NCBI GenBank assembly: GCA_964551605.1 | Contig: CAZKCV010000001.1 | Span: forward strand, 136,898 to 200,897 | DNA from: an uncultured Gammaproteobacteria bacterium | GTDB lineage: Bacteria > Patescibacteriota > Microgenomatia > Daviesbacterales > UBA10151 | Direction: 5' to 3' | DNA: 64,000 bases | Shown: positions 1 to 64,000 of the stretch, one piece after another | How the letters are laid out: the number at the start of each line of letters is the position of its first letter | Position numbering within the stretch: position 1 is the stretch's first letter | The notes under the pieces: model-generated | Told to the model about the DNA's origin: nothing | Database searches by the model: none | What the model saw: the letters and a program-made list of their open reading frames with translations, nothing else | Program-made: the position numbers and the translations under genes

Positions 1-73
1 GTATAGTGTATAGAGTATAAAGGGTAGTTCGCGCTACACCATTATACTTGATACTTTATACATTATACTTATT

Positions 74-670
74 TTAGTATTCTTTCCTTCCTTCCAGTGC
101 CCTGGAAAGAGTTGTCTCATCTGCATATTCTAAATCAGATCCCACCGGCAGTCCCCTGGCAATCCTCGTTACTTTCACCCCCAAAGGAGCAATTAACCTT
201 TGGATATACATAGCTGTAGCCTCTCCTTCCATTGTCGGATTTGTTGCCAAAATTATTTCCTTAACACTGCCATCCTTTAATCTTGGCAGTAGCTCCTTAA
301 TATGAATTTCCGACGGCCCGATATTTTCTAAAGGTGAAATAACTCCGTGTAATACATGATATAGACCCTTAAAATTTGCTTTTTCTAAAGCCAGTACATC
401 CAACGGATTTTCCACCACTGCAATTACTTCTTTGTCCCGGTCCTGATCTAAACAAATCTGGCAGGGATCAACTTCCCCGATATTAAAGCAAATAGAGCAG
501 ATTTTAGTTTTTTCTTTCATTCCCAGTGCTGCATCAGCTAAAGCCCTGGCTTCTTCAATGGGAGCATGTAGTAAATAATAAGTTAACCTCTGGGCTGTTT
601 TCGGCCCAATACCAGGTAATCTCTCAAAAGCTTCTATTAAACTTTGTACTGATTTGGGGGCTTGCGCCAT
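74..670 (-). CDS. recR: Recombination protein RecR (Cys4 zinc finger plus Toprim)
   Basis: 198 aa. CxxC...CxxC motif and C-terminal Toprim-like region. Conserved neighbour of ybaB. Confidence 0.85.
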
Positions 671-686
671 TGCGTGGCAAATTGTA

Positions 687-965
687 TCACATCCCCGGCA
701 TACCCATACCGCCCATTAAACTTTTCATTTCATCCGCAGCAACCTTTTGAGACTGTTTTAAGGCCTCATTGACAGCTTCCGTAACTTTATCTAAATCATT
801 GTCGCCGGAAATAGCAACTACTTTCTGATCACCAGTCATTACTACCGTGACACCTTTGTGCTCCACAGTAATCTTTATGGCAGCTAATCTTTTTTGTACT
901 TCCATTGCCTGGTCTCTCATCTTCTTGAGATCACCAAGCTGTTTTAGTCCATCCATTAATCCCAC
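687..965 (-). CDS. ybaB: Nucleoid-associated protein YbaB/EbfC
   Basis: 92 aa, typical YbaB length, with a Gly/Met-rich tail. By my count the start is a GTG about 1 nt away from the track end. Confidence 0.8.
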
Positions 966-1040
966 GTTTTTAAATCCTCCTTAAAAATATAACTGCCTTT
1001 GATTTGAAAAGGCAAGGTTCTTCGAAACGAGCAGTAAAAT

Positions 1041-1053
1041 CCGGCGAAGCCGG
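1041..1053 (-). terminator. Candidate intrinsic terminator after folD (ccggcGAAgccgg hairpin plus U-rich tract)
   Basis: GCGAAGC-type mini-hairpin extended to a 5-bp stem, followed on the minus strand by auuuua. Confidence 0.35.
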
Positions 1054-1083
1054 ACTGCGAGCAAGAAGGTCCTTATAGAAATA

Positions 1084-1932
1084 TTATAACGTATTTGACT
1101 GAGTTCGTCTAGCTGAATCAATTACATTCCGGAGCAAACTGACAATTGTCAAAGGCCCGATTCCGCCCACTGTCGGACAATATAATTTGACAATTTTGCT
1201 GATTTCCTCTTCATTGATATCTCCATAGATCTCCTGTTTACCATCAACAGTTTCCCTACCTACTCCTACCCCGATTACATATGCCCCCTTTTTAACATTT
1301 GACCCGTTCACAATATTTTTTACTCCGGTGGCAGAAATTACTATATCCCCGCTTTTAATTTTTGTGTCCGGATCCTCTGTATCACTGGCAATTACTGTCA
1401 CTTCAAATCCGTAACTTTCCAGAAGCTCCCTGACAGGCCTTCCAGCAGTCTTACCCCGGCCTAAAACTACAATTTTTTTGCCTTTTAAAAATTCTTCTGT
1501 CTTGGAAAATCCTTCCAAATACGTAAAAGCTGTCAGCATTTCCCAAACAGCCATTGCAGTTGCTTTATCATATGGTGATTCCTCACTAAAACCGTCTACA
1601 TCTTTTTTAGGATCAACTTTCCCGATCAATTCATCAAAATTCCAACTGTCATATATCGGGTACTGAATAATCATCCCATGGACATTTTTGTCAGCATTTA
1701 ATTTTTCAATAGTTTTTATACACTCATTAAATTGATCTTTAGAGAATTCAAAAAAAATTACTTTAACCCCGATTTCTTCTGCGCGCTTAATCTTAAAGTT
1801 TACATAAATCCTGGAAGCCGGGTCTTCACCTGCAAGGATAATGGCAAAGGTCGGTTGAATCTTTAATTTCTTAACCTCCTCCTGGAGTTTTTTGGCAATT
1901 GCATCTGCCACTTCTTTACCGGATACTTTCAT
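1084..1932 (-). CDS. folD: Bifunctional methylenetetrahydrofolate dehydrogenase/cyclohydrolase
   Basis: 282 aa with Rossmann GxGxxxG (VLGRGKTAGRP). Sits in a folD-glyA pair. Confidence 0.85.
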   Translation of the reverse strand: MKVSGKEVADAIAKKLQEEVKKLKIQPTFAIILAGEDPASRIYVNFKIKRAEEIGVKVIFFEFSKDQFNECIKTIEKLNADKNVHGMIIQYPIYDSWNFDELIGKVDPKKDVDGFSEESPYDKATAMAVWEMLTAFTYLEGFSKTEEFLKGKKIVVLGRGKTAGRPVRELLESYGFEVTVIASDTEDPDTKIKSGDIVISATGVKNIVNGSNVKKGAYVIGVGVGRETVDGKQEIYGDINEEEISKIVKLYCPTVGGIGPLTIVSLLRNVIDSARRTQSNTL

Positions 1933-1937
1933 GGAAG

Positions 1938-3257
1938 CTACTTATCCACCCCTGGCACCGGAAACTTTCCGGCAAATCTTTCTACTTCTTTTCTGATTAA
2001 CTTCAAATTATTATTTCTGTGAATCTTTATTTTTACCTCCTTTAAGAAATCTCTTCTTTTTTCCGGTTCTTTAGGTAAATCCAATCCTTTTATCTCTTCC
2101 AGTACTCTTTTAATCCAAACTGCAATTTTTACCATATCCTTTTCTTTCATTCCCCTTGAAGTCAGCGCCGGTGTTCCTAGACGAATACCCGATGGATAAA
2201 AAGGCGAAGCCGGTTCCCCGGGAATCGTATTCTTATTGACCGTAATCCCTGCTTCCTCTAGCGCATATTGGGCCTGGTACCCCATTCCGTATCCATATCT
2301 GGTTAAACTTAAAAGTATTAGGTGCGTTTCCGAAACAGTCCCGAGTTCTTTTGCTAAAACTGCTGCATTTTTGGCCACTTGAATTGCATATTTTTTAAAT
2401 AAAGGGTTTGAGGCTTCTTCTAAACTCACAGCAATAGCTGCTGTTTGGTGATTGTGAGGACCGCCCTGAATCCCCGGAATTATTGCCCTTTCAATCTTAC
2501 TTCTTATTTCCGGATCTCTTTTCATCCCCCGTTCAGTGACCAAGATTATCGCTCCCCTGGGACCTCTTAAAGTTTTATGTGTAGTAGTCATAATGATATC
2601 AACATAAGGAACCGGTGATTCATGTACACCGCCTATGATTAAACCGGTTATATGGGAGATATCTGCCACCAGGGTTGCATTTACCATGTCGGCAATCTTC
2701 CTGAATTTGCTATAATCTAACTTAAAAGGGTAAGCAGTTGTCCCTACCCAGATTAATTTTGGCTTGTTTTTTTTGGCCAAGGTTTCCAGCCCATCAAAAT
2801 CAATTTTCCAGTCCTTGCCAACATTGTAATTAACAGCTTTATAAAAAATACTGGAGAAATTTAAGTTGGCACCGTGTGTTAAGTGCCCACCGGAAGATAA
2901 CGAGAGCCCCATCACCACATCTGCGGGGTTGCAGACTGCCATGGTGATCGCCATATTAGCCGGAGAACCGGAATATGATTGCATCAGCGCAACCGGCACA
3001 CCGAATAATTTTTTTGCTAAATCACTGGCATAATTCTCAATCTTGTCTATAACTTCATTCCCACCGTAATACCTTCTGCCCGGAAAACCTTCCGAGTATT
3101 TGTTGGTAAGAATGGAACCCAAGGCTCTTAATACATCTGCAGAAACATAATTTTCCGAGGGGATCATTTCCAAGCCATACTTTTGACGACGGGCTTCTTC
3201 AGAAATCAGCTTAAATACTTTTTTTGTAGCAACGTGTAATGCCATAGAAAAACCCAT
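1938..3257 (-). CDS. glyA: Serine hydroxymethyltransferase
   Basis: 439 aa with the PLP-lysine region TTTHKTLRGPRG. Confidence 0.9.
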   Translation of the reverse strand: MGFSMALHVATKKVFKLISEEARRQKYGLEMIPSENYVSADVLRALGSILTNKYSEGFPGRRYYGGNEVIDKIENYASDLAKKLFGVPVALMQSYSGSPANMAITMAVCNPADVVMGLSLSSGGHLTHGANLNFSSIFYKAVNYNVGKDWKIDFDGLETLAKKNKPKLIWVGTTAYPFKLDYSKFRKIADMVNATLVADISHITGLIIGGVHESPVPYVDIIMTTTHKTLRGPRGAIILVTERGMKRDPEIRSKIERAIIPGIQGGPHNHQTAAIAVSLEEASNPLFKKYAIQVAKNAAVLAKELGTVSETHLILLSLTRYGYGMGYQAQYALEEAGITVNKNTIPGEPASPFYPSGIRLGTPALTSRGMKEKDMVKIAVWIKRVLEEIKGLDLPKEPEKRRDFLKEVKIKIHRNNNLKLIRKEVERFAGKFPVPGVDK

Positions 3258-3303
3258 TGTTAATCAGTAAGAGTTAATTGTCAATAGTAAAGAGTGCTTT
3301 CCC

Positions 3304-4023
3304 TTGCTAAAAATTTTTATTTACCATATCATCTTAGGAGTAATGCTACTTAGACTTGTTGATAAAATAAAAGAAGCAGAAGATGTTACCTCATTTATCT
3401 TTAAGCCGGAAATGGCTTTTCCCTGGAAAGCGGGGCAGTTTTTACACTACACCCTCCCTCATCGAAATTTTGATGAACGTGGTCTTGAGCGTTATTTTAC
3501 GATTGCTTCCGCTCCACATGAGCAGGTAATCTACATAACTACCCGATTTGCTAAAGAGAAAGGCAGCAGTTTTAAGAAAGCCTTAAGATCGTTAAAATTA
3601 AACGATACCACAGAAGCTGTTGGCCCTGATGGAAATTTTACAGTAGATGATCCAAACCAAGAAATGGTCTTTATTGCCGGGGGAATCGGCATAACTCCTT
3701 TTAGAGCTATTCTGTTGGATCTTGAACATAAAAAAATATTCCCTAAGATTACCCTTCTATATTCCAATAAAACACCTGATTTCCCTTACATAAAACTTTT
3801 AGGTAAACTAATGAGACTCAACAGGAATTTAAGAATACATTATTTTATCGGCCCCAAAAGAATAAATGAAGACTCAATTAGGAAGATTGTTGAGAATTTA
3901 AAGAAGCCAATTTTTTATGTCTCCGGCCCCGGAGGCATGGTCAAAAATTTAAGTAATCAGCTAAAAGAAATCGGCGTACCAAAAGAACACATTAAGCAGG
4001 ACCTCTTCCCCGGCTATGATTAA
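3304..4023 (+). CDS. FAD/NAD(P)-binding oxidoreductase (ferredoxin-NADP reductase-like dehydrogenase module)
   Basis: R-YFTIAS FAD-binding motif and GGIGITP NAD(P) motif. Confidence 0.7.
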   Translation: MLKIFIYHIILGVMLLRLVDKIKEAEDVTSFIFKPEMAFPWKAGQFLHYTLPHRNFDERGLERYFTIASAPHEQVIYITTRFAKEKGSSFKKALRSLKLNDTTEAVGPDGNFTVDDPNQEMVFIAGGIGITPFRAILLDLEHKKIFPKITLLYSNKTPDFPYIKLLGKLMRLNRNLRIHYFIGPKRINEDSIRKIVENLKKPIFYVSGPGGMVKNLSNQLKEIGVPKEHIKQDLFPGYD

Positions 4024-4028
4024 TTAAA

Positions 4029-4637
4029 ATGAAATCATTCATCAAGGTTTTTATCTTAATCTTTCTTTTATTTATACTGATCGTGCCTATCATATTAATA
4101 AACCAGGAGCTTAGCTTTAAGAAAACTGCCGATCTATTATTTTTTATCCACCGTGGTTTAGGCTTATATGCTTTTTCCCTGATTTTTTTGGCATTAGTAA
4201 TGGGATCAACTATAACTTTACTGGACAGGCTTTTTACACCGGGTAAAGCTTTTGTCATTCATCAGGTAATTGCATCTTCAGGTTTTACCTTAGCAATTCT
4301 TCATCCGGTATTTTTGTTTAGCACTTATCTTTTAGAAGGTAATTTAAGTTATGTGATTCCCTTTTTATCAGGTATAAATCTTTTCTATTTTTTACTGGGA
4401 ATTTTTGCTTTGTTGCTACTTATATTAACTGTAACCTCAGCACTGTTACGCTTCAGGCTCGGCCCTCAATGGCTTTTTATCCACCGCCTCAACTACTTGG
4501 TATTTTGGTTAATTTTTTTCCATGGCTTAAACTTAGGCACCGATACCCAAACATATTTTGCCCGAATAATATTTTTAGCTTATGGATTAATTGTAAGCGC
4601 TATTACCATCCGTAGGCTCTTAGTTTACCGTATCTGA
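4029..4637 (+). CDS. Ferric-reductase-like transmembrane heme-binding protein
   Basis: 202 aa, about 6 TM helices with His residues spaced inside helices (IHR, ILHP, IHR, FHG). Starts 5 nt after the FNR-like gene. Confidence 0.55.
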   Translation: MKSFIKVFILIFLLFILIVPIILINQELSFKKTADLLFFIHRGLGLYAFSLIFLALVMGSTITLLDRLFTPGKAFVIHQVIASSGFTLAILHPVFLFSTYLLEGNLSYVIPFLSGINLFYFLLGIFALLLLILTVTSALLRFRLGPQWLFIHRLNYLVFWLIFFHGLNLGTDTQTYFARIIFLAYGLIVSAITIRRLLVYRI

Positions 4638-6368
4638 ATTAAATATTTCTGCTGCTGCCCGGATAATTTCATCATCTGCTGCCAGCTCTAAATTGGCAAT
4701 ATCTTCCCTTCTTTCCGGACGGCTACCCAATGCTGTGGAAACCCTGATGCCTCTGCCTAAGACGTCGGAAAAAACCCCTTCTAAAAGATCCCTATTCTTC
4801 GGCGCCTCCAGGATTCTTTGATGAAATGAATACGGAACCTCCAGTATGACGGTGTTCTCCGTGCACTTTCTAATACTAATGGACCTAAGTAATGCTTCTA
4901 ATGAATAATTAAAAGAACGCACTGTTTCCAATACAAAAGTCCACTTCTCTTTTAACTTAAAAATATCCAAAGAATCGGATGAGACAGTTGAAAACTCTGA
5001 TTGCTCCTTATTACTATGGGAATCTTCTCCTTTCAAAACTTTCTCAACCTCTTCCTGTCTTCTTGAGCTACTAGCATCGTCATTGCGAGGAGTCCCGACT
5101 TCAGTCGTGGACGACAAAGCAATCTTGGTGGGAATTTCTTCCGGACTAGATTGCTTCCCCCGGATCAAGTCCGGGGTCGCAATGACGGAAAAGGAAGTAC
5201 AAATTTCTACCACTGCCAGCTCCAGCGGTAATGACGGAATGGAAGCGAACTTTAATTTTTCCAGAGCTTTTTGCAAAATATCCAGTGCTTTAACTAAATC
5301 CCGACCGGATAAATTCTCTGACAATATTACCATCTGCTCATACTTATCTTCAGTAAGTTGAGGTTTAACCAACTGCCCTCCTACCTTATTTTTAATCAAC
5401 ATCAAGTTTCTTAAGGTATCCATTAAGGAAAGCGTTAATTCCCGAACATCTGCTCCATGCTCCAGCTGCCCTGATACATTCAGTAAGCTTTTTGCCGAAT
5501 CTTGCCTGAAAAGGTCTTTTACTAAATCCACAAGGTCATCAAAGGGGGTGGATTGAAGATTTTCCTGTAAATATTTAATTGTAACCTTAACTTTAGCAGC
5601 ACTTACCTGATCCAATAACTTGATGCCATCCCTAAAACTCCCTTCCGCTTTCTTTACTAAAAGCTTGAAGGCTTCCGGCTCAATATCAATTTGTTCTTCC
5701 TGAATTATTTTTTCAAAGGCGGCTGAGATCTCGCCCGGAGCAGCTAACTTAAAATCCAACCTTTGTACCCTGGATAGAATCGTCTGCGGGATTTTCCCCA
5801 GTTCGGTGGTTGCCAAAATAAACAACACATGTGCAGGAGGCTCCTCCAGAGTCTTAAGCAAGGCATTAAAGGCTTCCGTGGTTAACATATGTGCCTCATC
5901 AATGATGTATACTTTTTTCTTAAGAGAACTGGGTGAAAGCTTAATTTTTTCCCTTAGCGACCTAATGTCTTCAATTCCCCGGTTGGAAGCGGCGTCAATT
6001 TCAATAAGGTCCAAATTAGATCCGTCAGTAATGGAGATACACGTTGCGCATTTGTTACATGGGTAGTCATTAGTCTTCAGTATCGCTTCGCTCTCAGCTA
6101 TCAGACTTTTTTTGTCTTTGTCTGACGACTGACGACCGGTACCAATCGAAGATTGGTGGACTGACGACTTCTTCTCACAGTTAACCATCTTAGCTAAAAT
6201 CCGGGCGGTAGAAGTTTTACCTGTTCCCCTGGGGCCGACAAAAAGATAGGCGTGGGATAATTTATTGTTTTGAAAAGATGAAAGAAGAGTTTTTTTTACA
6301 GCTTCCTGACCCATTAGTTCTTGTAAAGTTTGAGGGCGGTACTTTAGATAATAAGCTATATTTCCCAT
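4620..6368 (-). CDS. dnaX: DNA polymerase III subunit gamma/tau
   Basis: Walker A GPRGTGKT, zinc module CNKCATC, tau linker. Contains two in-frame repeat-derived insertions. Confidence 0.9.
   Translation of the reverse strand: MGNIAYYLKYRPQTLQELMGQEAVKKTLLSSFQNNKLSHAYLFVGPRGTGKTSTARILAKMVNCEKKSSVHQSSIGTGRQSSDKDKKSLIAESEAILKTNDYPCNKCATCISITDGSNLDLIEIDAASNRGIEDIRSLREKIKLSPSSLKKKVYIIDEAHMLTTEAFNALLKTLEEPPAHVLFILATTELGKIPQTILSRVQRLDFKLAAPGEISAAFEKIIQEEQIDIEPEAFKLLVKKAEGSFRDGIKLLDQVSAAKVKVTIKYLQENLQSTPFDDLVDLVKDLFRQDSAKSLLNVSGQLEHGADVRELTLSLMDTLRNLMLIKNKVGGQLVKPQLTEDKYEQMVILSENLSGRDLVKALDILQKALEKLKFASIPSLPLELAVVEICTSFSVIATPDLIRGKQSSPEEIPTKIALSSTTEVGTPRNDDASSSRRQEEVEKVLKGEDSHSNKEQSEFSTVSSDSLDIFKLKEKWTFVLETVRSFNYSLEALLRSISIRKCTENTVILEVPYSFHQRILEAPKNRDLLEGVFSDVLGRGIRVSTALGSRPERREDIANLELAADDEIIRAAAEIFNSDTVN
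5079..5186. repeat. Palindromic element, family A (gtcattgcgagg...cctcgcaatgac), in frame inside dnaX
   Basis: About 108 bp. Its 3' arm is identical to the copy at 40278-40317. Confidence 0.8.
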
Positions 6369-6826
6369 TAATTATGATGAACTCCCAAAAGATGATTTAC
6401 GCCGTGCTCTACCAAATACTTAACTTCTTCATCTACAGAAATACCGTCAAGTGAAGCATCCTCAATTGCCTGCGGATAGGAGATAACAATGTCTCCGAGC
6501 CGGAGCCATCTATCCGGGGAGGCTACAAAGCCCACCCGGGGAATATGTTGCAGACTGGCAGGGTGGGAATCCTCCAAAGCAAAAGATAAAATATTAGTGG
6601 TCGCATCTATCCCCCGGTACTTCTGATTAAGTTCATGCATCTTTCTGTCACCTACAATGCTAATCCCCAGTTCAATGCGGCCGGAAATACGGAATTTTGT
6701 GAGAATTGCTGCAACAACAGCCTTAATTGCTGACTTATTAATATTATATCTGGGATCGGAATTAACAATTATATTTATCATATTAGTTATTTCTTCTTCA
6801 TGACCCATGCAACCTTTCTTTAACAA
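6368..6826 (-). CDS. ybeY: rRNA maturation endoribonuclease YbeY
   Basis: 152 aa with C-terminal H..H...H metal motif (HGVNHLLGVHH). Confidence 0.7.
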   Translation of the reverse strand: MLKKGCMGHEEEITNMINIIVNSDPRYNINKSAIKAVVAAILTKFRISGRIELGISIVGDRKMHELNQKYRGIDATTNILSFALEDSHPASLQHIPRVGFVASPDRWLRLGDIVISYPQAIEDASLDGISVDEEVKYLVEHGVNHLLGVHHN

Positions 6827-7244
6827 TACTACTTACTTGACCACCTTCCGCTCTTCCTTTAACTTTACCTATGACCACCCCCATCACCTTCCCCATCTCC
6901 GAAAACGATGTTGCCCCTAATTCATTTATAGTCTCCTCAACTATTTTAGTCAATTCCTCATTACTCATCTGAGCAGGTAAATAACCTTCAAGGATCTTCG
7001 CTTCTAACTCTTCCTTTGCTGCGGACTCTTCCCTGCCGCCCGCCCGAAAGCTATCTGCTGCTTCTTTTCTTTTTTTTACTTCCCTTGAAATCACGGAGAC
7101 TATATCTTCATCAGATAAACTTTCACCCTTGGAAATTTCTTTATTTTTAGCTTCGGACAAAAGCAGTCTGAGGGTGGAAACTTTAACCTCATCACGGGCC
7201 AACTGAGCATCTCTTAAATCAGTTTGCAGTTGATCTAATAACAT
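6798..7244 (-). CDS. yqeY: GatB/YqeY domain protein
   Basis: 148 aa, helical, YqeY-like. Adjacent to rpsU as in Firmicutes. Confidence 0.7.
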   Translation of the reverse strand: MLLDQLQTDLRDAQLARDEVKVSTLRLLLSEAKNKEISKGESLSDEDIVSVISREVKKRKEAADSFRAGGREESAAKEELEAKILEGYLPAQMSNEELTKIVEETINELGATSFSEMGKVMGVVIGKVKGRAEGGQVSSIVKERLHGS

Positions 7245-7248
7245 AGGG

Positions 7249-7446
7249 TTATCTGCTGTATCTCCTGGCCCGCATGATTTTTCTTCGTTTCTCAGCCAAA
7301 TACTCCTGACGGAGTTCGGATGGTTTCCGGTAAACAGACCGTTCCCTGATTTCCTGGACTATTCCTTCTGCCACGGCCTTTTTTTGAAATTTTCTGATCA
7401 CTGAATCCGTGCTGTCGCCCGGACCGGCTTTTACAACAATAGACAT
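7249..7446 (-). CDS. rpsU: 30S ribosomal protein S21
   Basis: 65 aa, basic, with the KRRKIMRARRY tail. Confidence 0.85.
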   Translation of the reverse strand: MSIVVKAGPGDSTDSVIRKFQKKAVAEGIVQEIRERSVYRKPSELRQEYLAEKRRKIMRARRYSR

Positions 7447-7474
7447 AAATGTAAAAACACCTCCTTTTATTTAA

Positions 7475-7807
7475 CTAGACAAACTTCTTCCATTGTCCAC
7501 CCAGAAGATGGAAATGTAAATGAGGTACATGTTGTGCTTTTCCCCCATTTACGACCACCCTGTATAAATCATTTTCCAAATTTTTCTCTGCCACCAATGT
7601 ATTTACAGCCTGGTAAACTTCTGCCAGTAAATCACCATAACTGCCTCCGAGATCTTTAATCCCTCCGATATGTTCTTTCGGTACTATCAGGGTATGAACT
7701 TCTGCCGAAGGATTAATATCATCAAAGGCTACCAGTTTCTCAGACTCATAAGCCAATTCTTTTGTAATCTCACCACTAATAATTTTGCAAAAGATGCAAT
7801 CATTCAT
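7475..7807 (-). CDS. HIT family hydrolase
   Basis: CIFCKII N-terminus and the histidine triad HLHFHLLGG. Confidence 0.85.
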   Translation of the reverse strand: MNDCIFCKIISGEITKELAYESEKLVAFDDINPSAEVHTLIVPKEHIGGIKDLGGSYGDLLAEVYQAVNTLVAEKNLENDLYRVVVNGGKAQHVPHLHFHLLGGQWKKFV

Positions 7808-7846
7808 AAATTTTTACTAGGAGAATTATACTCCGAAGATTATACT

Positions 7847-8926
7847 TCAGGCAACCATCTTTTTTAGTAAATCCAAGGTCCTGGTTTGCCTTAAGGCATG
7901 CCTTAAATGCAGACGGGGCTCCTGTGCTTCAAATTGCTGCTTAATCTTTGCATCCTGTATTTTATCCACTTCTGCCTGCAGTTCGCCGTCAGAAATTGTC
8001 ACATTCTCCAACCTGGCCACTTCAGCCAGTCCCAGCTCCATCCGGACATTTTTCTCAGCCTGTACCCGCCACTCTTCCTTGATTTGTTCTAAAGTCTTAC
8101 CCTGGCTTTTTAGGTAATCTTCCAGCAAAAGCCCCATATCCGCCACCCTTCTCTGAAGTGAAACCAGCATCCGGTTTAGCTCATCCTGGATTAAAATTTC
8201 CGGCAACTCCACAGTGGTCATTTTCTCTACTTCCTGCAAAATTGCCTCTTCAAAATCCAATTCATTGTTGTAAGAAACATTGGATTCCAGATCTTTCCTG
8301 ATTTTGGATTTTAGGTCAGTAAGACTTAACGCACCCATGGCCCTGGCAAATTCTTCATTAGGTCCGGCTTCGCCGGATTGACTGCCCTGGAAGTTGATTG
8401 AACCAGCTTGCCCTCCTGCGGTCTGCTGTCCACTGTCACCTGTAACCTGTACACCTGCTTTCGCTTTCCATCTTTTATACAAGTCATCAATTACCTTCTG
8501 CACCTCCTCTTCAGTTACGGCTTTGGGGGTAGACTTTGTAACTTTAATGGTTTTGTAATCACCGACAGCAACAGCAGGTCTGTTGGTAATGGTTGCCTTA
8601 AATTGAAGTTGATCACCTTTTATAAAACTTAGCAGGTCATACTTAGGATAATCAATCGGGATAATATCGCTGCCTTTCAATGCTTCAATCAGGAAATTAG
8701 GCATGGCAGCTTTCAAGACTTCATCCTGAAGTCTCTGCCCCAGCTGCTGTTCTACCATCGGAAGAGGCGCAGCCCCTTTTCTAAAACCTGAAAGCTCCAC
8801 ATCAGCAGCCATCTTCTGCAAAGTAGCATCCCAGGTAGCCTGTAAATCCGTCCAGGGGACAGTAATAGTGACTTCAATTATTGATTTTGGCTGTTTGTTG
8901 ATATTTTTGTTTATCATAATATTCAT
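7847..8926 (-). CDS. tig: Trigger factor (short form)
   Basis: GFRKGAAP signature of the ribosome-binding domain. 359 aa, so the PPIase domain is reduced. Confidence 0.7.
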   Translation of the reverse strand: MNIMINKNINKQPKSIIEVTITVPWTDLQATWDATLQKMAADVELSGFRKGAAPLPMVEQQLGQRLQDEVLKAAMPNFLIEALKGSDIIPIDYPKYDLLSFIKGDQLQFKATITNRPAVAVGDYKTIKVTKSTPKAVTEEEVQKVIDDLYKRWKAKAGVQVTGDSGQQTAGGQAGSINFQGSQSGEAGPNEEFARAMGALSLTDLKSKIRKDLESNVSYNNELDFEEAILQEVEKMTTVELPEILIQDELNRMLVSLQRRVADMGLLLEDYLKSQGKTLEQIKEEWRVQAEKNVRMELGLAEVARLENVTISDGELQAEVDKIQDAKIKQQFEAQEPRLHLRHALRQTRTLDLLKKMVA

Positions 8927-9040
8927 ATCCTTCGAACGAAGTGAGAAGTTTCCTTAAAAGTATTAATAATTCTTAAGGTAAGTTCTCTCTAACCGCTCGA
9001 ACAATAATCCAAGGTAATGTACCAGAAATAAGCTTCAAAA

Positions 9041-10282
9041 TCAATGAGAATCCTTAGCTATCTCCAATAGCTGCTTAAAATCAACGAATTTAGTTTCCTT
9101 TTCTGACCTTTTCTTCACTTCCAGTTTTTCTCCTGTCTTCTTGGAAATCACAACTCTATAAGGTATTCCTATTAGATCAGCGTCTGCAAATTTGGCCCCG
9201 GCTGAAACACCAATCCGATCATCAAACAAAACTTCCACCCCTTCTGCCTGCATCAATTTATAAGCCTTATCCGCCATTTCCATTGCCTTTTTATCTTCCA
9301 GATCCAATCCCACTATATGGACTTGGAATGGAGCTATACTTCCGGGCCAAATAATTCCCCTCTCGTCATGCAAAACCTCTACAATTGCTCCCATTACCCT
9401 AGAGATGCCTAAACCATAACATCCGGCAGAAACAGTCTTTTTTTCTCCATCTTTATCTGTAAAACTTAAATCAAAAACTTCCGCATATGACCGCTTCAGT
9501 GGAAAAATATTTCCTACTTCAATCGCTTTTTCCTCTTTTAACTCCCCGCCGCATTCAGGACATTTTTTGTTTTCTGCAATTTCTTTATTGATAGCATCAC
9601 CGCATTTTTGACAAACATAAATCAAATCTTCACCGGAAGGAGTCAGGACTTGAAATTCTTCAGACAAATCAGAAAAAGTTCCGCCGGAAGCTTTTGTTAC
9701 CAATGCCGGTATTCCTAACTTTTCGAAAATTCTTAAGTACGACTCTCTTACCTTTTTGTAATACTCATTCCTCTCTTCATCATTAGCATGAAAAGCATAG
9801 AGATCTTTCATCAGAAATTCCCTGGTACGCAGCAAACCAGCCTTAGCCCGCGGCTCATTACGAAGTTTTGTCTGAATCTGATATAAATAAAACGGCAAAT
9901 CCTTGTATGACTTTATATACTCAGCCAGTAAGGGATAAATTATTTCTTCGTGGGTCGGCCCCAGTACCAAATCCTTATCTCCGGCTCCCTTTAATTTATA
10001 TAAAACATCAAAACTGTTGAACCTGCCGGTTTTCTTCCAGTTTTCACCGGGCTGAAGAACCGGCATGAACATTTCCTGTCCCCCAATTTTATCCATTTCA
10101 ACTCTGACAATATTGGAAATTTTATCCAGTACTTTCCAGCCAAGCGGGAGGTGTGTATAAACCCCAGCCATTTCCTGATGGATAAATCCGGCTCTAATCA
10201 AGAGTTGGTGGTTTATAGATTCAGCTCCAGTTGGAACTTGTTTTAAAGTTTTAGGAAACAGTCTTGAGTATTTCATGGTCAT
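9041..10282 (-). CDS. proS: Proline--tRNA ligase
   Basis: Class II aaRS motifs and ProRS-like N-terminus. Cys4 cluster CQKCG...CPECGG. Confidence 0.8.
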   Translation of the reverse strand: MTMKYSRLFPKTLKQVPTGAESINHQLLIRAGFIHQEMAGVYTHLPLGWKVLDKISNIVRVEMDKIGGQEMFMPVLQPGENWKKTGRFNSFDVLYKLKGAGDKDLVLGPTHEEIIYPLLAEYIKSYKDLPFYLYQIQTKLRNEPRAKAGLLRTREFLMKDLYAFHANDEERNEYYKKVRESYLRIFEKLGIPALVTKASGGTFSDLSEEFQVLTPSGEDLIYVCQKCGDAINKEIAENKKCPECGGELKEEKAIEVGNIFPLKRSYAEVFDLSFTDKDGEKKTVSAGCYGLGISRVMGAIVEVLHDERGIIWPGSIAPFQVHIVGLDLEDKKAMEMADKAYKLMQAEGVEVLFDDRIGVSAGAKFADADLIGIPYRVVISKKTGEKLEVKKRSEKETKFVDFKQLLEIAKDSH

Positions 10283-10627
10283 TTAATATAGTTTAGCACT
10301 AAGTTGAACTTTTTGATCCGGCACCACCAAAATACATTGTCCTTTTGCATCTGAGATTCCAAGAGTCAAAAATTCAGAGGTAAATGGCCCTATTTGTTTT
10401 GGAGGCATATTGATAAGACCTAAAATCAGTTTATCCTGCAAATCTTCTTTTTTATAAAGATGGGTCGCGCCAACTGCTGAGTTTTTTATTCCAACTTCTT
10501 CTCCAAAATCAACCGTAATTTTATAAAGCGGTTTTCTAGCTTCCGGAAAATCTTCGACTTTGATAACCTTTCCCACTCTGATATCCACCTTATCAAAATC
10601 CTCATAACTTATTTGCGGTTTTACCAT
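10283..10627 (-). CDS. tRNA-binding domain protein (CsaA/Trbp111-like OB fold)
   Basis: 114 aa. VDIRVGKV...FPEARKPLYKITVD is typical of the MetRS C-terminal-like tRNA-binding domain. Confidence 0.75.
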   Translation of the reverse strand: MVKPQISYEDFDKVDIRVGKVIKVEDFPEARKPLYKITVDFGEEVGIKNSAVGATHLYKKEDLQDKLILGLINMPPKQIGPFTSEFLTLGISDAKGQCILVVPDQKVQLSAKLY

Positions 10628-10720
10628 TAAAAGATTATATCATCCTTTGTTCCACTTTCCGGTTACATTGAGTCGCTATAGCGACTGATGTAACCATTCA
10701 TTCACTCTATATGGGATCAC

Positions 10721-11389
10721 TCAACGGCTAACCTGCAGCAACGGTAAAACTTGTGTATATTCCGGCAATACTGTTATATCTACAGATTGTTCAAAGAGTG
10801 CATTATTATTGGCTTTATCTTTTACTCGCATTGTGACATGCTCTTTCCCTACTCCCCGTACGGCTTCTATCCTTGTAATAGAATTCTCTTCGATCAAACC
10901 CACTCCCCGAAGGCCTAATGCTGCCGTGCCAACTGGAACACTGACATCCAGGGGAGCTTTAATGGTGCAATCTATATTTGGGGGCAGAGTGCAAGCCTTC
11001 GCCTCCACTCCTGTGGTCTGCACTATGGTTTCCACAATAAGCTCAGCAGGGTAACTTTCTTCCTTATTTACCACGTAGATCCTAACTGCTGGTGTAACCT
11101 GATCACCCAAATTAACCTTAGCATCCTCAAGCGGTAACTCATCTAAAAGATTTTCAGGTCTATTCGGGAAACTACCTAAAAGGTAAAGTCGGATATCCAA
11201 ATTAGAGTTAATTGTGCTTATTTCTTGGGATGGCATGAAGCCGGGTACAACCACTGTACGATCAGATGCTGACTGCCCGACTGCTTCTACTAAAACACTA
11301 TTCACAGGTATTGAATGCGAAATAATAATTGCCGCTGCACTCATTACCATTTTTTCTGCCAAATTAAAAAACTTTCTTTCAATCATCAA
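10721..11389 (-). CDS. Hypothetical secreted/membrane-anchored protein
   Basis: N-terminal hydrophobic segment. No recognisable motifs. Confidence 0.4.
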   Translation of the reverse strand: MMIERKFFNLAEKMVMSAAAIIISHSIPVNSVLVEAVGQSASDRTVVVPGFMPSQEISTINSNLDIRLYLLGSFPNRPENLLDELPLEDAKVNLGDQVTPAVRIYVVNKEESYPAELIVETIVQTTGVEAKACTLPPNIDCTIKAPLDVSVPVGTAALGLRGVGLIEENSITRIEAVRGVGKEHVTMRVKDKANNNALFEQSVDITVLPEYTQVLPLLQVSR

Positions 11390-11395
11390 AATCCC

Positions 11396-12499
11396 CTATG
11401 GTAAAAGCTTGCGGATGTCGGAGAAGGTAATAAGAAGGGCAAGAGCCAAAAGAATGATAAAACCTACCTGGTGGACCATTTTTTCAATATCACCTCTCAC
11501 TTTTCCACCGCTTACTGCTTCAATTACCAGGAACAATAACCTACCGCCATCCAAAGCCGGTACAGGCAAGACATTAAAAATGGCTAAAGTTAAAGAAATA
11601 ACCCCCACCAGCCACAAAAATGTTAAGGCAGCAGCCCAGCCGGCAGATAAAATCGTACCGGTAACTACAGCTAACCCTACCGGGCCGGCTACTGATTGTG
11701 AAGCTTTTCCAAAATCTCCGGTAATTAGGTCTTGAAATAAATTGCCTAGACCCGCAAAAGTTACTTTGGTTAAATCCCAAGAATAAGTAATTCCGGAAAA
11801 TATTTTTTCTGCAGGGGTTTTATATTCCCTGAATGGAATCGGGCTGAAAATAACTCCGATTAATGCATCTTCACCAGGACCCTTTTTAGGAGTTACTCTC
11901 ACTGTCCTTAATCTGTTCCCGTCAGCATCTGATAGTTGTAAACTCAAGGGCTGCTCGCCTTTTGACCTAATCAGCTGTCTGGCGTTGTCAATATTCTCGA
12001 CTTTTTGGTTATCAATGGAAATCAGTTTATCTCCAACCTGTATTCCAGCCTTCTCTGCCGGGAAGTTTTGTTCCAGTTTGGCAATATAAACGGCCGGCTC
12101 CAGCGTCGGATAAATAACCCTGAAATTTTGTGAAGCTATAACAGTATAAAAGAGCACCCAAGCCAACACTAAATTCATAACTACTCCGGCTACCACTACT
12201 ATAATTCTTTTACTCACCGGCTTAGTCCTAAAATCCCTGCTGTTCTCCGAACCTTTTCTCTTAATTGCCAAATCACCCTGTTCATCTTCTCCCAACAATC
12301 GGACAAAACCTCCGAAAGGCAACCAATTAAGAGAATAAATTGTTTCCCCGATTTTCTTTCCCCAGATTCGGGGCGGAATACCAAAGCCAAATTCTTCGAC
12401 TTTAATGCCGAAACGCTTGGCCATGATAAAATGCCCGAATTCGTGGATCAGGACTAAAACTAAAAGGGTAATGATGAAAATAATAATAGAAAATATCAT
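11396..12499 (-). CDS. rseP: RseP-like site-2 zinc metalloprotease (M50) with PDZ domain
   Basis: HEFGHF zinc motif in TM1, central PDZ, C-terminal LDGG motif. Confidence 0.85.
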   Translation of the reverse strand: MIFSIIIFIITLLVLVLIHEFGHFIMAKRFGIKVEEFGFGIPPRIWGKKIGETIYSLNWLPFGGFVRLLGEDEQGDLAIKRKGSENSRDFRTKPVSKRIIVVVAGVVMNLVLAWVLFYTVIASQNFRVIYPTLEPAVYIAKLEQNFPAEKAGIQVGDKLISIDNQKVENIDNARQLIRSKGEQPLSLQLSDADGNRLRTVRVTPKKGPGEDALIGVIFSPIPFREYKTPAEKIFSGITYSWDLTKVTFAGLGNLFQDLITGDFGKASQSVAGPVGLAVVTGTILSAGWAAALTFLWLVGVISLTLAIFNVLPVPALDGGRLLFLVIEAVSGGKVRGDIEKMVHQVGFIILLALALLITFSDIRKLLP

Positions 12500-12601
12500 A
12501 ATAGTCGTCAGCCATCAGCTGTCAGTCATAAGCTAAGCTTGCGAGCTTCGCTCTTCAGACAAATCAGAAAAGTCTGAAAGCTGAAGACTGAGGACTGAAG
12601 G

Positions 12602-13156
12602 CTATATCTGTATCAGTTCTTCTTCCTTGGCTTTACCTAATTGTTCAATTTCAGCCACCTTTTTATCTATCAGCTCCTGCAGAATTTTTTCCCTTCGGAA
12701 AAATTCATCCTCACCGAATTCCCCATCTTCGGAGGCTTTTTTCCAGCCATTTCTAAAATCCTGCCTGATTTGTCTGATCACCACATGAGCTTCTTCCTGT
12801 TTATGATGTAACAATTTTCTAAACTCTTCCCTTCTTTCCGCTGTTAAGGGAGGAATCGGTAAACGGATTAAGGTGCCTTCATTAGAAGGATTCAAACCCA
12901 AGTTTGCTTCCTGAATGGACTTGATCACCTTATCTAAAATTGAAGCATCCCAAACCTGCACTGTTAAAAGCGAAGGTTGGGGAGCAGAAATATTTCCCAC
13001 CTCATTAAGCTTCATATGGGATCCATATGCTTCCACCGGAATATTTTCTATTAAAGCGGGATTAGCCCGGCCGGCCCTGATTCCGGCAATTTCCGCCTTA
13101 AAATGGTGCAGTGCAGCATCAATCTTGTTGTTTGGTTCTGTTAATACAGGATCCAT
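12602..13156 (-). CDS. frr: Ribosome recycling factor
   Basis: 184 aa, RRF-like throughout. Part of the frr-tsf-rpsB cluster. Confidence 0.85.
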   Translation of the reverse strand: MDPVLTEPNNKIDAALHHFKAEIAGIRAGRANPALIENIPVEAYGSHMKLNEVGNISAPQPSLLTVQVWDASILDKVIKSIQEANLGLNPSNEGTLIRLPIPPLTAERREEFRKLLHHKQEEAHVVIRQIRQDFRNGWKKASEDGEFGEDEFFRREKILQELIDKKVAEIEQLGKAKEEELIQI

Positions 13157-13611
13157 TATTCTCCAAGAGCTATTCTTTCAAACCGACCAATCTGAATATT
13201 TTCTCCCACTTTACCAACTACTCCTTTTATCAACAAATCTACAGTCAAAGAGTTGTCTCTTATATATTCCTGTGACAGAAGGTCTTCAACGCTGGAGGGG
13301 TTCATTGAGGCAATCTGCAAAGTAAGCTCATGGGCTAAATTTTTGAAATCTTCGGTCCTGGCTACAAAGTCCGTCTCACACAAAAGCTCTACCAAAACTC
13401 CCACTTTACCGGCATGGGAGTATGTTTCCACTATTCCGGCCTTCACTTCCCTTTCCGCCTTAGAAGAAGCTTTATCCAGCCCTTTTTTCTTTAGCCACAC
13501 TTTAGCCTTTACCATATCCCCGTCAGACTCTTTTAAGGCCTCCCTGCAGTCAGCAATTCCTGCCCCAGTTTGCTCTCGGAGTAATTTGATATCTTCAATC
13601 TTTATGTCCAT
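13156..13611 (-). CDS. tsf: Elongation factor Ts (short form)
   Basis: UBA-like N-terminus LLREQTGAGIADCREAL, conserved TDFVART motif. 151 aa. Confidence 0.8.
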   Translation of the reverse strand: MDIKIEDIKLLREQTGAGIADCREALKESDGDMVKAKVWLKKKGLDKASSKAEREVKAGIVETYSHAGKVGVLVELLCETDFVARTEDFKNLAHELTLQIASMNPSSVEDLLSQEYIRDNSLTVDLLIKGVVGKVGENIQIGRFERIALGE

Positions 13612-13640
13612 AAAGCTTTATATAAATCCTAATGAATTTT

Positions 13641-14465
13641 CTAAACAACTCTCTCTGACTCTTTTACTGTTTCCTTCTCTACCATCTCCTCTGCAGCTGC
13701 TACTTCTTCTTTTAATTCCTCCGGTAGCATATCTTCCTTTTTAGCTGCTGCTTTTTCTGCCTTTTCAGCTTCCTTACCAGCTTCCTTCTTCCCTTCGCCA
13801 TAAGCCGAAGCCACAGCCCCCACTAAAACTTTAATAGATTTTATGGCATCATCATTGCCGGGAATTGGGTAATTTATTTCCGTTGGGTCGGAGTTTGAAT
13901 CCGCGATAGCCACAACTTTAATCTTAAGCCGGTTCGCCTCCCTGATTGCAATGTTGTCTGAAACTGCATCCACCACAAACAAGGCATCAGGAAGTTTCCC
14001 TAAATCCATTACTCCGGCAAAGTCTCTTTGCAGTTTGCTCATTTTCCTCTCCAGGAGCAAATTTTCTTTTTTAGTATATTTGGATAGCTCTCCTTTTTCT
14101 TTTTGATCCAGGTACTCCTTGAGGATTTTAATATTTTTCTGCATCTGCTCAAAATTCGTTAAAAATCCGCCCATCCAGCGTGCTACTAAAAACGGGGCTT
14201 TAAGCTCTTTACAAATTTCCTCAATGATAGGCTTAGCTTGTTTTTTGGTTCCCACAAAAAGCAGGACTTTACCGGATTTTCCCATTTCATAAACAAACTC
14301 ACAAGCTTCTTTTAAGTATTTTTCAGATTGGGTTAAGTCAATAACATGAACACCTTCACGGGCGCCATAAATATAAGGCTTCATCCGGGGATGACCGCGC
14401 CTGACCTGGTGCCCAAAATGGACTCCAGCTTCTAATAATTCCTGTAAACTAGGTAATTTGTACAT
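13641..14465 (-). CDS. rpsB: 30S ribosomal protein S2 with Lys/Glu-rich C-terminal extension
   Basis: LLEAGVHFGHQ core. Start trimmed to the Met of MYKLPSLQELL. The 42-codon track extension reads through a 5' UTR motif. Confidence 0.8.
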   Translation of the reverse strand: MYKLPSLQELLEAGVHFGHQVRRGHPRMKPYIYGAREGVHVIDLTQSEKYLKEACEFVYEMGKSGKVLLFVGTKKQAKPIIEEICKELKAPFLVARWMGGFLTNFEQMQKNIKILKEYLDQKEKGELSKYTKKENLLLERKMSKLQRDFAGVMDLGKLPDALFVVDAVSDNIAIREANRLKIKVVAIADSNSDPTEINYPIPGNDDAIKSIKVLVGAVASAYGEGKKEAGKEAEKAEKAAAKKEDMLPEELKEEVAAAEEMVEKETVKESERVV

Positions 14466-14600
14466 GTTTTCCTTGTTCCTCTCTACCAGCAGTATAGTTT
14501 CAGGAAAACCTAAGCAAAGCTTGCGAGCTTCGCTCTTAAACTGATAGATGTTTAATGCTGATATTTTATCAGGAACAAACGTATAAAGCAATACCTACTA

Positions 14601-15104
14601 CTATCTTTCCAATTCCAGAAACCTGTACTTAAACCCGTCTGATTCCTGTTCTTCTGACTGCCAGACTACTTTTTTAAAATCAGAGTAGTCAGGAAAAAAG
14701 GTATCTCCTTCTATTTCCTGATCAATTACTGTCAGATACAGTTTATCTGCTAAAGGCAAGGCCTGTTTGTAGATTTCACCACCACCGATTACAAATACTT
14801 CTTCGCTGCCAGGTTGATTCTTTGCCATCTCCAGCGCCTCCTCCAAAGAATGAGCAACTATTATACCCTCTGTCTGATAAGATGGATCCCGACTGATCAC
14901 AATATTTGTTCTACCAGGTAACACCCTTCCGATCGATTCATGGGTTCTTCTCCCCATTATAATCGGATGTCCCATGGTAATTTCTCTAAACCTTTTCAGC
15001 TCTTCCGGAATATTCCAGGGCATGCCGCCCGCTCTGCCGATTACCCGTTTGCTTCCGGCTACAGCTACGATAATACTAATTTTGGGCTTTTCCATAATAT
15101 CCAC
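14601..15104 (-). CDS. folA: Dihydrofolate reductase
   Basis: IIVAVA...GMPW...IMGRRT motifs. Confidence 0.85.
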   Translation of the reverse strand: MDIMEKPKISIIVAVAGSKRVIGRAGGMPWNIPEELKRFREITMGHPIIMGRRTHESIGRVLPGRTNIVISRDPSYQTEGIIVAHSLEEALEMAKNQPGSEEVFVIGGGEIYKQALPLADKLYLTVIDQEIEGDTFFPDYSDFKKVVWQSEEQESDGFKYRFLELER

Positions 15105-16068
15105 CTGCCACAGTTAACTCTGCTTTAATTACCGGATGCGGATTGTAGTTTTCTAAAGTCACCAGTTCCGGCTTAAAATCATCAATCGTTTTTAAGCTTT
15201 TATCTATTTTTACAGTTGGGAAAGGCTTTGGTTTTCTTCTAATCTGTTCTTTAACCTGAGCTATATGGTTTTCATAAATATGAACATCACCAAAGGTATG
15301 AATAAATTCCCCCGGTTCATAGCCGGTGATCTTAGCCAAAACCACAGTTAATAAAGCGTAACTGGCAATATTAAAAGGCACCCCCAAGAAAACATCACAA
15401 CTTCTGTGATAAAGCTGCAGCGACAGCTTTCCTCCTCTTTGATTAACCTGAAACATATTGTGGCAAATCGGGAAATGGGAAGTATCTTCATAGGTGGCCA
15501 TTGAATAAAGGTATTCCGGATTCCAGGAGGTGACAATTAAATTCTTGGCATCCGGATCTTCTTTTAGCTCCCGGACTATCCATTTTAACTGGTCAATAGT
15601 CCGGGAGCTTCTGGTGGGCCATTTCCTCCACATCTCTCCGTAAATCCTCGGCAACTCCCCCCATTTTTTTGCAAATTTCTCATTCGTCCTGATTTTTTCT
15701 ATAAACTCTTCTTTAGATAAGAGTCTAGTATTTGTTTTCCTTAACTCTAGATTCTTGACTCTTGACTCTTCTTTAAGCTTATACATCTTATACGGATAAT
15801 CATCCCAGATATGAACATTGCGGTCTACCAGATACTTAATATTAGTTTGTCCGGAAAAGAACCAATACAACTCTTCCAAAACTCCTTTCCAGTAAACTTT
15901 TTTGGTAGTTAAAAGCGGAAAACCTTTAGAAAGATCAAATCGGATTTGGCGGCCGAAAACACTATACAGCGCCACATCAGTCCCCCGGTCAATTTTTTTA
16001 ACGCCATTTTTAAGAATGTCTTTTAGTAAATCCAGATATTGATATTCTTGATGCCTTACCCTTGCCAT
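15076..16068 (-). CDS. thyA: Thymidylate synthase (ThyA type)
   Basis: ThyA N-terminus and catalytic-Cys region. 330 aa with a Lys-rich insertion encoded by a cttgact tandem repeat. Confidence 0.85.
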   Translation of the reverse strand: MARVRHQEYQYLDLLKDILKNGVKKIDRGTDVALYSVFGRQIRFDLSKGFPLLTTKKVYWKGVLEELYWFFSGQTNIKYLVDRNVHIWDDYPYKMYKLKEESRVKNLELRKTNTRLLSKEEFIEKIRTNEKFAKKWGELPRIYGEMWRKWPTRSSRTIDQLKWIVRELKEDPDAKNLIVTSWNPEYLYSMATYEDTSHFPICHNMFQVNQRGGKLSLQLYHRSCDVFLGVPFNIASYALLTVVLAKITGYEPGEFIHTFGDVHIYENHIAQVKEQIRRKPKPFPTVKIDKSLKTIDDFKPELVTLENYNPHPVIKAELTVAGGYYGKAQN

Positions 16069-16230
16069 AAGTTCCTATTCTAACAGAACAGCGAAGTTTA
16101 GGTCAGTCAAAAAATGTTGAGGATTTTGTGCTGACTATCTCGATGACTTACCTTTGGTATCCACAAAATTCTCACAAGCGAGCAAGTCTCTACCGTGCGA
16201 ACGCTTTTTTGCGACCAAACGAGCTGTTCA

Positions 16231-16800
16231 TTATACTTGTCTCTCCTCCTTTTTCGGGCTGACCCTGCCGCCCTGGTGCTGACCCCGGTAGGAGACAGTT
16301 TTACCTTTTATTTTATGAAAAATAATATTACAAATCCTGGCTCCCAGCTGCAGTTTAACCGGAAAAGGGCTTAAGTTAGTTAAACCCATGGTCAGCTGTC
16401 CGCTGTAACCGGGATCGGTTTTTGAATTTAAAAGCAACAGTCCGGCCCGGAAAAGCGAAGTCCTGGTGTGCACTATCGGCATTAAATCCAAAGGCGTGTT
16501 GATTATTTCTACAGTCTGAGCTAAATAATATTCTCCGGGTTTTATTACAATCCAGGGTTGCTCTTCTTTTTCCTGCTGAAATTTAGCTACCTCTTTTGTC
16601 TTAACTCCCTTTCTACTGCCTAGTGCCTGTTGCCTGTCGCCTTCAATAAATGCTCCTCCTTTTATGATCTTATGAACAGCTCCTAAACGAAGGTCAATCC
16701 CCACCCCTTCCGGATTTTTCAAATCCCGGTGGCCCAAATTCTTAATTAGGGAATGTTTTTTTATTCTTTTGTGAATTTCATCTAACCCGAGTACGGACAT
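16231..16800 (-). CDS. dCTP deaminase/dUTPase-fold protein (paralog 2)
   Basis: DPGYSGQLT...GARICNIIF motif of the Dcd/dUTPase trimer fold. Confidence 0.6.
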   Translation of the reverse strand: MSVLGLDEIHKRIKKHSLIKNLGHRDLKNPEGVGIDLRLGAVHKIIKGGAFIEGDRQQALGSRKGVKTKEVAKFQQEKEEQPWIVIKPGEYYLAQTVEIINTPLDLMPIVHTRTSLFRAGLLLLNSKTDPGYSGQLTMGLTNLSPFPVKLQLGARICNIIFHKIKGKTVSYRGQHQGGRVSPKKEERQV

Positions 16801-17425
16801 TTTTTCTCCCCATGATATTTGATACTTCCGGCATCTTACTTCCCCCGTATCTGTTATTAGGACTCTTTTTGTAAGATCTTTCTACCGGAGCTGCCAGCTT
16901 TTCAAAAGAAAAGGCACAGATCGGACTGCCTTCATAAATTACTAACTTCTTGCCTTTTAAGAAAGTACCGAATTCCAAAACCGGATGACCATCCCAGCCC
17001 GGATCAAACCTGGCAGCAGTTGAATGCACAACTACCCCTAATCTAGCCAGGGAACTTTTTCCATGCAGGTGTCCGACAATATTATCCGGTAAAGTTAACC
17101 TTTCATAAGTCGTGGCAATTACAAAATCATGCTCTGTCAGAATAAAGGGTTGGCCTGGTTTTAACTCCACTAACCTCATCATAGATTCCATATCTTCTTT
17201 GGTAGCATACCTGGTATCGATAGTATTTAACCCTTCATCAGTAAAAACCCGCAGTTTATTACCAAGGTGGAAATCCACTGTCACCTCATCTACGCAATCT
17301 TCCCAGTCTTTTGGTAGCGGGTCTATTTTAATAATTCCCTTTTTTATATGTTCCCTTAAAGCCCAGTCAGGAAGGGTGCCTAAAATATCCAAATCCGCAG
17401 ATCTTTTAGAAGTTTTCTTTGGCAT
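16778..17425 (-). CDS. dcd: dCTP deaminase
   Basis: GKSSLARLGVVVHSTAARFDPGW motif. Overlaps its downstream paralog by 23 nt. Confidence 0.7.
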   Translation of the reverse strand: MPKKTSKRSADLDILGTLPDWALREHIKKGIIKIDPLPKDWEDCVDEVTVDFHLGNKLRVFTDEGLNTIDTRYATKEDMESMMRLVELKPGQPFILTEHDFVIATTYERLTLPDNIVGHLHGKSSLARLGVVVHSTAARFDPGWDGHPVLEFGTFLKGKKLVIYEGSPICAFSFEKLAAPVERSYKKSPNNRYGGSKMPEVSNIMGRKNVRTRVR

Positions 17426-17458
17426 AAGCTAAGATCCTAATGAAATTAGACCCTTTTT

Positions 17459-17932
17459 TCAAGTGGGAAGATTTGAAGGATTCATTACCGCACCCATTGT
17501 AGTTCCATACGCAGATAGCTGCTCCGGGGTAGGAGGACCATTATTTTCCCAAGAGATGCCTCGACCGCCACGTAAACTGTAAATATTGGCAACAATCCCA
17601 TCTTTTCCTGGATCTAATCTGAGATATCGACTGCTCTGCTCTCCTATAAAAATCAACATTCGTGATTCCGACAGTGGTCTGCGGCCAATCGCAACAACAA
17701 AAACGTCCTTTAACTCTTTACTCCGGGCTTGAGTTCTTTCCCATAACGAAAGGTGGTTTTCATCGATCAATTTAGCAATGAGATCCCAAACTAACGGTTT
17801 AATACCCAGAGTCAAAATACTAACACGTATTCTTTCCCTCCGCCCCCACTTCGGCACTCCTATTTCTACCCCCGCCAATAACTTAGCGCTATCACTATGT
17901 AAACTACGTAGTATCTCTGTTTCTGCAATCAT
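17459..17932 (-). CDS. Hypothetical protein embedded in the dTMP-synthesis cluster
   Basis: 157 aa, no recognisable motif. Confidence 0.4.
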   Translation of the reverse strand: MIAETEILRSLHSDSAKLLAGVEIGVPKWGRRERIRVSILTLGIKPLVWDLIAKLIDENHLSLWERTQARSKELKDVFVVAIGRRPLSESRMLIFIGEQSSRYLRLDPGKDGIVANIYSLRGGRGISWENNGPPTPEQLSAYGTTMGAVMNPSNLPT

Positions 17933-17980
17933 TTATGAAAAAAATACTATAAGTTTAACTGTTTGTCAAGTGGAGAGATT

Positions 17981-18631
17981 TTATTTTATCTCTTCCAATA
18001 TAGACAGTAATTCTTGCTGAATTTCTTCGGGAGACTTCATTTCCCCTTCTTTCATACAATCAACAACATGCCAATTTGTTTCTTTTTTAGATAATTCTAA
18101 ATAGATTTTATTTGCCTCTTCCAGGTGCTTGATGCTTTCTTCATGAAGATCAGATAATCTGCTGGCAACATTTTTTTGTCCGGTCTTAGGAGCAACCTTT
18201 AAAAGAATCGTTAAGTCTTCTCTTGGCATCCGGTTGGTTTGGTATTCCAATGTGTCTAACCAGGAAATAAATTCTTCCCTTTGATTCCCGGCCAGAATGG
18301 CCCCCATGTGAGCTTTATTGGCAGAAACATACCTGTTAGCCAAAACTATATTTCCTTCATTTAGCCATTTTTCAATCTCAGGTTTTGCCAAAAGCCGGTC
18401 CCCGGCAAAGGCTAAAGAGATAAGGTAGGGATTTACTTCCTTAAGGGAACCAAATTCACCTTCCAGGTATCTTGTCACTAAATCCGCATAAATATTATCT
18501 CCGTATCTGGGAAAACTGACAGCCTCCCAGGCGACGCCTTGCGAGGCTAAATATTCTTTTAACAACTCAACCTGGGTACTCTTGCCTGATCCGTCAATCC
18601 CCTCCAATACAACTAAGGATCCTTTTTTCAT
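17981..18631 (-). CDS. tmk: Thymidylate kinase
   Basis: P-loop LEGIDGSGKST and the dTMP-kinase lid region. Confidence 0.85.
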   Translation of the reverse strand: MKKGSLVVLEGIDGSGKSTQVELLKEYLASQGVAWEAVSFPRYGDNIYADLVTRYLEGEFGSLKEVNPYLISLAFAGDRLLAKPEIEKWLNEGNIVLANRYVSANKAHMGAILAGNQREEFISWLDTLEYQTNRMPREDLTILLKVAPKTGQKNVASRLSDLHEESIKHLEEANKIYLELSKKETNWHVVDCMKEGEMKSPEEIQQELLSILEEIK

Positions 18632-18647
18632 CTGAGGCGGGTATAAA

Positions 18648-18911
18648 TTATGAGTAAGGAGAAAAACCCTCTGCTGTTATATCTCCTCTGACACCATTTT
18701 GGGTTCCTATCATACACAAATCTCTCTTCATGTATTCACTCCGCTCGTCCAAATTCACTGGACAGCTATCCTTTTTGTCACAAGGCAGGCAAAATTGCTC
18801 AAGTCGTTTTTCTAATTTATTTCCGGGTAGCCCAATTGACCTGGCAAATCTGCCTCCTCCTGAAACCAAAACTCCTCCAACTAATCTGCTGTCCCGCTCT
18901 TGTGTTGGCAT
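18648..18911 (-). CDS. Hypothetical small Cys-rich protein (may be non-coding)
   Basis: 87 aa with a CLPC...C cluster. Lies in the 320-bp tmk-pyrG spacer. Confidence 0.25.
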   Translation of the reverse strand: MPTQERDSRLVGGVLVSGGGRFARSIGLPGNKLEKRLEQFCLPCDKKDSCPVNLDERSEYMKRDLCMIGTQNGVRGDITAEGFSPYS

Positions 18912-18950
18912 AGTGAGATTATACTATCAGACACCTTTATTTGTCAAAAA

Positions 18951-20586
18951 TCAGCTGATCTTTATCTTAGAAGCGGCTTTAATAAACCCTAAAAACAGCG
19001 GATGCGGGGAAAGCGGCCGGGATTTTAGTTCCGGATGGAACTGGGTCCCTATGAAAAACGGATGGTCTTTCAGTTCAATTATCTCCACCAACTTTCCGTC
19101 CGGTGAAGTTCCGGAAATGGTTAAACCTTTTTTCATAAATTGTTCTAAAAAGTCATTATTAAACTCAAACCTGTGCCTGTGACGTTCCGAGATTTCCGGC
19201 TTGCCATATAAACTGCGAACCAGCGACCCTTCTCTTAGCTTACAATCCCAGGCTCCTAATCTCATGGTGGCTCCGTATTCCCGCTTTAACATTTTCTTCT
19301 CCTGATCCGGCATGATGTGAATAACCGGATATTTGGTCTCCGGATCTATTTCCGTGGTGTGGGCTCCCGGAAGATCCAAAACATCCCGGGCATATTCCAC
19401 TACTGCAAGTTGCATGCCGTAACAAAGGCCAAAATAAGGAATGTTATTTTCCCTGGCATATTTAATTGCCTCAATTTTTCCTTCAATATCTCTTGACCCA
19501 AAACCTCCTGGCACAATAATCCCGTTAAATTGACGCAGGATATCAACATTATCCAGAATTTTGCCCGAATCGAGCCAGGTAATTTCCGGTTTTAACCCCA
19601 GAGTCCAGGATGCATGCTTAACTGCTTCAATTACAGAAATATATGAATCGGCTAAGGTGAAAGCTCCGGTAGAGAAGTACTTACCCACTATAGCAATCTT
19701 TACAATCTGTTTACCCTGAGCTTGTCGAAGGGCAGAATCAATTTTCCTGACAAACTCTTTCCATTCTTTCATATCCTCATTTTTCCTCTTTAACCCCAAT
19801 TTATCCAGCAACCTTTGGGCTAAATTCTGTTCATCAAATCCCAGCGGTACTTTATAAATACTGTCCACATCGGGAGCGGAAATAATGTCCGCCGGCTCCA
19901 GGCCGGTAGACATAGACAATTTTCTGATTCTCTGCTGATCCAGCGGCTTCTCAGACCGGGCCAAAAGTATATCCGGTTGGATACCCATGGCATTTAAGTC
20001 CCTAACAGACATCTGGGCCGGTTTGCTTTTCATTTCACCAATCGAGGCCGGAATAGGCAAATAAGTAATATGGGCATGGAGGACATCTGCCGGGTTTTTT
20101 AATTTCATCAGCCGGTTGGCTTCTAAAAACAGGATGTTTTGGTATTCTCCGGTAGTACCCCCGATTTCTATGACTACCACATCAGCATTACCAGCCCGGC
20201 CGGCTTCTTTAATTCTTTTGATAATTTCTTCGGTGACATAAGTCACCACATCCACGCATTCCCCGTCATATTCTAAGTTTCTTTCACGCTGGATGACTGA
20301 AAGATAGATTGATCCTTGAGTAGCAATGCTGTTTTTATTTAAGGATTCATTTAAAAACCGCTCATAATGACCTAAATCCTGATCAGTTTCCGTGCCATCA
20401 TCTAACACAAACACTTCACCATGCTCAATCGGATTCATGGTCCCGGCATCGACATTCAAATAGGGATCCATCTTTATAGGAGTTACTTTATAACCTGCTG
20501 ATTTTAAAAGGAGCGCAATCGAAGAGGTAGCAATACCTTTTCCAATACCACTAATAACACCACCTGTGACAAATATATACTTCATA
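18951..20586 (-). CDS. pyrG: CTP synthase
   Basis: Start trimmed to MKYIFVTGGVISGIGKG. The 23 track codons upstream read through a palindromic repeat. The C-terminal half is a GATase (class I glutamine amidotransferase) domain, inferred from position. Confidence 0.85.
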
Positions 20587-20597
20587 GCTGATTCTAG

Positions 20598-20658
20598 AGA
20601 TTGCTTCACTACGTTCGCAATGACGTCATTGCGAGGAGCAAAGCGACGAAGCAATCTG
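20598..20658. repeat. Family A element, rearranged half-copies, intergenic between pyrG and topA
   Basis: agattgcttc...cgcaatgac followed by gtcattgcgagg...gacgaagcaatct. Confidence 0.7.
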
Positions 20659-20701
20659 TTTACGGGGGATTTTTGAGGCCCTCAATATAATACCAAGAAG
20701 G

Positions 20702-22786
20702 CTACCGGATTGCAAGTATTGTTTCAGGAGCAACAACTTCTTTCTGATCTCCCTCAGGAACGACTGGCTTGGGTTTGGTCCAGCTGGCAAATTTACAGAC
20801 GGGCCAGTTTTTGCAGCCGTAGAAAGTTTTGCCCCTTTTAGTTCTTCTCACTACAATATCCCCGCCATCCTGGGGACATTTGGCGTTGACCTTTTCTTCC
20901 AAAGATTCCGTATGTTTACATTCCGGAAAACCGGAACAAGCCAGGAACTTCCCGAATCTTCCTACCCTAACAATTAATTCCTTACCGCAGTCGGGGCACT
21001 TTTTACCGGCAAATTGAACTTCCATTTTCACTTTCTGGGCTTCTTTCTTAGTCTGTTCTACCTTTTTCTCAAACGGTTGGTAAAAAGCCGCAATTGTGGG
21101 ACGCCACTGCCTTTCACCCCTGGCTATTTCATCTAATTCATCTTCTAAACTGGCCGTAAAAGTGTAATCTATAATATCAGAAAAATTTGCCATCAAAAAA
21201 TCAATTACCGTCATACCTAAAATAGTAGGTATAAATTTTCTATTTTCTTTTTCTACATAAAACCGCTCCTGAATGGTAGAAATTATCGGGGCATATGTTG
21301 AAGGCCGGCCTATACCCAGCTCTTCCAGCTTTTTAATTAAAGAGGCTTCATTATATCTAGGCGGAGGTTCGGTAAAATGCTGAGACGGTAAAAGCTGCAC
21401 CAAAGCAAGCAACTGACCCTCAGATAAAGTAGGCAAAACTTGCTTTTTTTCCTCCCCTTCTTCCTCCGCCTCTTTTCCGAAGAGCTTAAGCCAACCATCA
21501 AATCGAATCACGCTGCCGGTTGCCCGAAGTAAATATCCGTCATTGCGAGGAGTCTGCGACGAAGCAATCTCTTGATTTTCCGAGGAAGATTGCTTCGCTT
21601 CGCTCGCAATGACGTCGATGGTTGTTTGGTCCATAACCGCCTCATTCATCTGGCACGCCACAAACCTTTTCCAAATCAGATCATATAACCGTACATGGTC
21701 TTTATTGAAATTTCCCTTCCCCCTTAACCCTTCACCCTTTTCCCTTATGTCTGTTACCCGAATCGCCTCATGCGCTTCCTGGGCATTTTTTGATTTAGAC
21801 TTAAAAACCCTGGCAACAGAAGGCAAATAAGTTTTACCGATAAAATTCTCTATGTATGTTCTGACAGCCCCGATTGCCTGAGTTGATAAATTAACGGAAT
21901 CTGTTCTCATATAAGTGATCAGTCCGTGTTCATACAAGGCCTGGGCAAGCATCATGGTCTTTTTGGCTGACATTCCCAATTTATTAGCCCCGGCTTGCTG
22001 CAGGGTTGAAGTTGTAAAAGGCGGGTATGGGTAGCGGCGGACTTCTTTTTGTGTAATTTTGGAGATGTTATACTGAGCCTTTTCCAGATTTTTGACATGC
22101 CCATCCGCTTCTTCCTTATTTTTGATTTCCAGCTTTTTGCCATCTTTTTCTATTAAATTGGCAATGAAACTGTTGCCTGTTGCCTGTTGCCTGTTGCCTT
22201 CCAGCTCTACCTCAATATTCCAATATTCCTCCGGCTTAAAGGCCTTTATCTCCCTTTCCCGTTCCACTATCAGCCTTAAAGCTACTGATTGAACCCGGCC
22301 GGCAGATAAGCCCTTTTTAACCTTTTCCCATAAAAGCGGTGAGAGTTTATAACCCACTAATCTATCTAAAACCCGTCTGGCCTGCTGGGCATCAACCAGT
22401 TTAAGATCAATAGGCCGGGGGTTTTCAAATGCCTCTTTAATGGCATCCTCAGTAATTTCATGAAAAACCACCCGCTTGGTATCTTTAGAATCATTTAATA
22501 CACCGGCTAAATGCCAGGCAATTGCCTCTCCTTCCCGATCAGGGTCTGTGGCTAGCCATAAAGACTCCGCTCTCTCAGCTACCTTCTTTAATTCATTAAC
22601 CCTTTTTTTCTTATCACGGGGAATAATGTATTTAGGATCAAAATTATGCTCAACATCTATTCCAAGCTCGGATTTCGGCAAATCCCGGATATGGCCCATT
22701 GAAGCCTCAATTTGATATTTATCACCCAGAAACTTTTGAAGTGTTTTCGCCTTAGTCGGTGATTCAACAATTACTAAATTCTGCAT
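20702..22786 (-). CDS. topA: DNA topoisomerase I with C-terminal zinc ribbons
   Basis: Toprim N-terminus and multiple C4 zinc ribbons. Carries in-frame repeat insertions. Confidence 0.9.
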   Translation of the reverse strand: MQNLVIVESPTKAKTLQKFLGDKYQIEASMGHIRDLPKSELGIDVEHNFDPKYIIPRDKKKRVNELKKVAERAESLWLATDPDREGEAIAWHLAGVLNDSKDTKRVVFHEITEDAIKEAFENPRPIDLKLVDAQQARRVLDRLVGYKLSPLLWEKVKKGLSAGRVQSVALRLIVEREREIKAFKPEEYWNIEVELEGNRQQATGNSFIANLIEKDGKKLEIKNKEEADGHVKNLEKAQYNISKITQKEVRRYPYPPFTTSTLQQAGANKLGMSAKKTMMLAQALYEHGLITYMRTDSVNLSTQAIGAVRTYIENFIGKTYLPSVARVFKSKSKNAQEAHEAIRVTDIREKGEGLRGKGNFNKDHVRLYDLIWKRFVACQMNEAVMDQTTIDVIASEAKQSSSENQEIASSQTPRNDGYLLRATGSVIRFDGWLKLFGKEAEEEGEEKKQVLPTLSEGQLLALVQLLPSQHFTEPPPRYNEASLIKKLEELGIGRPSTYAPIISTIQERFYVEKENRKFIPTILGMTVIDFLMANFSDIIDYTFTASLEDELDEIARGERQWRPTIAAFYQPFEKKVEQTKKEAQKVKMEVQFAGKKCPDCGKELIVRVGRFGKFLACSGFPECKHTESLEEKVNAKCPQDGGDIVVRRTKRGKTFYGCKNWPVCKFASWTKPKPVVPEGDQKEVVAPETILAIR
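21539..21613. repeat. Family A element in frame inside topA
   Basis: About 75 bp. Encodes VIASEAKQSSSENQEIASSQTPRND. Confidence 0.8.
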
Positions 22787-22832
22787 CTTACTTAATTAAC
22801 TCTCGAATAATTGTAAGGGAGTTGTCAATACA

Positions 22833-23090
22833 TCAAGTTTCAAAATCCTCATCCAGCACCTCCGGGTTAACTGAATCAAGTTCCTTTTGCAAATCAGTGT
22901 TACTGTCATATTTAATCTCTTTTGGTGGATTGAGCCTGGAAGATGGGAAAGGGGAAGTTTGTTGAAGAGAATCTTTTGAGGAAATAGGGCTTATTAAAGG
23001 CAAATGTTTCTGATTAGTGACAAAAAACACCACGATCGTTGTAAAAATTGTCAATACCAATATTATTAAAAAGGTCCTATTGTTTTTCAT
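22833..23090 (-). CDS. Small membrane-anchored hypothetical protein
   Basis: 85 aa, single N-terminal TM. Confidence 0.4.
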   Translation of the reverse strand: MKNNRTFLIILVLTIFTTIVVFFVTNQKHLPLISPISSKDSLQQTSPFPSSRLNPPKEIKYDSNTDLQKELDSVNPEVLDEDFET

Positions 23091-23091
23091 T

Positions 23092-23463
23092 TTATAGCGC
23101 CTTCCCCACTTCTCCTTTAGCTTTCAGGATTTTACCTCTTAGAACTCCTAAGCTACTTCGAAGTTGACTTTCTGATGAAAACTTTTGGGCTCGCTGAAAG
23201 GCCAAGGCTTCTGCCGCAAAAGTTACCTGGTAATCAGCGCTTTTTATCTTTGTGTCCACCCCGCCAAAAGCTACCCTGGTTTCCGTAATCCCTTCTCTCC
23301 TGCGAAGTTCTTCCATAATAGCTGCCAATTTTAAAACATCCCCCTCAAATCGATCACAAACTTTTTGATTGATTTGATCAAGGGAATTTGTTTGCGGAGT
23401 ACTTGCAAAAACAGTCACCGGCAGAAAAACTGCCAGTACCACAAACAGGAGAATCATCTTCAC
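23092..23463 (-). CDS. Secreted hypothetical protein (signal peptide)
   Basis: 123 aa. Signal peptide MKMILLFVVLAVFLPVTVFAS. Confidence 0.45.
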   Translation of the reverse strand: MKMILLFVVLAVFLPVTVFASTPQTNSLDQINQKVCDRFEGDVLKLAAIMEELRRREGITETRVAFGGVDTKIKSADYQVTFAAEALAFQRAQKFSSESQLRSSLGVLRGKILKAKGEVGKAL

Positions 23464-23535
23464 TTCTCTAGCATACCATTTTTCAACTTTCCTGTTCCTA
23501 ATCCGCCTTCTGCCTTTTCGCTCTTCCCTTTCCGT

Positions 23536-26043
23536 TTAGAGTAACTCTACCCCGGCCTTAAACAGATTCCCCTTTGTAAGCTGGTCCTGCAGAATTAACC
23601 TGGAAAGTTTGGCTTCCAGGGTATCCTGCAGCAAACGGCGCATGGGGCGCGCCCCCAGCACCGGATCAAAACCCTTTTTGGCAAATTCTGCCACCAGCTT
23701 TGGATCAAATTCCACCAAATACCCTTTTTCTTTCATCTGTTTTTGTAAACCCGCCAATTTAATGGTAACTATCTTTTGCAGGTCTTCCGAAGACAGCGGC
23801 TTAAACAATATGACATCATCAAACCTGTTGATTAGTTCCGGCTTGAAAATTTTCAGCAGCTCATCATTTACCTGTTTATCTATTGCTGCCAAATTCTTCC
23901 CGGATTCCAAGCCCTCAGCAATGCTCAAACTGGCAGCATTGGAAGTAGCTATTATAATGGTATTGGTAAAATCCACTGTCCGGCCGCTTGAATCCGTTAA
24001 CCTGCCGTCTTCCAACACCTGTAAAAATAAAGTTAAAATTTTCTGATCGGCTTTCTCAAACTCATCTAAGAGCAAAAGCGCGTAAGGACGTTGCCGGACA
24101 GCTTCTGTTAGCTGACCTTCCTGTCCCAACCCGCCGATCAACCGATTCACTGATTCACTGTTTTGGTATTCAGACATGTCAAACCTGATAAATGCCCCTG
24201 CTCCCTTAAAGTAGATATCCGACAGTATTTTAGCCAGTTCTGTTTTACCCACTCCGGTAGGACCAATAAACAAAAATGATCCGATCGGCCTGGCCTCTTC
24301 CCGAAGTCCGGTGGCACTGCGTCTGAGGGCATCTGCCACTGCCTTGACCGCCTGCTCCTGATCTATCAATCTCTGATGTATCTCTTTTTCTAAGTTTAGT
24401 AGTTTGCTTTTGTCGGTATTGCCGACCTCCATTAAAGGAACCTTGACCCGCTGAGAGATAATCCTTCTGATTACTTCTTTAGTTACCCAACCATTCACGG
24501 ATCCGGTATATGATTCATTTAAGATACTGATCGCAGAATCGGGTAAAACCCGATCATGGATCAGCTTTTGCGCTAAAGCAACTGTTGTCTTCAAAGCAAT
24601 AAAGGTAACTTTGACTTTTTCTTTTCTTTCTGACTCTATGGCTTTATCTTCCAGGATAGTAAGGGTATTTTCCGGGGTAGCCGGAGGGATCTCTACCTTA
24701 ATAAATAACCTGGCCAGCGCCCCGTTTTTTTCCAAGGTCCGGTTGTAATTTTCAATTTCGGTCGTGGCAATAAATTGGAATCTTTCAGATTCTAGATACG
24801 GCAACATCAAGGAATAGATATTCAAACTGCTTCCGGCTTCACCCTCTCCCAAGGTCTGAATTTCCTCAACCGCAATAATAACATTGCCCGTAGCCTCAAC
24901 CTCTTCAAAAACTGTCTTAATACGGTCTGCCAACTCCCCTTGTGTCCTTATGCCTGAGAGGAGTCTGGTAGGTTCTAAAATAACCAGCCTTTTGGTAGCT
25001 AAACTTTCCGGAGCATCGCCTGTGACGATTTGCTTTGCCAGAAATCGAAGCAGAGCTGTTTTACCGGAACCGGGCGGACCAACCAGGATGACATTTTTGT
25101 TTCCTGGTTGAGAAAGCACAGAGATAATCTGCTCTAACAAAGCAGTGCCACCAATAAAGTCAGAAAAACCTACCATAGCAGCAGTTTTTGTTAGATCTTC
25201 CGCTACAATATCTAAAGTTGGTGTAGGCACCCCCAGCCAGCCCCTGTTTACTCCTTTCAAGTGGCGGACTGAAAAGTCATCATCCCAGATATAAATTCTC
25301 CTCCAGATATTTCTTTTCTTTTCCAGATAAAACAATGCCTCCTTAAAATCATCCGTAGTTAATTCAAATTTGGCTAAATATTGATCTATATGAGGCACTG
25401 CCGGTAAGGCGGCAACAAAAAAATGGGCCGGGCTTAAATACTCACTCCCGCAAAACTTACCCAGCTCCCATGCCTCTTTAATTAATGCTTCTTTATCAGT
25501 AATTTCAAATACAGGAAAACCGCTTAGCTGAATCTCTAAATTGGCCAGTAGTGAAATTACTTCCCGGGATTCCAAGATTTTCATGAAGATTAATTCCTCC
25601 GGCTTGATTAACGAAGCATGCCATATAGCCGCCGGATTTTTACTGATTTGCCATAGTTTTTTATGGGGGTTAAAAAATATTTCCAAAAAGAATAAACCAA
25701 TGCCGCTAAATAATAATATTCTGCTAAAAAATTGTGGTAAATCCAAAAAAGCCAGAGCAGGTAGCGCAAACCAGAATAATGCCAATAAAAACAAGACTAA
25801 AGTTACCATCAAAAAGGCAAACAGTCCCATTACAATACGGCTTAAGCGGAAAATTAAACTTAAAGCCCTGCCGACAATTGTAGAATCATGAAAAAGCGGG
25901 GTAAAAAGCAACTTCCACATAAGTCCTACTGCTAAATCTTCCTCCAGCAGCAAAATCAAATTCTTCCAGGACCTGATAAAAAAACCTATTGCTTCCGGAT
26001 ACCAGAATTTTAATAAGCTAATTGGCAATGTTAGATACTTCAT
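23536..26043 (-). CDS. Membrane-anchored ClpC-like double AAA+ ATPase
   Basis: About 130-aa N-terminal multi-TM region, a Clp_N-like repeat, D1 (GPPGSGKT with Walker B VEEIQ) and canonical D2 (GPTGVGKT, LLLDEFEKA, ATSN, GARPMRR). Confidence 0.75.
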   Translation of the reverse strand: MKYLTLPISLLKFWYPEAIGFFIRSWKNLILLLEEDLAVGLMWKLLFTPLFHDSTIVGRALSLIFRLSRIVMGLFAFLMVTLVLFLLALFWFALPALAFLDLPQFFSRILLFSGIGLFFLEIFFNPHKKLWQISKNPAAIWHASLIKPEELIFMKILESREVISLLANLEIQLSGFPVFEITDKEALIKEAWELGKFCGSEYLSPAHFFVAALPAVPHIDQYLAKFELTTDDFKEALFYLEKKRNIWRRIYIWDDDFSVRHLKGVNRGWLGVPTPTLDIVAEDLTKTAAMVGFSDFIGGTALLEQIISVLSQPGNKNVILVGPPGSGKTALLRFLAKQIVTGDAPESLATKRLVILEPTRLLSGIRTQGELADRIKTVFEEVEATGNVIIAVEEIQTLGEGEAGSSLNIYSLMLPYLESERFQFIATTEIENYNRTLEKNGALARLFIKVEIPPATPENTLTILEDKAIESERKEKVKVTFIALKTTVALAQKLIHDRVLPDSAISILNESYTGSVNGWVTKEVIRRIISQRVKVPLMEVGNTDKSKLLNLEKEIHQRLIDQEQAVKAVADALRRSATGLREEARPIGSFLFIGPTGVGKTELAKILSDIYFKGAGAFIRFDMSEYQNSESVNRLIGGLGQEGQLTEAVRQRPYALLLLDEFEKADQKILTLFLQVLEDGRLTDSSGRTVDFTNTIIIATSNAASLSIAEGLESGKNLAAIDKQVNDELLKIFKPELINRFDDVILFKPLSSEDLQKIVTIKLAGLQKQMKEKGYLVEFDPKLVAEFAKKGFDPVLGARPMRRLLQDTLEAKLSRLILQDQLTKGNLFKAGVELL

Positions 26044-26408
26044 TTTGCTCTTATCAAATTTCCTTCAGGATCCAATTCAACAAAATGTTCGGCTCTTCCT
26101 TCCCGGTATGCAGGACACTGATTTTCCGGCAGGTCATCGGTGGGTAAACGAGGACTGTGGGCAATATCGGCCACCCACCCCGGCATTAAAGCATCCGAGA
26201 GACAGGGGCCAACTGAGAAATCTTCACCCCGATCTCTTCTCTGACGGTAAACATGTTGAGCCTGATTAACAGCCGTATCTATCTCGCCTTTAGGGGTGGT
26301 TTTCAGGGCAGTATTATTTAGAATTAGTGTGAAAACAGCAGTAATAATTATTACAGTTAAGGCAATAATAAGCAGGATTAATTTAGGCATAGTTATTACT
26401 AAGCTCAC
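26040..26408 (-). CDS. Small TM-anchored hypothetical protein (GC-rich)
   Basis: 122 aa with N-terminal TM. ATGA overlap with the Clp-like gene. Confidence 0.45.
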   Translation of the reverse strand: MSLVITMPKLILLIIALTVIIITAVFTLILNNTALKTTPKGEIDTAVNQAQHVYRQRRDRGEDFSVGPCLSDALMPGWVADIAHSPRLPTDDLPENQCPAYREGRAEHFVELDPEGNLIRAK

Positions 26409-27487
26409 TTCTTGCAGTATATCCCAGCTCCCAAGCTCTCCACAAGTCCTGAAATCTCCATTTTTAACAAGAGGGCGGAAATTTTTGGGGAAGGAAATTT
26501 GAGTTCCCTGCCAATCTCGTCAATATGCCGGTTTTCATTCTCTAATGCAGCTAAAACTTTTCTCTCCTCTTCCGAAAGATCTCTTTCGTTCTTGACTCTA
26601 GACTCCAGACTCTTGATTCTATTAATTCCCAGCTCCTCCAAAATTTCATCCGGGCTAAAGACGGCTCTGGCCCCTGCTTTAATTAAATCAATCGGGCCTT
26701 TTGATAAATGTGAAGTAATTGGACCGGGGACGGCAAACACTTCGCGCCCCTGCTCCAAGGCTAACCTAGCAGTAATAAGCGAGCCGGAATCCTCTGCTGC
26801 TTCGATTACTAACACGCCCTGCGATAAACCGGAAATAATCCTGTTCCTGGCCGGAAAGTTACCCGGCAAGGATGGGTAATCCGGTGGAAACTCGGAAATA
26901 ACTGCACCGAAACCCTCCGCAATTTTTGCGGCTAGATTGCGGTTTTCCGGAGGAAAAACATTATTTAAGCCTCCACCCAAAACGGCAATTGTCTGCCCTT
27001 GTTGAGCAACAGCTGTGGCGTGGGCTTTGGCATCTACCCCGCGGGCCAGTCCTGAAACTATAGTCAAACCCGCTTCTACCAACCCTCTGGTAAATTGCTC
27101 CGTGGCCACCCTGCCGTAACCGGTTATTTTCCTGGTTCCCACCACCCCGATCGCTTTTTTATCCCAATCCGGTTCGCCTCTATAAAAAATTACCACCGGT
27201 GGATCATAAATTTGGGCCAATAATTTTGGGTAACTCTTATCAAAAATGGTTACCCACTTGATTCCGCTATCAGCAATCTTCTCGGCATAACTTTCCGGCT
27301 CCAACTTCCTCCGTGTTTCCACCAGCAAATTGACTGTGTTCCTGAAAATCCCCAACTTCAGTAACTCCTCCCCATTAGCTTCCCAAGCCAACTTGGGGTC
27401 TTTGAAATATTCTAGAACTGCCCGGAGCCTAATCGGCCCTAAACCATTAATAGAGTGCAAAGCTAAAAGGTATGGAATATTATTCAT
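26405..27487 (-). CDS. dprA: DNA processing protein DprA/Smf
   Basis: GLARGVDAKAH..., GGGLNNVFPPEN and NFPARNRIISGLS Rossmann-like motifs. Confidence 0.85.
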   Translation of the reverse strand: MNNIPYLLALHSINGLGPIRLRAVLEYFKDPKLAWEANGEELLKLGIFRNTVNLLVETRRKLEPESYAEKIADSGIKWVTIFDKSYPKLLAQIYDPPVVIFYRGEPDWDKKAIGVVGTRKITGYGRVATEQFTRGLVEAGLTIVSGLARGVDAKAHATAVAQQGQTIAVLGGGLNNVFPPENRNLAAKIAEGFGAVISEFPPDYPSLPGNFPARNRIISGLSQGVLVIEAAEDSGSLITARLALEQGREVFAVPGPITSHLSKGPIDLIKAGARAVFSPDEILEELGINRIKSLESRVKNERDLSEEERKVLAALENENRHIDEIGRELKFPSPKISALLLKMEISGLVESLGAGIYCKK

Positions 27488-27513
27488 AAACTATTCATAA
27501 ATACCAATCATAT

Positions 27514-29385
27514 TTATTCTCCTAAGCTTTTTCCAGACTCTGTAGCTTGAGTATAAGCAGAGCTTGCGGCTTCGCCTAAAACATCCTTTATTAAATTACT
27601 TTTATCAGGAGAAAAATAGTAGCGGTAAGCTTCCTTGGCAATCGGGGCTGCCACTGAAGAACCTTCTCCTCCGCCTTCTATTAAAATAGTCAGGACAATT
27701 TTAGGATCATCAACCGGGGCATATGAGGTATACCAGGCATGAGTACGGTTTTTCGGATCACCAAACTCAGCCGTACCGGTTTTGCCGGCTGTCTGAATAG
27801 GAAAAGTAAAAAACGGCCAGGCTGTCCCGCCCTCCTTCGGTACCAGGATCAATCCCTTTTTCACCAGCCCAACCTTTTCTTTTGAGATCAAATATCCAAC
27901 AAGCACTTGTTGCTTTTCTGAAAGCAATAGTTGTGGTTTATATAAAATGCCGTCCGTGGCAATATAACTGGTAATCCCCAAAATCTGCAAAGGCGTAGTC
28001 AAAACAAACCCCTGGCCTATTGCCATGTGAAGAGTATCTCCCGGATACCAGGGCAGGTCATAAGTTTTTTGTTTCCAAGCATCATCCGGCACCAACCCTT
28101 CAACTTCACCGGGCAAATCAATGTTAAGCTTGGAGCCTAAGAATAATTTCCTTGACCATTCAGTTAATGATTGTTCCCCGATCAACCGGGCAACTTCATA
28201 AAAATAAATGTCATTCGAGCGCTGCAGCGCCTTTACCAAATTTACCGCACCCTCTGTCTTACCATACTGGTTAAAGTACCAATTACTGAATTTATACGGC
28301 CCCAAGTACAATACTCCGTTATCCTGAAAGGTAGTCTTTTCGCTGACTTTTCCGGAGTTGAGTGCAGCCAGGGATGAAATAATTTTATAGGTGGAACCGG
28401 GCGGGTAAGTGCCTCCGATCACCCGGTTGAGAACCGGGGCAGCAGGATTTAGGAAAATTTCACTAATAGCCCGGTCATCAGGGTTTTTAGTAAATATATT
28501 AGGGTCAAAAGAAGGCAGGGATAAAAGTGCCAAAATTTTTCCGTTACCCGGATCTGCGGCCACAGCCGCCCCGCAGCAGCTGTTGGTTTTTTGTAAGGCC
28601 TCTTTCATTAAATCAAAAAGCCGCTCCTGTAGGGCTGCATCCGTAGATAAGTAAACATTTTGTCCGGGTATTGGCGGTTTCATCCGCAAGGTCCGGATTT
28701 TGCGGCCTAAAGAATCTACCTCAATAATTTCCCCGCCATCTATTCCGCGTAAAGTTTTTTCATATTCGGCCTCTATCCCCATCTGTCCCACCTGATCTCC
28801 CTGGCGGTAACCCTGATATTCTTTATTCTTTAATTGTGTTTCCGAAATCTCCCCCAAGAAACCAATCACGTGGGCAAATTTTTCTCCCAGCGGATAGTCT
28901 CGGACATTATCAACCTCCAGGCTTTGAGCCCGGGGATCTTTTTTGACCTCCCATTCCATAGCTTCTTCTCTGGTTACCAACCTGACTTTATGTCCGGCAG
29001 ATGCCGGATCAGTAAAACGAAAAGCCGGTGAGTTGGCTGCCAGGATTTTGCCGTTACGGTCAAAGATCACCCCCCGGGGAGCGTGAATAGTTTTGACTTG
29101 AATCCGGTTGCCATCTGCCAAATTCCTGTTTTCGCTGCCCCGGACAATTTGTAGGTGAAAAAGCCGCACAAAGATAACAAAAAAAGATACTAAACAAGCA
29201 ATGAAGAAAAATATTATCCTCCAGGTGTTTTCATCCAGTTTGTGTTCTTTTTCCGGATGGAAATTCGGTAACAAAAAATCAATCCAGTCAGCGGATGGTA
29301 CGTTTTGAAAATGTCCGGCTTTAGCCGTCACTTTTGCTATTTCTTCAGAAAAACCAGGGCCTAAATTTCGTTTTCTGCGGACCAT
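27514..29385 (-). CDS. mrdA: Penicillin-binding protein 2 (elongasome transpeptidase)
   Basis: N-terminal TM. STYK (SxxK) and GKTGTAE (KTG) motifs. Directly downstream of mreCD. Confidence 0.85.
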   Translation of the reverse strand: MVRRKRNLGPGFSEEIAKVTAKAGHFQNVPSADWIDFLLPNFHPEKEHKLDENTWRIIFFFIACLVSFFVIFVRLFHLQIVRGSENRNLADGNRIQVKTIHAPRGVIFDRNGKILAANSPAFRFTDPASAGHKVRLVTREEAMEWEVKKDPRAQSLEVDNVRDYPLGEKFAHVIGFLGEISETQLKNKEYQGYRQGDQVGQMGIEAEYEKTLRGIDGGEIIEVDSLGRKIRTLRMKPPIPGQNVYLSTDAALQERLFDLMKEALQKTNSCCGAAVAADPGNGKILALLSLPSFDPNIFTKNPDDRAISEIFLNPAAPVLNRVIGGTYPPGSTYKIISSLAALNSGKVSEKTTFQDNGVLYLGPYKFSNWYFNQYGKTEGAVNLVKALQRSNDIYFYEVARLIGEQSLTEWSRKLFLGSKLNIDLPGEVEGLVPDDAWKQKTYDLPWYPGDTLHMAIGQGFVLTTPLQILGITSYIATDGILYKPQLLLSEKQQVLVGYLISKEKVGLVKKGLILVPKEGGTAWPFFTFPIQTAGKTGTAEFGDPKNRTHAWYTSYAPVDDPKIVLTILIEGGGEGSSVAAPIAKEAYRYYFSPDKSNLIKDVLGEAASSAYTQATESGKSLGE

Positions 29386-29400
29386 AAATTGAATTTGTAA

Positions 29401-29844
29401 TTAAAGTTTTAATTTGATCTCTTTTTGAATAATGAATCTTTCCTCCCAAAGCCTGACCAGAAAAAGTATGGGCAAAGACAATAAAGAAGCTAGAATGAGC
29501 TTGGTGATTTCAAAGATACCCTGATTTGTAACGGAGTTGGCTAATTGATTCAGAGAAAGAAAAATGAAACTCATCGGTATTATAAGTAAGGGATTGCCGG
29601 CTAATCGGATTTTAGACAAGCTCTCTGTTGCCTGGATAAAAAGCAGATAAAGCAAACTTTGTAGTCCTAAGGGGCTTAGGTTAAGGTGTGAAGTCAGCAG
29701 CCCAAATCCAAAGGCTAAATAAAGATTTGTTCTATCTGACCGGATATAGGCCCGGCAAATTAAGATTAACAGCACAAGATCTACAGGCAAAATGGTAGTC
29801 TGCAGAAATGATGCAATGATTAAGATAATGATTAAAGTTTTCAT
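29401..29844 (-). CDS. mreD: Rod shape-determining protein MreD
   Basis: 147 aa polytopic membrane protein between mreC and PBP2. Confidence 0.6.
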   Translation of the reverse strand: MKTLIIILIIASFLQTTILPVDLVLLILICRAYIRSDRTNLYLAFGFGLLTSHLNLSPLGLQSLLYLLFIQATESLSKIRLAGNPLLIIPMSFIFLSLNQLANSVTNQGIFEITKLILASLLSLPILFLVRLWEERFIIQKEIKLKL

Positions 29845-29846
29845 AA

Positions 29847-30635
29847 TTATTCCCCAATTACAAATACTAATTCCAAATCTCTGATATCAAAAACCGGCTG
29901 AACTTTAGCTTGTTTAAATACTTCATTGGTCCGCTCCAGTATTTTTGTCACCCGGCCCAAAATTAAACCTCTGGGCAAAAATCCCTCCAAGCCTTCTGAA
30001 TAGACTAGATCCCCTTCGCTAATTTTTTCTTCATGTAAGATTTTATCCATTAGAATTTCCGTCCCAAACTGTCCTAGCAGGACTCCTTTTGCCTTGCCTT
30101 CCTTATTGACTGAAAATGCTGCTATTTTTGAATTGGGATCAGCCAAAAGCTCTATATTGGAAGCAACAGGGGTAACGGCAATTATCTTACCTATAAAATT
30201 ATCTTCAAAGATTACGGCCTGGCCGACTCTAATATTAGAATTTAGACCCTTGTCAATTTTTAAATGCCTGCCTAACCCAATCGGCCGGGCCGGTAAAAGG
30301 TTATAAGTATCCGGATCGAGGTGTTTTTCCTGGGAAACCAAAGCCTGTGTTTCTCCCAAGCTTTTCCGCAGTTCTGCGTTTTCCGAAAGCAGCTTTCCGA
30401 TTTGCTCTTTTAAGGCTTTATTTTCCTGAGCTGCAAACCGGGCCTGAAATATAAAATGAAATTGCTTGCCGATATTTCTGTTAGTATTATAGATCCCAAA
30501 AGAAACAGGATTGGTAATAAAATAAAGTAGCTGCTTTGGTAAATTTAACAGTTTAATCGTGTCCAAAAATAAGACCAGTAAACTAAAAACACCTAGAATT
30601 AAAAATATTTTAATGCCGGGGATAACTTTTGTCAC
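29847..30635 (-). CDS. mreC: Rod shape-determining protein MreC
   Basis: N-terminal TM, coiled coil, beta domain, and operon position. Confidence 0.75.
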   Translation of the reverse strand: MTKVIPGIKIFLILGVFSLLVLFLDTIKLLNLPKQLLYFITNPVSFGIYNTNRNIGKQFHFIFQARFAAQENKALKEQIGKLLSENAELRKSLGETQALVSQEKHLDPDTYNLLPARPIGLGRHLKIDKGLNSNIRVGQAVIFEDNFIGKIIAVTPVASNIELLADPNSKIAAFSVNKEGKAKGVLLGQFGTEILMDKILHEEKISEGDLVYSEGLEGFLPRGLILGRVTKILERTNEVFKQAKVQPVFDIRDLELVFVIGE

Positions 30636-30693
30636 TGCCGATCAATATACCATAGCTTGTTTAAGCAAACAAACCTTTATATAATAAAGCGAC

Positions 30694-31533
30694 ATGGCTG
30701 CAGATCAAACTTTTCTAGATAAATTAAAGGCTAAATGGAAACAAAACAAATTCGTCTGCGTGGGTCTGGATAAGCAAAGCTTGAGATCTAAAGATCTTAA
30801 GCAAAGCTTGCCATCTAGCGATGGTAAAGGCAATTTTGAGTTTTACAAGAATATTATCGACCAAACTTTTGACCTGGTACTCGCTTATAAACCGAATATC
30901 GCATTCTACGAAGCTGAAGGCACTGCCGGCTTGGAAACCCTGAAAAGAACCGTCCAATATATCCGGGAAAAAGATTCGGAAATGCCGATAATTTTGGATG
31001 CTAAAAGAGGTGACATCGGCAGCACCAATGAAGCCTATGTGAAAGCCATCTTTGATGATTTAGGGGTTGACGCAGTCACTATTCACCCGTATCTGGGTAA
31101 AGAAGCAGTAGAGCCGTTTTTGCGCAGAACTGATAAAGGAATTATCGTTTTAGTCAGAACATCAAACCCCGGGGCCGGAGAATTCCAGGATTTAGAAGTT
31201 TACCCTGAGCGAAGTCGAAGGGGAAAACCACTTTATCAGGTTGTGGCTGAGCATGTAGCCAAAGGATGGAATCAAAACAACAATTGTGCCGTGGTGGTTG
31301 GAGCTACGTATCCTGATGAAATCAAAAAGGTCCGTGAGATTATAGGAGACATGCCGATTTTAGTACCGGGTATTGGAGCCCAGGGCGGAGATTTAGAAAA
31401 TACCCTCAAAAACGGCCTAAACAGCCAAAAACAGGGTTTAATTATTTCCTCCTCCAGGGGAATTATTTTCGCTCCCAACCCCAGGGAAGCTACTTTAAAA
31501 CTACATCAGGATATAGTATCTTTACTCTCATGA
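30694..31533 (+). CDS. pyrF: Orotidine 5'-phosphate decarboxylase (type 2)
   Basis: ILDAKRGDIGSTNEAY active-site region. 279 aa. Confidence 0.8.
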   Translation: MAADQTFLDKLKAKWKQNKFVCVGLDKQSLRSKDLKQSLPSSDGKGNFEFYKNIIDQTFDLVLAYKPNIAFYEAEGTAGLETLKRTVQYIREKDSEMPIILDAKRGDIGSTNEAYVKAIFDDLGVDAVTIHPYLGKEAVEPFLRRTDKGIIVLVRTSNPGAGEFQDLEVYPERSRRGKPLYQVVAEHVAKGWNQNNNCAVVVGATYPDEIKKVREIIGDMPILVPGIGAQGGDLENTLKNGLNSQKQGLIISSSRGIIFAPNPREATLKLHQDIVSLLS

Positions 31534-32177
31534 ATAACACCTCAGAACAAGTTGCCAAAATCTTACTAGACCTGCACGCAATTTCCTTAAACTCCCAGGA
31601 GCCATTCAGATATGACTCAGGAATTTTGAGCCCGGTTTATATTGATAACCGTATCCTAGTTAGTTATCCAAAACAAAGACAAACGATCCGGGATCTATAC
31701 ATAGATGCCATGAAATCCACGGGAGAACATTTTGATTTAATTGCCGCCACTGCCACAGCCGGCATTCCTCACGCGGCCTGGATTGCCGATAAACTAAATC
31801 TACCAATGGTATATGTCAGAGGCAAAGCCAAAGACCACGGAAAAAGAAACCGAGTGGAAGGTATTGTTGAAAAAGGGGCCAATGTAGCAGTAATAGAAGA
31901 TTTAATTTCTACCGGAGAATCATCTATTGAAACTGCTGAAGCAGTCAGGCAGGCCGGTGGAAAAGTTTCCTATATTTTTGCCATCATCACATATGACATG
32001 GAAAAATCCAAAGAGAATTTTCAGAAAAACAAACTCAAATTAATCCCTTTAACCACCTTTAAAGAGGTTTTAAACTTGGCCCAAAATTTAGGTAAAATCT
32101 CCCAAAAAGAAAATGAAATAATCCTGGATTGGACTAAAGATCCCGAGTCCTGGGGCAAAACAAACGGGTTTAAGTAA
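31530..32177 (+). CDS. pyrE: Orotate phosphoribosyltransferase
   Basis: PRPP-binding VAVIEDLISTGES motif. Overlaps pyrF by 4 nt. Confidence 0.8.
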   Translation: MNNTSEQVAKILLDLHAISLNSQEPFRYDSGILSPVYIDNRILVSYPKQRQTIRDLYIDAMKSTGEHFDLIAATATAGIPHAAWIADKLNLPMVYVRGKAKDHGKRNRVEGIVEKGANVAVIEDLISTGESSIETAEAVRQAGGKVSYIFAIITYDMEKSKENFQKNKLKLIPLTTFKEVLNLAQNLGKISQKENEIILDWTKDPESWGKTNGFK

Positions 32178-33264
32178 TTTTTTCTTTGACCCCTTTGGCC
32201 AAATAGGGGTTCCACATGGCTCCGGTGGCACTCATTACAGCATCTGCTCCGGCATTTTTGAATTCAAAATAATCCTCAGCCTTAGTTACGCCTCCGACAC
32301 CAATTATTTTTATATCAGCCTCGGCTTCCTGTCTAAATTTAGCCAACCTTTCTACCATATCCAATCCCGCCCATTTAATGGCAGTTCCGCAAACTCCTGA
32401 CCGGAGCCTATTTTTTCCCGGTAACGCCTGATTACCCACCTGGTCCACCACTTCTGCAGAAATAGTGTTAATAGCTGCAATTCCCTGGGCATACTTACCG
32501 GCTATCTCTATTAGCCTCTTTAAATCTGCATCATTTTGGTAATAACCCACTTTTAAAATCAACGGAATATCCCCGATTTCTTTTCTAATGGCCTTAGCCA
32601 CCTTTTCCGTCATTTCCAGGTTATAGCAAACTAAACCTTCGTTGCCGATATTAGGGCAGGATAAATTAGCTTCCAGCAACTTGGCACCGGTTTCAGCTGA
32701 TAATTTGGCAGCCAGGGCATAATCAGCCACAAATTCTTCCGGAGTTTGATTTTCCCTGACAGTTCCCATAAAGCTCAGCACTAAAACCTGGCCTTTGCCG
32801 GCATAAGTAATGGCCGCTTTAACATCTTCCTGCCAGACACTTGGCTCTTTGGAAGGCACCCCAAAGGAGTTAGTAATGGATAGAGGCTCAGAGTAATTAT
32901 TATCTGCAATAAGCTTAGTTTGAGCTTTTGCAGGGGTCAAATCACCTTCGATTTTTACAGCCAAAATATTGGGAAAAGGGTGACAGGGAAAGGTGCTGCT
33001 TCTGACAGTTTTATAAACACAAATATCAAAGCCTTTTTGAAAAGCGCTCTTGCAAAACTTAGCATTTATCAGTGGACCTGCCGGAATTCCGAATGGAGTA
33101 AAAACTTTTTGCCCTAAAAAATCCTCTGTTGGTTTACCCTGAGTCCCTCGACTTCGCTCGGGATCTTCGGCTTCGCCTTCGGCAAAAACTCCAAACGGCC
33201 CCTGGTCATAATTTTCTTCATAGCTTCTATTAGGATCATAAAAGGGAGTTTGCAACATGATCAA
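32170..33264 (-). CDS. pyrD: Dihydroorotate dehydrogenase (class 1-like, Cys active site)
   Basis: LSCPNIG active-site region, C-terminal TIM-barrel FMN motifs IGVGGV. Confidence 0.75.
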   Translation of the reverse strand: MIMLQTPFYDPNRSYEENYDQGPFGVFAEGEAEDPERSRGTQGKPTEDFLGQKVFTPFGIPAGPLINAKFCKSAFQKGFDICVYKTVRSSTFPCHPFPNILAVKIEGDLTPAKAQTKLIADNNYSEPLSITNSFGVPSKEPSVWQEDVKAAITYAGKGQVLVLSFMGTVRENQTPEEFVADYALAAKLSAETGAKLLEANLSCPNIGNEGLVCYNLEMTEKVAKAIRKEIGDIPLILKVGYYQNDADLKRLIEIAGKYAQGIAAINTISAEVVDQVGNQALPGKNRLRSGVCGTAIKWAGLDMVERLAKFRQEAEADIKIIGVGGVTKAEDYFEFKNAGADAVMSATGAMWNPYLAKGVKEKIT

Positions 33265-33283
33265 ATTTTAACATATAAAAATC

Positions 33284-33374
33284 GTCATTGCGAGGAACGA
33301 GTCATCGAGTGACGTGGCAATCTTGATGTGGGATTCATCCGACCTAGATTGCTTCGCTAATCGCTCGCAATGAC
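33284..33374. repeat. Family A element, intergenic between pyrD and mreB
   Basis: gtcattgcgaggaacg...agattgcttcgctaatcgctcgcaatgac. Confidence 0.8.
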
Positions 33375-33393
33375 GTAAGGCAATAACTTTGGT

Positions 33394-34458
33394 CTACCTT
33401 AATCCACCTGTTACTTTCACCTTAGAAAGCAAATTCAGGTTATCCAAGACTTCTCCGCAGCCGCGGACTACTGTAGTCAGCGGATCATCGGAAACATAAA
33501 CCGGCAGCTTGGTTTCTTCAGCAATTCTTTTATCCAATCCCCGCAGGAGTGCCCCACCGCCTGCCAGAAATATTCCTCTCTCTACTATATCCGTTAAGAG
33601 TTCCGGCGGAGTTTCTTCTAAAATTTCCTGGACACCGGAAATCATCTGGGTAATTGTAGGGGTCAAAGCTTCCCTGATTTCAGCAGCAGAAACTTTTATT
33701 GATTTAGGTAATCCTGTTGAAAGATCCCGGCCACGGATGACTGTAGCACTATCCTCTTTATCCTTACCGGGATAGGCCGAACCTATTTCTATTTTGACAT
33801 CTTCGGCAGTCCGCTCCCCGATCAACATTCCATACCTGATCCGCATGTAATTTATAATCTCTTCATCCAGCTCATCTCCGGCAATTCGGAGCGACCTATT
33901 AATTACCATTCCGCCTAAAGATATAATTGCCATTTCTGTGGTCCCTCCGCCAATATCTACAATCATCACCCCCTCTGGATCTTCAACCGGAAGTTTTGCA
34001 CCTATTGCCGCAGCCATTGGTTCTTCAATCAGATAAGCTTCCCTGGCTCCGGCTGATAAACAGGCATCCTGCACTGCCCTCCTCTCAACAGGGGTTACAC
34101 CCGAAGGAATGCCTACTACTACCCGGGGCCTGGGGATCTTTGGCAACGAAAAAATCCCGCTCCCCGGATTATTATGAACTTTCTGGATAAAATAACGAAG
34201 CATGGCTTCGGTAGTGTCAAAATCAGAAATTACTCCATCCCGCAAGGGCCTGACTGCCTCTATTGCTGCCGGGGTCCTGCCTAACATCCTTTTGGCTTCC
34301 CGCCCGATTGCTAAAACCTGCCGGGTTTTTTTATGAAGCGCTACAACAGTAGGCTCCCGGATGACAATACCCTTACCTTTGACCAACACCAGAGTATTAA
34401 CAGTACCCAAATCTATACCAATATCATAGGAGAGAAGCTGCCAGATTTTCCCAAACAT
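33394..34458 (-). CDS. mreB: Rod shape-determining protein MreB
   Basis: Actin-fold motifs DLGTVNT, VVIDIGGGTTE, FLAGGGALL. Confidence 0.9.
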   Translation of the reverse strand: MFGKIWQLLSYDIGIDLGTVNTLVLVKGKGIVIREPTVVALHKKTRQVLAIGREAKRMLGRTPAAIEAVRPLRDGVISDFDTTEAMLRYFIQKVHNNPGSGIFSLPKIPRPRVVVGIPSGVTPVERRAVQDACLSAGAREAYLIEEPMAAAIGAKLPVEDPEGVMIVDIGGGTTEMAIISLGGMVINRSLRIAGDELDEEIINYMRIRYGMLIGERTAEDVKIEIGSAYPGKDKEDSATVIRGRDLSTGLPKSIKVSAAEIREALTPTITQMISGVQEILEETPPELLTDIVERGIFLAGGGALLRGLDKRIAEETKLPVYVSDDPLTTVVRGCGEVLDNLNLLSKVKVTGGLR

Positions 34459-34477
34459 GATGGGAGTTTAACATATC

Positions 34478-34972
34478 TTAAACTTTTAAGAAATTGCCCA
34501 CTATTAAACCTATGGCGGTGGCCAATCCTCCAATCACTAACATCTCGGAGGCGCTCCGGAAGGCTTTCTCCTGAACAATTTTGCCCTTAAAATAACCTAC
34601 TGCAAAAAGGGCTACCAGGGCACCTATTACACTGACAAACCTGGCTATTTCTACCGGTAAAATGATAAACGGCATAATCGGCACCATGCCGGCCAGAAAA
34701 TAGGAAACAAACATTAAAACTGCATCCATTAATAAATCGTCTTTATGCCTATGCCTTTTATCCATCTGGTGAACTGCTTTCTCGGAAGAATATTCACCGG
34801 CTGCCATGGAAGAAGCTTCCACGGAAATGGCTACGAAAGAAGCCAAAATAATAACTGCCTGGTTAGGGGCCCCGACTGAAATACCCACCACCACCCCAGT
34901 GGTGGAAACCAGCCCGTCCTGCAGCCCAAATATCACACTTCTTAAATAATCTTCATCTAATCTAATTTTCAT
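34478..34972 (-). CDS. VIT1/CCC1-family membrane protein
   Basis: GLQDGLVSTTGVVVG signature. Confidence 0.7.
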   Translation of the reverse strand: MKIRLDEDYLRSVIFGLQDGLVSTTGVVVGISVGAPNQAVIILASFVAISVEASSMAAGEYSSEKAVHQMDKRHRHKDDLLMDAVLMFVSYFLAGMVPIMPFIILPVEIARFVSVIGALVALFAVGYFKGKIVQEKAFRSASEMLVIGGLATAIGLIVGNFLKV

Positions 34973-35272
34973 TTAACTAGGATTAAACCTGAATTGCACT
35001 TGTAAAGAAGCTCCCAGAACCTTAGCTAACCTTTTGAGGAAGGAGAGTGAAGGGATTGTTCTGGCATTTTCCACCCGGGAAATCACTGATTGCTTGGTTT
35101 TCATCCGTTTAGCAATTTGAGCCTGAGTTAGACCTTTTTCAAGTCGCGCTTTAATAAGCGCATGAGCTATTTCAAATTCAAGCCGCGTTTCTTCAGCAGC
35201 TTCCTTGAACCCTGGTCTTTGCAATAGCTCCTTTTCAAAATCTTCCCACTTAACATAATTCAGCTTTTTCAT
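34973..35272 (-). CDS. HTH-XRE antitoxin-like regulator (HigA-like family)
   Basis: WEDFEKELL...KGLTQAQIA...TKQSVISRVE...PSLSFLKRLAKVLG. Paralog of the gene at 46533. Confidence 0.7.
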   Translation of the reverse strand: MKKLNYVKWEDFEKELLQRPGFKEAAEETRLEFEIAHALIKARLEKGLTQAQIAKRMKTKQSVISRVENARTIPSLSFLKRLAKVLGASLQVQFRFNPS

Positions 35273-35278
35273 AATTTG

Positions 35279-35307
35279 ATATTATCACAATTTTGCTATA
35301 ATTGCAA
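35279..35307 (-). promoter_or_regulatory. Sigma70-like promoter TTGCAA-N17-TAATAT placing the TSS at the start codon (leaderless mRNA)
   Basis: -35 at 35302-35307 and -10 at 35279-35284 on the minus strand. The start codon is about 7 nt downstream. Confidence 0.4.
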
Positions 35308-35419
35308 TAATCTAATTCGTCTTTTATGGTCTACTAATCTTTCTTCTGCTATCCTAATCTCTTTAGACAGAATCTGCCACTTTTCTCCCATAACCCCAGT
35401 ATATCAGGAAGAATTTTGA

Positions 35420-36853
35420 TTATTCTTTCTGATCTTCTCTATCAAGTATACCGGGATAAACAATGCTCGCTTGGAAGAAATTATCAACTTCCCTTTGACT
35501 AATTCCTTTCCTGCGGGCATCTAAAGAAATTATTCCGTAAGTTGCTAAAACAGCGGCATAAACAAAGGGCGTTGCAGCAATATTGATTAAATCCTCCCCT
35601 CTTCTTTTGATCTTATTATGCAATTTATTAAAATTTTTCAACCAAGCTTGTGATTCTTCTATCTCGCTTTGAGGAACTGTTATTACTTCGGAAGCATCTT
35701 CAATAGTTCTTTTCCCCAACATCCTGGCTAAACCAGCATGGCCTGATTTTATCAAAATCATAGGTACCAGCGTTCGCAGATCATCCCTGAAAGCAGGATT
35801 TTGACATCGGAAGTAACAACTGTATAAACAACCAGGACATCCTTCAACAGCTTCCTCTTTTTTCTTTCTCCACTCCTGACTTTTTAAACTCACACCCGTT
35901 TCAAAACCAGTTCTTATTTCTGAACAAACACCTACCTCTCCTTTTTCTCCTAATGCCCGTATATGGATAAACTGATCTTGCACCGAATCACATTTCCACA
36001 ATTTATCACTAGGATTCATAACCCTTTCTAAATAATTCCAGCCGTCAATTAGAAAACCTCCTTTTCTTAGTGGTTCCAATTTTTGACAAACCATTTTTAT
36101 TTGCTCTAAAGTAGGGACATTACTCTTAGTAGGCGCTGTCGAAAATCCCTGGCCGATTTCTTGAACTATTGATGTGCTAAAGAATACTCCATTTGCCGCA
36201 CAAGTCTTTGCTACTTTAGGAATAATATCAACTCTATCCTTGGTAAAAACAACGCTCACTGTTGGAACAATTCCCTCATTAGCTGCAGCTCTTGCCTTTC
36301 CTATAATACATCTTATACCAGCTTCAGTAGGAGAATGCAGGGAAAAGATTAAAAAATCCAATCCTACCTTTTTAAGTCTTGAGAGGTAAATTAAATTATC
36401 TAAATGATCTCCATTAGTGATGATGCTAGTAATCATACCTGAATTAGAAGCATGACCGATGATTTTTAATGCGTGATCTACGTAAGTATTACCTTCTTCT
36501 GTAATAAATGGGTCTAAGTTTTTCCTAAAATCTACGTACATTAAATTTGCCCCATTCAGGCACATTTGGTATCCCCCCTGACGTACTCCACCATCAAATT
36601 GACATCCTGCGAGAGATTCTCCCCCAACATATTGAAGAAACCTAAAACCCTCATCGTGTGCCCAATCTACTTGCTTTAAAGACTCAGCCACAGTAGAAAA
36701 TCTGCCAGTATTTTGCCTATTGTGCACATTGCAATAGCTACACGCTCTATTGCAGTTTGTAGGGCCTTCCATTATTGCCAAGCTGTGTCCATTTTTAGCA
36801 GCTTCATATGCTCCCCAGACTTTAGACACACCCTTTAAAACTTCTCTTAACAT
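35420..36853 (-). CDS. Radical SAM / SPASM-domain protein with C-terminal hydrophobic helix
   Basis: CNRACSYC (CX3CX2C) motif. C-terminal Cys cluster W-KC...GVC...GCPGCLYSCYFRC. Putative TM IAATPFVYAAVLATYGIISL. Confidence 0.7.
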   Translation of the reverse strand: MLREVLKGVSKVWGAYEAAKNGHSLAIMEGPTNCNRACSYCNVHNRQNTGRFSTVAESLKQVDWAHDEGFRFLQYVGGESLAGCQFDGGVRQGGYQMCLNGANLMYVDFRKNLDPFITEEGNTYVDHALKIIGHASNSGMITSIITNGDHLDNLIYLSRLKKVGLDFLIFSLHSPTEAGIRCIIGKARAAANEGIVPTVSVVFTKDRVDIIPKVAKTCAANGVFFSTSIVQEIGQGFSTAPTKSNVPTLEQIKMVCQKLEPLRKGGFLIDGWNYLERVMNPSDKLWKCDSVQDQFIHIRALGEKGEVGVCSEIRTGFETGVSLKSQEWRKKKEEAVEGCPGCLYSCYFRCQNPAFRDDLRTLVPMILIKSGHAGLARMLGKRTIEDASEVITVPQSEIEESQAWLKNFNKLHNKIKRRGEDLINIAATPFVYAAVLATYGIISLDARRKGISQREVDNFFQASIVYPGILDREDQKE

Positions 36854-36947
36854 AGAGGCTATTATCCCATAACAACAAAACTACCGCAAATAAAACTACT
36901 TGCCCCTATCTACCTCTCTCTGTTAGGATAGAAACGAATACAAGCCA

Positions 36948-39098
36948 ATGGTTAACATTATTCTGGATAGAATCATTCCCTACTCTTTTTATGCCCTCTT
37001 TTTCTTAACTCCCCTGGTTTGGTCATCTGCCAATCATGAGCTTTTTGAATATAACAAAATGATTTTAACTTATGGCCTCACTGTCATTATTGTAGGAGCC
37101 TGGCTACTTAAAGCGATTAACGAAAAACGATTAACGATCAAACGAACTCCCCTAGATATTCCACTTTTATTATTTTTGGGAGCCAATATCCTGTCTACTA
37201 TATTTTCAATTGATCCCCACACTTCTATTTGGGGCTATTATTCCCGTTCAAACGGCGGGCTTTTATCCATCATCTCCTACCTATTATTATATTGGGCGTT
37301 TGTTTCCAATATGGACTTTGAGAGAGTTAAACTTGCCTTAAAATTTGGCCTGACTTCCGGTTTTATTATTTCCCTGTGGGCAATTTTTGAACACTTTGGA
37401 GTTTCTCCGTCCTGTGTAATTTTAAGGGGGGAGTTTAATGCTTCCTGCTGGATACAGGATGTCCAGGCCCGGGTTTTTGCCACTTTAGGCCAACCCAACT
37501 GGCTGGCAGCCTATTTGGCTATGTTAATTTTCCCCACTTTGTATTTTGCTTTAACTGCTTCCCATAAACTATACGCTATACGCTATACGCTTATCGCTAT
37601 TATCTTCTACCTGGCTTTTACCTTTACTTATTCCCGGGGACCCACACTGGGACTGATTGGAGGAATGGCGGTATTTATTATTGGCTACCTCTTCTGGCAT
37701 CCTGAGGGCAAAGCCCGAAGGATCTCTGCTCTACGAAGTACTTATTTTGTAACATTTATTTCAGACCCTCACATTCGTGAGAGATTCTTCACTACGTTCA
37801 GAATGACAAAGCTAGGAGGTATTTTAATCTCTTTCTTAATAATCAACCTCCTCTTTGGCTCAGCCTTAACTTCATTTAGATTAATTTCCAAATTTGCTGC
37901 CCCGGCCAGGCCCGGGATAGCTCTCCCAACCTCAAGCGGCACCCAACTGGAGAACGGCGGTACCGAATCCGGTCAAATCCGATTTATTGTCTGGAAAGGT
38001 GCCCTGGAAATATTTAAACATTACCCGCTTTTCGGCTCAGGAGTGGAAACCTTTGCCTATGCCTATTACCAGTACCGGCCGCCGGAACATAATCTAACCT
38101 CTGAATGGGATTTTCTTTACAACAAAGCGCATAATGAATATCTGAACTACCTGGCTACCACCGGAATTGTCGGCTTTGGGACTTATTTGCTGGTGATTGG
38201 AACATTCATTTATTGGTGTATTAAAAAAATTTCTAAATCCGAATTACTAATTTCTAATCAAATCCCAAATCCTAAACCCCAATTAGGTCAATTAGAAATT
38301 AGATCAATTAGAAATTTAGTTCTTGCACTCCTTGCTGCCTATATCTCCTACTTAATCTATAACTTCTTTCTTTTCTCCGTTGTCATTATTGCCGTCTTTT
38401 TCTATCTACTTCCGGCCCTGGCCTTTGTTGCTGCAAATTCCACTATACCCTATACCCTATACCCTATACCCTACCTCTACCGGAGACCACTATATACCCG
38501 GGTAGCTAAAGGTCTGGTGATTTTTTCCATCATCTATCTTCTATATTCTATATTCCAGCTTTGGTATGCCGATACTTTATTTGCCAAAGGTGAAAAAGCT
38601 ACTGATGCCGGTAGACTGAGTAAAGCCTATGAGTTTTTAACCAGAGCCTCGGATATTAACAGGGCTGAACCGCTTTATCAATCAGAACTGGGTTTTGTAC
38701 AGGCACAGGCAGCTGCGGCTTTAAAAGATACTGATGCTTCCGCATCCGCCGATTTTAAGGACGATGCGGTTTCCCTAACTGAAAATGTCTTAGAAAAAAG
38801 TCCCCAAAATATTTCATTCTACCGGACAGCAGTCAGGACCTATTTTGAGCTTTCCCTGACAGACAATGCCTTCATCGATAAAACCCTGCAAACACTGGAT
38901 CAAAGCATAAAACTGGCTCCCACTGATCCTAAACTTTATTATAATAAAGCCTTAATTCTTGAAAGCATCGGCAAAAAAGAAGAACAAATTAGAGCTTTAG
39001 AAAAAGCCCTACAGTTAAAACCAAATTATCTGGAAGCACTGGCTCTTTTAAAAGAGGCTACCGGATCAGCCCGCCTGCCGGACGGGCAGGCTAAATAA
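36948..39098 (+). CDS. O-antigen ligase (Wzy_C)-domain polytopic membrane protein with C-terminal TPR repeats (PglL/WaaL-like)
   Basis: SRGPTLG and LFGSGVETF...HNEYLNYLATTGIVGF motifs, at least 10 TM helices, TPR-like tail. Confidence 0.7.
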   Translation: MVNIILDRIIPYSFYALFFLTPLVWSSANHELFEYNKMILTYGLTVIIVGAWLLKAINEKRLTIKRTPLDIPLLLFLGANILSTIFSIDPHTSIWGYYSRSNGGLLSIISYLLLYWAFVSNMDFERVKLALKFGLTSGFIISLWAIFEHFGVSPSCVILRGEFNASCWIQDVQARVFATLGQPNWLAAYLAMLIFPTLYFALTASHKLYAIRYTLIAIIFYLAFTFTYSRGPTLGLIGGMAVFIIGYLFWHPEGKARRISALRSTYFVTFISDPHIRERFFTTFRMTKLGGILISFLIINLLFGSALTSFRLISKFAAPARPGIALPTSSGTQLENGGTESGQIRFIVWKGALEIFKHYPLFGSGVETFAYAYYQYRPPEHNLTSEWDFLYNKAHNEYLNYLATTGIVGFGTYLLVIGTFIYWCIKKISKSELLISNQIPNPKPQLGQLEIRSIRNLVLALLAAYISYLIYNFFLFSVVIIAVFFYLLPALAFVAANSTIPYTLYPIPYLYRRPLYTRVAKGLVIFSIIYLLYSIFQLWYADTLFAKGEKATDAGRLSKAYEFLTRASDINRAEPLYQSELGFVQAQAAAALKDTDASASADFKDDAVSLTENVLEKSPQNISFYRTAVRTYFELSLTDNAFIDKTLQTLDQSIKLAPTDPKLYYNKALILESIGKKEEQIRALEKALQLKPNYLEALALLKEATGSARLPDGQAK

Positions 39099-39358
39099 TG
39101 AAACGCCTTGCCAAAGCTATAGCTGAAATTAAATTTAAGGATAGGCCTAAAAATATCTCAACTGAGTTTCAAATGTACGGCGTTTACCTGGCAGAAAGTT
39201 TGCAGGATACCAAACATTATTCACTGTATATCAAACTGGCCAAAGAGGTGGACCGCAGAATCCTGGAAGAAACCTTAAATTTCACCAAAGGCTATTACGG
39301 AGCAAAATCGAAAGCAAAAATCTTTATGTGGAGATTGCAACAATTGAAGCAAGAGTGA
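39098..39358 (+). CDS. Hypothetical protein
   Basis: 86 aa. Start overlaps the upstream stop. Confidence 0.35.
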   Translation: MKRLAKAIAEIKFKDRPKNISTEFQMYGVYLAESLQDTKHYSLYIKLAKEVDRRILEETLNFTKGYYGAKSKAKIFMWRLQQLKQE

Positions 39359-39361
39359 AAA

Positions 39362-39667
39362 TTACACTAGTGTCATTATTTGCTTACCGGGTAAGCGGAA
39401 CATAGGGATAGCGGCATTTTCACATTGCCGACGTACTTCTTCCAAGTCATCAGTCATGGATGTTATCATTTTAAGAAAAAGTGGCTTACTAACTTTAGAT
39501 CTTGTCCTGGTGTAGAAATTCGGATCTAGGACCAATCGCACTGACTGATAACTCACTCCGGCACGCTTTGCTAGCTGGGCTATATTTACCCCCTTTTTTT
39601 CCATAAAAGCAGCAAATCCGGCCGCTAATTCTGGAGTCCTGGGAACATAATATTCTTTGTAGCTCAT
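39362..39667 (-). CDS. Hypothetical HTH-like protein
   Basis: 101 aa. VNIAQLAKRAGVSYQSVR helix-turn-helix. Confidence 0.4.
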   Translation of the reverse strand: MSYKEYYVPRTPELAAGFAAFMEKKGVNIAQLAKRAGVSYQSVRLVLDPNFYTRTRSKVSKPLFLKMITSMTDDLEEVRRQCENAAIPMFRLPGKQIMTLV

Positions 39668-39703
39668 TTTTAAATTATAACAAATAAATGTTACAATTCC
39701 CTC

Positions 39704-40222
39704 ATGATATCTTTAGTTAAAGCGCCTGATCCCAGGTTAAGAGTTCAAACTAAACCGGTGAAAAAGATTAACCCGGCCCTAAAAAATACCCTAAAAGAAA
39801 TGGTTAAATTAACCAAAACTTTCAAAGACCCTGAGGGCGTAGGCTTAGCTTCCACCCAGGTAGGATTGGACGGCAGCTTCTTTGTAGCTAAAGACACCAA
39901 AAAGTTTCTTTCTGTTATCAATCCCAAAATAATTTCTGCCGGCAAAAGAACAAAGCAGTACTTTGAAGGCTGTTTGTCTGTCCCAAATATGTGGGGGGAG
40001 GTCAGAAGAGCCACTAATATTAAAGTTACTTACCAAAATGGGGAAGGAAAAACCGTTACTGTACCATTAAAAGGAGTTCTCGCTTGGATCTTCCAACATG
40101 AAATAGATCACCTAAACGGAACCTTATTTTCAGACCGGGTGCTGGAGCAAAAAGGGAAGTTCTATAAATTCACCGGCAAAGATAAAACCGGCACGGACAC
40201 GTTTCAGGAGGTGACAATATAG
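39704..40222 (+). CDS. def: Peptide deformylase
   Basis: GVGLASTQ, EGCLSVP and HEIDHLNG motifs. Confidence 0.9.
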   Translation: MISLVKAPDPRLRVQTKPVKKINPALKNTLKEMVKLTKTFKDPEGVGLASTQVGLDGSFFVAKDTKKFLSVINPKIISAGKRTKQYFEGCLSVPNMWGEVRRATNIKVTYQNGEGKTVTVPLKGVLAWIFQHEIDHLNGTLFSDRVLEQKGKFYKFTGKDKTGTDTFQEVTI

Positions 40223-40223
40223 C

Positions 40224-40317
40224 GTCATTGCGAGGAACGAAGTGACGAAGCAATCTTGGTAGTGATTAAACATTAACTAGATTGCTTCCCCCGGATCAAG
40301 TCCGGGGTCGCAATGAC
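40224..40317. repeat. Family A element, intergenic between def and fmt
   Basis: gtcattgcgaggaacgaagtgacgaagcaatct...agattgcttcccccggatcaagtccggggtcgcaatgac. Confidence 0.8.
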
Positions 40318-40328
40318 GAAATAAAAAA

Positions 40329-41045
40329 ATGACAATAATGAAAATTATCTTCTTGGGTACTCCGGATTTTGTTCAACCTATTAAAGATACCCTGGCCAAA
40401 CATTACACTTTAGTAGATTCATTAAATGAAGCCGATTTGGCAGTTGTGGCAGCTTTTGGAAAAATTCTCACCTCCGAAGAGCTTAATGCCCCAAAATATG
40501 GATCTGTTAATGTCCATCCGTCACTCCTGCCCAAATACAGGGGTCCGTCTCCCATCCAGGCAGCCATATTAAACGGGGATAAAACCTCCGGCATTAGCAT
40601 AATTAAAATGGACGAGGAAATGGACCATGGGCCAATAATATACCAAGAAGAAATAGAGCTTTCAGATAAGGATACTTTTGACAGTTTGAGTAAAAAAATG
40701 TTTCAGCGTGCAGCAGAGGTTTTACCGAAAGTTTTAGAAGATTTTATACAAAGAAAAATCCAACCCCGGTTACAGAGACACGCTATAGCGACTTATTGTA
40801 ACCTGCTTACCAAAAACAGTGGTTATTTTGATATTAACCAGCCGCCGTCACCAAAACATCTGGACCGCATGATCAGAGCTTATTACCCCTGGCCCGGTGT
40901 CTGGACTAGATGGAAGAGTAAAATTGTCAAGCTACACCCCAAGGGTGCAATCGGAGAAAGGTTAATCCAATTGGAAGGCAAAAAAGCTATACCCTTAAAA
41001 GATTTCCTAAATGGCTACCCTGATTTTCCAATCAAAACTCTCTAG
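40329..41045 (+). CDS. fmt: Methionyl-tRNA formyltransferase (short)
   Basis: Formyltransferase N-terminal domain motifs (HPSLLPKYRG). 238 aa. Part of the def-fmt pair. Confidence 0.75.
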   Translation: MTIMKIIFLGTPDFVQPIKDTLAKHYTLVDSLNEADLAVVAAFGKILTSEELNAPKYGSVNVHPSLLPKYRGPSPIQAAILNGDKTSGISIIKMDEEMDHGPIIYQEEIELSDKDTFDSLSKKMFQRAAEVLPKVLEDFIQRKIQPRLQRHAIATYCNLLTKNSGYFDINQPPSPKHLDRMIRAYYPWPGVWTRWKSKIVKLHPKGAIGERLIQLEGKKAIPLKDFLNGYPDFPIKTL

Positions 41046-41053
41046 AAGATTTT

Positions 41054-41479
41054 TTGTATAATTATTGGTTAATAAATATAAATATGTCACAGATTGAGCG
41101 ATCCACACCCGAATGGTTACAAGCAGTGAGCAGGGTCCGTCGTCAGATAGAGACTTTAACTGTCAACCTGGAAACAGGTCGGGGCGAACTACCGGAGCAT
41201 TGCTTTGCTTTTGCATATGACAAGGAGACAGGGGAAGGATTTGGTGCTTTAATACAGCGCGACTTTGAGTATATTGATGTACGCCATTTGCCAAAAGCTC
41301 CCCCGGAAGTTGTTGTCGATATCTTAATGAAAGTCTTCCCTATAGTGCCTCTTGTCTGTAACCGGCAAATCGCAGAACAACTATCTAAAAACCCCCGATC
41401 TGTCGAATGGCTAAGGGAAGATAATGGCCGGTTAATCAGTAGATCTGAGGGGACAATGATTGTTTACACTCCTCTATAG
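41054..41479 (+). CDS. Hypothetical protein (GC-rich)
   Basis: 141 aa. The true start is probably MSQIER near 41084. Confidence 0.35.
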   Translation: MYNYWLININMSQIERSTPEWLQAVSRVRRQIETLTVNLETGRGELPEHCFAFAYDKETGEGFGALIQRDFEYIDVRHLPKAPPEVVVDILMKVFPIVPLVCNRQIAEQLSKNPRSVEWLREDNGRLISRSEGTMIVYTPL

Positions 41480-41528
41480 TCCCATAGTTTGATTATTGAT
41501 CCTTTTTATATTATAATGTCAGATATAT

Positions 41529-42254
41529 ATGTTTCTGGAAAAATATCTACAGAACCCAAAACTGAGGGAACTCGTGGAAGAACGGGGCTATCAATCAGAT
41601 TTACCCTTAAACATACAGTTTTTACAAAAGGTTGGGCTCATAGAAGCGACCGGAATTATCCAACCAGGCACAAGAATCCTGGAAATCGGTTGCGGCGCAG
41701 GAGCCATGGCTGCGGAATTAACCCGCCGTGGTGGAACTGTAGCTGCACTTGAGTTAAACCTGGATGAACTTAAGAAGGGACGGGCGCGCTACCCGGAGGT
41801 AAATTTTGTCAACGCAGACGCACACACTATCCCATTTCCCGATAGCTTTTTTGACTGGATTGTCAGCTTTGATGCTATGGAACATTTGATTAACCTGCCA
41901 GGATATCTTACTGAAGCCCGGAGGGTGCTTGTTCCGAATGGATTAACAGCGTTTGGAATTCCCAACAAACCGGTTTCACGATTATGGGAATGGGCTAAAG
42001 GCAATTCATTTAAGCTCCAACAGACTTATCACCCCAGTGTGCAAACATACCGGGGTTTACAAAAGCTTTTCAGGGAAGCCGGCTTTGCTAAACCGCAATT
42101 TTTCAAAATGCCCTTCATGGATAGCAAAACATTAGATGAGATACAGATAACCGCCCTCGCCCCTGCCACCGGATTATTACAGCTTATACCCTGGAATCAT
42201 TGGCCGCAACCTCTTTATCCGATGTTTCATGCCGTGGCTCAAAAATCGGATTAA
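41529..42254 (+). CDS. Class I SAM-dependent methyltransferase
   Basis: ILEIGCGAGAMAAEL motif I, with downstream motifs. Confidence 0.75.
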   Translation: MFLEKYLQNPKLRELVEERGYQSDLPLNIQFLQKVGLIEATGIIQPGTRILEIGCGAGAMAAELTRRGGTVAALELNLDELKKGRARYPEVNFVNADAHTIPFPDSFFDWIVSFDAMEHLINLPGYLTEARRVLVPNGLTAFGIPNKPVSRLWEWAKGNSFKLQQTYHPSVQTYRGLQKLFREAGFAKPQFFKMPFMDSKTLDEIQITALAPATGLLQLIPWNHWPQPLYPMFHAVAQKSD

Positions 42255-42453
42255 GTTTTTTAACTATTCTCAAACATGAAGTACAGTATTTTTGGCCCTT
42301 AAACCTGTGAAGATTTGGCCGTTGTATCCTTTTATGAATCGGAGCGCGCAAAGCCCAGGTTCCGCCGGCTCCGGAAGAACCTTTCTTATGCCTGGAGAAA
42401 GCCACTGTATTCTTACCTTTTCCACACCGAAAACAAACTAACATGTGGTACAC
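42184..42453 (-). CDS. rpmB: 50S ribosomal protein L28 (zinc-ribbon type)
   Basis: C-RCGKG...SRH...PNLHRF...CTSCLR pattern. Confidence 0.55.
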   Translation of the reverse strand: MYHMLVCFRCGKGKNTVAFSRHKKGSSGAGGTWALRAPIHKRIQRPNLHRFKGQKYCTSCLRIVKKLNPIFEPRHETSDKEVAANDSRV

Positions 42454-43107
42454 TATAACATAATGGACCCGCAGTTACTAGTTGCCCTATCCCAAGCCGT
42501 CCCGTTAATTGTGCTTCTGTTTTCAGTCATACTTCACGAGGTAATGCATGGCTTTGTGGCCAAAAAATTCGGGGACAATACTGCCGAGCGGGCCGGCAGG
42601 CTAACCTTAAACCCTATCCCCCACATTGACCCGGTCGGCACCATACTCTTACCTCTTGCTTCCCTATATCTGGGAGGGATTCTCTTTGGTTGGGCAAAAC
42701 CAGTGCCGGTAAACCCGTTAAACTTTTCTAATTTAAGAAAGGGGGAGCTGATGGTTTCAGCAGCCGGCATACTGGCTAATTTTGGCCTGGCAGTGGCGGC
42801 AGCTTTAGTTTTTCGCCTACTGGACGGGCTGCCGCAGACATTCCCGGCTCTTTTAGGCGGCATCCTTAGTTTCACGGTATTGATTAACCTGGTCCTGGGG
42901 ATTTTTAATCTGCTGCCAATCCCGCCGCTTGACGGATCAAAAATATTGCTCTCCCAGTTGCCTTCTAAATTGGCAGCCGAGTACCAGAAAATAGAATCCT
43001 ACGGATTCATCATTTTATTATTACTACTTTTTACGGGCATGCTGGGGTTTGTTTTTAATATCGCCAGACTTTTGACCGCTGTTTTACTCGGTACCGGAGG
43101 TTTCTAA
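42445..43107 (+). CDS. Site-2 protease family (M50) membrane metalloprotease
   Basis: LHEVMHG HExxH motif in a TM helix. 220 aa. Confidence 0.75.
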   Translation: MVHYNIMDPQLLVALSQAVPLIVLLFSVILHEVMHGFVAKKFGDNTAERAGRLTLNPIPHIDPVGTILLPLASLYLGGILFGWAKPVPVNPLNFSNLRKGELMVSAAGILANFGLAVAAALVFRLLDGLPQTFPALLGGILSFTVLINLVLGIFNLLPIPPLDGSKILLSQLPSKLAAEYQKIESYGFIILLLLLFTGMLGFVFNIARLLTAVLLGTGGF

Positions 43108-44282
43108 TCCCGGAAAAAATTTCTGATTTGGACTACAAAAATCAAAGTCAAAAGAATTAATACTGCGGAAACAGTAAAGGGTGAGTGAAAATCAAAGTTA
43201 GCAAACAGCCAGCCGCCCAGGATCGGCCCAAAGATCCGGCCTAAGGATTCAAAGGAAGCAAAAATTCCCATGGTAGTCCCCTGTCCCTCCCTGGTTTTTT
43301 TGGAAACCAAGGTAGCCACTGTCGGCCGCGTGATGGATGAACCCACAGTCATCAGCACCATAAAGAGAAGCAGGAAAATACCGTCTTTGGCAAAAGGCAC
43401 CAAAAACAGCCCCACAGCCATCAGCGTCAGGCCCAATACTACCGCCTTGTGTTCACCGATTATTTTCGTCACCCTAAATACTATCAGAGCCTGCATGAAC
43501 ATGGCCAAAAACCCCTGGATGGAGAAAAAATAACCGATATTGGAAACTGATAAATTAAGTTTCTCCAAACCAAAAAGCGGCACTGCCACTTCATTATTAG
43601 TTAGGGCAAAAGACCACAAAAATGTCAGGATAAAAAATGACCCCAGCTCCCCTTTTAAGCCGGAATACATATGTTTTACATTAAAAAGGCCTTCTTTAAG
43701 GGTGAGGATTTCCGCTTTCTTGCTTAAAGATTCAGGCAGGAATTTAAGTACTAACAGAAAATTAATCAGGGCTAAAATGCCGGCTGCAAAAAAAGGGAAG
43801 GATAAATTTATGGAAGACAACACCCCGCCAATTCCGGGACCAAAGATAAAACCGGCTGAAAAAGAGGCTCCCAAATTACCCATGCCTTTAATCCGCTCCT
43901 CCGGAGTAGTCACATCAGAAACATAGGCATGGACAGAAGAAATAGCTGCAGCAGAAAAAATTCCCTGCAAAATCCTGGCTGCAAACAGCCAGAACAAGCT
44001 GTTGGCTAACCCGAACAGCACAAACGAAACACCTAGGCCTAAAAGCGAAATCACAATAATCGGCTTTCGGCCGTACCGATCGGATAGCCTGCCCCAAAGC
44101 GGTGCTAAGAAGAATTGGGCTATGGCATAACTGCCTGCCAAAAGACCCACCGTCCACTCTGTAGCATTAAAATGCCGGGCATAGAAAGGCAGCAGGGGAA
44201 AAATCATCCCAAAGCCAACTATGGTAATAAAAACCGTAGCATAGAGAAAGACAAGTGGCGGCTGTTTTCTAATTTTATCCAT
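43104..44282 (-). CDS. MFS transporter
   Basis: 12 TM helices and the GRLSDRYGRKP motif-A loop. Confidence 0.8.
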   Translation of the reverse strand: MDKIRKQPPLVFLYATVFITIVGFGMIFPLLPFYARHFNATEWTVGLLAGSYAIAQFFLAPLWGRLSDRYGRKPIIVISLLGLGVSFVLFGLANSLFWLFAARILQGIFSAAAISSVHAYVSDVTTPEERIKGMGNLGASFSAGFIFGPGIGGVLSSINLSFPFFAAGILALINFLLVLKFLPESLSKKAEILTLKEGLFNVKHMYSGLKGELGSFFILTFLWSFALTNNEVAVPLFGLEKLNLSVSNIGYFFSIQGFLAMFMQALIVFRVTKIIGEHKAVVLGLTLMAVGLFLVPFAKDGIFLLLFMVLMTVGSSITRPTVATLVSKKTREGQGTTMGIFASFESLGRIFGPILGGWLFANFDFHSPFTVSAVLILLTLIFVVQIRNFFRD

Positions 44283-44302
44283 CCGGATAGTATAACTTAA
44301 AA

Positions 44303-44992
44303 TTGCTTACGATTGACAACCAAAAGATTAATTGCTACCCTACTAGATCAGGAGGCTGCTTACTCTTAAAATTAATGAGTGAGAGAGATAAAAGTAATCT
44401 TTTAGAAATCAGGCGCCTTGTAGCAACAGGTATTTTTGATAATACCATCCTCAAACGGGCCGAAAATATTGTTGCAAAACGCAAAGATGATGGCTTAGGC
44501 TACCGGGAGCTTCAAACTGAACTTACCCTGCGCAGTCTCTCGCTTTACAGCTCTAGAGCCTTGTCTAGAAGAAATGGCGGTCTGGAATTTTTTCTGGCTG
44601 ATTGCCTGCCACCACGCAGCAACCTTAAATTAATTACCAATGGCACCTCTGTTGAGGAATTTTTTGCAACTGCTGTGACCGGGACTCTGGAAAGACTCTG
44701 GGAGGCGGCAAGGGAGAAATTCGACGGCGCTGACAATAAAAAAATAGGGTGGATAGTAGATGAGCAGTGGTGGGGAGTTACGGACAAAACGAGTGGTTAT
44801 TCAGCCAAGGAGTGGCAGATTATGACCAGGTGCGCTACGCTTCAGCGAAATAAAGGCAACCTGGGGACTGTAATCAAAACCATCTGTTACTGTTTTGCCA
44901 CACCCGCCCCTGAAAGGTATCAGGATGCACCAATATGGATTCCTAAGCCGAAACAAAGGAAAGGTCACCACCGCAAGAGATACCTGCCATAA
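44303..44992 (+). CDS. Hypothetical protein (GC-rich)
   Basis: 229 aa, no motif. Basic C-terminal tail. Confidence 0.35.
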   Translation: MLTIDNQKINCYPTRSGGCLLLKLMSERDKSNLLEIRRLVATGIFDNTILKRAENIVAKRKDDGLGYRELQTELTLRSLSLYSSRALSRRNGGLEFFLADCLPPRSNLKLITNGTSVEEFFATAVTGTLERLWEAAREKFDGADNKKIGWIVDEQWWGVTDKTSGYSAKEWQIMTRCATLQRNKGNLGTVIKTICYCFATPAPERYQDAPIWIPKPKQRKGHHRKRYLP

Positions 44993-45000
44993 GGAAAAGT

Positions 45001-45984
45001 ATGGAAAGATCTATCGAAGGATACCATAGAAAATGTGTCCCGCTAAACAAAGGGGGACTTTTTGCAGAAAATCCCTTAACGCCGGCCGAGCAAGACATAC
45101 TGCGCCTGCGCCGGGATGGTGCTAACACTGACAAGGCTATCGCGGAAGAACGCAATTGTTCTCTTTCAACTGTAAAAGGAATTCTTACCAATATTAGAGA
45201 AAAACTGCGTGAAGACGGATTTATAATTCGCAACACTGCTGATGTTGTTTGTATTGCTACCTCAAAAGGTTGGATCTCTCCTGACACAGGCTTGACAGCA
45301 AGAGAAGAAACCTATAAAATCCGTCCCATGACAGAAAATGAGCCTGCTTCATTAATACAGATTAGTGCACAGATTGAAAAAAGAACCAGCTGGCTTGAAC
45401 AGAGACAAAGTATGGTTAACAAACCAGGCGGCCCATATTGGCCGGAACACTTGCGGATTGGGGTTTTGCAGCAAATCCCAGATGCTGATTATTTGGATAA
45501 AGCGGTAGAGTTTGGGCACAGGTTAGAGAGGGCAAGAGATATTATGGTTACAACCACTATTCCCCGCTTAGAAACAAGGATCAAAGAACTTGCCTGTCAA
45601 CGCGCGGTTCTGGCAGAGTCCAGATTGGCGGCGGTAGAAGAGTTCGCTGACGTGTTAGGGAAAGACGCTTTAGATCGGGCCAAAGGAGTAGTTGAAAAAT
45701 GGCGACAGGAGTGTGGTTTAGTCAGTTTACCGCCGCAAACAGTGGAAGAAACTGGAGAAAGTAGCCCTAAACAACATTACACTACCGAGGATGTTGCTGC
45801 GGCAAAGGGGGTTGATCCGAATGATAAACGGGCATTCAATGGTCTTCAAGTCAAGATTTCCGTTCTTTTAAGAACACACCAGATCGCTCCTGAGCGCGGC
45901 AAGCGAAACCGAATCCTTTTTAATCCTGAGCAATTTCAGGAGATGGTAGAACTACTCTCAGGCCGCCCAGCTTCAACAACTTGA
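45001..45984 (+). CDS. LuxR/GerE-type HTH regulator with unknown C-terminal domain
   Basis: LTPAEQDILRL...AIAEERNCSLSTVK N-terminal HTH. Confidence 0.5.
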   Translation: MERSIEGYHRKCVPLNKGGLFAENPLTPAEQDILRLRRDGANTDKAIAEERNCSLSTVKGILTNIREKLREDGFIIRNTADVVCIATSKGWISPDTGLTAREETYKIRPMTENEPASLIQISAQIEKRTSWLEQRQSMVNKPGGPYWPEHLRIGVLQQIPDADYLDKAVEFGHRLERARDIMVTTTIPRLETRIKELACQRAVLAESRLAAVEEFADVLGKDALDRAKGVVEKWRQECGLVSLPPQTVEETGESSPKQHYTTEDVAAAKGVDPNDKRAFNGLQVKISVLLRTHQIAPERGKRNRILFNPEQFQEMVELLSGRPASTT

Positions 45985-46333
45985 CAAACTTTTAAGTTTA
46001 GTACTACAATTAAACTATCCTAAAGGACATTTGTAGATGGCCTAAAGGTGTCCCTACCTAGCACGTTAAAAGCCAAAATATTTTTCTTCACTGATTTGAT
46101 ACTTTACGGGAATCCGGAGTGTGTTAAAGCTTCTGCCCAAACACCAGGATACCCACCTTAGCATTGCTGAGGAAGAAATTTGGCTATCGGCTATCGTAGG
46201 GAGGAATTATTTTCTTTCTGACCTGATTGATAATTCTAAAAATTCATTAAGATGGGCTAAAAAAGTCCATTTGCTTCTGTTATTTAATTTTCCACTAACT
46301 TTTTATATCTAAACTTGATAAAATATACCTTGT

Positions 46334-46408
46334 GCCGAAGTAGCTCAGCTGGCCTAGAGCGCCACTTTTGTAAAGTGGATGTCGTGGGTTCAAATCCCAC
46401 CTTCGGCT
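46334..46408 (+). tRNA. tRNA-Thr (anticodon UGU)
   Basis: Cloverleaf with 7-bp acceptor gccgaag/cttcggc, anticodon loop tTTGTaa, T-loop ttcaaat. The CCA end is not encoded. Confidence 0.7.
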
Positions 46409-46414
46409 CAGAAC

Positions 46415-46489
46415 GCCGACATAGCTTAGTGGTAAAGCACTTCATTGGTAATGAAGAGACCGTGGGTTCGATCCCCACTGTCGGCTCCA
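46415..46489 (+). tRNA. tRNA-Thr (anticodon GGU)
   Basis: Acceptor gccgaca/tgtcggc, anticodon loop ttGGTaa, T-arm gtggg-ttcgatc-cccac, encoded CCA. Confidence 0.7.
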
Positions 46490-46532
46490 ACGAACATAGA
46501 CATCAGTATAACATCTATGTTATACTATTTTT

Positions 46533-46805
46533 ATGAGTAAATGGGAAGATTTAGAAAAAGAATTATTATCCGATCCAAAGACAAAAAAGGAGTATGACAA
46601 ACTTGCTCCCCGTTACGCAGTAATCTCGGCTCTAATTGATGCCCGTACCAAAAAGGGATTAACTCAAAAAGAACTTGCCCAAAAGATTGGTACCAAACAA
46701 TCTGCTATAGCAAGACTGGAATCAGGTAGCGTTAACCCCTCACTCGAGTTTCTGCAAAAAATCGCCCAAGTCATGGGGTATAAATTAACTATCCAACTCC
46801 GATAG
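46533..46805 (+). CDS. HTH-XRE antitoxin-like regulator (HigA-like family)
   Basis: MSKWEDLEKELLSDPKTKKEY...KGLTQKELA...TKQSAIARLESG..PSLEFLQKIAQVMG. Confidence 0.7.
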   Translation: MSKWEDLEKELLSDPKTKKEYDKLAPRYAVISALIDARTKKGLTQKELAQKIGTKQSAIARLESGSVNPSLEFLQKIAQVMGYKLTIQLR

Positions 46806-46826
46806 CATGTATTTCCCGCTCTCAAT

Positions 46827-47738
46827 TTACGGGGTTTCTACTTCTACCTGGATATATTTTACTTCCGGCACTTTACTTTTAATTTCTGCCTTGATCCTAT
46901 CCATGATTTTTTCAATATCAGTAGTAGTTAAATTCCTTTTTAAGTTTACTTCCGCATTTACCAGCAGCTTTTCCGAGCCTATATGAATGGTTTTTAGCTC
47001 CAGTACTTTCTTAACTTCCGGGGCCATCATAATAGCCCGGCGGATTTTATTTTCCACCTCCTCAGAAGCGCTTTGCCCAATAATCAACTCCCTGATCGGC
47101 ATCATCAGCAACACTCCAAAGACGGCCAAAAGTCCGCCGATCACCATGGCTCCCAGCCCATCAAACAACAGATTCCCGGTAATTTGATAAAAGACTAAAG
47201 CTGTCAAACCTGATACTGCAGCCAGGGCACCCATCAAATCCAGCACAAAGGCAGTTTTTGTTTCAATTAAAGGAGAATTAACAAAGGCTTGCCTGATTTT
47301 TAAGATACTTTTACCCTTTAATAATCTTCTGGAACTTAAGGATAAAGCATAACCATTGGTCATGGTGCTTAAAACCAAGATGCCGAAAGCCAGGTAGATA
47401 TTGTTGATCGGCAATGGGCTAAGAAACCTCTGCCAACCAAAATAGAACGAGAGTGTAGAAGTTACGCCTAAAATCAGTACGCTGGCCAGCATGGTCCAGA
47501 AATACAGTTCCAAACCATATCCAAACGGGTGCTTTTTATCCGAAGGCTTACGGGAACGGACTAAACCAATTAGCAAAAAGCCGGCTGCTGCTAAATCTGC
47601 CAAACCCTGCAGTGTTTCAGCTATCATGACCACGCTGCCGGAAAGAATAGCCACCGTAAAATTGGTTAAAACATCCAGCAGGTCAACCAAAAAGGAAGTA
47701 ATTATGACTCTACCGGCAGAAGGGGCTGATTGCATCAC
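46827..47738 (-). CDS. Cation diffusion facilitator family transporter
   Basis: 6 TM helices plus a C-terminal cytoplasmic domain. Confidence 0.8.
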   Translation of the reverse strand: MMQSAPSAGRVIITSFLVDLLDVLTNFTVAILSGSVVMIAETLQGLADLAAAGFLLIGLVRSRKPSDKKHPFGYGLELYFWTMLASVLILGVTSTLSFYFGWQRFLSPLPINNIYLAFGILVLSTMTNGYALSLSSRRLLKGKSILKIRQAFVNSPLIETKTAFVLDLMGALAAVSGLTALVFYQITGNLLFDGLGAMVIGGLLAVFGVLLMMPIRELIIGQSASEEVENKIRRAIMMAPEVKKVLELKTIHIGSEKLLVNAEVNLKRNLTTTDIEKIMDRIKAEIKSKVPEVKYIQVEVETP

Positions 47739-47946
47739 TTAAAATTATAATATATAATCCCCTGATATGGCGAAAAAGGGGAATAGACAATTATTTATCT
47801 TCCAGTGTTCTGTTTGCAAAAACAGGAATTATACTGCCACAAAAAACACGGTCAATATAAAAGAAAAACTTACTTTGAGTAAATTCTGTAAACACTGCCG
47901 CAAGACCACGGAACACAAAGAAATCAAACTCTAGCCATTTACTTCA

Positions 47947-47980
47947 TGTCATTCTGAGCGTAACGAAGAATCTCAAGATT
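47947..47980. repeat. Family B element (partial) upstream of the HTH/endonuclease-like gene
   Basis: gtcattctgagcgtaacgaagaatctcaagatt. Confidence 0.5.
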
Positions 47981-48052
47981 TAATTCACATTTACCTATTA
48001 ATTTAATTATTGACGAATATAAATCGAACCATGTAGTATGGTTATATAACAT

Positions 48053-48715
48053 ATGGCTTACAAAATGGAACTTAAGGGGAGGGCTATAAACTTAAGAGAA
48101 CAGGGTTATTCCATCAAAGAAATTGCAAAACTTCTCAGTATTGCAAAAAGCACTTCATCTGCATGGCTCAGTAATATTATGCTGTCCCCTAAGGCACAGG
48201 AAAGATTAAAGTCTCGTAGAATTTTAGGACAATACAAATCTATAGAAATCGCACGTAAAAAAAGGGTTGCGCAACAGCTAATATTAACAAATGAGGCTAA
48301 CCAACTTTTATCGAAAGTCTCAATCAATCCAGCAATATGTAAATTATGTTGCGCCCTACTCTTTTGGTGTGAAGGTGCTAAAACCAATACTCTAGTGAAA
48401 TTCACAAATTCAGACCCATCTCTAATAAAATTATTTCTTGATTTACTAAGAACAGGGTTTAAAATTGATGAATCAAAACTAAGAATCCTTATGCATTTAC
48501 ATGAATATCATGTGGAAGAGAAGCAAAAAATATTTTGGAGAGAGATCACTAAAATTCCCCTAGAACAATTCCACAGATCATATCTAAAACCTCACACAGG
48601 GAAACGGAAACATCCGAATTATCCTGGCTGCATTTCTGTAACATATTACAATGCTAAAGTTGCAAAAGAGTTAGCTACAATCTACAATACTTTTGTACAA
48701 AGGGGCGTCCGTTAA
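48053..48715 (+). CDS. HTH-domain protein, possible homing-endonuclease-like. Its 3' end overlaps tRNA-Trp.
   Basis: N-terminal HTH LREQGYSIKEIAKLL. C-terminal region is weakly LAGLIDADG-like (ALLFWCEGAK...LIKLFLDLL). The last 5 codons lie inside the tRNA acceptor stem. Confidence 0.4.
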   Translation: MAYKMELKGRAINLREQGYSIKEIAKLLSIAKSTSSAWLSNIMLSPKAQERLKSRRILGQYKSIEIARKKRVAQQLILTNEANQLLSKVSINPAICKLCCALLFWCEGAKTNTLVKFTNSDPSLIKLFLDLLRTGFKIDESKLRILMHLHEYHVEEKQKIFWREITKIPLEQFHRSYLKPHTGKRKHPNYPGCISVTYYNAKVAKELATIYNTFVQRGVR

Positions 48716-48772
48716 CTGGTAAACGGTTTCTCTCCAAAAGAAATCCTGCAGGTTCGAGTCCTGCCGCCCCTG
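48701..48772 (+). tRNA. tRNA-Trp (anticodon CCA)
   Basis: Acceptor aggggcg/cgcccct, anticodon stem tttct/agaaa with loop ctCCAaa, T-arm gcagg-ttcgagt-cctgc. Confidence 0.7.
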
Positions 48773-48785
48773 CATTATTATGAAT

Positions 48786-49175
48786 TCATTTAGCGGTGAG
48801 TTTATGGAGATCTTTGTCAAAAGTGAAAAGTTCTGCTTTTTCAATCTCAGCTTTTGAAAATAAAAAAGAATCAACAAAACTAACGTCTTCTTTTTCATAA
48901 AGAGTAAGCGCTTTGCTAAAAATATCCCGTGATTCAATATTTATATATTTTGTAGCAACTAACGGTTTTAGCTGTTTAATCACTACGGATTTATTATAAA
49001 GATAATATTTACGTAGGATGAAATCTAATTCAAAAATAGTCGCCTGGGCAACACAAAGCTTAATCTCATTACGCTTTGCTCTATTTAGTAACTGTTCACA
49101 GGCTTCTTTCTGTTGGGGAATATCATTGAGGAGAAAATGGAGTAAGACATTTGTGTCAACAATTATTGACTTCAT
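48786..49175 (-). CDS. vapC: PIN-domain toxin VapC
   Basis: IIVDTNVLL N-terminus and conserved acidic residues. 4-nt overlap with the antitoxin gene. Confidence 0.8.
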   Translation of the reverse strand: MKSIIVDTNVLLHFLLNDIPQQKEACEQLLNRAKRNEIKLCVAQATIFELDFILRKYYLYNKSVVIKQLKPLVATKYINIESRDIFSKALTLYEKEDVSFVDSFLFSKAEIEKAELFTFDKDLHKLTAK

Positions 49176-49435
49176 TTTACTTTCTCAAGTTTTTTTTCGT
49201 ATTCTTCTGCAATAGTTTTTCCTACAAAATCGTCAAGCTCTTGATTAGATAATGGTCTTTTATTCGTTTTCAGTGATCCTGCAAGTTCCAAAAAATCTTT
49301 TACCGGTTCAATAATCAACTTTTCACCCTCCAGGGAAACCAGGGCTTTTTTACCTTTATTTAATCCTAACTCCCTTCGGAATCCGGCCGGAATACTTATT
49401 TGACCCTGGGATGTAATGGAAACTGTATATGTCAT
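49172..49435 (-). CDS. vapB: AbrB/SpoVT-family antitoxin VapB
   Basis: 87 aa with a swapped-hairpin N-terminus. Upstream partner of vapC. Confidence 0.7.
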   Translation of the reverse strand: MTYTVSITSQGQISIPAGFRRELGLNKGKKALVSLEGEKLIIEPVKDFLELAGSLKTNKRPLSNQELDDFVGKTIAEEYEKKLEKVK

Positions 49436-49492
49436 ACATTAAATTTATCATAGTATATTACATTTGTCAATATACATTAACTTCGATAAGAT

Positions 49493-50215
49493 TTAAAAGT
49501 TTACCTTAATCCGGGCTGATTGGACAAACAATTGCTTTCCCTGACTGGACTTGACCTGGATGGTATAGGTTTTTTGGCCACCGGGAAGCTTAAAAGTACC
49601 GGAAGTTTGCAGGCTAAAAGTATTGCTGGTGGTGGAAACTTCCGAAGAGATGGCGCTGCCCTCAGTTACATTGTATAACCGGACATAACCGGTGCCGGCA
49701 AGCTCAGTCAGCCTCAGATTCACCTCCAGCTGCATACTGGTATAACCGGCATAACTGTCAGGATTTATGGAAGCCTGATATTCATTTAAGGTATTGTAGT
49801 CCTGGTCTGTCCAGGGCCCCCCTCCGGCGCCAAGCGGGATATACAGGGGCGACTTGGAAACGCTGGCAGGAGCCGGGGAGGCTTTCTCCAGGCTCGAAAC
49901 CCGGGCCTTTAGCTCTGTGACTGCAGATTCAAGATCCTTGACCTTGGAATCCAGGGAACCGGTTGTGGTATCGGATTTTGATGGCTTAAGGTTATTAACC
50001 TTTGATGCCAATTTGGCGACTATATCTTCCAGACTTTTTAGTCTATCTTCTGCGGTTGCCTCAGGCAAGGTCTTGGGGACCTCTATCGGGCCTTTGTCCG
50101 CTACTTGTTCTGTCTTGGCGGAAGGAGAACCGGGCTTACTTCCGGTAAGCCGCCAGTAACCAAGCCCGGCCACTATTAAAACAGGCACCAAAATAAAGGG
50201 CAGCAGTTTAATCAC
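49493..50215 (-). CDS. Membrane-anchored coiled-coil/beta-rich hypothetical protein (GC-rich)
   Basis: N-terminal TM, coiled-coil region, beta-rich C-terminus. Confidence 0.45.
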   Translation of the reverse strand: MIKLLPFILVPVLIVAGLGYWRLTGSKPGSPSAKTEQVADKGPIEVPKTLPEATAEDRLKSLEDIVAKLASKVNNLKPSKSDTTTGSLDSKVKDLESAVTELKARVSSLEKASPAPASVSKSPLYIPLGAGGGPWTDQDYNTLNEYQASINPDSYAGYTSMQLEVNLRLTELAGTGYVRLYNVTEGSAISSEVSTTSNTFSLQTSGTFKLPGGQKTYTIQVKSSQGKQLFVQSARIKVNF

Positions 50216-50239
50216 AAATTAATCATAACATATCCTCCT

Positions 50240-50959
50240 TTGCTTGACTTTAGAACCCATAGTATGATAAAATACGCACTTTGTACCAATATGAAAAAAC
50301 CTATACAATTTTTTGCCCTTATTCCTCTCACTCTTAGTTCCCTGTTAGGGTTTGACGCTAATCAGCAGCTTCTCAATCCTCTGGAGAAGAATCATTTGTT
50401 GGCTTACCGGGAGATGTCTTTGGATAACCGCCAGCCTGACAGGTTTGTTAATGATGTGTTTAAGAAAAACATCCTGCTGAATATGGCTTACCTGAGAGGC
50501 CGGGTAACCAAAGCGGCTGATATTAAATGGGAAGAGATGGAAAAACCATTTCAATATGAGTTTAAACTGGAGCCTAATAAGACCTTTGCCTTTCATTCAG
50601 ATGTAAAGGCTGAGTATCAGGAGCTATTGGTCAAAACCACTAATGCCCATTTTAATGCTGCTGAAGGATTTAAGACAGACGGCTATCTTTTTGGTGACGG
50701 AGTCTGTCATTTGGCTTCCATAATCAATTGGGCTGCCCGGGATGCCGGACTTTCAGTAGAAGCCCCCACCAGCCATGACTTTGCCGCGATTCCGGATGTA
50801 CCCAGGGAATACGGGGTATCTATTTACTCAAATCCCGCTGCCAAGGGCTCCAATATCCGACAAAACCTTTATATTACCAATAATAAAAGTAAGCCTATTT
50901 CCTTTAAGTTTGAGTATCGGGATAATAAACTCAAGGTATCAGTAGTTGAGCTAAATTAA
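50240..50959 (+). CDS. VanW-like family protein
   Basis: YLFGDGVCHLASIINWAARDAGL matches the VanW G-GVCQ..S..Y.A...AGL signature. Probable signal peptide starting at MKKPIQFF. Confidence 0.55.
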   Translation: MLDFRTHSMIKYALCTNMKKPIQFFALIPLTLSSLLGFDANQQLLNPLEKNHLLAYREMSLDNRQPDRFVNDVFKKNILLNMAYLRGRVTKAADIKWEEMEKPFQYEFKLEPNKTFAFHSDVKAEYQELLVKTTNAHFNAAEGFKTDGYLFGDGVCHLASIINWAARDAGLSVEAPTSHDFAAIPDVPREYGVSIYSNPAAKGSNIRQNLYITNNKSKPISFKFEYRDNKLKVSVVELN

Positions 50960-50994
50960 GTTATGTCAACTACATTCAGTTTACATGAACGTAG

Positions 50995-51501
50995 TCAACG
51001 GCCCACATTATCAGATTCAATTACCAACACCCAATCACCAATATCCAGTTCTTTTATTAGACTGCGGAGTTTATCTGTAACATTTTTCTTGGAGGCCCAG
51101 ACACTCTTTTGCCAAAGCTTAAAATCCCACATTTTTAATCTTCTCCGCAAAACATCACGCACCAACCGTTTGCTCTCAGGTACATCAAAGACCACAATCC
51201 TCCACTTTCCATCCCATTTAATTTCATCTTCAGGCTTTGAAAACAAAAGAAATTCCCGGCCGGCTTCTGTTAACCTTAAAATAATTTTGCCTGCATCTTT
51301 TTCTGTAGCTTGCTCTATAAACCCTTTCTCTCTTAACCTCTTAAGGGCCTGGGCTAAAGAAGCCTTTTTGAGTTCCGGAGCTCCATAATGGTAACGGTAG
51401 TGATGGTAAGCAAAATCCTCTAACCTGACATAACCATCAACCGCTTTTTCCAAAGCCAACAGGACTAATTTCCCAATACTTTCTTTTTTCCCCATATACA
51501 A
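50995..51501 (-). CDS. PaaX-family transcriptional regulator
   Basis: Winged-helix N-terminus plus the PaaX_C signature WDGKWRIVVFDVPESKRLVRDVLRRRL...VWAS. Confidence 0.65.
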   Translation of the reverse strand: MYMGKKESIGKLVLLALEKAVDGYVRLEDFAYHHYRYHYGAPELKKASLAQALKRLREKGFIEQATEKDAGKIILRLTEAGREFLLFSKPEDEIKWDGKWRIVVFDVPESKRLVRDVLRRRLKMWDFKLWQKSVWASKKNVTDKLRSLIKELDIGDWVLVIESDNVGR

Positions 51502-51574
51502 AACATACCACGATCGTTGTATATCTTGTCAATAATGCTTTACAAATGTGTATACTCTATCCTAATATGAAACT

Positions 51575-52909
51575 ATGCCTCAAAAAAGTACCATACCAGT
51601 AAATCCCCACCAGGAACACCATGACCACAAGACCCTAAAATTCCCGGACGGGTTTTTATGGGGCTCAGCCACCAGTGCCCATCAGGTAGAAGGTAATAAT
51701 GTATACAGTGACTGGTGGCGGTGGGAATCCCTCCCCGGCCATGCCAGGTCAGGACAAGCATGCAATCAATATGAGCTTTACGAACAGGACTTTGACCTGA
51801 TTAAAAGCTTAAACCACAATGCCCACCGGCTTTCCCTGGAATGGGCAAGAATCGAACCAAAAGAAGGTGAATTTGACTTTAGCGCCATTGAGCACTATAA
51901 ACAGGTCTTTTCAGCCCTTAAAAAACGGGGCTTAAAGGTCATGTTGACTTTATGGCACTTTACCCTGCCACAATGGGTAGCAGATAAAGGCGGCTGGGAG
52001 TCCGGCAGAACCGTGAAATACTTTGAGCGGTTTGTTAAAAAAATTGTCCCGGAGATAGCCGGATATGTTGATTTCTGGATTACCCTTAACGAACCCGGAG
52101 TATATATCTATGAAACATATATAGCAAGAATCTGGCCTCATTCAAAAAAAAGCCGGTTCGGACAGCTTAAAACTTTCCTAAACCTGGTGACTGCCCATAA
52201 AAAAGTCTATAAATACCTGCATTCAGCCACCAAGGCCCCGGTGGGAATTGCCAACAATATCCTCTCTTTCCAGTCTTATCATAAACATTCTTTTAAGGAG
52301 CAGATTGCCGTCTCAATTAATGACCTGTTTGTAAACCATTTGTTTTATATGTTTACCAAGGGCAAACATGATTTCCTGGGGATCAATTATTACTTTCATA
52401 TCCGTTTTAAGAATGATGACTTAATAGCCAGGGAGGAGCATCTGGGTGAACAGGTCCGCGAGGTTTCGGATCTCGGATGGGAGATTTATCCCGAAGGGAT
52501 TTTTGAAGTGCTGACTGACCTGGCTGACGGTATTCCTATTTATATTACCGAATGCGGAATTGCCTCTACCAATGATGACAGAAGAAACCGCTTCCTGATT
52601 TCGTACCTCCAGGAAGTAGCCAGGGCTATCAGATCCGGGGTTAATGTCAAAGGCTTTTTTTACTGGTCACTTTTGGATAATTTTGAATGGCACTTGGGGT
52701 TTGAACCTAAGTTTGGCCTGGTAGAGGTGGATTTTAAGACCCAGGCCAGGAAAATTAGGCCTTCCGCCTTAGTGTATACAGATATTATTCAACATAACGG
52801 AATTCCCCATTCCCTGCTGAGATTTCTCGGGCACACCATCCAGGCAGAAGAGGTGTTGGAAAAGAGGCTTAAAGAGATAGAAAAAGAGATTGATTTGAAA
52901 ACTAAATAA
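51575..52909 (+). CDS. Glycoside hydrolase family 1 beta-glucosidase
   Basis: FLWGSATSAHQVEGNN motif, acid/base TLNEP, nucleophile ITECG. Confidence 0.85.
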   Translation: MPQKSTIPVNPHQEHHDHKTLKFPDGFLWGSATSAHQVEGNNVYSDWWRWESLPGHARSGQACNQYELYEQDFDLIKSLNHNAHRLSLEWARIEPKEGEFDFSAIEHYKQVFSALKKRGLKVMLTLWHFTLPQWVADKGGWESGRTVKYFERFVKKIVPEIAGYVDFWITLNEPGVYIYETYIARIWPHSKKSRFGQLKTFLNLVTAHKKVYKYLHSATKAPVGIANNILSFQSYHKHSFKEQIAVSINDLFVNHLFYMFTKGKHDFLGINYYFHIRFKNDDLIAREEHLGEQVREVSDLGWEIYPEGIFEVLTDLADGIPIYITECGIASTNDDRRNRFLISYLQEVARAIRSGVNVKGFFYWSLLDNFEWHLGFEPKFGLVEVDFKTQARKIRPSALVYTDIIQHNGIPHSLLRFLGHTIQAEEVLEKRLKEIEKEIDLKTK

Positions 52910-52916
52910 AATTATT

Positions 52917-52984
52917 GTCATTCTGAGCGAAGCGAAGAATATAACTTAATGATTATATCCTTCGGCTAATCGCCTCAGGATGAC
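52917..52984. repeat. Family B palindromic element (gtcattctgagcgaagcgaagaat ... cgcctcaggatgac) at the GH1/EamA junction
   Basis: Imperfect terminal inverted repeat gtcattctgagcg / cgcctcaggatgac. A related copy lies at 47947-47980. Confidence 0.6.
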
Positions 52985-53957
52985 AGGGATTATGAATCAT
53001 TTACCATTTACCCTTACTGCCTACCTTTTGAATGCCCTGGCGGTTTTAGCCAATAAATTTTTGCTTAATAAAGCCATCCCCGACCCTTTAGTGTATGTTT
53101 TTTATATCAGCGTTGTCTCTTTATTTGCAGTTTTAGTCCTACCCTTTACCAATACCCCGGCCCTTTCCACTTTTTATCTGGCATCAGTTTCTACCGTTCT
53201 TTGGACGCTGGGTGCCTATTTCATGTTTAAAGCCCTAAAATTAGGCAATGTTTCGCGGGTGATTCCGATTATCGGTACCCTGATTCCCCTGTTTTTGCTT
53301 ATCTTTGCGGTGGGAACCGGAACTATTACTACTACTCAAACCTGGGCAGTCTGGTTTTTGGTAGCCGGTATTGTATTTTTAACTATTACAGATTGGCAGG
53401 CCCGCCTGCCAGCGCCTGAGCGCCCGCCTGCCACGACTGTGGCATGTCGGGCAGGCAGCGATGGCGGGCAGGGGAAATTCAGTATCAGGGAAATTGTATT
53501 TGAACTGCTTTCAGCCGGCCTTTTTGCCGTCTCCTATGTTTTCTTAAGACAGGCTTATTTAAGCTTGGACTTTTTCTCAGTCCTGATCTGGTCCAGATTG
53601 ATCCTGCTGCCTCTTTGTTTAATTATGCTGATTATCCCGGCTTTAAGAAGAAAAATTATCACCTCAAATGGCCTAAAAATTAACTTTTTTTCTAAACCCG
53701 GCTTGGTGTTCCTGGGCGGACAATTAAGCGGCGCCTCCTCAGAGTTTCTACTGCTCTTTTCCATTTCCTTGGCTAACCCAGCCTTAGTCAATTCCCTACA
53801 AGGCACCCAATACGTCTTTTTACTGATCTTTGCTTTAGTCTTAGGCCGGGAATACCCAAAAGTTTTTGAAGAAAAATATACCTTCAAAGAGTTAATAGTA
53901 AAAGTTATCGGGATTGGACTTCTGAGCTTTGGGATCTACCTGCTGGCCGCTACTTGA
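52980..53957 (+). CDS. EamA/DMT-family transporter with a GC-rich in-frame palindromic insertion
   Basis: 10 TM helices in two EamA-like halves. The central loop ARLPAPERPPATTVACRAGSDGGQG is encoded by a GC-rich palindrome. Confidence 0.6.
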   Translation: MTGIMNHLPFTLTAYLLNALAVLANKFLLNKAIPDPLVYVFYISVVSLFAVLVLPFTNTPALSTFYLASVSTVLWTLGAYFMFKALKLGNVSRVIPIIGTLIPLFLLIFAVGTGTITTTQTWAVWFLVAGIVFLTITDWQARLPAPERPPATTVACRAGSDGGQGKFSIREIVFELLSAGLFAVSYVFLRQAYLSLDFFSVLIWSRLILLPLCLIMLIIPALRRKIITSNGLKINFFSKPGLVFLGGQLSGASSEFLLLFSISLANPALVNSLQGTQYVFLLIFALVLGREYPKVFEEKYTFKELIVKVIGIGLLSFGIYLLAAT

Positions 53958-54117
53958 CATAAAAGTGATACAATTATGTAATGAAAAATCCCGCTCCAAG
54001 GCAGAAATAGCAAAACTCATGAAGAAACTGGATAAGATCGCGGCAGAGAATGCCAAATATACAAAAGGTTTTGATTCTGTTAAAGCCTTAAGGGAAATAC
54101 GCTATCAAGACCAATGA
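53958..54117 (+). pseudogene. Antitoxin-like small ORF (remnant TA module)
   Basis: About 33-52 codons. ATGA overlap with the downstream PIN fragment. Confidence 0.3.
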
Positions 54118-54233
54118 TTATAGCCGTATACGCAGTTTTGGCAAAAGAGAAAAAATGTCCTTTGATCACAGCTGATGAAAAGTTTGTCGGTGCTGTCAAA
54201 TTATCCTTTGTCAAAAACCTGCAGGATTATTAA
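54114..54233 (+). pseudogene. PIN-domain toxin C-terminal fragment
   Basis: 39 codons. AVLAKEKKCPLITADEKF resembles the C-terminal strand/helix of VapC. Too short to be functional. Confidence 0.4.
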
Positions 54234-54234
54234 C

Positions 54235-54528
54235 TTATGGAAAGTCCGGTTTGGGGTTTAGTTTCTGTCTGAGAGCTTCGCTTTCCGCCTTATCTTGCGC
54301 TGTTTGAACTTCTTGAGCTTTAACTCTTTGGTCTCTTAAATTCATCAATCCAGAACTTTCTTGTGATGGGATGCCGGCTGAACTGGCACCCAAATCGCGG
54401 TTATCTAAGTCTGCTAAAGCACCGGCGACTGCTTTTATTCCGAATGCGCTCGCTAATATAAACAAAACTACAAATCCCGCTCTAATAAGTTTTTCTTTTG
54501 TGTCCGGTCCAGGTTTCAATCTTTCCAT
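54235..54528 (-). CDS. Small membrane-anchored hypothetical protein
   Basis: 97 aa, one TM. Confidence 0.35.
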   Translation of the reverse strand: MERLKPGPDTKEKLIRAGFVVLFILASAFGIKAVAGALADLDNRDLGASSAGIPSQESSGLMNLRDQRVKAQEVQTAQDKAESEALRQKLNPKPDFP

Positions 54529-54567
54529 TAGAATAATATTCTACACTATGGGACTTTGCTTGTCAAG

Positions 54568-55815
54568 TCAATCGCTATATTTAACTCCGAACTTATTGGA
54601 AAACCTGTTGGCAGATCCAAGAACCGTATTTACTTGGGTAGCATCACCATTCCATTTAGCCAAGGATTTCCTCCTAAAATCAACTGTTACCGGTTCCTTT
54701 CCCACTGTGTATCCTATCCGCCAATCCCCGTTGCCTAAATTTTCGCTTTGGGCTATATGCACTTCTGAACCGATGGCTCCCCAGGTCACATGAAACAAAA
54801 TAAAGTCCTCTTTGACGTCCTTTAATAAATTTATCATCTCCAACGCTTTCCCAGGCATAAATTGTGGTCCGATGGCTCCTCCACTGATTGTGCCAGGAAC
54901 ATCCCGAGGCCATGTGGAGCCCGGAATGTTAGCAGCCATATATTTTAACCCCCCTGTCATCTTCTCTTGTATTCGGCAAATTTCCTCAAGCTGTTCTTTG
55001 GCACCACTGAAAACATCGTAATTAATTTGAGATAAAGCCGGTAAAGTACCAATATTGGTAAATCCGACTGTCTCATACATCATAAGCTTTGCTAAACCAC
55101 CTACATTCATCATTAAATCTTCCGCTCTCGGATTGCCTCTTAACCTATCTGGTATATCCAACGGATTTTCAGGATCAAAGAGATCCGGCCTAAACTTTTC
55201 CCCAGATTTATCAAGCAGCTTTTGGATAATATCTCTGGCTCTTTTGTAGGCATCAAGAGAAATTCCCATTACCTCTGGGTAAATACCCTCCTCCTTACAC
55301 CAAGCCAGGAGCTCCTCGGGCACCTTAGCCAAACGTTTATCAACCCCTGATTGCCGAATTTCATAACGCTTATTTAGCAGGTCAATCCTCAAATCAGGAT
55401 CAACTACTACCCACAAACCCCGGTCTACTTGTTCCAAAGTCTTAGCTCTTTCGGAATAAACCTGCTCAGTCTTTTCCCTTTCCGGTGTGCCTAGCGGTAA
55501 ACTAAGAGTCTTATTAAGAAAGTCTGTATCGGAAAGAGTCTCCAGGCCGGTTGGTTTTTCCTGTGTTTGAACTTGTTTTGGAGACGTTATGGCAGTAGGT
55601 TTTTGGGCTTCAGGAACTCTAGGATTCTTTCCCTCCTTAGAGCCAGCTTGTATAGCGGTTGTTAAAACAAGTCCCGCACCAGCCATCCCGAGTAACCCCA
55701 CAAGTCCCCTTCGGCTTATTCTGCCCCGTTCGTCAAATGATCTCTTCGGCAAAGCGGCTTTGGGAACAGACTGGGGGCGGTCCGGACTATCCTTCATAAG
55801 ACTACGATACCACAA
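54568..55815 (-). CDS. Secreted hypothetical protein with Tat-like signal
   Basis: SRRGLVGLLGMAGAGLV twin-arginine-like N-terminus. No catalytic motif recognised. Confidence 0.45.
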   Translation of the reverse strand: MWYRSLMKDSPDRPQSVPKAALPKRSFDERGRISRRGLVGLLGMAGAGLVLTTAIQAGSKEGKNPRVPEAQKPTAITSPKQVQTQEKPTGLETLSDTDFLNKTLSLPLGTPEREKTEQVYSERAKTLEQVDRGLWVVVDPDLRIDLLNKRYEIRQSGVDKRLAKVPEELLAWCKEEGIYPEVMGISLDAYKRARDIIQKLLDKSGEKFRPDLFDPENPLDIPDRLRGNPRAEDLMMNVGGLAKLMMYETVGFTNIGTLPALSQINYDVFSGAKEQLEEICRIQEKMTGGLKYMAANIPGSTWPRDVPGTISGGAIGPQFMPGKALEMINLLKDVKEDFILFHVTWGAIGSEVHIAQSENLGNGDWRIGYTVGKEPVTVDFRRKSLAKWNGDATQVNTVLGSANRFSNKFGVKYSD

Positions 55816-56017
55816 TCTTCCCTCTTGTGGATAATAAATAAATCTTTTACAATGCGGCTAGAATCTGTCTGCTGTCCTTTAAGCTAAAAAATTTATGCCC
55901 GGGGGACGAAAGAAAAAAACTACTGTTATACCACTGCTATCCCTTATTCTTTCTTTGGTTAAAATTATCCTGGTTAAAATAGGTAACGTGCCGCTTCGTG
56001 TGCTTCAATTTATAATT

Positions 56018-56105
56018 TACAATGTACAATGTACAATTCAGATCCTTCCAAAAATTCTACATTCTACATTCTACATTCTACATTTTGTGCGGCACAGCCG
56101 CACAA
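56018..56105 (+). promoter_or_regulatory. Heptamer tandem repeats (tacaatg)x2-3 and (ctacatt)x4 plus a 9-bp-stem hairpin overlapping the PBP1A GTG start
   Basis: ttataatttacaatgtacaatgtacaat ... ctacatt x4 (56058-56085), then ttgtgcggc-aca-gccgcacaa (56085-56105). Confidence 0.5.
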
Positions 56106-58159
56106 GAGGCCGGCCCAAAAAATTCCGCTTATCTTCCCGGGTTAAAATTGCCCTGGCAGGAGGCCTTTTTGCCGCTTTTGTTTTCTCCTATACCTTTTTT
56201 ATCCTGGCAGCTGCCTATCAGTTGCCCACTCCGACCAAGCTGACAGCTCCCAATAAATCCCTTACCACCGAAGTCTATGACCGAAACGGCATCCTGTTGT
56301 ACCGGTTTTACGAGGGCAGCAACCGCACCCTGGTTAACTTAAGTGATATTCCGGACAACATGATTCGGGCCACTATTGCCATTGAAGACCAGAATTTCTA
56401 CCACCATATCGGCATTGACATCCCGGCCATCATCCGGGCCGTTTATAGAAACGCCACCACCGGCAGCAGGGAAGGAGCTTCTACTATCACTCAGCAGCTA
56501 ATTAAAAACTCACTGCTGACCCCGGAGCGGACTTATGTCCGGAAAATCCGGGAAATGACCCTGGCGCTTTGGACAGAACGGATTTATTCCAAAGAAGAAA
56601 TCCTGCAGATGTATTTTAATGAAACCTCCTACGGCGGGGTTAATGTCGGCATCGGGGCCGCCGCCCGCACTTATTTCGGCAAAATCCCCAAGGAGCTAAC
56701 CCTGGCGGAGAGTGCTTACCTGGCCGGGCTGCCGGCTTCCCCCACCCAGTTTTCCCCTTACGGCTCGCGGTCAGACCTGGCTAAAATGCGGCAAAAACAG
56801 GTCCTGGACCGGATGGTGGAGGAAAAATATATTACCAAAGCTAAAGCTGATGAAGCCTTTACCCAAAAATTAAACATTAAACCGCTGGCAAGTAACATCC
56901 TGGCCCCCCATTTTGTCTTTTATGTCAGGGATTTACTGATAGAGCGGTTTGGCGCCCGGCTGGTTTCACAGGGAGGCTTAAAGATTTATACCAGCTTAGA
57001 TTTGGGACTGCAGGAAAAAGTAGAGGAAATTGTCAGAAAAGAGGTTGACCAGTTAAAAGGCTTAAATGTCACCAATGGCGCGGCCATGGTGATGGACAGC
57101 CAAACCGGGCAGATCCTGGCTATGGTGGGCTCCCGGGATTACCACTATCCCGGCTACGGCAATTACAATGCCACCTTAGCGCTTCGCCAGCCCGGCTCTT
57201 CCATCAAACCGGTCACTTATGCAGTGGCCCTGTCCAAAGGCTACAACCCCGGCAGCATTTTATTGGATACGCCGGTAGTATTTAAGGATGAGTGGGGCAA
57301 TGCCTATGCGCCGGTTAACTATGACGGCCGCTACCGGGGACCGGTCACCTTAAGGCAAGCTTTGGGCAGCTCACTTAATACCCCGGCAGTCAAAGTCCTG
57401 GCCGCAGTCGGCATTGATGAGTTTGCCAAAACTGCCCGGGATTTAGGTCTTACCACGATTGATAACCCGGAACGTTTCGGCCTGGCTTTGACATTAGGCG
57501 CAGCTGAAGTCAAGATGATTGAGATGATGGGCATGTACGGAACCTTTGCCGCAAACGGCCGCTACCGCGAACCAACCGGCATCCTGAAAGTAACCAACTC
57601 AGATGGCCAAACCCTGGAAGAATACCGGGACCACCCGCGCCAGGCCATTGACCCGGAAATTGCCTATACCATTACCAACATTCTGGCTGATGATGAGGCC
57701 AGGAAATTGGCTTTTGGCCCTAAATCCCTGCTGTATATTCCGGGTTATGAGGTACCGGTTAAAACCGGCACTTCGGATTGGAAAAGGGATAATGTCACTT
57801 ACGGCTATACCCCCAAATATGTAGTCGGAGCCTGGGTGGGCAATCCGGATAATCAACCGGCCAACCAGGCACTGACCTCCGGTATCACCGGGGCGGCCCC
57901 GATCTGGAATAAAATCATGCATGAGCTTTTAGACGGAACAACACCCCTAGCTTTTCAGAAGCCGGACGGAGTGGCTGATATTACAGTCTCCGGAAAAAAG
58001 GACCTGGAACTTAAGAAGAAAGTCCCTAAAGAAATGGTCCGGATTAAAAAGGATAAAGACCAGGTTATTTTCCAGGATAAATACTCCACCTATGCCACTT
58101 CCGCCGCCCAACCGGATCAGCAGGCTAATCAGGCTATTCCAGAACAACCCAACCTCTGA
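56087..58159 (+). CDS. Penicillin-binding protein 1A (GT51 transglycosylase plus transpeptidase), GC-rich
   Basis: Transglycosylase motif RATIAIEDQNFYHHIGID and transpeptidase motifs SSIKP, SLN, KTGT. Start placed at the in-frame GTG 56087 before the canonical basic-TM N-terminus. Confidence 0.8.
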   Translation: MRHSRTRGRPKKFRLSSRVKIALAGGLFAAFVFSYTFFILAAAYQLPTPTKLTAPNKSLTTEVYDRNGILLYRFYEGSNRTLVNLSDIPDNMIRATIAIEDQNFYHHIGIDIPAIIRAVYRNATTGSREGASTITQQLIKNSLLTPERTYVRKIREMTLALWTERIYSKEEILQMYFNETSYGGVNVGIGAAARTYFGKIPKELTLAESAYLAGLPASPTQFSPYGSRSDLAKMRQKQVLDRMVEEKYITKAKADEAFTQKLNIKPLASNILAPHFVFYVRDLLIERFGARLVSQGGLKIYTSLDLGLQEKVEEIVRKEVDQLKGLNVTNGAAMVMDSQTGQILAMVGSRDYHYPGYGNYNATLALRQPGSSIKPVTYAVALSKGYNPGSILLDTPVVFKDEWGNAYAPVNYDGRYRGPVTLRQALGSSLNTPAVKVLAAVGIDEFAKTARDLGLTTIDNPERFGLALTLGAAEVKMIEMMGMYGTFAANGRYREPTGILKVTNSDGQTLEEYRDHPRQAIDPEIAYTITNILADDEARKLAFGPKSLLYIPGYEVPVKTGTSDWKRDNVTYGYTPKYVVGAWVGNPDNQPANQALTSGITGAAPIWNKIMHELLDGTTPLAFQKPDGVADITVSGKKDLELKKKVPKEMVRIKKDKDQVIFQDKYSTYATSAAQPDQQANQAIPEQPNL

Positions 58160-58165
58160 GGTCTT

Positions 58166-61100
58166 TTAAGATGGAATAACCAATACGGCATTGTTCATGG
58201 GAGTATAACGCTCAAAATAAGAAATATCGCCCCCCAGACTGTCGCTGTATTCGTAAGGGTTAAAGCTTTGGGGTATAAAAATCTGGACATCTTTTGTCTC
58301 ATAGCGGAATCCGTTTTTCTTGGCTTCAGTTGACAAAAACGGGATGGTATGCGAATGATCCGAACCGCTTCCCACCATTTGTTCACCGCTGACCACCAAG
58401 ACCGCTCCGGTTGCCCGGGCTTTAGCCAAGGCCATCCGAACCACTAAATTATATACCTGCGATATTTCAGACGTGGTGTAAATAGGTTCCAATAAAATAG
58501 CCGGTTTTTGGCCGCCTTCTACTTGAAGGTTAGTCAATTTAATCACGGAGCGTGCCAAAATTTCTTTATTGTTACCTTCTACATTAATAACCCGCTTATT
58601 GGCATCGGCAACGTAAGCAGGCAAACAGTAATTATGGCTTCCTGCCCTCCAGCTTTGGCAGGTTTCTCTAGGTTCAACACCGACGTTTAAAAGAACAAAA
58701 GGGTCATCGCTGTCATAAGCTTTCAACTCCTCAACTCTAGCCAATTCTTTTTGGGTCGTTAGAACCTGTGATATCTGATCCAAATCTTGTTGGGCCTGCT
58801 CAAGGTTGCCCAAGGAATTTAAGGCATTTTTTGTTCTGCTGATAATTTCTAAAATTTTAACCGGTTGCAACTGGTCCGGAGAAAGAGATTCCAACCCGAT
58901 CATCCCCTCTAAAACTTGTAGCTCCAAATCAACTGAGTGCTTCTTCATACCCAGCTCTTTTTTTGCTTCTATATCCACTGGTCCATCCTTAAGGTCTTTG
59001 ATTAATTGACTGCGCGTCAGTTGCAATACCCTTATCCTGTCTTCGGAAAAATCCAGCCTGTAAACTTCTGCAATATGGGCTTTAGATTCCTGGACAATTC
59101 TTTTAATAGCCTCAACCGCGCCTTTTCTTGCTTCTTCTTGCTTTTGCATTTTTATTGTTACCCGCAACTCTTCAACAGGTTCTAACCACGCCTGCCTTTT
59201 GTCCTCTGGAAGAGCAGCAAGTTGGGCTACTGACGTTGGCAGGTTATTTCTCCACTCTTTAAAATCACCCAAAATAATGTGCCTGCCAATCTCCCGGGCC
59301 GCATGTTTGGTATTATCCTCTCTTTTTTCGTATTGAGCTAAAAGAGCCGGAATTATTTCAAAAGTCTTATTTTCCAAAAGATAAGGAAGCCGTTCCCGCA
59401 AGGATGGTAACTCTTCCTCGGAAATTTCCATTTTTTCTTTGGCTGCCTGAACAGCCTTTTCTTTAAGATCGGCAATAATTTCATTCAAGCTTCCCCTTAC
59501 TTCAAAACCAAAAACGCCGAAAGCATCCAAAGAACGCATCCATTGGAAGATTTCCTTGATTCGCGCGGGATCTTCTCTGGTCCCGCGGGCCACATTTAGG
59601 ATGGACCCCAAAATTCCCCCGCCGTTTTCCTTGGTAGTGAGGAATAAAAGTCCTTCTGCAAAGCTGGCGCGGGCAAAAAAACCTTTTTGCAAGTCTTTTG
59701 ATTGATAAATTAAGGCAAGTTTTTCTAAAGATTCAGGCTTTAAAGATAATCCTTCGCGGGCAATCAAACTGGGAAAGGAAAAATAGTTTTGATCTTTCGG
59801 GCTAACTAAGGCATTAAAAAGAAGCGGGTTAGTCATCCTCCAGTCAACCAATTTACTCTTGGCCATTGTTGTTACGACTTCGGGAAGGTTTTGAAGAAGC
59901 AGTTGGTCGATTTGTTCTGTTTGGCTCCACTCACCAAAGTTTCCTAAAAAATAAGCCTGTAAAGTTCTTTCGTCAAGTTTTACTCCTGAAGTCTCGGCTA
60001 TTCTAGCAGCCAGTTTTACAAGTTCCCCGTAAGCCAGATGGCTTTCAGCGCTTTGAATACAGAGTGCCATAGTATAGCCATCGTTACCTTGAAGGGCTTG
60101 CTTTATTACCGGAGCCGAATTTATAAACCATTCATTAACAACACGCCTCTCCAAAAGAGGCAAGCCTGCTAGAACTTCACTTAGTTCTTCTTTAGAAAGA
60201 GGTTCCTTGACAATAGCAGAAATAGTTTTTACCACTACCGCACTGGTATGGCCTGACCCAAACATCCTTAGGTGTTTAATTAAACCAGGAATGGCCCGGG
60301 GGTCTTTCAGTGAATAAAAAACACTGGCAACTCCTGAACCATCCCAGCTTTCACGGCCGCCCTCATATAGCTGCTCAAAAAACCTTTTTTCAACTACATC
60401 ATAAAGCGTGTGCGTCTGGTCCAGGGTCGCATCAATCCTATCCCACTCTTCCCATTGTTCAGAATTAAAACTCCGCCGTACACTCTCAATTGCCCCATTA
60501 AGATAATAATCGTCAGAAGCAGTATCAACAATCTTTGGAAAATTCGGCAGATAGACTCCATCCCTGGATAAACTATAGGAATCATGATAAAAAGGATTAA
60601 CCAATGCTTGGTATTGGTTTCGCAAAGCAGGATCTGCGGTTACTACTGCCAATTCTCTTAAACTTTTAAGAAGATCGTTCGGCTTACCGGAAACTTCAGG
60701 ATCAGTTTCTTTGTATTTGATCGGTAAATTTGTTCTGGCCAGTGCGTCTTCTTCAAAAAGCCTCGCCCCTTCTCTTGCTATCCAGTATTCCAGGATGTTT
60801 TGGGAAAGCCTGGAAGTCTTTTGTGTTAACTTCAACAATCCAGCGCTTTTTTCTTTGTCTTGAGGAGAGATGATTTGGTTTAAGAAAAGTTCAAGAAGAT
60901 ATAGGTCTTTAAAGTCTTTTTCCGCGCTTGCCAGTTGCTCCTCTATTTCATCGGACGTAAAATTGGCATCTAATGCATTTTTCTTTTCTTCAAACATACC
61001 GCCCAAAAGTGCAGTCAGCTTCTCTTCATTCACCCGATATCCTAAGCCTGCAGGAGAAACCATATCCTGGGGAACAAGATTATGTCTTCGGAAGACTTCG

Positions 61101-61243
61101 TTCATTTCATCACGGTTGACTAATTGCGGGTGTGACTCAATATTTCTGTATCCAGCAATTATCCCGTTCAATCTTGCCAGATTGTTGGTCAGTGGAGGTT
61201 GTTCTTGCTCGTGATTAGCACCATCAAAACCTGCTTCAGCCAT
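58166..61243 (-). CDS. Large hypothetical cytoplasmic protein (1025 aa)
   Basis: Long uninterrupted ORF, predominantly helical, no TM and no recognisable catalytic motif. Confidence 0.5.
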   Translation of the reverse strand: MAEAGFDGANHEQEQPPLTNNLARLNGIIAGYRNIESHPQLVNRDEMNEVFRRHNLVPQDMVSPAGLGYRVNEEKLTALLGGMFEEKKNALDANFTSDEIEEQLASAEKDFKDLYLLELFLNQIISPQDKEKSAGLLKLTQKTSRLSQNILEYWIAREGARLFEEDALARTNLPIKYKETDPEVSGKPNDLLKSLRELAVVTADPALRNQYQALVNPFYHDSYSLSRDGVYLPNFPKIVDTASDDYYLNGAIESVRRSFNSEQWEEWDRIDATLDQTHTLYDVVEKRFFEQLYEGGRESWDGSGVASVFYSLKDPRAIPGLIKHLRMFGSGHTSAVVVKTISAIVKEPLSKEELSEVLAGLPLLERRVVNEWFINSAPVIKQALQGNDGYTMALCIQSAESHLAYGELVKLAARIAETSGVKLDERTLQAYFLGNFGEWSQTEQIDQLLLQNLPEVVTTMAKSKLVDWRMTNPLLFNALVSPKDQNYFSFPSLIAREGLSLKPESLEKLALIYQSKDLQKGFFARASFAEGLLFLTTKENGGGILGSILNVARGTREDPARIKEIFQWMRSLDAFGVFGFEVRGSLNEIIADLKEKAVQAAKEKMEISEEELPSLRERLPYLLENKTFEIIPALLAQYEKREDNTKHAAREIGRHIILGDFKEWRNNLPTSVAQLAALPEDKRQAWLEPVEELRVTIKMQKQEEARKGAVEAIKRIVQESKAHIAEVYRLDFSEDRIRVLQLTRSQLIKDLKDGPVDIEAKKELGMKKHSVDLELQVLEGMIGLESLSPDQLQPVKILEIISRTKNALNSLGNLEQAQQDLDQISQVLTTQKELARVEELKAYDSDDPFVLLNVGVEPRETCQSWRAGSHNYCLPAYVADANKRVINVEGNNKEILARSVIKLTNLQVEGGQKPAILLEPIYTTSEISQVYNLVVRMALAKARATGAVLVVSGEQMVGSGSDHSHTIPFLSTEAKKNGFRYETKDVQIFIPQSFNPYEYSDSLGGDISYFERYTPMNNAVLVIPS

Positions 61244-61293
61244 ATCTTAACCATAGCAAAACCATTTACTAAAAACAAACTTTCAGGGAAATC

Positions 61294-61689
61294 TTATCTT
61301 TCCAGCACAACCCAACCTCTGAGGTCTGTTTTTTTGATTTTAATAGGAGAAGTAATAAAGCGGGATGAATCTCCGATGAAAATCAAGGTCGCATATCTAC
61401 AATAAGACCTATTAGACCAATAAGTCTTATCAACAGCCAAATCTCGCCCGTATTCTTTCTTAATCCGGGCCAGGTCTTCTCCCGAAAGGCCGTCATAAAA
61501 GATCACTTTTTTTACCCGAAACTGGCCGATTATTTCTTTGCCGGAAGGCTTTATATAAACCAAATCTCCCCGGGAAATTAAGCCGAAAGGCGGATTTTTG
61601 ACCCGGGAAAAACGGGACTCAATGGTTTTTTTACCGGATAATATCCACTCCCCCGCTTCCCCCTTAAAAATAGCCAGATGTCTTTTCAT
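61294..61689 (-). CDS. ASCH (PUA-like) domain protein
   Basis: ILSGKKTIESRF...GDLVYIK matches the ASCH beta-barrel N-terminal pattern. Confidence 0.5.
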   Translation of the reverse strand: MKRHLAIFKGEAGEWILSGKKTIESRFSRVKNPPFGLISRGDLVYIKPSGKEIIGQFRVKKVIFYDGLSGEDLARIKKEYGRDLAVDKTYWSNRSYCRYATLIFIGDSSRFITSPIKIKKTDLRGWVVLER

Positions 61690-61860
61690 TAAAGTAACTT
61701 TCTTCTGTCATCCCCCGATTAAATCGGGGGATCCATACAAATAATTGGTATAGATTCCTGCTTTCGCAGGAATGACAACGGAATTTTTCATTATTGCAAT
61801 TATACTACTACCTTTGTTATACTTGATACGTTCATGTAAACTGAACGTATCTTGACAAAT

Positions 61861-61887
61861 GGGTCTAAATATAGACCCTTTTTTTAT
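61861..61887 (+). terminator. Hairpin gggtcta-aata-tagaccc followed by T7 run, immediately 5' of the secE start
   Basis: Perfect 7-bp stem plus TTTTTTT. Could be a terminator or attenuator-like element ahead of secE-nusG-rplKA. Confidence 0.35.
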
Positions 61888-62080
61888 GCCTAATATATTT
61901 GGATTTCTAAATGAAGTTAAAGAAGAATTAGCTAAGGTAACCTGGCCCAGCCGGGAAGAAACTGTCCGTTATACGGTTCTGGTTATCCTGGTCGCGGCTG
62001 TGGTTGGTTTGTTCTTAGGTGGCCTGGATTATATCCTAACCAGCATTACCACCTTTATAATAGGAAACTATGGACGATAA
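61886..62080 (+). CDS. secE: Preprotein translocase subunit SecE
   Basis: 64 aa. TWPSREETVRYTVLVILVAAVVGLFLGGLDYIL single TM. Start trimmed to MPNIFG. Confidence 0.8.
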   Translation: MPNIFGFLNEVKEELAKVTWPSREETVRYTVLVILVAAVVGLFLGGLDYILTSITTFIIGNYGR

Positions 62081-62987
62081 AAATCAAAAAACAGAAGAAA
62101 AAGTTTCAGAAGTAACAGACGCTTCTGAGGAACCTGTTGTAGAAGAAACCACTGAATCAAATCAGCCGGAAGAGGCTTCCTCTCCTGTCATTGCGAGTGA
62201 AACCGAAGGTGAAACGAAGCAATCTTCCACGGATGAAGAAGATCGCCACGTCGTCCCGCAAAGCGGGACTCCTCGCGATGACGAAGAAATAAACAAAGAC
62301 GAAGCCGTAGTAGAAGAATCTACAAAAGAACCTGAAGCGCAAGTAAACGAACCAGGTGAGACTCCAGCTGCCGAAGAACCAACTACATCCGATGAGCCTA
62401 CTCCAGCCACCCACGAGTCGACTGAACCACAAGAATCCGCCTCCCCTACCAAAAATGATAATCCTAATGCCAAATGGTATGTTGTTCATACCTATTCCGG
62501 CCATGAAAACAAGGTGGCCCATACCTTAAAACAGCGGGTAGAATCCGAGCATCTGGAAGAGAAAATCCTGGAAATCCTGGTTCCCATGCAGGATAAAATT
62601 GAAATCAAAGGCGGCAAAAAGGTTAATGTCAAGGAAAAAATCTTCCCCGGCTATATTTTGGTCAAGATGGTCCTGGATGATATCTCCTGGCTGGTTGTCA
62701 GGACTACCCAGGGAGTAACTGCTTTTGTCGGTATAGGCAATAAACCCACTCCAATTTCTGAGGCTGAAGTACAAACTATTGTTAAATTTACCCAAACAGA
62801 AGCTCCAATGTACAAACAAGTGTTTGCCGTATCTGATGCGGTTAAAATCGTAGACGGCCCGTTTGCTGATTTTATTGGTAAAATCGACAGTGTTGATGAA
62901 GAAAAAGGTAAAGTCCGGGTCCTGGTTTCCATCTTTGGTAGGGAAACCCCGGTTGAGTTGGACTTTTTGCAAGTTCAGAAATTATAA
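62070..62987 (+). CDS. nusG: Transcription antiterminator NusG with ~125-aa acidic N-terminal extension
   Basis: NGN domain KWYVVHTYSGHENKV and KOW domain KIVDGPFADFIGKI. The extension contains a palindromic repeat in frame. Confidence 0.85.
   Translation: MDDKNQKTEEKVSEVTDASEEPVVEETTESNQPEEASSPVIASETEGETKQSSTDEEDRHVVPQSGTPRDDEEINKDEAVVEESTKEPEAQVNEPGETPAAEEPTTSDEPTPATHESTEPQESASPTKNDNPNAKWYVVHTYSGHENKVAHTLKQRVESEHLEEKILEILVPMQDKIEIKGGKKVNVKEKIFPGYILVKMVLDDISWLVVRTTQGVTAFVGIGNKPTPISEAEVQTIVKFTQTEAPMYKQVFAVSDAVKIVDGPFADFIGKIDSVDEEKGKVRVLVSIFGRETPVELDFLQVQKL
62187..62282. repeat. Family A element in frame in the nusG N-terminal extension
   Basis: About 96 bp. Encodes VIASETEGETKQSS...SGTPRDDEE. 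Confidence 0.75.
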
Positions 62988-63026
62988 GTAACCTAAGTCA
63001 CTTGAGTTACTTAAGAAACTTAAACT

Positions 63027-63452
63027 ATGGCTAAAAAGGTTAAAACATTGATTAAATTAAATATTCCGGCCGGTGAGGCAACTCCGGCTCCCCCGGTTGG
63101 CCCGGCCTTAGGCCAACACGGCTTACCGATCATGGAATTTGTCAAAGCTTACAATGACAAAACTCAGGATAAAAAAGGCAATATTTTACCGGTAGTGATT
63201 ACGGTTTATGAAGACCGGACTTTTTCATTTTTTACTAAAGAGCCGCCGGTGGCGGAAATGATTAAAAAAACTCTAAGCTTAGAAAAAGGTTCCGGCACAG
63301 CCATGAAACAGCCGGTTGGCACTTTATCTTTAGCTCAAGTAAAACAGATAGCAGAAGCCAAACTACCGGATTTGAACACAAAAGATGTTCAGGCTGCCAT
63401 GAAAATTGTCGAAGGCACTGCCAAAAGTATGGGAGTGAAAATTAGTGGGTAG
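63027..63452 (+). CDS. rplK: 50S ribosomal protein L11
   Basis: [23 protein letters not shown] motif. Confidence 0.9.
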
Positions 63453-63508
63453 GTTTTAGGTGATAGGTTATAGATTAAAACTATAAGCTACAACCAAAGG
63501 GAGCACAA

Positions 63509-64000
63509 ATGGGACGACCAAGATTAAAAATTATTGATGATGCACAGGAAGAAACTGAAGAGAAGCTTTCCAAAAAGAAAGCTAAAAAGCCGGAAATAAA
63601 GACTGAAGCATCAATTCCAGACGTCATTGCGAGCGACGCCGAAGGCGGAACGAAGCAATCCAACTCGGAAGAAACTCCCACCCAGATTGCTTCGTCGCAG
63701 ACTCCTCGCAATGACAAAGAGAAGAAAGCCCGAAAACCCGGCAAAGCCAAGCCCCGATCCAAAAAGTATCAAGAAGTTGTCAAAGACCTGGACAAAACCA
63801 AGGCTTATCCCCTTTCCGAAGCAGTTGAGCTGGTTAAGAAACTTTCCTACTCTAAATTTGATGGTAGTCTGGAAGCCCATGTCAACACTGCACAAACCGG
63901 AATCCGTGGTTTAGTCTCCTTGCCCTATGCTGCCGGTAGGAAACTGCGCATCTTGGCTTTTGGCAAAGGAGCGGAAACTTCAGGGGCTGACACGGTTGGT
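63509..64000 (+). CDS. rplA: 50S ribosomal protein L1 (partial at 3' end, with ~80-aa Lys-rich N-terminal extension)
   Basis: Core SKKYQEVVKDLDKTKAYPLSEAVELVKK...LPYAAGRKLRILAFGKG. Runs off the window. Not in the ORF track because no stop codon is reached. Confidence 0.8.
   Translation, partial: MGRPRLKIIDDAQEETEEKLSKKKAKKPEIKTEASIPDVIASDAEGGTKQSNSEETPTQIASSQTPRNDKEKKARKPGKAKPRSKKYQEVVKDLDKTKAYPLSEAVELVKKLSYSKFDGSLEAHVNTAQTGIRGLVSLPYAAGRKLRILAFGKGAETSGADTVG
63623..63715. repeat. Family A element in frame in the rplA N-terminal extension
   Basis: Encodes VIASDAEGGTKQSNSEETPTQIASSQTPRND. Confidence 0.75.

What the first reader, a model, noticed from the sequence alone, without database searches (positions are those of the whole stretch)
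20598..21613. Repeat copies at the pyrG/topA junction and inside topA, and a spurious pyrG N-terminal extension
The intergenic composite copy at 20598-20658 is read through by the ORF caller. That gives pyrG a false 23-aa N-terminus (MLRRFAPRNDVIANVV...). The motif PRND is the translated cctcgcaatgac arm. The genuine start is the Met of MKYIFVTGG at about 20586. A second copy 900 bp away (21539-21613) is truly internal to topA. It lies between the conserved core and the zinc-ribbon region and is followed by a Glu-rich stretch (EAEEEGEEKK).
Basis: seen in the sequence. Interest (0 to 1): 0.5.

Follow-up and report, generated by a model that had tools for sequence, protein, structure and literature searches.

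The report
Hairpin repeats inside essential CPR genes
Two copies of a widespread bacterial hairpin repeat (the "CGTC-tagged REP / Ssn-related motif" kind) sit in the untranslated leader of pyrG, where they fake a longer protein start, and in-frame inside the DNA topoisomerase I gene of a Candidatus Daviesbacteria genome; this kind of element is already known, but it is unusually often translated in this organism.

Summary
Both repeat copies are real. The motif gives 16 arm matches in the window against 0.7 expected. The window comes from a Candidatus Daviesbacteria (CPR) genome.

The unit is YGTC-ATTGC-GAGG-[variable mini-hairpin]-CGAA-GCAAT-CT. It has the tag, AT-started stem and tail of the published CGTC-tagged REPs (Neisseria dRS3/NTS, Rickettsia RPE-4/6) and Ssn-related motifs. 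In other phyla the same unit flanks a ~95-aa GIY-YIG (Ssn-like) gene on both sides.

The pyrG copy (20598-20657) is a tags-inward dimer in the 5' leader. The 23-aa extension is spurious: the true start is the ATG at 20585, and the TTG at 20654 lies inside a repeat arm.

The topA copy (21538-21614) is a tags-outward dimer translated in frame. It lies inside core domain II, at a beta-hairpin tip (E. coli D421|F422), not between the core and the Zn ribbons. The Glu-rich stretch is a native loop.

The same TopA site holds inserts of several families in 22 of 40 relatives. dnaX, nusG and rplA in this window also carry in-frame copies.

Verdict: a new member of a known kind, of moderate interest.

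The parts
20598..20657 (.). Tags-inward (TT in Di Nocera's terms) dimer of two CGTC-tagged hairpin units, in the pyrG 5' leader. The - unit runs 20625->20598 and the + unit 20624-20657.
   Evidence: as RNA it folds to a long hairpin, -28 kcal/mol, z = -2.5
20586..20654 (-). Spurious 23-codon N-terminal extension of pyrG. The TTG start at 20654 lies inside the repeat arm AGATTGCTTCG.
18951..20585 (-). pyrG (CTP synthase) CDS from the genuine ATG, 544 aa.
   Evidence: Pfam CTP_synth_N profile position 1 aligns to residue 2. MKYIF(V/I)(T/S)GG is the start found in six relatives. Three of them (L001, L002, L125) have in-frame stops 6-7 codons upstream.
20675..20715 (-). Conserved pyrG promoter-like box TTGCAA-17-TG-TATTAT, followed by the GGGCCTC initially transcribed region (20681-20675).
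   Evidence: GTATTATATTGAGGGCCTC is identical in the window and in six relatives (L001, L002, L003, L004, L125, L127).
20702..22786 (-). topA (type IA DNA topoisomerase I), 694 aa.
21538..21614 (.). Tags-outward (HH) dimer inside topA: + unit 21538-21570, 16-nt loop 21571-21586, - unit 21614->21587. It is translated as (D)VIASEAKQSSSENQEIASSQTPRND(G), aa 391-417.
   Evidence: RNA fold -37.3 kcal/mol, z = -5.6. Its 32-nt unit is 100% identical to the unit at 63684-63715.
5078..5187 (.). Same-family HH dimer, in frame in dnaX (4620-6368, - strand), aa 394-431, in the linker between domain III and the C-terminal domain.
62186..62283 (.). Same-family HH dimer, in frame in the N-terminal extension of nusG (62070-62987, +), aa 39-72.
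   Evidence: The only in-frame starts before the NGN domain are the ATG at aa 1 and a GTG at aa 149.
63622..63716 (.). Same-family HH dimer, in frame in the N-terminal extension of rplA (L1; the frame opens at 63479 and the ATG is at codon 11).
33283..33375 (.). Same-family HH dimer, intergenic, between a DHODH-like gene and mreB. Five of its six frames contain stops.
40223..40318 (.). Same-family HH dimer, intergenic, between def and fmt. All six frames contain stops.
61706..61777 (.). Near-canonical NTS/SRM-type pair upstream of nusG: TGTCATCCCCCGATTAAATCGGGGGATCC on the + strand and TGTCATTCCTGCGAAAGCAGGAATCT on the - strand.
37694..37808 (.). Hybrid dimer of sister families (GGCATCCTGAGG...GAAGGATC and TGTCATTCTGAA...GAAGAATC), in frame in a Wzy-like membrane protein.

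Best explanation
Both copies are dimers of a small, tagged hairpin repeat. It is of the kind published as CGTC-tagged REPs (Di Nocera 2013) and Ssn-related motifs, SRM/NTS (Chenal 2025). Each unit is YGTC (tag), ATTGC, GAG(G), a variable mini-hairpin, (C)GAA, GCAAT, then C(T). The outer and inner arms are conserved across phyla, and the interior varies while keeping its pairing.

The tags-outward dimer has the same arms in the same orientation as an autonomous-looking element found in other genomes: unit, then a ~95-aa single-domain GIY-YIG (Ssn-like) gene, then an inverted unit. In the window's dimers only a 16-40-nt loop stands where that gene would be. I therefore read the dimer as a gene-less, MITE-like derivative. 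Its spread or maintenance probably depends in trans on an Ssn-type nuclease that recognises the unit as single-stranded DNA. This step is inferred, not shown.

At pyrG, a tags-inward dimer landed in the short 5' leader, between the conserved promoter/GGGCCTC box and the ATG. One reading frame of these units never contains a stop, and the arm AGATTGCTTCG supplies a TTG. An ORF caller therefore runs 23 codons upstream of the real start. This is shown.

In topA, a tags-outward dimer sits at the tip of a beta-hairpin in core domain II. It is kept in the one register that encodes a hydrophilic, slightly acidic, stop-free peptide. It is therefore translated as a 21-residue surface-loop expansion, which the enzyme tolerates. 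Translation is inferred from frame conservation, not measured.

Selection acts as a filter. Only insertions at tolerant loops or linkers, and in the benign register, survive. That explains why topA, dnaX, nusG and rplA all read VIA[ST]..KQS..IAS..PRND, and why the same TopA site is occupied by different families in relatives.
For: Reality and statistics: (16 against 0.7; 18 units against 0.78).

Architecture: the tag base is Y in 145 of 167 units from >=120 loci in many phyla. There are 135 distinct interiors between identical arms, and 37% have a >=4-bp perfect stem against 10% in shuffles.

Literature match: CGTC tag, stem starting AT, short tail, dimers, and intragenic in-frame dimers encoding 20-30 aa, many of them in replication/repair genes; N-terminal copies often extragenic; RPE-4/6 and dRS3 are CGTC REPs (PMC3733652). 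NTS = CGTCATTCCCGCGMAVGCGGGAATCYRG. The 3 nt before the palindrome and the C after it are critical for SsnA, and the architecture is NTS-ssnA-NTS (PMC11893778).

Unit-gene-unit found here with this very unit in L024 (Planctomycetota), L052 (Bacillota) and L104, and with sister families in L059 and in Daviesbacteria L127. These ORFs are PF01541 single-domain proteins of 92-109 aa. Four of the five have the Y-11-Y-47-E spacing of SsnA Y6/Y17/E64; L104 differs by one residue (11 and 48). 1007 homologs were found, including Daviesbacteria proteins.

pyrG: Pfam profile start at residue 2. A conserved leader with only ~46 nt between the box and the ATG in L001, L003 and L127, in-frame stops upstream of MKYIF in L001, L002 and L125, and the TTG inside the arm.

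topA: 18 of 40 close homologs have a 2-3-residue turn at this site, including near neighbours P0002 and P0004. DNA of empty against filled sites. E. coli alignment. AF2 secondary structure is strand, low-confidence coil, strand (weak, because the model is poor).

Frame filter: one frame always ends in SQ*. All 4 genic copies use the most hydrophilic open register (GRAVY -0.5 to -1.4, net charge -1 to -6). Intergenic copies have stops in 5-6 of 6 frames.

rplA: the conserved MGRPKxKxIDDS motif upstream of the repeat and KPGKAKPRSKKYQE downstream show read-through translation.
Against: The family-1 units do not match the published degenerate SRM search sequence. They also do not fit the 8-9-bp stem and 4-5-nt loop of CGTC families 1-4.

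No GIY-YIG gene lies in the 64-kb window, and I could not read the rest of this genome.

Assignment of the flanked GIY-YIG ORFs to cd10448/Ssn was not testable; NCBIfam gave no family. Only about 4 of about 120 cross-phylum loci carry the gene next to the unit.

No target-site duplication is seen, so the insertion mechanism is unknown. Di Nocera states that CGTC REPs lack a dedicated transposase, and Chenal shows cleavage, not transposition.

There is no expression or proteomic evidence for translation of the TopA insert. The AF2 model is low quality (mean pLDDT 55).
Confidence: 0.78

Rival explanations
1. The 23-aa pyrG extension is genuine: translation starts at the TTG at 20654, and the repeat encodes a real N-terminal tail, as reported for some RPE-1-decorated Rickettsia proteins.
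For: The frame is open from the promoter box to the ATG. The predicted transcription start (~20681) lies upstream of the TTG, so the TTG would be on the mRNA. N-terminal REP peptides are translated in L1, and probably in NusG, of this same genome.
Against: The canonical MKYIF(V/I)(T/S)GG start is found in all six relatives where pyrG could be located. Three of them have in-frame stops 6-7 codons upstream, and there is no conserved peptide upstream. The Pfam model begins at residue 2 of MKYIF. The TTG is simply part of the repeat arm. 20 of the 23 codons are repeat sequence, buried in a -28 kcal/mol hairpin.
Confidence: 0.06
2. The TopA segment is a native, lineage-specific variable loop that evolved in place (for example by slippage or low-complexity expansion). 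It is not an inserted mobile repeat, and its resemblance to the dispersed repeat is secondary.
For: The site is length-variable in 22 of 40 homologs. Some inserts are not tagged repeats: L126 carries an (AGTCGTC)x4 microsatellite, and L127 carries a different palindrome.
Against: The window's insert is a complete two-unit dimer. One 32-nt unit is 100% identical to a copy 42 kb away. The arms are identical to copies in unrelated phyla. Near relatives have a tight turn at the site. L125 carries a clean dimer of another tagged family at the same site.
Confidence: 0.05
3. The intragenic hairpins are functional RNA or DNA regulatory elements selected for their structure (mRNA stability, translational pausing, Ssn-controlled recombination or transformation barriers around key genes). 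They are not neutral passengers, and the peptide is a by-product.
For: The RNA folds are very stable (z = -4.5 to -7.9). NTS/Ssn modulates transformation in Neisseria. The copies cluster in information-processing genes (topA, dnaX, nusG, rplA), echoing Di Nocera's enrichment in replication/repair genes. The pyrG leader carries repeat-derived sequence in 3 of 7 genomes.
Against: Presence is patchy among close relatives at every site examined, which argues against a conserved function. No terminator-like feature was found. There is no functional data.
Confidence: 0.12
4. The copies are assembly artefacts: repeat-induced chimeric joins or collapsed repeats in a metagenome-assembled genome.
For: The source is a MAG-type CPR genome, and short dispersed repeats can mislead assemblers.
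Against: Units of 28-47 nt are shorter than reads or k-mer joins would need in order to create in-frame, gene-preserving junctions. Both flanks of every genic copy continue the same conserved protein. An independent ENA assembly (L002) has the same family at the same topA codon. Independent L1 sequences from other assemblies also carry it.
Confidence: 0.02

Closest known systems
CGTC-tagged REPs (Di Nocera, De Gregorio & Rocco 2013, BMC Genomics 14:522; includes Neisseria dRS3 and Rickettsia RPE-4/RPE-6)
   Same: Unpaired YGTC tag at one end, stem beginning A-T/T-A, short 3' tail, and size of about 28-47 nt. Mostly found as dimers with the tags outside (HH). A rare tags-inside (TT) dimer also occurs. 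Located between co-directional or convergent genes. In-frame intragenic dimers encode 20-30 aa, notably in DNA replication/repair genes. Copies at ORF 5' ends create doubtful N-terminal extensions.
   Different: The stem is bipartite: a 5-bp ATTGC/GCAAT stem, a GAG/GAA internal loop, and a variable inner hairpin of 8-30 nt. The four described families have a continuous 8-9-bp stem and a 4-5-nt loop. The host is a CPR bacterium, a group not sampled in 2013. The intragenic fraction here (4 of 7 dimers) is far higher.
NTS / Ssn-related motifs with the GIY-YIG ssDNA nuclease Ssn (Chenal et al. 2025, Nat Commun 16:2388)
   Same: CGTCAT...AATC framework, with the GTC 5' of the palindrome and the C 3' of it conserved. 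The unit-gene-unit arrangement occurs around a ~95-aa single-domain GIY-YIG ORF with SsnA-like catalytic spacing. The distribution is cross-phylum. The window also holds a near-canonical NTS-type unit (TGTCATTCCTGCGAAAGCAGGAATCT).
   Different: The family-1 units fail the published degenerate SRM pattern. No ssn gene is seen in the window. Nuclease specificity for this unit is untested. In N. meningitidis only 2% of NTS are intragenic, whereas here most dimers are.
Rickettsia palindromic elements (RPE; Ogata et al. 2000, cited from memory and via PMC3733652)
   Same: Palindromic repeats inserted in frame into essential protein-coding genes, translated as extra surface segments, and compatible with function.
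   Different: RPE-1 is longer (about 100-150 bp) and restricted to Rickettsia. The present unit is shared, with identical arms, by many phyla and is linked to a GIY-YIG gene.
REP/BIME elements with RAYT (IS200/IS605-like Y1 transposases)
   Same: Short tagged hairpins, dimers forming larger hairpins, and a proposed single-strand-specific enzyme that recognises hairpin plus tag.
   Different: The tag is GTAG, not CGTC. The partner enzyme is a HUH/Y1 transposase, not GIY-YIG. No RAYT was seen.
Classical bacterial MITEs (e.g. Neisseria Correia/NEMIS)
   Same: Gene-less short elements with inverted terminal arms, dispersed, and able to fuse with ORFs.
   Different: No target-site duplications here. 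No DDE transposase parent.

Membership tests
CGTC-tagged REP superfamily (Di Nocera 2013) | Unpaired terminal CGTC (or TGTC/CCTC) tag at one end of the unit | tested here: met
   All 18 units in the window start CGTC or TGTC. Y precedes GTC in 145 of 167 cross-phylum units.
CGTC-tagged REP superfamily (Di Nocera 2013) | Stem begins with complementary A-T residues in the first and second positions | tested here: met
   ATTGC...GCAAT in every family-1 unit, and ATTCT...AGAAT in the sister family.
CGTC-tagged REP superfamily (Di Nocera 2013) | Continuous stem of 8-9 bp with a 4-5-nt loop (families CGTC-1 to -4) | tested here: not met
   A 5-bp outer stem, then GAG/GAA mismatches, then a variable inner hairpin; the interior is 8-30 nt. 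It is therefore not one of the four described families.
CGTC-tagged REP superfamily (Di Nocera 2013) | Short unpaired 3' tail (consensus CCA) | tested here: inconclusive
   The tail is C-T-(C/T/G) after GCAAT. The C is invariant, and the rest differs from CCA.
CGTC-tagged REP superfamily (Di Nocera 2013) | Predominantly dimers with tags outside (HH); tags-inside (TT) rare | tested here: met
   6 of 7 family-1 loci are tags-outward. Only the pyrG-leader copy is tags-inward (definition).
Ssn-related motif (SRM/NTS) - Ssn system (Chenal 2025) | Matches the degenerate SRM search sequence HGTCWYN(0-2)YYVSBRHN(0-5)WNVSBRGN(0-2)RNCYNB | tested here: not met
   None of the family-1 or family-2 units match. 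The only hit in the window is 61706-61736.
Ssn-related motif (SRM/NTS) - Ssn system (Chenal 2025) | Conserved 3 nt upstream of the palindrome and a C immediately after it (the positions critical for SsnA cleavage and binding) | tested here: met
   GTC before ATTGC, and C after GCAAT, in all units (criterion).
Ssn-related motif (SRM/NTS) - Ssn system (Chenal 2025) | Units flank a ~94-aa single-domain GIY-YIG gene on both sides (motif-ssn-motif) | tested here: met
   L024, L052 and L104 carry this exact unit. L059 and Daviesbacteria L127 carry sister families. PF01541 only, 92-109 aa, with SsnA-like Y-11-Y-47-E spacing in four of five (L104: 11 and 48). Met in other genomes, not in this window.
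Ssn-related motif (SRM/NTS) - Ssn system (Chenal 2025) | The partner protein belongs to CDD cd10448 (GIY-YIG_unchar_3) | not testable with these tools
   No CDD search is available, and NCBIfam gives no family. No SsnA sequence is held.
Ssn-related motif (SRM/NTS) - Ssn system (Chenal 2025) | An ssn gene is present in the genome that carries the repeats | tested here: inconclusive
   None in the 64-kb window. The rest of the 223-kb contig and of the genome could not be fetched. Other Daviesbacteria do encode it.
Ssn-related motif (SRM/NTS) - Ssn system (Chenal 2025) | Strand-specific ssDNA binding and cleavage of the unit by the cognate Ssn | not testable with these tools
   Needs a biochemical assay.
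Rickettsia-type in-frame palindromic elements (RPE-like behaviour) | The repeat is inserted in frame in conserved protein genes, at loop or linker positions, and is absent from orthologs | tested here: met
   topA, rplA, dnaX and nusG.
Classical MITE | Target-site duplications flanking the element | tested here: not met
   No direct repeats flank any of the 7 loci. L125 shows a possible GCAAC duplication, in one case only.
REP/BIME-RAYT | GTAG tag and an associated Y1 (RAYT) transposase | tested here: not met
   The tag is CGTC/TGTC. The only recurrent neighbour protein is GIY-YIG. RAYT was not specifically searched for.

The most novel reading that the evidence does not exclude
In Daviesbacteria, and perhaps CPR generally, Ssn-type hairpin repeats are not randomly scattered and then filtered. 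Instead they are directed to a few recurrent landing pads inside information-processing genes: the TopA domain-II hairpin tip (22 of 40 relatives occupied, by at least four families), the L1 and NusG N-terminal linkers, the DnaX linker and the pyrG leader. The family-1 junction in topA coincides with native GATGT/TGACGG sequence that resembles the element's own GACGTC/TGACG ends, which hints at end-homology-guided insertion. The translated peptides may be co-opted as flexible acidic linkers. This would make CPR a natural system for studying how a GIY-YIG/hairpin element remodels essential proteins.
Probability: 0.12. Interest if true: 0.7.

Novelty: new member of a known kind. Interest (0 to 1): 0.4.

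Why it matters
Practically, these units have a stop-free frame and built-in TTG/ATT codons. Gene callers will therefore create false N-terminal extensions (as in pyrG here and in L004) and spurious small ORFs throughout CPR genomes. Annotators should mask them.

Biologically, the window shows that a repeat kind known from Neisseria, Rickettsia and alpha-proteobacteria is also abundant in an ultra-small CPR genome: 18 units in 64 kb. With little intergenic space, most dimers end up translated inside essential proteins (TopA, DnaX, NusG, L1).

The repeated occupation of one TopA beta-hairpin by different families gives a ready-made comparative data set. It bears on which protein sites tolerate 20-40-residue insertions, and on whether Ssn-type elements have target preferences.

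Tried and rejected
- RBS/SD support for either pyrG start: uninformative. SD-like motifs occur upstream of 10 of 50 ORFs against 13% background, and neither start has one.
- Rfam at gathering threshold over the window: only 3 tRNAs. No known RNA family covers the repeats or the pyrG leader.
- Intrinsic terminator at the topA/pyrG junction: none found, so the leader dimer is not a terminator.
- Literature search by the exact arm sequences: only unrelated primers.
- Search for CPR plus palindromic element plus in-frame: nothing relevant.
- Strict SRM regex: fails on the main family.
- NCBIfam on the GIY-YIG ORFs: no family.
- Supplements of the Ssn paper, to obtain an SsnA sequence: not held.
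- Exact-sequence look-up of this window's TopA, to obtain the rest of the contig: not on record.
- AlphaFold2 of TopA from a 40-sequence alignment of close relatives: poor model (mean pLDDT 55, pTM 0.30). I used it only for local secondary structure and did not submit it to a fold search.
- Target-site duplications: none.
- Ungapped comparison of downstream flanks, window against L002: gave a meaningless 44% because of an indel, so I discarded it.
- Intein, intron or translational-bypass readings of the insert: rejected. The segment is 75 nt, has no matching features, and is always kept in an open hydrophilic frame.
- My first labelling of the dimers (HH/TT) was inverted. I corrected it after reading the definition.
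Full report
**What is there.** The region lies on the minus strand. pyrG is 18951-20585, topA is 20702-22786, and a 116-nt spacer separates them. Both repeat copies exist at the stated coordinates. The outer arm CGTCATTGCGAGG (<=2 mismatches) occurs 16 times in the 64-kb window against 0.70 expected, and the inner arm GCGACGAAGCAATCT occurs 10 times against 0.93. They form seven loci of one family: 5078-5187, 20598-20657, 21538-21614, 33283-33375, 40223-40318, 62186-62283 and 63622-63716. Sister families (GTCATTCTGAG..GAAGAATC, GTCATCCTGAGG..GAAGGATC) lie at 37694-37808, 47947-47974 and 52915-52986. A generic scan for the architecture YGTC + AT + 3 nt ... reverse complement + C finds 18 units against 0.78 in shuffles. 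TopA homolog names place the window in Candidatus Daviesbacteria (Microgenomates, CPR/Patescibacteria).

**Anatomy of the unit.** Each unit reads YGTC-ATTGC-GAG(G)-[8-30 nt]-(C)GAA-GCAAT-C(T). These loci come from Chloroflexota, Bacteroidota, Planctomycetota, Omnitrophota, Desulfobacterota, Alpha- and Gammaproteobacteria (including a Rickettsiaceae symbiont), Atribacterota, Patescibacteria and others. Between identical arms there are 135 distinct interiors. Of these, 37% contain a perfect stem of at least 4 bp, against 10% after shuffling. So the interior is a variable hairpin kept by compensatory change. The base before GTC is a pyrimidine in 145 of 167 units. Six of the seven loci in the window are dimers with the tags outside and a 16-40-nt loop between the units. 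As RNA they fold into long hairpins (-37 to -58 kcal/mol, z = -4.5 to -7.9). The pyrG copy is the exception.

**What kind of element this is.** Two papers describe it.
- Di Nocera et al. 2013 (PMC3733652) defined CGTC-tagged REPs. They have a terminal CGTC/TGTC tag, a stem starting with A-T pairs and a short tail, and they occur mostly as dimers with the tags outside (HH in their terms, since the tag is the 'tail'); tags-inside (TT) dimers are rare. Neisseria dRS3 and Rickettsia RPE-4/RPE-6 belong to this group. In-frame intragenic dimers encode 20-30 aa, many of them in replication and repair genes. [quoted passage not shown] No transposase was known.
- Chenal et al. 2025 (PMC11893778) showed that the Neisseria version (NTS, CGTCATTCCCGCGMAVGCGGGAATCYRG) and related 'Ssn-related motifs' flank a 94-aa single-domain GIY-YIG gene, ssnA. 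SsnA binds the hairpin as single-stranded DNA and cuts just upstream. The 3 nt before the palindrome and the C after it are the critical positions.

The window's units keep exactly those positions (GTC|ATTGC ... GCAAT|C). The window also contains a near-canonical NTS-type pair at 61706-61777.

**Independent test of the enzyme link.** I collected all ORFs in the cross-phylum loci and looked for recurrent neighbours without any prior assumption. A ~95-aa GIY-YIG ORF sits between two inverted copies of this very unit, tags outward, in L024 (Planctomycetota), L052 (Bacillota) and L104. The same arrangement occurs with sister families in L059 (Omnitrophota). A Daviesbacteria genome (L127) has a 92-aa GIY-YIG gene flanked by TGTCATCCTGA..GAAGGAT on one side and ..CTCAGGGTGACA on the other. 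All five ORFs are PF01541 only. Four of the five show the Y-11-Y-47-E spacing of the SsnA catalytic residues Y6/Y17/E64, and L104 differs by one residue. The family has 1007 homologs at E <= 1e-10, including several Daviesbacteria proteins and 66-70%-identical proteins from Gammaproteobacteria and Aquificota. The tags-outward dimers in the window therefore look like gene-less derivatives of a unit-ssn-unit element. What remains inferred: that an Ssn acts on this unit, and how copies are inserted. No target-site duplications are present, no GIY-YIG gene lies in the window, and the family-1 units fail the published degenerate SRM pattern.

**pyrG start.** The longest ORF starts at the TTG at 20654, which is part of the arm AGATTGCTTCG. 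Twenty of the 23 extra codons are repeat sequence. The Pfam CTP_synth_N model starts at residue 2 of MKYIFVTGG. The six Daviesbacteria relatives in which pyrG could be located all start with MKYIF(V/I)(T/S)GG. Three of them have in-frame stops 6-7 codons upstream. All share a leader GTATTATATTGAGGGCCTCAAAAT, and in the three relatives without leader insertions (L001, L003, L127) it is followed by ~25 nt, CCCC, ~8 nt and the ATG. The promoter scan calls TTGCAA-17-TG-TATTAT at 20715-20687. In the window, the tags-inward dimer is inserted into this short leader. The stop-free VIA/PRND frame of the units removes the upstream stop and opens the frame. The extension is an artefact (confidence about 0.9).

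**topA insert.** The dimer encodes (D)VIASEAKQSSSENQEIASSQTPRND(G), aa 391-417. It lies inside the Topoisom_bac domain (aa 127-564), and the Zn ribbons start at aa 595. Against E. coli TopA (4rul) it is a clean 21-residue gap between D421 and F422, in TVGAGD|FRLKARG. From memory of the E. coli structure, this belongs to domain II (about 405-472). A poor AF2 model agrees locally: strand 381-396, coil with pLDDT <50, strand 418-431. The acidic EAEEEGEEKK is conserved in all 40 aligned Daviesbacteria TopA sequences and aligns to E. coli PALRKGDEDR, so it is native and unrelated to the repeat.

At the insertion site, 18 of 40 homologs have a 2-3-residue turn (for example DVTAGN|YLLRATG; DNA GAT GTG ACG GCC GGT AAT TAT). 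The other 22 carry inserts:
- The same family in P0006, P0051, P0063 and P0105.
- A TGTCATTCTGG..CCAGAATC dimer in P0009, verified at the DNA level in L125. P0027 and P0033 carry the same VILG-type peptide.
- Other palindromes or a heptamer microsatellite in further homologs.

Insert states are scattered on a tree built without the insert columns. The window's TopA groups with one empty (P0004) and one filled (P0006) sequence. This indicates repeated gain and/or precise loss.

**Beyond the finding.** The same family is read in frame in three other genes:
- dnaX, aa 394-431, in the linker between domain III and the C-terminal domain.
- nusG, aa 39-72 of a 134-aa N-terminal extension. The only in-frame starts before the NGN domain are the ATG at codon 1 and a GTG at codon 149.
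- rplA (L1). Here the conserved motif MGRPKxKxIDDS lies upstream of the repeat and KPGKAKPRSKKYQE lies downstream in about 28 homologs. Only some homologs carry the repeat peptide, so the repeat must be translated.

One of the three frames always ends in SQ* (TCG CAA TGA). Of the remaining frames, all four genic copies use the register that gives the most hydrophilic, slightly acidic peptide, VIA[ST]..KQS..IAS..PRND (GRAVY -0.5 to -1.4). The two intergenic dimers have stops in 5 or 6 of 6 frames. This is the signature of a selective filter on translated insertions.

**Verdict.** The element belongs to a known kind (CGTC-tagged REP / Ssn-related motif, behaving like RPEs). Its stem is bipartite, which is not one of the described families, and it occurs in a lineage where it had not been described in the papers I could search. 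Novelty: new member of a known kind. Interest: 0.4. The main reasons are the high rate of translated copies in essential CPR genes and the multi-family hot spot in TopA.

Noticed in passing
window 20675-20715 (- strand); L001, L002, L003, L004, L125, L127 upstream of pyrG: A strongly conserved pyrG leader: TTGCAA-17-TG-TATTAT, then GA-GGGCCTC, and in most genomes a C-run close to the ATG. The GGGCCTC start closely resembles the B. subtilis pyrG initially transcribed region 5'-GGGCTC, which mediates CTP-sensitive reiterative transcription (PMC7039003). This suggests that a similar control may exist in a CPR lineage. The repeat dimer in the window separates the C-run from the ATG.
   Followed up: partly
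window 63479-64000 (rplA) and alignment A2: Daviesbacteria L1 has a conserved N-terminal extension: MGRPKxKxIDDS, a variable 20-70-aa linker, then KPGKAKPRSKKYQE. The linker holds the repeat peptide in the window, P0121, P0128, P0132 and P0139, and remnants (PRDD) in P0124 and P0150.
   Followed up: yes
window 62070-62987 (nusG): NusG has a 134-aa, highly acidic N-terminal extension before the NGN domain, with an in-frame repeat dimer at aa 39-72. There is no alternative in-frame start before the NGN domain.
   Followed up: partly
window 36948-39098, repeat at 37694-37808: A Wzy/O-antigen-ligase-like membrane protein carries a hybrid dimer of two sister repeat families. It is read in the other, more hydrophobic frame (...RISALRSTYFVTFISDPHIRERFFTTFRMT), in contrast to the hydrophilic register used in the soluble proteins.
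   Followed up: no
window 61706-61777: A pair of near-canonical NTS/dRS3-type hairpins (TGTCATCCCCCGATTAAATCGGGGGATCC and TGTCATTCCTGCGAAAGCAGGAATCT) lies upstream of nusG. The second differs from the Neisseria NTS core by a compensatory C-G to T-A change.
   Followed up: partly
TopA alignment A1, after residue 199 of the window protein: A second insertion hot spot in Daviesbacteria TopA. 13 of 40 homologs carry inserts of 8-41 aa there. They include a family-1 peptide (P0011, SSSVIASGAKQS...IATSPSA) and the VILNEVKDL-type family (P0004, P0006).
   Followed up: no
L024 about 4950-5560: The unit-GIY-YIG-unit element in a Planctomycetota genome is bracketed by a direct duplication of about 70 nt. 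The duplicated sequence is the 5' end of a gene (MNVSYNWLKELVEFDLTPEELAQKL, pheT-like). This may record how the element inserted.
   Followed up: no
L125 TopA insert (locus about 11170-11260): The TGTCATTCTGG dimer in this TopA is flanked by GCAAC on both sides (GGCAACAA[TGTCATT...AATGACA]TGCAAC). This is the only possible target-site duplication seen.
   Followed up: no
L126 TopA insert: The insert at the same hot spot contains an (AGTCGTC)x4 heptanucleotide microsatellite read as SRQSSVVSRQ. Not all inserts at this site are tagged hairpin repeats.
   Followed up: no
window 20591-20620 (- strand): A second promoter-like match, TTGCGA-18-TAGAAT. Its -35 is supplied by the repeat arm, and its -10 ends 5 nt before the pyrG ATG. 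If it is active, it would give a near-leaderless pyrG mRNA.
   Followed up: no
L001 8006-8359 and L125 12138-12491: In two relatives a 117-aa bAvd/23S-rRNA-IVP-like four-helix-bundle gene sits between topA and pyrG. L003 has an M23 peptidase gene there. The topA-pyrG junction is a variable spot in this lineage.
   Followed up: no
whole window: Shine-Dalgarno-like motifs are not enriched upstream of long ORFs (10 of 50 against 13% background). Start-codon choice in this genome cannot rely on RBS scoring.
   Followed up: partly

Follow-up and report, generated by a model that had tools for sequence, protein, structure and literature searches.

What does a Clp-like ATPase do when it appears to be fixed in a membrane? 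In the textbook view, Hsp100/Clp proteins are soluble machines that thread their substrates, with tyrosine pore loops as the defining feature. The stretch of DNA analyzed here (64 kb of a Candidatus Daviesbacteria genome, hereafter the window) encodes between dprA and topA an 835-aa protein with two AAA+ modules behind a hydrophobic N-terminus. The initial annotation placed it in a four-gene operon with membrane and secreted partners and proposed a machine for membrane-protein extraction or remodeling, or a trans-envelope machine possibly associated with DNA uptake. We ask which parts of this proposal the locus, the protein and its relatives support.

The locus and its small neighbor genes

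The ORF list of the window gives four conserved, co-directional genes between the two flanks, all on the minus strand (Table 1). In Daviesbacteria the locus is part of an extended run of housekeeping genes all read in one direction, mreC-mreD-PBP2-dprA-...-topA-pyrG. A promoter and terminator scan found no intergenic terminator and no convincing promoter within this array, and terminator-like sites were fewer than in shuffled sequences. The dprA/TM122 and TM122/ATPase junctions are 4-nt overlaps (GTGA and ATGA, respectively), which predict that TM122 is translationally coupled to both dprA and the ATPase gene. Alignments of TM122 with its homologs begin only at residue 9, so its translation probably starts at the ATG at 26390 instead.

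Table 1. Positions in the window of the genes from dprA to topA and of the ATPase domains
Feature	Residues	Position	Strand	Description
dprA		26405..27487	-	Upstream flank; Pfam DNA_processg_A (1.9e-77) and DprA_WH
TM122		26040..26408	-	Small predicted single-pass membrane protein, external domain about 85 aa, two Cys (ORF, hydropathy)
Clp-like ATPase, whole gene		23536..26043	-	835 aa, Hsp100/Clp-like double AAA+ (Pfam, homologs)
N-module	1-72	25828..26043	-	Amphipathic helix, loop motif LFxPLFxDxxxxGR, Arg-rich juxtamembrane helix; family-specific
Membrane hairpin	73-124	25672..25827	-	Two hydrophobic helices
Clp_N-like domain	137-246	25306..25635	-	Helical, divergent
Linker	253-288	25180..25287	-	Family-specific W-x10-GGVNRGW-x-x-PTPxLDxxxxDLT, leading into D1; conserved in 58 representatives
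D1 AAA+ module and lid	300-515	24499..25146	-	Alignment to T. thermophilus ClpB, column counts
D2 AAA+ module	545-745	23809..24411	-	Canonical catalytic set K600, D660/E661, N702, R740
D2-small domain	750-826	23566..23796	-	Sensor-2 GARPMRR; Pfam ClpB_D2-small (6.4e-22)
SP123		23092..23463	-	Small helical protein, N-terminus signal-peptide-like
TM85		22833..23090	-	Small protein, N-terminally anchored (predicted); begins 1 nt past SP123
topA		20702..22786	-	Downstream flank; Pfam Toprim, Topoisom_bac (7e-130), Zn_ribbon_Top1

The distribution of the three small genes speaks against a four-gene partner operon. In a genome scan, TM122 was present at 32 of 39 Daviesbacteria-type loci and at no other locus; tblastn gave no match in 7 of the 39. 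SP123 is likewise found only in Daviesbacteria and is often parted from the ATPase gene by insertions, which are frequent and variable (for example, a PhdYeFM antitoxin plus a 407-aa ORF). TM85 is weakly conserved (34–75% identity) and restricted to the same group. No homolog of any of the three was found beside ATPase family members outside Daviesbacteria. Judged from these patterns, the small genes are Daviesbacteria-specific neighbors, not conserved partners of the ATPase. Searches of all three proteins against Pfam, NCBIfam and PADLOC returned nothing significant. TM122 gave a sub-threshold match to archaeal Pilin_N (E 0.01) and has no class III signal motif, and a 19.9-bit match of SP123 to the PADLOC ‘RecX family’ was judged spurious.

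Anatomy of the ATPase

The 835-aa protein is 100% identical to database protein P0001 and has more than 100 full-length homologs. Pfam models AAA (9e-17), AAA_lid_9, AAA_2 (1.4e-50) and ClpB_D2-small match it; Clp_N, which had also been anticipated, does not, and neither UVR nor Peptidase_M41 gives a match. Matches in the PDB are to ClpB and ClpC at E about 1e-115. An AF2 model (pLDDT 74.7) has ClpC and ClpB hexamer subunits as its best Foldseek matches, and its N-terminal domain matches Clp N-domains in structure comparison. On sequence and predicted structure, the product is a real Hsp100/Clp class I double-ring AAA+ protein carrying a putative N-terminal membrane hairpin. The motifs listed by the initial annotation (IIAVEE, ARLF, GPTGVGKT, LLLDEFEKA, ATSN, NRFD, GARPMRR) are all there and are conserved in 51 homologs. 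Alignment and column counts also agree with its description of a non-canonical D1 and a canonical D2.

An N-terminal block of several transmembrane helices had been claimed. Hydropathy and the AF2 model uphold a membrane anchor within residues 1–130, but with two strongly hydrophobic segments (about 73–100 and 106–124; Kyte-Doolittle maxima 2.87 and 1.85) and not several. The modeled helices span residues 56–100 and 106–124 and are joined by an outer loop of about 5 aa (DLPQF); basic residues flank both predicted cytoplasmic ends. An amphipathic, highly conserved helix-loop (residues 6–59) precedes the hydrophobic segments. Residues P7, F13, W14, E34–L37, P49–D53 and G58 are invariant in 51 sequences, and P49, D53, G58 and R66 are kept across 58 distant representatives. 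Neither the isolated N-terminus nor eight small N-module proteins matched a Pfam family. A profile search of the PDB with the N-module as query matched the D1 leader only, and a word-indexed homolog search restricted to the N-terminus yielded nothing beyond fragments. The fused architecture does extend to other taxa: N-termini are hydrophobic in all 58 distant representatives and in every full-length metagenomic member.

Alignment columns were counted over these 58 representatives, which share 50% identity or less. The D2 Walker A lysine, Walker B DE, sensor-1 asparagine, arginine finger and sensor-2 arginine (R799) are present in every one, an invariance that points to strong selection for ATP hydrolysis. 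D1 has a canonical Walker A, an EE Walker B (aa 393–394) and ARLF in its arginine-finger region (aa 444–447). Across the family D1 is eroding: its Walker B is DE in only 31 of 58 and R445 is kept in 26 of 58. The EE form occurs in 50 of 51 members of the Daviesbacteria subclade, so D1 may still hydrolyze ATP there.

Both pore-1 loops depart from the Hsp100 pattern. The D1 loop reads K/R-T-Q-G at aa 366–369; the KYR-type tyrosine is absent, and no representative has a tyrosine at this position (0/58). In D2 the loop is 6 aa shorter, with GAPPGYVGYEEGG replaced by GGLGQEG (aa 637–643, nt 24115–24135), which removes GYVG. Its length varies from 4 to 16 residues in the family, and it is deleted in 7 of 58. 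D2 loops are rich in Gly, Ser and acidic residues, not basic, and at most two representatives carry a tyrosine at the canonical place.

The family and its gene contexts

A profile of the N-terminus (E<1e-3) collected 492 family representatives at 50% identity, and the linker pattern used as a query found 31 further loci. Named members come from Daviesbacteria, Microgenomates, WWE3 and Patescibacteria. We define the family by the N-module LFxP[LM][FY]xDxxxxG-R..R followed by one or more TM helices, the linker GG[VI]NRxW..R.TPxLD..S.DLT, the invariant D2 catalytic set, and the lack of an M-domain, ClpP loop or pore-1 tyrosine. The window protein carries all of these features. The family is large and vertically inherited within Patescibacteria, and at least two major lineages, Microgenomates/Daviesbacteria and WWE3, seem to carry its gene as part of their core. 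No curated family reached its cut-off with the 835-aa protein, and our literature search turned up no account of CPR bacteria with an Hsp100 that is anchored in the membrane or lacks pore loops; the label ‘uncharacterised’ thus stands. We regard the protein as a new variant of the already known Hsp100/Clp kind, membrane-anchored and without pore tyrosines.

In some lineages gene fission has left the membrane module encoded by a separate upstream gene. Genes for N-modules of 118–125 aa lie directly upstream of, or overlap, genes for Clp-like proteins of 825–832 aa on 15 contigs from two diverged lineages (e.g. clusters P0263 and P0266). P0222 and P0232, candidate stand-alone N-module proteins, were discarded because their contigs are under 1 kb with low coverage.

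Gene neighborhoods differ between lineages. Adjacency to dprA is seen in nearly all Daviesbacteria loci, and dprA is never among the recurrent neighbors in 28 non-redundant loci of other lineages. There, the gene of distant members is commonly preceded by secA and followed directly by prfB, then by ftsE, ftsX and the gene of an M23 peptidase (secA is near the gene in 8 of the 28). Further contexts include folC, RNase HII and the dcw cluster. A functional link to cell wall and division genes (PBP2/MreCD, PBP1, FtsEX-M23, the dcw cluster) is a weak lead only, because these are common core genes in genomes of about 1 Mb and secA-prfB-ftsEX is an old conserved array.

Function and comparison with known systems

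It is unlikely that the ATPase acts like a conventional unfoldase. We put at roughly one in two the chance that it is a membrane-tethered housekeeping remodeling ATPase or switch driven by D2, and neither a processive threading unfoldase nor a DNA-uptake machine. The ring would assemble at the cytoplasmic face of the membrane, in the predicted order membrane, N-domain, D1, D2. D1 would bind nucleotide mainly for assembly or regulation and D2 would be the sole motor. ATP hydrolysis would then remodel or switch either a client close to the membrane or the membrane module of the ATPase itself, in place of processive polypeptide translocation, ClpP degradation or DnaK-coupled disaggregation. Remodeling is suggested since this family can do without the canonical threading loops. 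A bolder version, which we consider unlikely, makes the family a new mechanistic class of AAA+ machine, an Hsp100-derived ring that does not thread. D1, the N-domain and the conserved juxtamembrane module would link the D2 motor mechanically to a TM ring of 12 helices, and the assembly would serve as an ATP-driven gate, conduit or mechanotransmitter essential to envelope biology in these ultra-small bacteria. The recurrent secA...prfB-ftsEX-M23 position would fit an envelope or division role for such a device.

The extraction idea of the initial annotation would make the ATPase an FtsH- or Msp1-like quality-control unfoldase on a Clp scaffold, threading membrane or secretory proteins out of the bilayer by way of its central pore, with the help of the small neighbor proteins. 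Its D2 motor is intact, its Clp_N-like domain could bind clients, secA recurs nearby in other lineages, and TM122 is predicted to be coupled to it in Daviesbacteria. Hydropathy and the AF2 model also indicate that the anchor would put the N-domain/D1 entry face at the membrane. This reading is weakened by the family-wide loss of the pore-1 tyrosine in both rings and by the variable or deleted D2 loop, since ClpA and ClpX depend critically on their pore-loop tyrosines to grip and translocate substrates (PMC8666677). The ATPase has neither a protease domain nor a ClpP loop and so offers extracted proteins no built-in fate, and the small proteins are absent outside Daviesbacteria. Taken together, extraction by threading seems rather doubtful. 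As counterpoints to a non-threading reading, pore loops without aromatic residues could still hold on to some substrates, the two members noted above may keep a D2 loop tyrosine, and a substrate-entry face predicted to lie toward the membrane is the geometry of an extraction machine.

Eroded D1 motifs and lost pore loops would also suit a largely non-enzymatic scaffold or pseudo-ATPase, a Clp-derived membrane organizer that binds nucleotide without doing mechanical work, comparable to the degenerate plant SMAX1/D53-type proteins; the 58/58 invariance of the D2 catalytic residues makes this very unlikely. A DNA-uptake or other trans-envelope machine tied to dprA draws on the 4-nt overlaps and on the adjacency to dprA. 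That adjacency and the small genes are confined to one lineage, and distant members sit in unrelated contexts. The external loop of the hairpin has only about 5 residues, and the composition of the D2 loops is ill-suited to nucleic-acid binding, so we judge such a machine exceedingly improbable. Finally, the membrane N-terminus might be an annotation or assembly artefact on an ordinary soluble ClpC or ClpB, for which we found no support. The N-terminus is kept from P7 onward in 51 homologs, in more than 100 protein clusters and in 39 species-level genomes that were assembled independently, which refutes a misassembled soluble ClpC. The protein also scores far under the ClpB, ClpA and ClpV equivalog cut-offs and has neither an M-domain nor pore tyrosines, and the probability of an artefact is negligible.

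The picture that emerges is a large bacterial family that has kept a perfect D2 ATPase site and fused its ring to the membrane, with D1 decaying and the threading loops discarded. If true, a remodeling role would widen the known repertoire of the Hsp100 scaffold. Microgenomates/Daviesbacteria and WWE3 have very small, still mostly uncharacterised proteomes, and the fission forms and clear motif signature should make this ATPase family easy to define, express and test.

Among known systems, ClpB/Hsp104 comes closest in both sequence and structure (T. thermophilus ClpB 1qvr, 5.8e-117), sharing the N-D1-D2 order, D2-small and a ClpB-type D2 that aligns without gaps except at the pore loop. Unlike ClpB, the ATPase has no M-domain, as initially noted: ClpB residues 389–504 have no counterpart, and D1 (to 511) directly abuts D2 (from 506–519), leaving no known route for DnaK coupling. 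It also differs in lacking the KYR/GYVG tyrosines, in its non-canonical D1 Walker B and arginine finger, and in its N-terminal membrane module. TIGR03346 (ClpB) scores 488.5 bits, below its cut-off of 1232.1. ClpA similarly has no middle domain, and TIGR02639 matches in a single stretch (residues 277–827) with 439 bits against a cut-off of 993. In contrast to ClpA and ClpC, the ATPase is membrane-anchored and has neither pore tyrosines nor the IGL/VGF ClpP-docking loop. The absence of this loop had also been noted, and it agrees with the segment from SN (701–702) to NRFD (739–742), which matches ClpB in length (36 aa) and contains no [IV]G[FL] motif. ClpC hexamer subunits are the top Foldseek matches; ClpC differs in its short UVR-type M-domain, and about 80 ClpC residues (384–462) have no counterpart in the ATPase. 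For ClpV, the T6SS TssH, the TIGR03345 score of 356 falls far short of the cut-off, 885, and no T6SS genes occur among the ATPase neighbors. The anti-phage Dodola protein DolB (PADLOC) shows partial D2 similarity only (127 bits, residues 521–705), and a defence ATPase was rejected given the missing partner gene and the housekeeping context.

FtsH and Msp1/ATAD1 offer an architectural analogy only, an N-terminal TM anchor that keeps a presumably hexameric ring on the cytoplasmic side of the bilayer. They belong to the classical AAA clade and have a single ring with aromatic pore loops, to which FtsH adds an M41 protease, whereas the ATPase has two Hsp100-type rings, no protease and no aromatic pore loops. 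Plasmodium HSP101 (PTEX) is soluble, docks on a separate pore protein, EXP2, and keeps its pore tyrosines; homology to it is seen only as the generic Hsp100 fold. Torsins are membrane-associated relatives of Clp D2 that lack aromatic residues in their pore loops and presumably do not thread substrates. They are single-ring proteins of the eukaryotic ER lumen without an arginine finger of their own, whereas the ATPase is bacterial and double-ringed, with an invariant D2 arginine finger. If our reading is true, it would be a bacterial counterpart to these poorly understood, pore-loop-less ATPases.

Locus and gene neighbourhoods

The Clp-like gene of the window encodes a real, conserved, membrane-anchored Hsp100-type protein, hereafter the ATPase. 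It is one of four genes between dprA and topA, each found exactly where the initial annotation had placed it. They belong to a minus-strand, co-directional array of mreC, an mreD-like gene, PBP2, dprA, TM122 (small membrane protein), the Clp-like gene, SP123 (signal-peptide-like protein), TM85 (small membrane protein), topA and pyrG. dprA overlaps TM122 by GTGA and TM122 overlaps the Clp-like gene by ATGA; the spacers are 72 nt (Clp-SP123), 1 nt (SP123-TM85) and 46 nt (TM85-topA), and no terminator-like site was found between genes of the array. A database protein from a 223-kb contig matches the ATPase with 100% identity, and close homologues of the ATPase carry the names Candidatus Daviesbacteria, Microgenomates or Patescibacteria. 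Many public MAG records of Daviesbacteria-type loci (L004, L009, L011 and others; binchicken co-assemblies) are titled 'uncultured Gammaproteobacteria bacterium', which is misleading given that their gene content and synteny are those of Patescibacteria.

The order PBP2-dprA-TM122-Clp-[0-2 kb variable genes]-SP123-TM85-topA-pyrG is near-universal in 39 species-level Daviesbacteria-type genomes; seven of these gave no tblastn match to TM122. The ATPase-SP123 gap is a hot spot of inserted variable genes, 0 to ~2 kb long (L001, L003, L008, L014, L015 and others), and in one genome it is occupied by an antitoxin gene (PhdYeFM) and a 407-aa ORF that matches no Pfam family.

For other lineages, ORFs were called at 28 non-redundant loci, and neighbours were clustered and the clusters checked by Pfam. 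prfB (release factor 2) is at position +1 from the ATPase gene on the same strand in 17 of the 28 loci, followed in 9 by a ~150-aa small TM protein with no Pfam match. ftsE and ftsX each lie downstream of the ATPase gene in 12 loci and a coiled-coil M23 peptidase in 7, and secA lies two to five genes upstream in 8. This prfB-type context is that of WWE3 and a number of further deep lineages (L049, L053-L082); Clp and prfB are adjacent in at least six sublineages, between which ATPase identity is just 35-49%. Elsewhere the ATPase gene lies with folC, with RNase HII/PBP1 or in the order mraZ-rsmH-x-Clp-x-ftsW. secA, prfB and ftsEX were not found in the window. The small proteins had been proposed as operon partners, a proposal that fails: no homologues of TM122, SP123 or TM85 were found near the ATPase outside the Daviesbacteria-type lineage. 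These neighbourhoods show the ATPase gene to be a vertically inherited housekeeping gene without a conserved partner.

The GC content of the window is ~42%, except for a 2-kb stretch at 50.8% overlapping a class A PBP gene (Transgly and Transpeptidase) in its 3' portion. Two large ORFs (1025 and 415 aa) match no Pfam family at E<=1e-5. The RNA genes found in the window are two tRNA-Thr genes, 5 nt apart, and one tRNA-Trp. Despite the signal-peptide-like N-terminus of SP123, its residues 44-121 weakly match a PADLOC 'RecX family protein' model (19.9 bits, E 2e-4); this match is probably spurious, though SP123 has dprA and topA on either side.

Coordinates of features in the window, the ATPase and homologous loci (nt, or aa where stated)
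Feature	Sequence	Position	Strand
Clp-like gene	window	23536-26043	-
TM122	window	26040-26408	-
SP123	window	23092-23463	-
TM85	window	22833-23090	-
tRNA-Thr pair (TGT, GGT)	window	46334-46489	
tRNA-Trp	window	48701-48773	
ORF, 415 aa	window	54568-55815	-
Class A PBP	window	55895-58159	
50.8% GC stretch	window	56001-58000	
ORF, 1025 aa	window	58166-61243	-
AF2 helices	ATPase (aa)	6-41, 56-100, 106-124	
Hydrophobic helices	ATPase (aa)	~73-100, 106-124	
AAA	ATPase (aa)	318-437	
AAA_lid_9	ATPase (aa)		
AAA_2	ATPase (aa)	585-743	
ClpB_D2-small	ATPase (aa)	750-826	
Hot-spot insert	L001	8571-10467	
prfB-type context	L057	7236-9809 and downstream	
Split form	L083	6001-6357 + 6338-8815	
Split form	L086	3641-4018 + 4020-6518	
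Region with P0261	L051	323-6815	

The ATPase family and its membrane N-terminus

Pfam assigns four domains to the ATPase (Table). The NCBIfam equivalogs ClpB, ClpA, ClpV, ClpK and ClpG all match at about one third to one half of their cut-offs, and no curated model reached its own. Among solved structures, T. thermophilus ClpB and B. subtilis ClpC are the best matches, and subunits of the ClpC, ClpC1 and ClpB hexamers can be superposed on the AF2 model (pLDDT 74.7). Searching 1.84 billion representatives with a profile covering 330 N-terminal positions returned 492 proteins at E<1e-3, many of them full-length (830-900 aa), with named members from Daviesbacteria, Microgenomates, candidate division WWE3 and 'Patescibacteria group'.

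Residues and loops were counted over 58 full-length representatives. In the second AAA+ module (D2), the Walker A Lys, Walker B DE, sensor-1 Asn, Arg finger and sensor-2 Arg are each present in all 58. The first module (D1) retains the Walker A Lys in 57, has DE at Walker B in 31 (the rest DD, PD, PE, EE, ND, DA, HS and more) and Arg at position 445 in 26. D2 is thus catalytically complete and D1 non-canonical; the initial annotation of a membrane-anchored Hsp100-type ATPase is supported. A family-specific linker, GG[VI]NRxW..R.TPxLD..S.DLT, sits ahead of D1.

The key feature, overlooked in that annotation, is the missing pore-loop tyrosines. In alignment to ClpB, the D1 pore-1 loop AGAKYRGE becomes SGIRTQGE and the D2 loop GAPPGYVGYEEGG is shortened to GGLGQEG, both changes being fixed among 51 Daviesbacteria-type homologues. 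Across the 58 representatives, Tyr occupies the D1 pore position in none and the canonical D2 place in at most two; the D2 loop ranges from 4 to 16 residues and is wholly deleted in seven.

Two helices, strongly hydrophobic by hydropathy and joined by a loop of ~5 residues, are flanked by R59, R66 and R69 before and H127, K128 and K129 after. By the positive-inside rule, this suggests a hairpin of N-in/C-in topology that leaves the AAA+ rings cytoplasmic. Conservation along the N-terminus is highest in the first 60 residues (invariant P7, F13, W14, E34-E35-D36-L37, P49-L50-F51-H52-D53 and G58), within an N-module (aa 1-72) that has no match among Pfam or PDB sequences. The module also exists as a separate gene. 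In two diverged lineages (15 contigs, up to 76 kb), a gene for a 118-125-aa protein that matches this module alone either immediately precedes or overlaps a Clp-like gene, whose 825-832-aa product has a TM helix of its own at the start. In L083 and L086, the small gene encodes the N-module and TM1, and the split falls at the extracytoplasmic turn of the hairpin. As these separate genes adjoin Clp-like genes, the N-module is a discrete unit and constant companion of the ATPase. Two further 'stand-alone' matches, on contigs under 1 kb, were set aside.

One 921-aa relative, P0261, has a Cys4 zinc-ribbon-like motif at its N-terminus where the N-module would normally be; it also has HS at D1 Walker B and a Pfam Clp_N match. 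Its gene lies inside a dcw-type cluster, mraZ-rsmH-127 aa-Clp-117 aa-ftsW, at the usual place of ftsL/ftsI.

Proposed mode of action and comparison with known Hsp100 proteins

We propose, with a probability of about 0.5, that the ATPase forms a ring at the cytoplasmic membrane face, in which D1 would serve for assembly or nucleotide binding and D2 would be the sole motor, and which would act by remodelling or switching instead of processive threading. Extraction of membrane proteins by threading still has some chance, given a fitting geometry and non-aromatic loops that might yet grip, and we regard it as rather unlikely. The invariance of D2 makes a scaffold without ATPase function unlikely. 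Placement between dprA and topA is a lineage-specific arrangement, and a role in DNA uptake is effectively excluded. So is a membrane N-terminus produced by misassembly; N-terminal hydrophobic segments are present in 58 of 58 representatives.

Full-text literature searches turned up no description of this membrane-anchored Hsp100-type family. Databases label its members 'ATP-dependent Clp protease ATP-binding subunit' or 'AAA family ATPase', and the ClpP coupling implied by the former is unsupported by sequence. The ATPase lacks the M-domain, the ClpP loop and the pore tyrosines. Its D2 follows directly on D1, whose end lies near residue 511, and neither the 116-residue M-domain of ClpB nor the ~80-residue M-domain region of ClpC has a counterpart. 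ClpB D2 aligns gap-free apart from the pore loop, with the same length between sensor-1 and Arg finger, and no IGF/IGL/VGF motif was found in that stretch of the ATPase; the initial annotation was therefore correct on both the M-domain and the ClpP loop. The conserved tyrosines of the KYR (D1) and GYVG (D2) loops touch substrate, and Tyr-to-Ala pore-loop mutants of ClpAP abolish or impede degradation (PMC8666677).

What the first reader, a model, noticed from the sequence alone, without database searches (positions are those of the whole stretch)
34973..39098. Radical SAM/SPASM enzyme with a membrane anchor, divergent from a Wzy_C+TPR (PglL/WaaL-like) protein, with a leaderless HTH regulator and a 31-codon ORF between them
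The 477-aa protein has the canonical CX3CX2C radical-SAM cluster. It also has a C-terminal Cys-rich SPASM/twitch-like region (CPGCLYSCYFRC plus two upstream Cys) followed by a hydrophobic helix. SPASM radical-SAM enzymes typically modify peptides or proteins (RiPP maturases, anSME). The divergently transcribed 716-aa protein has the O-antigen-ligase/O-oligosaccharyltransferase motif HNEYLNYLATTG and a C-terminal TPR domain. Between the rSAM stop and the downstream HigA-like HTH gene, the 147-bp spacer (35273-35419) contains a 31-codon ORF (MGEKWQILSKEIRIAEERLVDHKRRIRLLQL). It also contains a good TTGCAA-N17-TAATAT promoter that makes the HTH mRNA leaderless. This may be a compact envelope-protein modification module. 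The small ORF could be a substrate or leader peptide, or a toxin remnant.
Basis: partly seen in the sequence, partly recalled or inferred. Interest (0 to 1): 0.6.

Follow-up and report, generated by a model that had tools for sequence, protein, structure and literature searches.

The report
Membrane-anchored radical SAM gene beside toxin-antitoxin relic
The genes are real, but they are a patchwork rather than one envelope-modification module: a rare, probably membrane-anchored radical SAM enzyme of unknown substrate and a decayed toxin-antitoxin pair were inserted next to a widely conserved Wzy_C-TPR membrane protein gene in a Candidatus Daviesbacteria genome.

Summary
All four ORFs sit at the stated coordinates. 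The 477-aa protein is a genuine radical SAM enzyme: CX3CX2C, a GGE motif and a TIM-barrel model. It carries five conserved downstream Cys in a twitch-like pattern and a C-terminal hydrophobic helix kept in nearly all long relatives. The proposed module is not supported. The Wzy_C-TPR gene is a core gene in 80 Daviesbacteria/Gottesmanbacteria-like species loci, where it normally lies head-to-head with mreB. Only 3 of those 80 loci have the radical SAM gene beside it, one as a pseudogene, and more distant relatives lie elsewhere. The 31-codon ORF is an in-frame deletion relic of a 117-aa Gp49/HigB-like toxin that is intact in a close relative, so the HTH is its orphan antitoxin, not a regulator of the enzyme. 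The enzyme belongs to a tiny uncharacterised family (19 word-indexed hits in 5.8 billion proteins). BlsE is its closest solved structure, and no curated family threshold is met. In four independent loci, short relatives sit just downstream of a DedA/VTT membrane protein gene; in another, after two GT-C glycosyltransferase genes. I infer, with moderate confidence, a membrane lipid or polyprenyl-phosphate-linked substrate rather than a peptide. Interest is modest.

The parts
35420..36853 (-). Radical SAM enzyme, 477 aa, from an uncharacterised family restricted to Daviesbacteria-like CPR bacteria
36731..36754 (-). CX3CX2C motif (C34, C38, C41) that binds the radical SAM [4Fe-4S] cluster
   Evidence: Invariant in alignments A1 and A3.
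36500..36616 (-). Clade-specific insertion of about 40 aa after the GGE motif, with two semi-conserved Cys (C84, C98), modelled as a beta-hairpin
   Evidence: Present in the 18 close orthologues and absent from P0022/P0023 and the short forms. Low pLDDT at residues 84-91.
35804..35998 (-). Twitch-like auxiliary-cluster region: W-x-C288-x16-G305-x4-C310 ... C339-x2-C342-x3-C346
   Evidence: The five Cys are invariant or nearly so across 25 relatives down to 25% identity. Pfam SPASM 0/25; DUF3463 weakly in 10/25.
35519..35593 (-). C-terminal hydrophobic helix (about aa 421-445), a probable tail anchor, followed by a short conserved VYPG-type tail
   Evidence: Kyte-Doolittle scan: KD at least 1.6 in 15 of the 18 close orthologues, the best stretch in 2 more (KD 1.4-1.5), and absent from the 330-385 aa forms. 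AF2 places it in a long helix, 397-449.
35296..35391 (-). 31-codon relic of a Gp49/HigB-like toxin gene (codons 1-8 fused in frame to the last ~20 codons)
   Evidence: In L004 an intact 117-aa PF05973 gene occupies the same position. Protein alignment: MGEKW / EIRIAEERLVDH against MEEKW / EIKVAEARLVDH.
35279..35307 (-). Conserved promoter- or operator-like stretch (TTGCAA-N17-TAATAT) just upstream of the HTH start codon
   Evidence: 20/21 identical with L004, where it overlaps the end of the toxin gene. It scores 8/12 against the sigma-70 consensus. Function not shown.
34973..35272 (-). Xre/HTH_3 antitoxin, now orphan, of the Gp49/HTH toxin-antitoxin pair
   Evidence: HTH_3 E 4e-15. 85% identical to the L004 gene that follows Gp49. 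The same pairing occurs in L014, L017 and L018.
34478..34972 (-). VIT1-family membrane protein, another variable occupant of the mreB|wzy gap
   Evidence: Pfam VIT1 E 2e-28. Present in 14 of the 80 loci, 12 of them without the rSAM.
36948..39098 (+). Wzy_C (aa 216-413) + C-terminal TPR (aa ~547-700) polytopic membrane protein; a core gene, not part of the rSAM unit
   Evidence: Pfam Wzy_C 67.8 bits plus TPR. 162 relatives were found in genome contigs; the best 80 kept are from Daviesbacteria/Gottesmanbacteria-like MAGs. It is head-to-head with mreB (<300 nt) in 33 of 71 loci.
39098..39358 (+). 86-aa ORF whose start overlaps the Wzy_C-TPR stop; the conserved partner of that gene
   Evidence: Found directly downstream in nearly all Daviesbacteria-like loci (53-88% identity) but not in the Gottesmanbacteria-like ones. 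No Pfam or NCBIfam hit.

Best explanation
The region is a mosaic, not a functional module. The Wzy_C-TPR gene and its overlapping 86-aa partner form a core unit of this lineage that ancestrally lies head-to-head with mreB. The mreB|wzy gap is a variable insertion site. In this genome it holds a VIT1 gene, a decayed Gp49(HigB-like)/HTH toxin-antitoxin cassette, and an accessory radical SAM gene. In the cassette the toxin is reduced to 31 codons by an in-frame deletion and the antitoxin is intact. The radical SAM protein has the standard SAM cluster plus a twitch-like auxiliary-cluster domain, and a single C-terminal hydrophobic helix probably holds it at the cytoplasmic face of the membrane. 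Inferred step: it performs radical chemistry on a membrane-embedded, non-peptide substrate, either a lipid or a polyprenyl-phosphate-linked sugar or glycan. The own tail anchor would replace the DedA/VTT or GT-C membrane partners encoded next to its shorter relatives. Shown: gene content, the toxin relic, non-conservation of the pair, the fold class, the Cys pattern, conservation of the tail, and DedA/GT-C adjacency in relatives. Inferred: membrane topology, number of clusters, substrate class, and the reaction. Sub-claim confidence: mosaic about 0.9; toxin relic about 0.95; lipid or lipid-linked substrate about 0.4.
Against: The substrate inference is guilt by association from about five contexts of relatives only 25-32% identical to this protein. 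The window has no DedA gene. The closest solved structures include peptide maturases (SkfB, PqqE, SuiB) as well as nucleoside-sugar enzymes (BlsE, AbmM, viperin), so the fold does not discriminate. The hydrophobic helix of this particular protein is borderline (KD 1.62). The AF2 model is of moderate confidence (pLDDT 74; below 50 around residues 345-355). All close orthologues (48% identity or more) do lie in the mreB|wzy gap, so a functional link with Wzy_C-TPR in this subclade cannot be strictly excluded.
Confidence: 0.5

Rival explanations
1. One reading: the rSAM is a peptide or protein maturase (RiPP- or anSME-like) working with the Wzy_C-TPR protein as an envelope-protein modification module, with the small ORF as substrate or leader peptide.
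For: The twitch/SPASM-type fold resembles SkfB, PqqE, SuiB and anSME. In the Daviesbacteria subclade the rSAM is divergent from or close to Wzy_C-TPR. Tandem paralogues occur (L010, L099), as in some RiPP clusters.
Against: The pair is present in 3 of 80 Wzy_C-TPR loci. The small ORF is a deleted toxin gene and is absent next to other orthologues. There is no RRE-sized N-terminal domain, no Pfam SPASM hit (0/25), and no conserved precursor, protease or exporter. In L001, L007 and L009 the downstream gene is convergent or overlapping and unrelated.
Confidence: 0.12
2. The rSAM acts on a nucleotide or nucleoside-sugar, like BlsE, AbmM or viperin, and is a conflict or defence gene carried in variable genomic islands.
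For: The top structural matches BlsE, AbmM and viperin all act on nucleoside or nucleotide substrates. There are weak pVip/viperin hits. The family is patchy and rare, shows tandem duplication, and diverges faster than its neighbours (rSAM 39-74% against MreB 85-92%). It sits among toxin-antitoxin modules, integrases, and TraG and Bub-like genes.
Against: The viperin and pVip hits cover only the generic SAM-binding core, are far below threshold (26 against 180 bits) and are no better than MoaA or PqqE hits. Viperins lack the 5-Cys domain. There were no homologues in 50,697 phage or 72,556 plasmid records. DedA/GT-C coupling and a membrane tail are not explained by a soluble nucleotide substrate. 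Toxin-antitoxin modules are ubiquitous in CPR variable regions.
Confidence: 0.13
3. The rSAM is a decaying or neutral accessory gene with no current function in this genome.
For: L011 carries a split copy, L094 looks 5'-truncated, and the neighbouring toxin gene has decayed.
Against: The window ORF is full length with every invariant residue of the family intact. The C-terminal tail motif is conserved among orthologues.
Confidence: 0.05

Closest known systems
BlsE (cytosylglucuronate decarboxylase, PDB 7vob), a twitch-type radical SAM enzyme
   Different: Only 17-18% identity. NCBIfam BlsE model scores 23 bits against a cut-off of 400. The sequence match stops before the C-terminal domain. This protein adds a ~40-aa insertion, a five-Cys motif and a hydrophobic tail. 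BlsE is a soluble antibiotic-pathway enzyme.
SPASM/twitch peptide maturases (SkfB, PqqE, SuiB, anSME)
   Different: No RRE or PqqD-like domain. No Pfam SPASM match. CX2CX3C instead of CX2CX5CX3C, and no seventh Cys. No precursor peptide gene.
PTO1314-family radical SAM proteins (TIGR03961, function unknown)
   Same: The only curated model that aligns over nearly full length to relatives (positions 31-306 of 332; E 1e-17 to 1e-19 for P0042 and P0055).
   Different: Scores are 27-67 bits against a cut-off of 306, so this is not a member. That family has no known function either.
Lipid-modifying radical SAM enzymes (HpnH with its DUF3463 domain; Tes/GDGT-MAS)
   Different: The window protein itself does not hit DUF3463, HpnH or Tes models. 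HpnH and Tes hits in relatives cover only the generic core.
HigBA-type (Gp49/RelE-superfamily toxin + Xre-HTH antitoxin) type II toxin-antitoxin modules
   Same: Toxin-first gene order, PF05973 toxin plus HTH_3 antitoxin in relatives L004, L014, L017 and L018. A conserved palindromic promoter/operator-like stretch lies before the antitoxin.
   Different: Here the toxin is reduced to 31 codons, leaving an orphan antitoxin. The HigA equivalog model scores 14 bits against a cut-off of 47.7.

Membership tests
Radical SAM superfamily (PF04055) | CX3CX2C cluster motif, GGE SAM-binding motif, and a partial TIM-barrel fold | tested here: met
SPASM domain (PF13186 / seven-Cys motif CX9-15GX4C...CX2CX5CX3C...C) | Match to the SPASM model and the full seven-Cys pattern for two auxiliary clusters | tested here: not met
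   No Pfam SPASM hit in the protein or in 25 relatives. Only five conserved Cys: C-x16-G-x4-C and CX2CX3C.
Twitch-domain radical SAM enzymes (BtrN/MoaA/SkfB/BlsE type) | Shortened SPASM: a beta-hairpin flanked by Cys plus a downstream CX2C ligating one auxiliary cluster | tested here: inconclusive
   The motif C288-x21-C310-x28-C339-x2-C342 fits, and the model shows strands at 295-299, 306-308 and 314-317. The best structural matches are twitch enzymes.
BlsE, cytosylglucuronate decarboxylase (TIGR04466) | Score above the equivalog cut-off of 400 bits | tested here: not met
   23.3 bits.
Prokaryotic viperin (NF038283 / PADLOC pVip) | Full-length match above cut-off, including the viperin C-terminal nucleotide-binding extension | tested here: not met
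   26 bits against 180; the match covers only residues 127-187.
Tetraether synthase Tes (NF045702) and HpnH (TIGR03470) | Match to the family model | tested here: not met
   No hit for the window protein at E <= 0.1. Relatives hit only over the core, with 38-46 bits against cut-offs of 450 and 225.
RiPP radical SAM maturases | An RRE/PqqD-like recognition domain (in cis or encoded nearby) and an adjacent precursor peptide gene | tested here: not met
   The N-terminus is a single 20-residue helix before CX3CX2C. No conserved small ORF next to orthologues. The only small ORF is a toxin relic.
Wzy_C / O-antigen ligase-like family (PF04932) | Match to the Wzy_C model in a polytopic membrane protein | tested here: met
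   67.8 bits against a cut-off of 31.7, residues 216-413. Assignment to WaaL, PglL or Wzy subtypes was not resolved. No sequence-level PDB match outside the TPR region.
HigBA-type type II toxin-antitoxin module | An intact RelE-superfamily (Gp49) toxin gene immediately upstream of an HTH antitoxin | tested here: not met
   Met in L004, L014, L017 and L018. In the window only 31 of about 117 codons remain. The HigA equivalog model scores 14.3 bits against 47.7.

The most novel reading that the evidence does not exclude
The rSAM family (tail-anchored in CPR bacteria, encoded beside DedA in others) could be a previously unrecognised class of membrane-interface radical enzymes. It would remodel a polyprenyl-phosphate carrier, a lipid-linked glycan or a membrane lipid. 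Its patchy distribution, fast divergence, tandem duplication and island location would also fit a role in phage or host conflict. If so, the DedA-rSAM-membrane protein cassette would give a chemical handle on what DedA/VTT proteins carry.
Probability: 0.15. Interest if true: 0.7.

Novelty: new variant of a known kind. Interest (0 to 1): 0.33.

Why it matters
It matters modestly. This analysis rules out a tempting RiPP or envelope-protein module and shows how a toxin-antitoxin relic can pass for a leader peptide. What remains is an orphan radical SAM family with an unusual architecture: a twitch-like domain plus a C-terminal membrane anchor. Its recurrent linkage to DedA/VTT and GT-C genes in relatives could point to unknown radical chemistry on lipid carriers. 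DedA substrates and CPR envelope biology are both poorly understood, so that is of some interest. The conserved mreB / Wzy_C-TPR / 86-aa ORF arrangement is a separate lead for CPR cell-envelope growth.

Tried and rejected
- **Curated family assignment:** Pfam, NCBIfam and PADLOC scans of the rSAM and its relatives gave no family above threshold.
- **PDB by sequence:** the single sequence gave only spurious PDZ hits; the profile gave BlsE over the core only.
- **Structure libraries:** the AFDB50 fold library was unavailable.
- **Metagenome scans:** alignment A3 was too diverse to use; alignment A4 returned only two loci, with no shared neighbours.
- **Viral contigs:** one scan found nothing and the other found only generic rSAM hits.
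- **Phage and plasmid collections:** no family members.
- **DedA in the window:** a small DedA HMM built here found none in 64 kb.
- **Precursor peptides and RNAs:** nothing in the 945-nt gap upstream of the L007 orthologue; no Rfam hit around the locus.
- **Literature:** searches for BlsE/twitch, DUF3463, and DedA plus radical SAM found nothing relevant. Tes and Mss papers gave background only.
- **VIT1 or P-type ATPase as functional partners:** rejected, because VIT1 is far more common in the gap than the rSAM.
Full report
**Observation.** The window is a piece of a Candidatus Daviesbacteria (CPR/Microgenomates) chromosome. The 477-aa protein is found 100% identical on an NCBI contig of 223 kb, and its nearest named relatives are Daviesbacteria. 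Pfam confirms Radical_SAM (E 9e-11), Wzy_C (E 1.2e-18) with C-terminal TPR repeats, and an HTH_3 domain (E 4e-15). The 31-aa ORF hits nothing. The SPASM model is not matched.

**The small ORF and the HTH.** In the closest relative with context (L004, rSAM 74% identical), an intact 117-aa PF05973 (Gp49, RelE/HigB-like) gene lies between the rSAM and the orthologous HTH, which is 85% identical. The window's 31-codon ORF aligns to the first codons (MGEKW against MEEKW) and to the last ~20 codons (EIRIAEERLVDH against EIKVAEARLVDH) of that gene. The ~90 codons in between are missing, in frame.
- Intact Gp49+HTH pairs occur at the same genomic site in L014, L017 and L018, and a truncated one in L012.
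- The small ORF is therefore a toxin relic and the HTH is an orphan antitoxin of a toxin-first (HigBA-type) module.
That fits an internal antitoxin promoter or operator.
- The -10 hexamer ends 6 nt before the ATG and there is no Shine-Dalgarno sequence, so a leaderless transcript fits the geometry. However, the site matches only 8 of 12 consensus positions, promoter-like sites here are not above shuffled expectation, and no transcript data exist.

**The gene pair.** A scan of one genome per species found 162 relatives of the Wzy_C-TPR protein. The best 80 loci are all Daviesbacteria-, Gottesmanbacteria- or Microgenomates-like MAGs.
- tblastn of the window's proteins against these loci found the rSAM upstream of Wzy_C-TPR in only three: L011, L014 and L063. 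In L011 it is split into two ORFs.
- mreB and wzy are head-to-head and less than 300 nt apart in 33 of 71 loci. In the other 38 the gap holds 0.3-4.3 kb of varied cargo: VIT1, the Gp49/HTH pair, and unidentified genes.
- Elsewhere the gap also contains a P-type ATPase (L001, L009) or a MutS-like gene plus an unknown gene between the rSAM and wzy (L004).
- More distant rSAM relatives lie in unrelated places. The 42% orthologue P0015 sits between an unknown 175-aa gene and DUF5656, near an integrase and a Fic gene. L093 is next to a hydrolase and a CorA-like gene. L094 is next to a Doc-type toxin-antitoxin module.
- The Wzy_C-TPR gene instead travels with an overlapping 86-aa ORF, then def and fmt, and with mreB.
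- The adjacency in the window is therefore best explained by inheritance of an insertion in a variable gap within one subclade.

**The enzyme.** Only 19 proteins in 5.8 billion matched by word-indexed search. An exhaustive profile search of 1.84 billion representatives gave 595 hits at E < 1e-3 and 38 below 1e-30.
- In 18 orthologues the invariant residues include C34/C38/C41, G77-G78-E79, C218, W286, C288, G305, C310, C339, C342 and C346.
- Across 25 relatives down to 25% identity, C288, G305 and C310 stay invariant and C339, C342 and C346 nearly so.
- The pattern C-x16-G-x4-C ... C-x2-C-x3-C is the first half of a SPASM motif plus a CX2C, which makes it twitch-like. The seven-Cys SPASM pattern and the Pfam model are not met.
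- No NCBIfam model comes near its cut-off. The PTO1314 family, itself of unknown function, is the only model that aligns nearly full length to relatives.
- Long forms (447 aa or more) nearly all have a hydrophobic stretch at about residues 420-445; forms of 330-385 aa have none. After it comes a short VYPG-type motif conserved among orthologues.
- Because Fe-S/SAM chemistry is cytoplasmic, the protein is most simply a C-tail-anchored enzyme. This is an inference.
- There is no RRE-sized N-terminal domain.

**Clues to function.**
- Short relatives are encoded directly after a DedA/VTT_dom gene in four independent loci. The gaps are 1 nt, 10 nt, a 1-nt overlap, and 170 nt.
- One further relative sits directly after two PMT_2 (GT-C) genes.
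- L095 reads UbiA-DedA-rSAM-GT4-DedA, followed by a phosphodiesterase-family gene, a carbamoyltransferase and a second family member.
- The genes after the rSAM encode multi-hydrophobic-segment proteins with only faint mutual similarity.
- Ten of 25 family members weakly match DUF3463. From my own recollection this is the C-terminal domain of the hopanoid enzyme HpnH.
- By established knowledge, DedA, GT-C, UbiA and Wzy_C proteins all handle polyprenyl-phosphate carriers or membrane lipids. I therefore favour a membrane lipid or lipid-linked glycan substrate at about 0.4.
- Peptide maturation (about 0.12) and nucleotide or defence chemistry (about 0.13) remain open.
- Points for the conflict reading: tandem paralogues (three in L099, two in L010); rSAM divergence (39-74%) well above that of the flanking MreB (85-92%) and Wzy (65-70%); and island-like surroundings with toxin-antitoxin modules, integrases, and TraG and Bub-like genes.
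- Against it: PADLOC gives only generic pVip core hits, and no phage or plasmid record carries the family.

**Verdict.** The individual annotations and the 'toxin remnant' option are right; the module and substrate-peptide ideas are wrong. What is left is an orphan, probably tail-anchored, twitch-type radical SAM enzyme: a new variant of a known kind with an open substrate. It sits next to an ordinary decayed toxin-antitoxin cassette and a core Wzy_C-TPR gene. Interest is about 0.33.

Noticed in passing
window 33394-39358; loci L011-L090: The Wzy_C-TPR gene lies head-to-head with mreB in 33 of 71 species loci (<300 nt) and within 4.3 kb in the rest. In Daviesbacteria-like loci it is always followed by an overlapping 86-aa ORF with no database match. 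This is a conserved, uncharacterised unit next to the cell-shape genes (mreB/mreC/PBP2) in CPR bacteria that lack an outer membrane.
   Followed up: partly
L097 6442-8703; L101 5391-7501; L104 5357-7825; L095 816-5761: There is a recurrent DedA/VTT - radical SAM - multi-TM protein cassette in metagenome contigs that do not look like CPR genomes. Some copies lie beside transposases, a resolvase, TraG, RadC or Bub-like ThiF/E2/Multi_ubiq/BubE genes. In L095 the cassette is embedded in a UbiA/GT4/second-DedA cluster.
   Followed up: partly
L099 174-4569; L010 616-3487: Tandem arrays of family paralogues: three in L099 (508, 368 and 506 aa, 30-31% identical to one another) and two in L010.
   Followed up: no
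L011 4746-5875: The rSAM orthologue is split into two ORFs (118 + 284 aa) and lacks the C-terminal tail, so it is probably a pseudogene.
   Followed up: no
window 36500-36616 (-): A ~40-aa insertion after the GGE motif is specific to the close orthologues. It has two semi-conserved Cys (C84 in 14/18, C98 in 16/18), and C218 is invariant in the same clade. This may be an extra metal site.
   Followed up: no
window 39362-39667 (-): A 101-aa weak-HTH ORF between the 86-aa ORF and def has a close counterpart only in L011 (84%) and a faint one in L018. It is another accessory insertion in otherwise conserved synteny.
   Followed up: no
window 35403-35433: A 12-bp-stem inverted repeat spans the rSAM stop codon. 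It scored as terminator-like on the + strand, which is the wrong strand for the gene. It may still mark the 3' end of the rSAM transcript or the old toxin promoter region.
   Followed up: no
window 46334-46486 and 48701-48772: Three tRNA genes, the only Rfam matches in the 64-kb window. The 56-58 kb segment has raised GC (0.51) inside a 754-aa ORF.
   Followed up: no
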